Of a stretch of 5,386 bases of DNA, positions 1-5,386 are shown piece by piece. The notes beneath the pieces were generated by a model. It made no database searches. It was not told where the DNA came from and saw only the letters and a program-made list of their open reading frames with translations. This DNA comes from an uncultured Gammaproteobacteria bacterium (GTDB lineage: Bacteria > Patescibacteriota > Microgenomatia > Daviesbacterales > UBA10151). The DNA lies in assembly GCA_964522265.1 (NCBI GenBank), contig CAZFVS010000075.1, forward strand, positions 1 to 5,386, written 5' to 3'. How positions within the stretch are numbered: the first letter of the stretch is position 1; each line of letters starts with the position of its first letter. Made by a program: the position numbers and the translations under genes.

Positions 1-65
1 CATTAATTAAGTGTGCCTAATCCTAGAAGGTTTTGTCAAATCCTGAACAATTACTGCCTGAAGGG

Positions 66-95
66 TTGACTTTTGGGCTATTTTAAGATTACAAT
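66..95 (+). promoter_or_regulatory. Candidate sigma70-type promoter for nusA-infB (TTGACT - 18 nt - TACAAT)
   Basis: TTGACT at 66..71 and TACAAT at 90..95 with an 18-nt spacer. It lies about 33 nt upstream of the GTG at 129. An SD-like GGGTGA at 116..121 sits 7 nt before that GTG. Motif match only. Confidence 0.4.
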
Positions 96-128
96 ATCAA
101 CTGTTACTCAGGAAAGGGTGAGATTAGG

Positions 129-1382
129 GTGGGCTTGCCCCACCTTTTTGTTTATATGCCGATACAAGCTAGAACAGAATTTGCAGCTGCTTTAAACCAA
201 ATCGCTTCTGAAAAAGGGATTGATACAGCAGTGGTAATAGATGCTATCGAACAGGCAGCTTTGGCTGCATACCGCAAAGACCTCTCTTATAGAAATGAAC
301 CAATCCCGGATGATTTTGATACTCTTTCAGCCAAAATCAACCCTTCTTCAGGTGAGATAGGGATTTATAGAGGTGAAGTTAACATCACCCCTCCGGGGTT
401 TGCCAGGATAGCGGCTCAAACAGCCAAGCAGGTGATTGCCCAAAAACTGCATGAAGCTGAAAAAGGGGCGATCATAGATGAATACGCCCAGAAGGTTAAT
501 ACGGTTATTTCAGGCGCCATACAAAGGCAGGAAGGCAACACTTATTTCGTAGATTTAGGCAGGGCAGAAGGGATTATGCCGCCATCCGAGCAGACCAGGA
601 ATGAATTTTACTCTCCAAACCAGCGCATGAAATTTTTCATTAAAGAGATTAGGGAGGATGGCAAGGGGTCTGAAGTGGTGGTGTCCCGCTCTGATCCGGC
701 ATTAGTCAAAGGGCTATTCGCCCTGGAGGTACCGGAAATCCAATCAGGTGCAGTGGAGATTAAAGATGTTGCCCGTGAAGCCGGGGGAAGAAGTAAGGTT
801 GCTGTTTTATCTCACCAGGATGGGGTTGATCCGGTGGGCAGTTTAGTCGGCCAGAAAGGGGTGAGGGTTCAAGCAGTCATAAATGAGCTCGGAGAGGAAA
901 AGATAGACATTATCGCCTATTCGGAAGATCCGGCCCATTTTATTGCCGCCGCGTTGTCTCCGGCTAAAGATATGCAGGTTATTTTAAATGAAGAGATAAA
1001 GGAGGCGAAGGTAAAACTGCCTGAGAACCAATTATCGCTTGCTATAGGTAAAGGCGGGCAAAACGTGAGATTGGCCGCCAAACTGACGGGTTGGAAAATT
1101 GATATTGAAGGTAATAGTGAAAGCAGTGACAAGTTGTCCGCCTCCGCCGAAGCTTCAGCGGGCAAGCAAGAGTCTAGTCGCCAAAGACCCGTTGCTTCGC
1201 CGCGAGGCGAGCGAACCTCGCCAATGGCGGGAGTCCAGGAAGAAAATGAAAAAAAAGAAGAAGTAGAAAAGGAGCCAAAGGATGAAGACATCAAAAGAGA
1301 GAAGAAAGAGAAAGCTAAAAAAGAGAAAAAACTGAAAAAAACACTTGAGGCTGATAAAGTAAGTGAAAAGAAAAAAGAATGA
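129..1382 (+). CDS. nusA: Transcription termination/antitermination factor NusA
   Basis: Long ORF with recognisable NusA architecture. N-terminal helix region: EFAAALNQIASEKGID...AAYRK. S1-like region: GAIQRQEGNTYFVDLGRAEGIMPPSEQ. KH1 with a GxxG motif: VGQKGVRVQAVINELGEEKIDII. KH2: LAIGKGGQNVRLAAKLTGWKIDI. It sits directly upstream of infB, as in most bacteria. The start is ambiguous: GTG 129 has the SD-like GGGTGA, while ATG 156 (MPIQARTEF...) has no SD but a more typical N-terminal length. Confidence 0.93.
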   Translation: MGLPHLFVYMPIQARTEFAAALNQIASEKGIDTAVVIDAIEQAALAAYRKDLSYRNEPIPDDFDTLSAKINPSSGEIGIYRGEVNITPPGFARIAAQTAKQVIAQKLHEAEKGAIIDEYAQKVNTVISGAIQRQEGNTYFVDLGRAEGIMPPSEQTRNEFYSPNQRMKFFIKEIREDGKGSEVVVSRSDPALVKGLFALEVPEIQSGAVEIKDVAREAGGRSKVAVLSHQDGVDPVGSLVGQKGVRVQAVINELGEEKIDIIAYSEDPAHFIAAALSPAKDMQVILNEEIKEAKVKLPENQLSLAIGKGGQNVRLAAKLTGWKIDIEGNSESSDKLSASAEASAGKQESSRQRPVASPRGERTSPMAGVQEENEKKEEVEKEPKDEDIKREKKEKAKKEKKLKKTLEADKVSEKKKE

Positions 1383-1465
1383 AAAGTTTATGAATTTTTT
1401 GCAACTCTTTAATTCTTAATTTCTAATCCTTGCTTTTTCAGATTCAATGTTGTCATTTTAAAAAT

Positions 1466-2968
1466 ATGGCAGAACAGACCAGACCGCCTATCGTAACAAT
1501 ATTAGGCCATGTTGATCATGGGAAGACCAGCCTGCTCGATTTTATCCGCAAATCAAGCGTGGCAGCGCGTGAACATGGAGGGATTACTCAACATATTGGT
1601 GCATATCAGGTTCGGATGTTAGAGGTCGGAAGTCAGAAATCAGAAAAAGAAACTGCAAACAACACTCCAGATACCAATCAGCTAATAACTTTTATAGACA
1701 CTCCGGGTCATGCTGCTTTTGAAAAGATGCGCTCAAGAGGGGCTAAAGTTGCTGACATCGCTGTACTGGTTGTGGCAGTAGATGATGGAGTGATGCCTCA
1801 AACAGTTGAAGCTATAAAACATATTTTGGAAGCCAAAATACCGATGATTGTAGCTTTAAACAAAATTGATCTGACAAGCATCGATATTAAGATCCAGACT
1901 GAAAAAATCAAAAAACAGCTGTCTGACCAGCAGGTTTTAGTTGAGCAGTATGGAGGCGATGTTCCGATCGTACCTGTTTCGGCAAAAACAGGGGTGGGGG
2001 TAGACAAGCTTTTGGAGATGATACTGCTGGTAGCAGAGCTGGGTGAGCTTAAAGGGGATCCTGATGCGCCGGTAACAGGAGTGGTGATTGAAGCCAGTAT
2101 TGACAAATTTAAAGGGCCAATTGCGACCCTGCTGATACGTAACGGTACTTTAAGGAAGGGGGGCCAAATAATGCTTGGCGGGGTTAAGAGTAAGATCAGA
2201 GGAATGTTTGATTTTGCGGGAAAACCTATTGACAGTGCAGGCCCCTCAGCGCCTGTTGAGGTATTGGGTTTGGAAAAAGTGCCTGAGGTTGGGGCGGTGT
2301 TAGGGGAAGAGTCAAGAGTTCAAGAGTCAAGTGAAACCAGATCTTTGATCGATAAACTGAGACAGGCTGATACAACAACTTTGAATGTGGTGATAAAAGC
2401 TGATAAACAGGGGTCACTGGAGGCAATTGAGGAAGCATTAAGCGGGTTTAATACCGAAGGTGAGCATGTAAAGGTTGTATCTACCGGGACAGGAGGCATT
2501 ATGGAATCAGATATAAAACTTGCTGCTTCAACAAGATCAATAGTAATAGGTTTTAACAGTCCTGTTGCGCCGACAGCTCAAAAAATTGCAGAGAATGAAC
2601 ATGTTTTAGTCAGGACTTATACCATAATTTATGAACTGATTGATGAAATAAAACAGGTGGTGGAGGAGATGTTAAAGGTAGGGGCGATTGAAGAGATTTT
2701 TGGGACCGCTCAGGTTATCGCTGAGTTTCCGTATGGTAAAAATGAGCGGATTGCAGGATGCAGAGTGTTGGATGGTCAGATTTCAAAAGGGCCAAAGGCA
2801 AGGGTTGTTAGGGGTGCGGCAGTTATCAGTGAAATGAAGATAAAGTCAATTAAAAAAGTCAAGGAAGAAGTAGTAAAGGTAGAAAAAGGGGATGAATGCG
2901 GGATGATGTTCGAGCCGCAGGTTGATTTCCAGATTGGGGATTTAGTGCAGAGTTTTAGAATATTATAG
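1466..2968 (+). CDS. infB: Translation initiation factor IF-2, short form beginning at the G domain
   Basis: RPPIVTILGHVDHGKTSLLD (P-loop), DTPGHAAF, NKID and SAK motifs in canonical order. These are followed by domain II, C1 (NVVIKADKQGSLEAI) and C2 (IAGCRVLDGQI...GDECGMMF...GDLV), collinear with bacterial IF-2. The ORF track opens at TTG 1430, but ATG 1466 (MAEQTRPP...) is 5 residues before the conserved RPP motif, so I prefer it. No SD precedes either start. Confidence 0.93.
   Translation: MAEQTRPPIVTILGHVDHGKTSLLDFIRKSSVAAREHGGITQHIGAYQVRMLEVGSQKSEKETANNTPDTNQLITFIDTPGHAAFEKMRSRGAKVADIAVLVVAVDDGVMPQTVEAIKHILEAKIPMIVALNKIDLTSIDIKIQTEKIKKQLSDQQVLVEQYGGDVPIVPVSAKTGVGVDKLLEMILLVAELGELKGDPDAPVTGVVIEASIDKFKGPIATLLIRNGTLRKGGQIMLGGVKSKIRGMFDFAGKPIDSAGPSAPVEVLGLEKVPEVGAVLGEESRVQESSETRSLIDKLRQADTTTLNVVIKADKQGSLEAIEEALSGFNTEGEHVKVVSTGTGGIMESDIKLAASTRSIVIGFNSPVAPTAQKIAENEHVLVRTYTIIYELIDEIKQVVEEMLKVGAIEEIFGTAQVIAEFPYGKNERIAGCRVLDGQISKGPKARVVRGAAVISEMKIKSIKKVKEEVVKVEKGDECGMMFEPQVDFQIGDLVQSFRIL
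2920..2956 (+). repeat. Left copy of a perfect 37-bp direct repeat (putative attL core), inside the infB 3' coding end
   Basis: GGTTGATTTCCAGATTGGGGATTTAGTGCAGAGTTTT at 2920..2956 is identical to 3839..3875, verified base by base at offset 919. Confidence 0.9.
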
Positions 2969-2974
2969 TATAAT
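2969..2974 (+). promoter_or_regulatory. Candidate -10 box (TATAAT) placed for a leaderless transcript of the 66-aa ORF
   Basis: Perfect TATAAT at 2969..2974, then 6 nt (AAAAAT), then ATG 2981. No SD is present. No convincing -35 element at 17 +/- 1 nt. Confidence 0.3.
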
Positions 2975-2980
2975 AAAAAT

Positions 2981-3181
2981 ATGGCTCTAGTTTGGGATTA
3001 TGACCAAAAAAAACTCCATAAAACCGAATCAGGCAAAATCTTACTGCTTGAAAGATTGATTAACTATGGCAGAGAGGGGAATAAGAGGATAAAACTGGAA
3101 GAAGTTAAAAAGCACTGGAGTAAATTACACCTCTTACCCCTCAGAAAGAAATTATTTCAGCTTCTAATATGGGGAAAATAA
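2981..3181 (+). CDS. Small basic protein (66 aa), putative partner/antitoxin of the downstream AbiEii-like nucleotidyltransferase
   Basis: The ORF overlaps the downstream gene by 13 nt (ATG 3169, TAA 3179..3181), which suggests translational coupling. By my count it has 16 K/R versus 7 D/E. The pattern WDYD..KL......LLERLINYG...W..L.L resembles, from memory only, small proteins found upstream of DUF1814 nucleotidyltransferases. It is far too short to be a canonical AbiEi. Confidence 0.6.
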   Translation: MALVWDYDQKKLHKTESGKILLLERLINYGREGNKRIKLEEVKKHWSKLHLLPLRKKLFQLLIWGK

Positions 3182-3825
3182 CTATTATTTCTTCTGAGCA
3201 AAAGCTATTACTTTCTGAATTTGCAGCAGACACATTTTTTAGTGCTAATTTTTATTTTTCCGGAGGGACTGCCCTATCTTTATATTATCTTAACCACCGT
3301 ATTTCAGTTGACCTGGATTTTTTTTCAGAACAAGAATTCAACTCTCAAACTATATTAACAAAATTAAATCTTTTAAAAAATAAATACCACTTTAAAATTG
3401 AGTATGTCCCGGCTGAAGAAACTCAAGTTTATATTTTAACTTTCCCTAAACAAAATGCAGTCAAGATAGATTTTGCATTTTATCCTTATAAAAGACTTAA
3501 ACCTTCAATTGTAAAAGATGGGGTTAAAGTTGACAGTTTATTTGATATTGCTGCCAATAAGTTATTGATGACAGAACAGAGAGCAGAAGTGAAAGATTTT
3601 GTTGACCTTTATTTTCTTTTAAAAAGATTTACAATTTGGGATTTAATAGGAGGAGTACATAAAAAGTTTGGATTAAAAACTGATCCGCTACTCATAGCTT
3701 CAAATTTTTTAAAGGTAGAGTCTTTTGAATATCTTCCTAAGATGATTTTGCCGTTAACTTTAGATGAGCTAAAAGATTATTTTAGAGATTTGGCAAAAAA
3801 AATTGGGGGTAAATTAGTTGAATGA
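3169..3825 (+). CDS. Nucleotidyltransferase, AbiEii/AbiGii (DUF1814) toxin family
   Basis: The N-terminal motif FSGGTALSLYYLNHRISVDLDFF matches the family signature GGTAL...R.S.DhDF. The C-terminal motif IAANKLLMTEQRAEVKDFVDLYFLL matches the K....R....D..DL signature. At 218 aa it is at the short end of the family. Confidence 0.85.
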   Translation: MGKITIISSEQKLLLSEFAADTFFSANFYFSGGTALSLYYLNHRISVDLDFFSEQEFNSQTILTKLNLLKNKYHFKIEYVPAEETQVYILTFPKQNAVKIDFAFYPYKRLKPSIVKDGVKVDSLFDIAANKLLMTEQRAEVKDFVDLYFLLKRFTIWDLIGGVHKKFGLKTDPLLIASNFLKVESFEYLPKMILPLTLDELKDYFRDLAKKIGGKLVE

Positions 3826-3887
3826 ATTTAGAATGTCTGGTTGATTTCCAGATTGGGGATTTAGTGCAGAGTTTTCGGACTCTTTGA
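3822..3887 (+). pseudogene. infB: Displaced 3' fragment of infB (probable original gene end); reads MNLECLVDFQIGDLVQSFRTL*
   Basis: In the frame of the repeat, 3840..3887 encodes VDFQIGDLVQSFRTL*, against VDFQIGDLVQSFRIL* at 2921..2968. Weaker similarity extends 18 nt upstream: ATG AAT TTA GAA TGT CTG versus ATG ATG TTC GAG CCG CAG, 10/18 identical, M-x-[L/F]-E retained. There is no upstream IF-2 coding sequence, so it is not a functional gene. Confidence 0.8.
3839..3875 (+). repeat. Right copy of the perfect 37-bp direct repeat (putative attR core)
   Basis: Identical to 2920..2956. It begins 13 nt after the stop codon of the nucleotidyltransferase gene. Confidence 0.9.
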
Positions 3888-3952
3888 GGAGTTTTGACAG
3901 TTACAAGAAAAGTTGATTAAAGTCAGAATCTCGTCAGAAAAAAGTGCCAATT

Positions 3953-3981
3953 TTGTCAAGTATTTTTGTAGGAATTAGATT
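3953..3981 (+). promoter_or_regulatory. Weak candidate promoter for the 164-aa ORF (TTGTCA - 17 nt - TAGATT)
   Basis: TTGTCA at 3953..3958 and TAGATT at 3976..3981. AGGAG at 3994..3998 lies 12 nt before ATG 4011. Motif match only. Confidence 0.25.
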
Positions 3982-4010
3982 ATAAATAGCGGCAGGAGAT
4001 TCATTGTCGT

Positions 4011-4505
4011 ATGTATCATGAAAAAGAAAGTGCTATATCAGCAGTACTAGCTGCCAATGCTCTAGTTCCTCCCGAACAATTTCAAATCTTGCAAGGTGCT
4101 ATTGGCCAGGAAGTCGCAATGGAATACCATTTTCGTAGAGATTATTCAGATGAAGCTGACGGAAATACACCGGATGATTTTGAAACAATAGAAAGGTTTA
4201 TTTTAAAAGACGTTAGTTTTGTTAGGCATCCGAGGACTAATCTCAAATATTTGGCTTTTTTTAGAAATGTTAAAGATGATGCAGTATATTTCCCTTATTG
4301 GAGTTCAGAGAATGTGTTTGGAGATTATACAAATGTGCAAATTTATAATCTACAGAATTCTTCCGGAGAAGTGCTATGGAGTTTTAATTCTCCCGGGGCG
4401 AGGATAACCACCAGGGGGAACCCGGCAACTAATGATGAAATTGGGCAGGCGATCATAGATTGTTCCGAAAGCATGTTAGCTTTAAAAGTAAAACAGGGAA
4501 AATAA
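4011..4505 (+). CDS. Hypothetical protein, 164 aa, no family recognised
   Basis: Uninterrupted 495-nt ORF with an AGGAG SD upstream. The residue mix is ordinary and not low-complexity. I see no signal peptide or TM segment and recognise no conserved motif. Confidence 0.65.
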   Translation: MYHEKESAISAVLAANALVPPEQFQILQGAIGQEVAMEYHFRRDYSDEADGNTPDDFETIERFILKDVSFVRHPRTNLKYLAFFRNVKDDAVYFPYWSSENVFGDYTNVQIYNLQNSSGEVLWSFNSPGARITTRGNPATNDEIGQAIIDCSESMLALKVKQGK

Positions 4506-4511
4506 TCTATG

Positions 4512-5294
4512 CTACGGTACAAATTCCAAAATCATTGGCAGATGGTCTGAAACTGTAACTTGCGGAACCTGAAATGTTATTACCTCAACATCTTTTGACA
4601 CAAAAGTGTAGTCCGCAAATTTTTGCTCATCAGGTTGGTTATAAAAAGGGCTTAACTTGCTTCTGGTCCTTTTTATATTAAACTCCTTGATTAAATCCCT
4701 AAGTTTATTTTCCAAAATAGCCATGCTTTTGGTTTGCGGCATTAAGTTAAAATCCCCGCAGATAATTTTTGCCCCTGTATGATTATCTGAAAATTTCAGG
4801 ATTCTTTCTAATTGTTTGATCCTGTCTTTGGTATCTAACTTATCTCCCGGGTACCAGATTCCATGACAATTGCAGATTAAAATTTTTTTACCGTTTACCC
4901 GGAAATTGACAAACTGTAAGTTAACCGGTGCGCCTTTGGTGTCATTTTCCAGATGGGCAAACCTTCTCCTGTACACAAAATAATCACCTTCATTGTCAAT
5001 TTTAATGCTTCTTTTAACAAACATGCCTAAACCTGAGGTTAAATTATATTTAGCCCTGCCCTTGTCATCTATCCCCTCAAAAGCAGGGTAATAAAATTTA
5101 TGGAAATCCAAAAAAAGATTTGAGAGATCCTGCCAAAGGTCAGCACGGATATCGTGGCTTAAATTTAGATGGTCTTTAGTATCAAATACTTCTTGGAAGC
5201 AGAAGATATCTATAGTTGAAATCTGTTGTGTCAGATACTCCATCAAAGGCCCAAAATCTTTACCTCCCCAAAGGTTCAATGATAAAAGTTTCAT
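4512..5294 (-). CDS. Endonuclease/exonuclease/phosphatase (EEP, DNase I-like fold) family protein
   Basis: The ordered EEP signature set is present: MKLLSLNLWGG (N), FCFQEV (catalytic E), CNCHG, ICGDFN (D, N) and VSDHLPMILEF (D-H). The ORF track opens at TTG 5309, but ATG 5294 (MKLLSLN...) gives the typical family N-terminus. No signal peptide. Confidence 0.85.
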   Translation of the reverse strand: MKLLSLNLWGGKDFGPLMEYLTQQISTIDIFCFQEVFDTKDHLNLSHDIRADLWQDLSNLFLDFHKFYYPAFEGIDDKGRAKYNLTSGLGMFVKRSIKIDNEGDYFVYRRRFAHLENDTKGAPVNLQFVNFRVNGKKILICNCHGIWYPGDKLDTKDRIKQLERILKFSDNHTGAKIICGDFNLMPQTKSMAILENKLRDLIKEFNIKRTRSKLSPFYNQPDEQKFADYTFVSKDVEVITFQVPQVTVSDHLPMILEFVP

Positions 5295-5300
5295 AGTCTG

Positions 5301-5306
5301 ATTATA
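5301..5306 (-). promoter_or_regulatory. Candidate -10 box (TATAAT on the minus strand) placed for a leaderless EEP transcript
   Basis: The minus strand reads GTTGTATAATCAGACTATGAAA: a perfect TATAAT, 6 nt, then ATG 5294. No SD. The nearest -35-like TTGGAA is 20 nt away, which is too far. Confidence 0.3.
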
Positions 5307-5386
5307 CAACTGTTTGCTTGTGGCATTTCCAATTCAGAGTTTGGTGCAAAACCACAATTAGATCACCCCAGCAATCCATAACTTTC

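Follow-up and report, generated by a model that had tools for sequence, protein, structure and literature searches.

The 3' end of infB in the window, by which we mean the whole 5,386-nt stretch of DNA that was analyzed, carries what we read, at a probability of roughly 0.6, as a minimal selfish module of two genes without a recombinase that moved horizontally into the last ~50 nt of the gene in a Candidatus Daviesbacteria genome and is bracketed there by repeats. [quoted passage not shown]

The repeat pair at the end of infB

The target gene infB (1466..2968, on the + strand as are all features described here) encodes a short 500-aa IF-2 with Pfam domains GTP_EFTU, IF-2, and EF-G_D2, and it is preceded by nusA (129..1382; Pfam NusA_N, KH_5, and KH_NusA_C), which gives the context by opening the conserved nusA-infB pair. 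The infB product and database protein P0121 (500 aa) are 100% identical, the nearest relatives being the IF-2 of Candidatus Daviesbacteria, and the gene is intact, with its last ~16 codons in the left repeat copy and the tail behind it. The repeats are as the preliminary description gave them, perfect over 37 bp, direct, and 919 bp apart: positions 2920-2956 and 3839-3875 both read GGTTGATTTCCAGATTGGGGATTTAGTGCAGAGTTTT, with a start-to-start distance of 919 nt, and an exact repeat of that length has a chance expectation of ~10−15 in 5.4 kb by an arithmetic estimate. A repeat finder extends the pair to 54 nt at 85% identity (2903-2956 / 3822-3875). Because only 9 of the 17 bases added beyond the 37-nt core match, and because the extension is missing from the second genome discussed below, L001, the left edge of the repeat is set at ~2917-2920.

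The left copy (2920..2956) is coding, corresponds to VDFQIGDLVQSF of IF-2, and continues in frame with AGA ATA TTA TAG, which is the functional infB tail AGAATATTATAG (RIL*, 2957..2968), which is AT-rich and may have arrived with the cassette. The right copy (3839..3875) is a non-coding relic of the infB end that continues with CGG ACT CTT TGA, the displaced tail CGGACTCTTTGA (RTL*, 3876..3887), which may be the infB end that was resident before insertion and which runs into DNA unique to the window's host. It had been proposed that the right copy still reads in frame as the IF-2 C-terminus down to its own stop, and it does, as ...VDFQIGDLVQSFRTL*; with RIL* and RTL* both in-frame continuations, both copies read as an IF-2 C-terminus. 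The inserted unit is 919 nt long and is given by one convention as 2957..3875, equivalently 2920-3838, so delimited that it comprises the tail, the promoter, the two genes, and one repeat copy. Identity to L001 changes abruptly at the repeats.

The two genes of the module

A TATAAT -10 box (2969..2974) directly follows the infB stop codon, lies 6 nt ahead of the ATG that opens the first cassette gene, and is predicted to be a cassette promoter of the leaderless type. A generic sigma-70 scan makes no call at this box because there is no -35 match; among family members, a -10-like hexamer starting at -18 to -9 (mode -12) is found in 73/78, versus 6/78 in a control window. The gene behind it (2981..3181) encodes a 66-aa protein, overlaps the toxin gene by 13 nt, and lies directly upstream of it in 80/80 related loci. 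Pfam, NCBIfam, and PADLOC searches with the 66-aa protein gave no match. Its AlphaFold2 model has four helices at a pLDDT of 88, for which comparison with the PDB gave no fold match. We presume that the 66-aa gene encodes the antitoxin, a role suggested by its strict co-occurrence and overlap with the toxin gene in all 80 loci.

The second gene (3169..3825) encodes a 218-aa protein, predicted to be a nucleotidyltransferase toxin of the AbiEii/DUF1814 type by a match to Pfam PF08843 at E = 4.6 × 10−18, scoring 66.5 bits against a cut-off of 22.5, and by matches to the PADLOC AbiEii models. It has 765 homologues. In the toxin family alignment, the GG...DxD and K/R-D motifs, which we take to be those of DUF1814 nucleotidyltransferases, are invariant in 32 homologues, and the invariant residues are G32 G33 ... 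D48 x D50, K99 x D101, D126, N130 K131, R138, K142 D143, and D146. A 13-nt spacer (3826..3838) leads from the toxin stop codon to the right repeat; where family members have repeats, 0-27 nt usually separate that stop from the start of the right copy. The preliminary description had put two short overlapping genes alone between the repeats, in DNA more AT-rich than most of the infB sequence sampled, and had called the cargo toxin-like. These points hold up: the 66-aa gene and the AbiEii gene are the only ones present, with no other mobile-element gene, the GC content is 0.29 in the toxin gene (GC3 0.20) and 0.35 in the 66-aa gene versus 0.44-0.46 in infB and nusA, and the cargo is a predicted toxin.

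In type IV toxin-antitoxin systems of the AbiE kind, the AbiEi antitoxin has a winged-helix N-terminal domain and a C-terminal domain. Held against that definition, the cassette has the AbiEii toxin domain and lacks AbiEi, its partner being the 66-aa protein. The AbiE and MenAT systems (PMC7450476, PMC10435456, PMC11375011) share with it the AbiEii/DUF1814 toxin domain and an overlapping upstream partner gene, with MenA1 as a precedent for a short unrelated antitoxin, but they differ in that the partner here is not AbiEi and matched no known family or solved fold, in that the toxin of the infB cassette is a predicted one, and in that those papers do not present their systems as inserted units that duplicate a target. 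The DUF1814 toxins characterized so far modify the tRNA acceptor stem and so block translation.

Occupied and empty infB ends

The same cassette is found at the same infB site and with the same layout in L001 (GCA_016186955.1), an independent Daviesbacteria assembly in which the repeat is imperfect (50 nt, 88% identity). Between the window and L001, nucleotide identity is 95% for the partner gene, 92.5% for the toxin gene, and 93% for the cassette overall, against 79% for nusA and 81% for infB in the flank; at four-fold sites it is 0.89 for each of the two cassette genes against 0.50 for nusA and 0.54 for infB, and the DNA 3' of the right repeat is not homologous at all. By these identities, the cassette is much younger than its surroundings. 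On the right-hand side the core matches L001 at 35/37 positions and the tail at 6/12, a fall that places a breakpoint at the core/tail boundary, while the left tail and spacer are 21/24 identical. The earlier proposal that the insertion rebuilt the gene end is compatible with that breakpoint and with the AT-rich tail AGAATATTATAG, which is near those of L001 and L084, but the identification of donor and host copies that it implies is ambiguous, and in L001 either assignment of the host and element copies fits about equally well.

Four lineages have an occupied infB end (the window, L001, L084, and L002). The left junction, a stop codon followed by the -10 box, is the same in 4/4 of them, and the window and L001 agree in the base at which the repeat begins, as expected if a copy of the gene end moves with the cassette. 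Uninterrupted infB ends, for which the preliminary description had suggested a search of related genomes, were found, nine distinct Daviesbacteria-like ones in all (L085, L086, L087/L113, L094, L095, L110, L123, and L125), where infB finishes ...SF(Y)R(I/T)L* with unrelated genes directly after. They are not from the species of the window, since identity in the IF-2 C-terminus is 60-84%. The RIL* ending occurs both in L084, which is occupied, and in L085, which is empty, and the empty L085 is closer to the window by its IF-2 C-terminus (84%) than the occupied L002 (74%). An exact search for the window's right junction had no match, and neither a circular form nor an excision product came to light, nor did an empty site from the same species.

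Horizontal movement follows from the contrast at four-fold sites (89% vs 50-54%), the patchy occupancy, and the second genome with the same insertion. The presence of the cassette at infB in four related lineages would also suit an old, vertically inherited local rearrangement that duplicated the tail around resident genes with no mobility, but that account is highly improbable, being contradicted by the synonymous contrast, by the interleaving of empty and occupied lineages, and by the occurrence of the same module family at unrelated loci with unrelated repeats.

Related modules at other gene ends

The preliminary description, which would have failed had neither an empty site nor a second-locus copy come to light, is borne out here too: 80 related loci are spread across Microgenomates, mostly away from infB, with only the closest relatives at infB itself. 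The two-gene unit is kept in all of them, making the module a conserved unit of ~0.85 kb throughout Microgenomates. Locus-specific flanking repeats scoring at least 15 were found at 18/73 loci versus 6/459 shifted controls (Fisher p = 3 × 10−12), and 0/600 mismatched locus pairs reached a score of 15. Roughly one-quarter to one-third of cases are bracketed by repeats, with duplications of 20-150 nt, and the lack of a repeat in the remaining ~70% of family members may be due to decay or to another mode of insertion. What has been duplicated is usually a conserved gene's 3' end, the genes including dnaN, rpsG, guaA, rnc, a radA-like gene, zwf, and others, and targeting of the 3' end means that an intact copy of the gene is retained. 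As judged from sequence comparison, the module moves both between genomes and between loci.

These loci also bear on the reality of the structure. A perfect repeat in a short metagenome contig of 5.4 kb could have come about if assembly had fused an empty infB site, by way of the 37-nt repeat, to a strain variant or some other separate molecule. Such an artefact is exceedingly improbable, as L001 has the same architecture with a repeat that, at 50 nt and 88% identity, cannot collapse in an assembly graph, the dnaN insertion is reproduced in three independent assemblies (ENA, JGI, and Logan), and a chimera would still need real DNA in which the cassette abuts the repeat on both sides.

How the two copies of a repeat differ is of interest for their origin. 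In L001, 6/6 differences between the copies are synonymous, and in the dnaN case 4 of the 5 differences are conservative amino-acid changes. Over all repeat copies, 81 synonymous and 72 non-synonymous differences at 223 and 791 sites, respectively, give pN/pS = 0.25, a value that pools short segments of which a few have uncertain reading frames. The copies thereby seem to differ as two alleles would, mostly at synonymous sites. Arrays of gene-end relics are found at L082, L019, L064, and L074, and at several targets successive cassettes have relics of one and the same gene end between them; in L082, the relic copies are 86% and 77% identical to each other and 70% identical to the functional end. 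A motif shared among the repeats of different loci was sought in 20 repeats and none was found, k-mers being shared no more than at control level. Within the infB lineage the repeat is conserved, yet it is also coding sequence.

Routes of insertion

The preliminary description had recognized in the repeats the signature of attL and attR. The layout fits, with the 3' end of the gene duplicated; the implied site-specific recombination does not fare as well, because neither in the window nor in the repeat-bounded family members is there an integrase or recombinase gene between the repeats, and the 20 repeats share no att core or recombinase-binding motif. It had also regarded a protein-coding target as out of the ordinary. 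The target is essential infB, but the choice is less exotic than it seemed, with precedents from ICEs and from restriction-modification genes. ICEs such as ICESt1/ICESt3 integrate into the 3' end of fda. [quoted passage not shown]

A version of site-specific recombination that allows for the missing integrase is a CIME-like remnant or satellite on which an integrase encoded elsewhere, by an ICE, IME, or prophage targeting the infB 3' end, acts in trans, so that the repeats are true attL and attR. Integrase-driven elements show exactly such a layout; site-specific elements and CIMEs (PMC5704250) occupy the 3' end of a conserved housekeeping gene, duplicate it as attL and attR, supply a replacement gene end, and accrete in tandem at one gene end, CIMEs doing so without an integrase of their own, as cis-mobilizable elements that keep attL and attR when the genes for integration and transfer of a parent ICE or IME at that target have been lost. 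The relic arrays in L082 and L019 resemble the accretion of CIMEs and IMEs (PMC5704250), and junction positions recur across hosts. We nevertheless consider this unlikely. Neither an integrase nor a relaxase or parent element was found for the infB cassette; no integrase is recorded in the 13.5 kb surrounding L001, and no parent ICE or IME was seen at infB in the loci retrieved. The unit measures 0.9 kb and its content is constant, whereas decay products would be expected to vary and not to hold exactly the same two genes at 80 loci. With repeats that vary in length from 20 to 150 nt and have no core in common among targets, many integrase specificities would be required, and searches of viral contigs, phages, and plasmids found no relatives of the cassette.

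A transposon-like insertion, in which a staggered cut 20-150 nt apart is followed by gap repair that duplicates the target, would make both copies host-derived, the enzyme being encoded by the host or being the module's nucleotidyltransferase or partner protein. It accommodates the long, variable repeats, their target-specific sequences, and the compactness of the unit, and for restriction-modification genes, insertion with a long and variable duplication of the target has been put forward (PMC2853133, PMC3874152). It is still improbable here, since insertions that arose independently should differ in position, whereas a single base is hit in infB across several lineages and in dnaN across several samples, a decaying duplicate should by a rough expectation show pN/pS of ~0.5 or more rather than 0.25 with 6/6 synonymous in L001, and the L082 relics are closer to each other than to the functional end. 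Terminal inverted repeats are lacking from the module, as are conserved ends of any other kind, and the characterized DUF1814 proteins are tRNA nucleotidyltransferases, not DNA transposases (PMC7450476, PMC10435456).

For the recombinase-less insertion that we prefer, a route by homologous recombination of the Campbell type is put forward tentatively, at a little under even odds. The module would carry a copy of the previous host's gene end and, after DNA uptake, a single RecA-dependent crossover between the carried and resident gene ends would leave a functional end that is partly donor-derived (...RIL*) and push the resident end downstream (...RTL*). Recombination between the repeats would excise the module precisely as a circle, and the toxin-antitoxin pair would punish cells that lose it. 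Conserved gene ends would make good targets, as they offer the same homology in many hosts. Homologous-recombination and competence genes are reported in Patescibacteria (PMC12455944). The crossover point in the window cannot be mapped because the two cores are identical. Repeats of 37-50 nt are short for efficient RecA-dependent recombination, no entry route for a double-stranded circle into these bacteria is established, and the homology model leaves unexplained how a cassette first acquires a new target.

A bolder proposition, which we think doubtful, is that these are a previously undescribed class of minimal mobile elements in Microgenomates, single-operon cassettes that, without a dedicated recombinase, home to the 3' termini of essential conserved genes and form integron-like arrays. 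Such cassettes may home by carrying a copy of the target gene end, with the window cassette as the type example, and in a radical version the DUF1814 nucleotidyltransferase or the 66-aa partner may take part in the insertion chemistry.

Relation to known elements

The closest likeness is to restriction-modification complexes, whose insertion with long target duplication is attributed to Nobusato et al. 2000, as cited in PMC2853133, and treated by Furuta, Abe, and Kobayashi 2010 (PMC2853133) and in a review (PMC3874152). By the measures of Furuta et al., the infB insert is a complete module under 20 kb (919 nt, both genes) with no other mobile-element gene, the repeat exceeds 30 bp (37 nt exact in the window; 50 nt at 88% in L001; 20-150 nt in family members), and related genomes have an uninterrupted single target (nine infB ends at 60-84% identity, from different species). 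Both are small modules of known or predicted post-segregational killing without a mobility gene of their own, flanked by direct repeats of more than 30 bp that are local target duplications, variable in length, unique to the locus, and sometimes over a gene 3' end, as in the 46-bp cases of H. influenzae. In both, the GC content of the module differs from that of the host. The restriction-modification cases are mostly in naturally competent bacteria. The differences are that the cargo here is a DUF1814 toxin pair while the reviews describe the mode for restriction-modification genes only, that the hosts are CPR/Microgenomates with one module family accounting for dozens of cases, that lineages keep to a single conserved gene end in hosts that have diverged and leave relic arrays, and that the allele-like differences between copies point to homology-guided integration and not to a staggered cut.

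As a proposal, this mode of insertion dates from 2000, when it rested on a few restriction-modification cases. Dozens of natural replicates are now available in one compact module family at identifiable targets (infB, dnaN, rpsG, guaA, rnc, radA, and zwf), ranging from young insertions to old ones and taking in arrays as well as alleles with and without the cassette, so that the competing mechanisms, Campbell-type circle, long staggered cut, and trans recombinase, become directly testable. The family indicates that in CPR bacteria, which have tiny genomes and few recognizable mobile elements, a toxin-antitoxin pair can constitute a mobile unit by itself. Essential gene ends act as landing pads there, which matters for annotating duplicated gene-end fragments and for reading contig breaks in such metagenomes.

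Small units without a recombinase are also found as the pdif (XerC/XerD) modules of Acinetobacter plasmids and as integron cassettes, which often carry toxin-antitoxin genes and form arrays. Their boundaries are conserved recombinase targets unrelated to host genes, the pdif sites being 28-bp and in inverted orientation and the attC sites having internal symmetry. The infB cassette is like them in being very small, repeat-bounded, without its own recombinase, and able to form arrays, and differs in that its repeats are in direct orientation and copied from the end of whatever host gene received the insert: its family's boundaries are in-frame copies of the adjacent gene end, different at every locus.

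Layout of the cassette at the end of infB

The window, a complete NCBI contig of 5386 nt, encodes nusA (129-1382), infB (1466-2968), a 66-aa protein (2981-3181), a 218-aa toxin-like protein (3169-3825), a 164-aa protein without a family match (4011-4505) and, on the minus strand, a protein of the endonuclease/exonuclease/phosphatase family (4512-5309). The closest relatives of its IF-2 are all named Candidatus Daviesbacteria (Microgenomates, CPR). An exact look-up of its toxin and IF-2 in the contig index gave no record, and 100% matches from this contig itself are among those of the homology search. The preliminary description had seen the two short genes as a toxin-like cassette set into the 3' end of infB between direct repeats, and all of the elements it described hold. 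An exact 37-nt direct repeat occupies 2920-2956 and 3839-3875, with 919 nt from the start of one copy to the start of the other. The left copy is IF-2 coding sequence, VDFQIGDLVQSF, continuing with AGA ATA TTA TAG (RIL*), and the right copy is still readable as an IF-2 end, continuing with CGG ACT CTT TGA (RTL*). The cassette is AT-rich, as had been noted, and its toxin gene has GC of 0.29 and GC3 of 0.20 versus 0.44 and 0.39 in infB. An Rfam scan of the entire window at E up to 1 returned no match; the repeat thus corresponds to no known RNA element.

Two candidate additions to this layout were rejected on comparison with L001, a Candidatus Daviesbacteria contig (GCA_016186955.1) with the cassette at the same infB site. 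A weak match that would lengthen the repeat by about 40 nt at its upstream edge, reaching the toxin C-terminus, is missing there. The other was translation of the right-hand relic, by way of a 21-codon ORF (3822-3887, MNLECLVDFQIGDLVQSFRTL*) whose ATG shares bases with the toxin stop codon (ATGA) and which runs through the right repeat; in L001 this frame ends at a stop codon three codons before the repeat begins. The ORF is not conserved in L001 and is probably fortuitous.

Age and occupancy of the infB site

The closest IF-2, at 85% identity, is that of L001, which is a contig of 74 kb from a second Daviesbacteria MAG and where the same two genes stand at the same place within a flanking repeat of 50 nt that is 88% identical between its copies. 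A repeat that is imperfect cannot be an assembly collapse. Between the window and L001, nusA and infB have nucleotide identities of 79% and 81% and four-fold-site identities of 0.50 and 0.54, whereas the 66-aa gene and the toxin gene have nucleotide identities of 95% and 92.5%, both with a four-fold-site identity of 0.89. Each repeat core agrees at 35/37 positions and the right tail, the last 12 nt to the stop codon, at 6/12, and the DNA beyond the right repeat is unrelated. Because the cassette is far more alike than nusA and infB, it was shared long after the two hosts diverged, and on these sequence comparisons it is a recent, horizontal insertion.

Two further lineages carry the cassette after infB, L084 (IF-2 78% identical) and L002 (67-74%). 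The site is empty in at least 9 distinct Daviesbacteria-like contigs, in which infB is directly followed by other genes. The predicted empty-site/right junction, CAGAGTTTTCGGACTCTTTGAGGAG, searched for exactly, had 0 matches in metagenome contigs. A degenerate search of metagenome contigs for the infB end gave 62 loci with one match each, mostly from distant phyla; the cassette is in 0 of them, and they serve only as extra empty sites. Occupancy is patchy with respect to relatedness, since in a comparison of the 130 C-terminal IF-2 residues the empty contig L085 is 84% identical to the window and the occupied L002 is 74% identical. Vertical inheritance of the cassette, by which these hosts would all have had it from a common ancestor, is contradicted both by this patchiness and by the synonymous-site contrast. 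The left junction, stop codon and then predicted -10 box, is the same in 4/4 occupied lineages, and the window and L001 also share the base at which the repeat begins.

A family of modules across Microgenomates

The expectation that the cassette would occur at other loci was borne out by a scan of one genome per species, which found 80 related loci in Daviesbacteria, Levybacteria, Roizmanbacteria, Gottesmanbacteria, Shapirobacteria, Blackburnbacteria, Woesebacteria and WWE3. All 80 contain the two-gene unit, at 824-875 nt. Only the closest relatives of the window cassette occupy the infB site, and cassettes that are 72-77% identical in nucleotides have wholly unrelated flanks. Viral contigs, phage records and plasmid records yielded no close relative, only AbiEii proteins at 29-33% identity.

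To score flanking repeats, the 300 nt upstream of each cassette were aligned to the 300 nt downstream, with a threshold of 15. That score was reached at 18/73 loci versus 6/459 position-shifted controls (Fisher p = 3e-12) and by 0/600 mismatched locus pairs; two of the shifted-control matches are explained, L064 by another repeat-bounded cassette and L082 by lying within a cassette array. The repeats are 20-150 nt in length and differ from locus to locus, with no motif common to different loci beyond the control level. From the toxin stop codon to the start of the right copy there are usually 0-27 nt. The duplicated target is usually a gene 3' end, including those of rpsG, guaA (with the cassette between guaA and guaB), rnc, a radA-like gene, zwf and an ABC-2 permease, and in two cases (L008, L045) it is the 5' start of the downstream gene instead. 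At dnaN one and the same 47-nt repeat is found in ENA, JGI and Logan assemblies. Misassembly, in which the repeats would be artefacts of contig construction, is contradicted by this case from three assemblies and by L001.

Many toxin homologues are on Logan contigs of 930-990 nt, and we considered whether these contigs are circles or repeat-bounded unitigs. L152, a 971-nt contig with a dnaN-associated cassette alone, fits, as its positions 1-29 and 943-971 are the same 29 nt; L003, at 941 nt, does not, as it lacks such matching ends. The cause of the identical ends in L152 may also be that of the other contigs in this size range. Such ends fit either a circle or a unitig broken at an exact repeat of about 30 nt and are therefore not evidence of excision, and this line of evidence was dropped.

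As a separate observation, L005, L007, L012, L019, L021, L024 and about 20 more of the compared loci come from TPA MAGs (binchicken, SRP co-assemblies) titled 'uncultured Gammaproteobacteria bacterium'. On contigs with Microgenomates-type cassettes, that label looks doubtful.

Toxin, partner and promoter

The 218-aa protein, flagged earlier as toxin-like, is an AbiEii/DUF1814 nucleotidyltransferase (Pfam E = 4.6e-18; PADLOC AbiEii), with the glycine and aspartate motifs of the family invariant among 32 homologues. A profile search against PDB sequences gave just two entries, both 'Putative'. The characterised relatives MenT1-4 modify tRNA acceptor stems and so block translation (PMC7450476, PMC10435456).

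The 66-aa partner has no match in Pfam, NCBIfam or PADLOC, and its detectable homologues number only 27, all unnamed. It is modeled as four helices at pLDDT 88, and a fold search with this model among solved structures found nothing significant. Having neither a family nor a structure match, it is not an AbiEi antitoxin. Its gene is directly upstream of the toxin gene and overlaps it in 80/80 related loci, and MenA1 provides a precedent for an antitoxin that is short and unrelated (PMC10435456). From position, overlap and precedent, the 66-aa protein is probably the cognate antitoxin.

In the window a TATAAT -10 box (2969-2974) comes straight after the infB stop codon. Across the family, 73/78 loci have a -10-like hexamer whose first base is 18 to 9 nt ahead of the ATG (mode -12), versus 6/78 in a control window, a set position that argues for the module carrying its own promoter of the leaderless type. 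A generic sigma-70 scan did not call the cassette promoter, and the -10 box is predicted from its fixed position across the family.

Arrays and clustered modules

In L082, the last ~69 nt of the glucose-6-phosphate dehydrogenase gene (zwf; 1863-3380) are found in four copies, at 3307-3375, 4263-4331, 5627-5695 and 6680-6748. Set apart from one another by these copies are the toxin cassette, a minus-strand ORF of 370 aa and an ORF of 318 aa, and Pfam matches neither ORF. L082 is an integron-like array without an integrase. Three or four gene-end copies are also found in each of L019 (4728, 5671, 7657, 8907), L074 (3557, 4421, 5664) and L064. Longer repeats enclose more than the cassette: a 139-nt repeat in L037 (4574-4712 and 6091-6230) includes extra DNA, and a 75-nt repeat in L076 (4651-4725 and 6622-6696) includes a second, inverted AbiEii gene. 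In L064 a perfect 24-nt direct repeat (2931-2954, 3890-3913) encloses another AbiEii pair, divergent and encoded on the minus strand, with a 245-aa toxin about 31% identical to that of the window and an 85-aa partner, so flanking repeats are not confined to the close family.

A recombinase acting in trans, as on CIME-like, cis-mobilizable elements (PMC5704250), would account for the arrays and the fixed junctions. It would also require many specificities and an unseen parent element, and it fits poorly with the constant two-gene content.

Such modules also cluster with others. In Logan contig L149 (4334-4863 and 5001-5848), the cassette, around which a flanking repeat was not detected, adjoins another toxin-antitoxin pair, a YafQ-like toxin and an 87-aa partner on the minus strand, and in L032, L034 and L036 another AbiEii gene lies no more than a few kb away.

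Origin of the repeat copies

Three observations argue that one repeat copy comes with the cassette and that the host did not copy both. The same base of the same gene is kept in hosts whose core genes are synonymously saturated. Read in the target-gene frame, the repeat copies differ with a bias to synonymous changes, with 6/6 synonymous in L001 and, over all loci, 81 differences at 223 synonymous sites and 72 at 791 non-synonymous sites (pN/pS = 0.25). A freely decaying duplicate is expected at roughly 0.5 or more. Third, the three relics in L082 are closer to one another (86%, 77%) than to the functional end (70%). The copies thus look like alleles, each once under coding selection. Assigning the L001 copies to element and host was uninformative, since both assignments fit (element ~88-90%, host 84%).

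Duplication by a staggered cut, the reading proposed for restriction-modification genes (PMC2853133), would have the host sequence copied at insertion and accounts for the variable repeat lengths, but leaves the site fidelity and the allele-like differences unexplained. The simplest model that would fit is a single crossover of the Campbell type, in which a gene-end copy linked to the cassette would recombine once with the resident gene end, and the reverse reaction would release a circle with one repeat. For this model we infer the circle, the transfer route, a dependence on RecA and the first acquisition of new targets. In the window, the functional RIL* tail would be donor-derived and the RTL* relic would be the former resident end. 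That assignment agrees with the abrupt drop of the right copy against L001 at the boundary of core and tail, and the AT-rich, cassette-like composition of the functional tail agrees with a donor origin. Precise excision would join infB ...AGTTTT straight to CGGACTCTTTGAGGAG. The toxin-antitoxin pair may counter-select the deletions that direct repeats of 37-50 nt invite. Recombination and competence genes are reported in Patescibacteria (PMC12455944).

Relation to restriction-modification insertions

Among described phenomena, the nearest is 'insertion with long target duplication', reported for restriction-modification complexes (PMC2853133, PMC3874152). Those insertions have locus-specific repeats of >30 bp that sometimes overlap a gene 3' end, contain no mobility genes, occur mostly in competent species and have an unexplained mechanism (PMC2853133, PMC3874152). 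All 4 operational criteria of PMC2853133 apply to the window cassette, with the empty sites coming from related species and not from the same species. In the literature searched, insertion of this kind is described for restriction-modification only, and not for classical toxin-antitoxin pairs or CPR bacteria. The phenomenon is hence not categorically new; what is new is the cargo, the host group and the number of natural replicates in one family, together with the way cassettes stay faithful to the ends of conserved essential genes, the arrays and the evidence for one foreign repeat copy. A question of mechanism that has been open since 2000 becomes testable.

Neighboring genes

The C-terminal part of NusA (1141-1382) has a GC-rich Ser/Ala/Arg-rich stretch and a long Lys/Glu-rich tail, and its alignment with L001 needs large gaps (24, 30 and 189 columns); it is a fast-evolving, low-complexity extension. 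Just 3' of the right repeat, the 164-aa ORF has no Pfam or PADLOC match, and its sole NCBIfam match, BamB, scores a negligible 14 bits (cut-off 423). The ORF is preceded, at 3894-3923, by a promoter-like TTGACA-18-TAAAGT. The endonuclease/exonuclease/phosphatase protein has 265 aa and a second, weaker Pfam match to 'Endonuclease-reverse transcriptase' (E = 1.7e-6). Its gene, outside the repeats, is missing from the L001 locus, and L042 encodes a relative that is 40% identical, some 2.3 kb upstream of its cassette.

Follow-up and report, generated by a model that had tools for sequence, protein, structure and literature searches.

A 66-aa basic protein paired with an AbiEii-type nucleotidyltransferase behind infB: a putative toxin-antitoxin module with a new antitoxin family in Patescibacteria

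The window analysed here (the whole stretch of 5,386 nt) carries two overlapping genes that encode a 66-aa basic protein and a 218-aa AbiEii/DUF1814 nucleotidyltransferase. The best explanation of the data as a whole, and in our judgement probably the right one, is that the two genes form a toxin-antitoxin module whose antitoxin belongs to a new family, and that the module is expressed as a leaderless bicistron and has been spread horizontally. Under this explanation the 66-aa protein would be a cognate protein antitoxin standing in place of the two-domain AbiEi, and the cassette that spans positions 2969-3825 (~0.85 kb) would be a compact, self-sufficient two-gene toxin-antitoxin unit. The features of the locus are listed in Table 1. 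The 13-nt overlap between the two genes, given in the preliminary description, was borne out by both the ORF listing and the sequence; no Rfam matches were found in the window.

Table 1. Features of the infB locus and of the inserted gene pair.
Feature	Position	Strand	Description
infB (translation initiation factor IF2, short CPR form)	1430..2968	+	Pfam GTP_EFTU, IF-2, EF-G_D2
Direct-repeat copy 1	2903..2968	+	Functional end of infB (21 codons plus the stop); exact core 2920-2956; reads ...MMFEPQVDFQIGDLVQSFRIL followed by the stop
-10 hexamer TATAAT	2969..2974	+	6 nt before the ATG of the small gene; no Shine-Dalgarno
Small gene	2981..3181	+	ATG, 66 aa, from the ORF listing; basic all-helical putative antitoxin
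Overlap of small-gene stop and toxin start	3169..3181	+	13 nt, reads ATGGGGAAAATAA
Toxin gene	3169..3825	+	ATG, 218 aa; AbiEii/DUF1814 nucleotidyltransferase, putative toxin
Direct-repeat copy 2	3822..3887	+	Displaced native infB 3' end; exact core 3839-3875; reads MNLECLVDFQIGDLVQSFRTL followed by the stop; homology to the sister locus L001 (Daviesbacteria) stops here

The identity of the 218-aa protein as an AbiEii-type nucleotidyltransferase, which had been proposed earlier, was supported by profiles, motifs and fold alike. It matched Pfam PF08843 (AbiEii) with E=4.6e-18 and 66.5 bits (gathering score 22.5) as well as 21 PADLOC AbiEii models. In DUF1814 proteins the Pol-beta catalytic motifs I and II have the form hG[G/S] ... 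R..DhD, and the family-specific motifs III and IV the forms K...R and +DxxD (PMC3985639). All of them are present in the 218-aa protein, motifs I and II as G32 G33 ... R44-x-S46-x-D48-L-D50, invariant in 120 homologues, and motifs III and IV as K131...R138 and K142-D143-F-V-D146, also invariant. The full set of motifs (G32-G33; H43-R44-x-S46-x-D48-x-D50; K99-x-D101; N130-K131...R138; K142-D143-xx-D146) did not vary across homologue sets of 120 and 68, and every catalytic motif is retained. The AF2 model of the protein (pLDDT 94.7) was matched by Foldseek to JHP933 (E=2e-8), MenT3 (6y5u, E=1e-6) and MenT1 (8an4, E=8e-5), each with a probability of 1.00. JHP933 of H. pylori (PDB 4o8s, 4ok0) is the closest solved relative (profile E=1.9e-6, TM 0.58), and the window toxin is closer to it than to MenT1; the two share the R-x-S-x-D-L-D-F motif, but their identity is ~21% and JHP933 has no described antitoxin or function. 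The R44-x-S46-x-D48-x-D50 segment is in register with R76-x-S78-x-D80 of MenT3, T39-x-D41 of MenT1 and R63-x-T65-x-D67 of AbiEii. The dN/dS of the toxin gene was 0.08, and the median pI of the toxin family is 6.4. From its homology to MenT1/3/4 and AbiEii, we expect the 218-aa protein to stop translation by adding nucleotides at the 3' acceptor ends of tRNA.

The 66-aa protein has a pI of 10.1 and a net charge of +8.8, and the median pI of its family is 9.7. Searches starting from the single sequence recovered 27 homologues, and a profile search extended the family to no fewer than 1,332 clusters (90% identity), every one of them from Patescibacteria (Microgenomates), with 118 representatives at 50% identity. 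Members are conserved down to ~30% identity with synonymous variation, the dN/dS of the small gene against its closest relative was 0.23, and thirteen residues are invariant (W5, D6, Y7, G18, L23, E24, R25, N28, G30, I37, W46, L62 and W64). The AF2 model (pLDDT 87.8) shows a compact unit of four helices without a beta wing. Gene callers do sometimes skip the small gene, as at locus L170, which could be taken as a sign that the ORF arose by chance or was mis-called and that the toxin is solitary; the 1,332 clusters, the invariant residues and the confident model refute this, and we give it practically no weight.

No model of AbiEi, a helix-turn-helix (HTH) or any other domain matched the 66-aa protein above threshold in Pfam, NCBIfam or PADLOC, and the AbiEi models of Pfam and PADLOC gave no match even at E<=1. 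An AbiEi or HTH identity was therefore rejected. The protein does not have the COG5340 architecture (wHTH and CTD), and the earlier claim that the upstream partner is not AbiEi holds. Its AF2 model found no fold match in the PDB (best E=3) and likewise none in BFVD, and the structure thus offers no clue to function. Large, unnamed and restricted to Patescibacteria, the family is best read as a new group of antitoxins that accompanies a toxin scaffold already known.

The association of the two genes was examined at small-gene loci. At 77 usable GTDB loci, ~66 small genes were directly followed by an intact toxin gene, 7 by a frameshifted or truncated one and 3-4 by none; in a second clade, only 32-40% identical to the first, the corresponding numbers among 72 usable loci were ~60 intact, 4 decayed and 8 without a toxin. 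In both clades about 85% of the usable loci have an intact ~220-aa AbiEii gene adjoining downstream and overlapping. The genes overlap in 64/66 loci of the close family, where the main classes are 13 nt and 52-55 nt. In the opposite direction, all five toxin-anchored look-ups (5/5) led to a small gene, including the one at L170 that the gene caller had missed, and no toxin without a small gene was seen among the five. The distances between small proteins correlate with those between their toxins (r=0.81), and tandem arrays contain one small gene per toxin (L011). The small-protein family is accordingly both conserved and tightly syntenic with DUF1814 genes, as the co-occurrence check suggested in the preliminary description has shown at the 77 and 72 loci.

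Strict co-occurrence and co-evolution would also fit an obligate heteromer, i.e., a two-subunit enzyme or defence effector outside toxin-antitoxin biology, in which the small protein serves as an activator, specificity subunit or sensor, and some DUF1814 proteins have no link to an antitoxin (PMC3985639). However, the small gene outlives the toxin, which a mere accessory subunit of the enzyme would not be expected to do, being found at ~11 loci beside a decayed toxin and at ~11 alone, and a toxin without the small gene was not found in the look-ups. Intact small genes beside decayed toxins, and never the reverse, are the classic orphan-antitoxin pattern. Moreover, the mobile, multi-copy arrangement with a small, overlapping upstream gene follows the grammar of type II toxin-antitoxin systems, and the pair displays their generic traits (upstream small gene, overlap, co-orientation, co-occurrence, and orphans that are antitoxins only). 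We therefore regard the heteromer as quite improbable.

The pair had been described as a candidate minimal variant. This stands in so far as the partner is not AbiEi; it does not stand in so far as AbiEi is not the only known partner of such toxins and a short partner has a precedent in MenA1 of 68 aa (PMC10435456). In M. tuberculosis the MenAT1 system (Rv0078B/Rv0078A) combines a ~195-aa DUF1814 toxin with this antitoxin (PMC10435456), and its mechanism, asymmetric binding and induced auto-phosphorylation, has been solved (PMC10435456, PMC11375011). The window pair resembles MenAT1 in that a short DUF1814 toxin (218 vs ~195 aa) is preceded by a short antitoxin (66 vs 68 aa), in the toxin fold (8an4/8an5), in the Ser/Thr two residues before the first catalytic Asp, and in that neither antitoxin has a recognisable DNA-binding domain. 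The two antitoxins themselves are unrelated by sequence and fold: MenA1 is a two-helix V that is predicted to be partly disordered, whereas the 66-aa protein is modelled as a compact four-helix unit, and homology to MenA1 was rejected after no PDB entry, 8an5 included, was matched by sequence or profile at E<=10 and none by Foldseek. MenA1 has ~21 known homologues (PMC10435456), as against more than 1,300 clusters of the 66-aa family. With AbiE of S. agalactiae and Lactococcus and with MenAT3 and MenAT4, the pair shares the toxin family with all four motifs and the bicistronic operon in which the antitoxin comes first and the genes overlap. In contrast to those systems, where the partner is a COG5340 protein (wHTH and CTD) of 200-300 aa, the partner here has 66 aa, the toxin is 60-80 residues shorter, and the transcript is probably leaderless, with no visible operator repeats at -35/-10 of the AbiEi type. 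The pair thus joins a putative new antitoxin family to a toxin scaffold that is already known, and is not a new kind of system.

By analogy with these systems, we infer that the 66-aa protein neutralises the toxin. Most likely it would bind the toxin directly, close to the active site, and this contact may in addition induce auto-phosphorylation of Ser46, an invariant residue located two positions ahead of the first catalytic Asp; both steps are proposed by analogy with MenA1/MenT1, MenA3/MenT3 and AbiEi/AbiEii. A Ser or Thr at the phospho-acceptor position is, however, general to DUF1814 and occurs also in JHP933, and is permissive rather than diagnostic. An acidic composition is usual for antitoxin elements that plug a cleft for nucleic acids, and the strongly basic small protein could instead bind DNA or RNA. 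MenT1 was not toxic in E. coli (PMC10435456), and therefore the toxicity of short DUF1814 proteins depends on the host.

The basic charge would suit a protein that binds RNA and shields the target of the toxin, be it tRNA acceptor ends or the ribosome, while leaving the toxin itself unbound. This would be a true type IV system, the class to which AbiE was originally assigned (PMC3985639). We consider it very improbable. On re-examination AbiE was found to form a toxin-antitoxin complex, and it is now being reassigned from type IV to type VII (bioRxiv 10.64898/2026.01.19.700257). A weakly expressed 66-aa protein could hardly shield all the tRNA of a cell stoichiometrically, and the cognate pairing in tandem arrays (L011) argues for recognition of the specific toxin.

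Weak and statistically insecure signals suggest a similarity between the 66-aa family and DUF6922 (PF21956). The window protein reached 12.6 bits at best (cut-off 27), sub-threshold matches were obtained for 9/28 small-protein members (best E=6.5e-4), hhalign gave P=0.018, and reciprocal HMM searches between the two families were not significant. In its N-terminal half, the 66-aa family can be aligned with DUF6922 via WDxD...W.LxRxhxYG. This alignment hints that the 66-aa protein is possibly a stand-alone DUF6922-like domain. Upstream partners with HTH_3 and DUF6922 domains accompany AbiEii on Bacteroidota plasmids (B. fragilis NZ_CP054002, P. vulgatus NZ_CP096966 and Microscilla pSD15), and they occupy the same position as the small gene here, directly upstream of the AbiEii-family gene and overlapping it. 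Compared to them, the 66-aa protein has one third of the size and no HTH domain: it is too short for an HTH_3 (Xre-type) domain and gave no match to one. To our knowledge, these HTH_3-DUF6922 partners exist as annotation only, with no experimental study, and our literature search on DUF6922 returned nothing relevant.

Regarding expression, 72/78 and 61/66 related loci have a TAnnnT hexamer at a distance of 4-10 nt upstream of the small-gene start, compared to 13/78 and 11/66 in a shifted control, and an SD-like sequence was seen at one locus in each set (78 and 66 loci). Both the -10 hexamer and the lack of a Shine-Dalgarno sequence are kept in the two clades. The toxin gene has no Shine-Dalgarno sequence either. 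From these sequence features we infer that the pair is transcribed as a leaderless bicistron from the -10 element, with the toxin probably translated by coupling via the 13-nt overlap; such coupling would keep the antitoxin in excess over the toxin.

A 7+7 nt palindrome (TATTATA-G-TATAATA) overlaps the -10 element, AbiEi and most type II antitoxins autoregulate, and the 66-aa protein is strongly basic and all-helical. Each of these points could speak for a protein that acts only as a DNA-binding repressor, with the toxin restrained by its expression level or by a host factor. Nevertheless, the 66-aa protein matched no HTH, ribbon-helix-helix (RHH) or other DNA-binding model and its fold matched no DNA-binding domain. 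Related cassettes have only the -10 hexamer in common in their upstream sequences, with no conserved operator visible, and the fusion of DUF6922 to a separate HTH_3 in Bacteroidota suggests that DUF6922 is not the DNA-binding part. The decay of toxins beside intact small genes also fits a protein-level dependency. A pure repressor appears rather improbable to us.

The preliminary description had regarded the pair as the sole cargo of a repeat-flanked mobile cassette, and this was upheld. The flanking direct repeat is real, with 37 nt exact within a 54-nt repeat at 85% identity, and it encloses the two genes only, with no recombinase. The insertion target is the 3' end of infB, and the infB orthologue of L001 is likewise followed by the cassette. 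Inside the cassette the GC content drops to 0.29, and dS between the window and L001 was 1.5 for nusA and 1.1 for infB, whereas the two genes of the cassette gave 0.14 and 0.31. Among related cassettes, flanking repeats beat every mismatched-pair control at ~14/59 loci; they represent the ends of infB, guaA, rnc, an ASCH gene and a SpoU methylase gene, and their length ranges from 16 to >100 nt depending on the site. Differences between repeat copies fall mostly on third codon positions (55/88, p=2e-8). The duplicated gene fragments look like foreign alleles.

Several accounts of the insertion were rejected. A classical transposon or integrase is at odds with the lack of a recombinase gene, the site-dependent repeat length and the lack of terminal inverted repeats. 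Nor do the third-position mismatches, or a cassette far younger than its flanks, agree with a plain duplication of the target site whose relic then drifted neutrally. The 21-codon mini-ORF in the second repeat copy, which overlaps the toxin stop through ATGA, was dismissed as a coupled third gene, given that L001 has no start codon in this frame. No small-protein relatives on plasmids were found by tblastn of a distant member, and no toxin relatives on IMG/VR contigs by the toxin profile; the AbiEii relatives that do occur on plasmids show only 27-35% identity and are paired with different partners. A literature search on repeat-flanked toxin-antitoxin cassettes found nothing relevant.

The best reading of the locus comparisons is that the cassette, which is common in CPR bacteria, spreads horizontally. 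As it encodes no recombinase, it would pass from one related genome to another with a piece of a neighbouring gene and integrate by homology at gene ends, and insertion would leave one intact gene copy and a duplicated fragment. The empty infB site would then read ...CAGAGTTTTCGGACTCTTTGAGGAG. A more far-reaching version of this reading, which we regard as unlikely, joins two claims: that the ~0.85-kb unit of -10 box, leaderless antitoxin gene and coupled toxin gene is a new kind of recombinase-free selfish element, and that its partner protein is an antitoxin with a new fold, corresponding to the toxin-binding module of DUF6922 proteins in free-standing form, that switches off the toxin by inducing Ser46 auto-phosphorylation. 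Such an element would travel between related CPR genomes attached to a fragment of a neighbouring housekeeping gene and would integrate at gene ends by homology or by homology-facilitated illegitimate recombination, duplicating 16 to >100 nt. It would be locked in place because recombination between the repeats, by losing the cassette, would kill the cell.

DUF1814/AbiEii/MenT toxins, with their modification of tRNA acceptor ends and the antitoxin-induced auto-phosphorylation, are a current focus of toxin-antitoxin research, and the antitoxins of DUF1814 proteins are diverse and poorly catalogued. The 66-aa family adds to them a large, wholly unannotated class of partners whose members are labelled 'hypothetical' or are not called at all. 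In the window, PADLOC found AbiEii and no partner; tools that require AbiEi would not call such modules, and the toxin-antitoxin and defence content of CPR bacteria would consequently be under-counted. With its 66 and 218 aa and confident models, the pair is an attractive minimal system in which to address the universality of auto-phosphorylation among DUF1814 proteins. Finally, the conserved and probably leaderless expression and the insertion at the ends of essential genes bear on how selfish genes are gained and retained in streamlined genomes.

The 218-aa protein matched the Pfam AbiEii model (PF08843) with 66.5 bits, the cut-off being 22.5, and was also matched by 21 PADLOC AbiEii models. 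Mutagenesis has shown that the toxicity of AbiEii requires four motifs (PMC3985639), all of which are present in the window toxin (G32-G33; R44-x-S46-x-D48-L-D50; K131...R138; K142-D143-x-x-D146) together with an additional K99-x-D101, and every one of these residues was invariant in alignments of 120 and of 68 homologues. Thus, the nucleotidyltransferase proposed in the preliminary description has kept its catalytic residues. The best solved neighbours of the toxin's AlphaFold2 model (pLDDT 94.7, pTM 0.89) were H. pylori JHP933 (E=2e-8), MenT3 (E~1e-6) and MenT1 (E~8e-5), and JHP933 was the sole match in a sequence-profile search of the PDB. The short window toxin is similar in size to MenT1 (~195 aa) and JHP933 (~230 aa). 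The motifs, the confident model and a dN/dS of 0.08 against the closest relative indicate that, judged from its sequence, the DUF1814 enzyme is intact and its gene subject to purifying selection.

Features of the window and of related loci (L numbers) from other genomes and metagenomes
Sequence	Feature	Positions	Strand	Remarks
Window	nusA	129-1382
Window	NusA C-terminal tail	1051-1382		long, Lys/Glu-rich, low complexity; AT skew peak 0.5
Window	infB	1430-2968		short form
Window	repeat copy 1	2903-2968		last 21 codons of infB and stop
Window	identical 37-nt repeat core	2920-2956, 3839-3875		repeat ends diverged
Window	TATAAT hexamer	2969-2974		6 nt before small-gene ATG
Window	small gene	2981-3181		66 aa
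Window	toxin gene, AbiEii	3169-3825		218 aa
Window	repeat copy 2	3822-3887		second copy of infB tail
Window	ORF without family match	4011-4505		164 aa
Window	endonuclease/exonuclease/phosphatase (EEP nuclease) gene	4512-5309	minus
L011	three small-gene/AbiEii pairs in tandem	1312-5583
L173	small-gene/AbiEii pair beside BrnT/BrnA-type modules	1017-3157
L131, L095	NYN-domain or GIY-YIG nuclease gene in AbiEii position	2737-3282 (L131), 1472-1753 (L095)		distant clade
L178, B. fragilis plasmid	Xre-type HTH_3 gene directly upstream of AbiEii gene	902-1426		4-nt overlap; DUF6922 after HTH_3, by Pfam
L177, Microscilla plasmid	Xre-type HTH_3 gene directly upstream of AbiEii gene	970-1449		63-nt gap between annotated genes; DUF6922 after HTH_3, by Pfam
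L180, Phocaeicola vulgatus plasmid	Xre-type HTH_3 gene directly upstream of AbiEii gene	1207-1722		4-nt overlap; DUF6922 by similarity only

The boundaries originally assigned to the two genes, including the 13 nt that they share, proved exact. The GC content falls from 0.42-0.50 in infB to ~0.29 across the small gene and the toxin, and no Rfam matches were found in the whole 5,386-nt window. The infB gene lacks the long N-terminal region known from IF2 of well-studied bacteria and its true start is probably an ATG located 36 nt downstream of the TTG that opens the listed ORF.

The small ORF had 27 homologues in a single-sequence search and 1,332 clusters at 90% identity in a profile search, and when 1.84 billion representatives were scanned exhaustively with HMMER, 118 clusters (50% identity) were recovered, almost all with lengths of 55-110 aa. 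Conservation on this scale shows that the small ORF encodes a real protein with conserved homologues, as the reading in the preliminary description requires. The close family has 13 invariant residues (W5 D6 Y7 G18 L23 E24 R25 N28 G30 I37 W46 L62 W64), and W5, G30 and an LE(R/Q)xIN(Y/F)G core are kept in the wider family. The protein is basic (pI 10.1; family median 9.7 versus 6.4 for the toxin family), and its AlphaFold2 model (pLDDT 87.8) is compact and all-helical, with helices at 9-12, 16-29, 39-48 and 53-64. No similar fold was detected by Foldseek in the PDB or BFVD (best E of 2-3), and no Pfam, NCBIfam or PADLOC model scored above threshold. The sources that name its homologues use 'hypothetical protein', and one gene caller missed the gene wholly (L170). 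Many family members (L012, L013, L018 and about 30 other loci) reach 77-85 aa, with a tail such as YKSSPKNNKSFWMK, because the reading frame of the small gene continues for another ~40 nt inside the toxin gene. In the close family the two genes overlap at 64 of the 66 loci, most commonly by 13 nt or, owing to this 13-residue C-terminal extension, by 52-55 nt.

Co-occurrence of the two genes, a check suggested at the outset, was assessed in three sets, and the small gene and the DUF1814 toxin were syntenic in all of them. The first comprised 80 small-gene loci from GTDB species representatives, all Microgenomates-type Patescibacteria; among the 77 with enough downstream sequence, ~66 had an intact ~218-aa AbiEii gene starting within or just past the small gene, 7 had a frameshifted or truncated toxin and 3-4 had none. 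The second consisted of 80 metagenome loci from a small-protein clade 32-40% identical to the window's, and the 72 usable ones contained ~60 intact and 4 decayed toxins, with none in 8. Finally, five toxins picked from a toxin search were all preceded by the small gene (5/5). Pairwise distances of the small protein and the toxin were correlated (r = 0.81), and each of the three tandem toxins on the L011 contig has its own small gene. Both L011 and L173 look like toxin-antitoxin islands in candidate phyla radiation (CPR) genomes. In a few distant-clade loci a nuclease gene follows the small gene in AbiEii's place, which may reflect partner swapping or insertion. Many GTDB contigs with this Patescibacteria-type cassette (L011, L015, L017 and further TPA_asm entries) bear the title 'uncultured Gammaproteobacteria bacterium', which is implausible and probably reflects mislabelling or a placeholder name.

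Intact small genes were found beside frameshifted, internally deleted or truncated toxins (L029, L033, L037, L055, L075, L079, L089, L102, L156, L160, L167) and alone in ~11 further loci, while the five toxin-anchored look-ups revealed no toxin without a small gene. Small genes thus outlast dead or missing toxins and the converse was unseen, as a toxin-antitoxin pair predicts. If the two proteins were subunits of an obligate two-subunit enzyme, such surviving small genes would not be expected. The description that fits the module best is that of a toxin-antitoxin pair in which a DUF1814/AbiEii toxin is joined by an antitoxin of a new family, unannotated and possibly related to DUF6922; the module is widespread in Patescibacteria.

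The statement that AbiEii is normally preceded by AbiEi is correct for AbiE, MenAT3 and MenAT4 but fails as a general rule, since in M. tuberculosis MenAT1 the toxin MenT1 is paired with the 68-aa MenA1, whose asymmetric binding spans two toxin protomers (PMC10435456). This toxin family was already known to swap partners and to have short non-AbiEi antitoxins such as MenA1, so the module does not represent a novel type of system. MenA1 and the window's 66-aa protein are unrelated in both sequence and fold. MenA1 causes auto-phosphorylation of MenT1 T39 (PMC11375011); auto-phosphorylation has likewise been proposed at S78 for MenA3/MenT3, and at T65 for AbiEi/AbiEii in a 2026 preprint that reclassed AbiE as type VII (bioRxiv 10.64898/2026.01.19.700257). 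The window toxin's R44-x-S46-x-D48 is in register with R76-x-S78-x-D80 of MenT3 and R63-x-T65-x-D67 of AbiEii, and the invariance of S46 leaves this control route open to it, although JHP933 carries the same serine, so that S46 is not diagnostic. By analogy, neutralisation would proceed by direct binding, possibly with induced auto-phosphorylation of S46.

A lead on the ancestry of the small protein came from sub-threshold matches to Pfam DUF6922 (PF21956) in 9 of 28 family members (best E=6.5e-4), which always paired residues ~3-35 with the start of the model. Our literature search found no mention of DUF6922. Among plasmid-borne proteins, the closest to the toxin share 27-35% identity with it and include those of Bacteroides fragilis, Phocaeicola vulgatus and Microscilla. 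The domain scored fully in the B. fragilis and Microscilla partners (E~1e-21); the Phocaeicola partner aligns with both domains and is 58% identical to that of B. fragilis over 72 of its 73 residues. Its C-terminal position in HTH_3 proteins directly upstream of AbiEii genes marks DUF6922 as a partner domain of AbiEii-family toxins, and, by analogy with other antitoxins that combine an HTH with a toxin-binding domain, it is probably the toxin-binding part. The Bacteroidota HTH_3-DUF6922 proteins are thus probably a further uncharacterised class of AbiEii antitoxins. When the small-protein family was compared profile to profile with the three domains, WDxD...W-x-L-x-R-x-h-x-Y-G aligned over 29 columns (P=0.018); reciprocal HMM searches were not significant. 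Homology of the small protein to DUF6922 appears somewhat more likely than not. If it is true, the CPR protein would be the toxin-binding module that is left after loss of the DNA-binding domain, and an antitoxin of this kind would suit a simple constitutive promoter.

No Shine-Dalgarno sequence precedes the window's small gene, and an SD-like sequence was seen in only 1 of 78 close-family and 1 of 66 distant-clade loci. The start codon of the small gene is preceded at 4-10 nt (mode 6) by a TAnnnT hexamer in 72/78 and 61/66 of these loci, respectively, versus 13/78 and 11/66 in a control shifted by 40 nt, and this -10-like hexamer often has a TG in front (TGnTAnnnT; upstream of the small gene in L010-L169). 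These signals, conserved in both clades, suggest that an (extended) -10 promoter drives the small gene and the toxin together and that their bicistronic mRNA is leaderless. The ATG of the toxin has no SD and lies inside the end of the small gene, which suggests translational coupling.

The preliminary description took the small gene and the toxin to be the cargo of a mobile cassette, and a direct repeat bounds the pair. Repeat copy 2 still reads VDFQIGDLVQSFRTL followed by a stop. A 21-codon ORF in it (MNLECLVDFQIGDLVQSFRTL and stop), joined to the toxin stop by an ATGA overlap, is the relic infB tail and probably not a gene, as it has no start codon in the Daviesbacteria locus L001. The latter carries the same cassette in the same place, and its homology with the window breaks off just past repeat copy 2. 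The two genomes have a synonymous divergence of 1.5 in nusA and 1.1 in infB but of only 0.14 in the small gene and 0.31 in the toxin, so the cassette must have reached these lineages, or passed from one to the other, well after they diverged. Although the loci are otherwise syntenic and both from Daviesbacteria, window 3880-5386 and L001 6906-10400 are unrelated, and L001 has four other ORFs and then rpsO-pnp where the window has the 164-aa ORF and the EEP nuclease gene; the site after infB is thus a variable region.

Flanking repeats scoring at least as high as the maximum of 300 mismatched-pair controls occurred in ~14 of 59 loci with adequate flanks (besides the window, L001, L014, L015, L020, L032, L034, L039, L052, L082, L083 and L085). 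These repeats, 16 to >100 nt long and different in sequence at each site, duplicate either the 3' end of the gene before the cassette (infB, guaA, rnc or an ASCH gene) or the 5' end of the gene after it (one for a SpoU methylase or a membrane protein), and in every case one of the two copies completes an intact gene. Of 88 mismatches between copies, 55 affected the third position of a codon (p=2e-8), and all differences in L001 (7/7) were synonymous. This speaks against a duplication that drifted; the copies resemble different alleles of one coding segment. Neither a recombinase nor terminal inverted repeats were found inside the cassette, and no relatives were found on viral contigs. The cassette would be carried along with part of the gene next to it in the donor and integrate by homologous or homology-facilitated illegitimate recombination, after which post-segregational killing may guard it against loss via the repeats. 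This recombinase-free mobility, which duplicates gene ends, is the least expected aspect of the module. The pair offers a tractable minimal model of DUF1814 regulation and exposes a gap in the toxin-antitoxin and defence annotation of CPR genomes.
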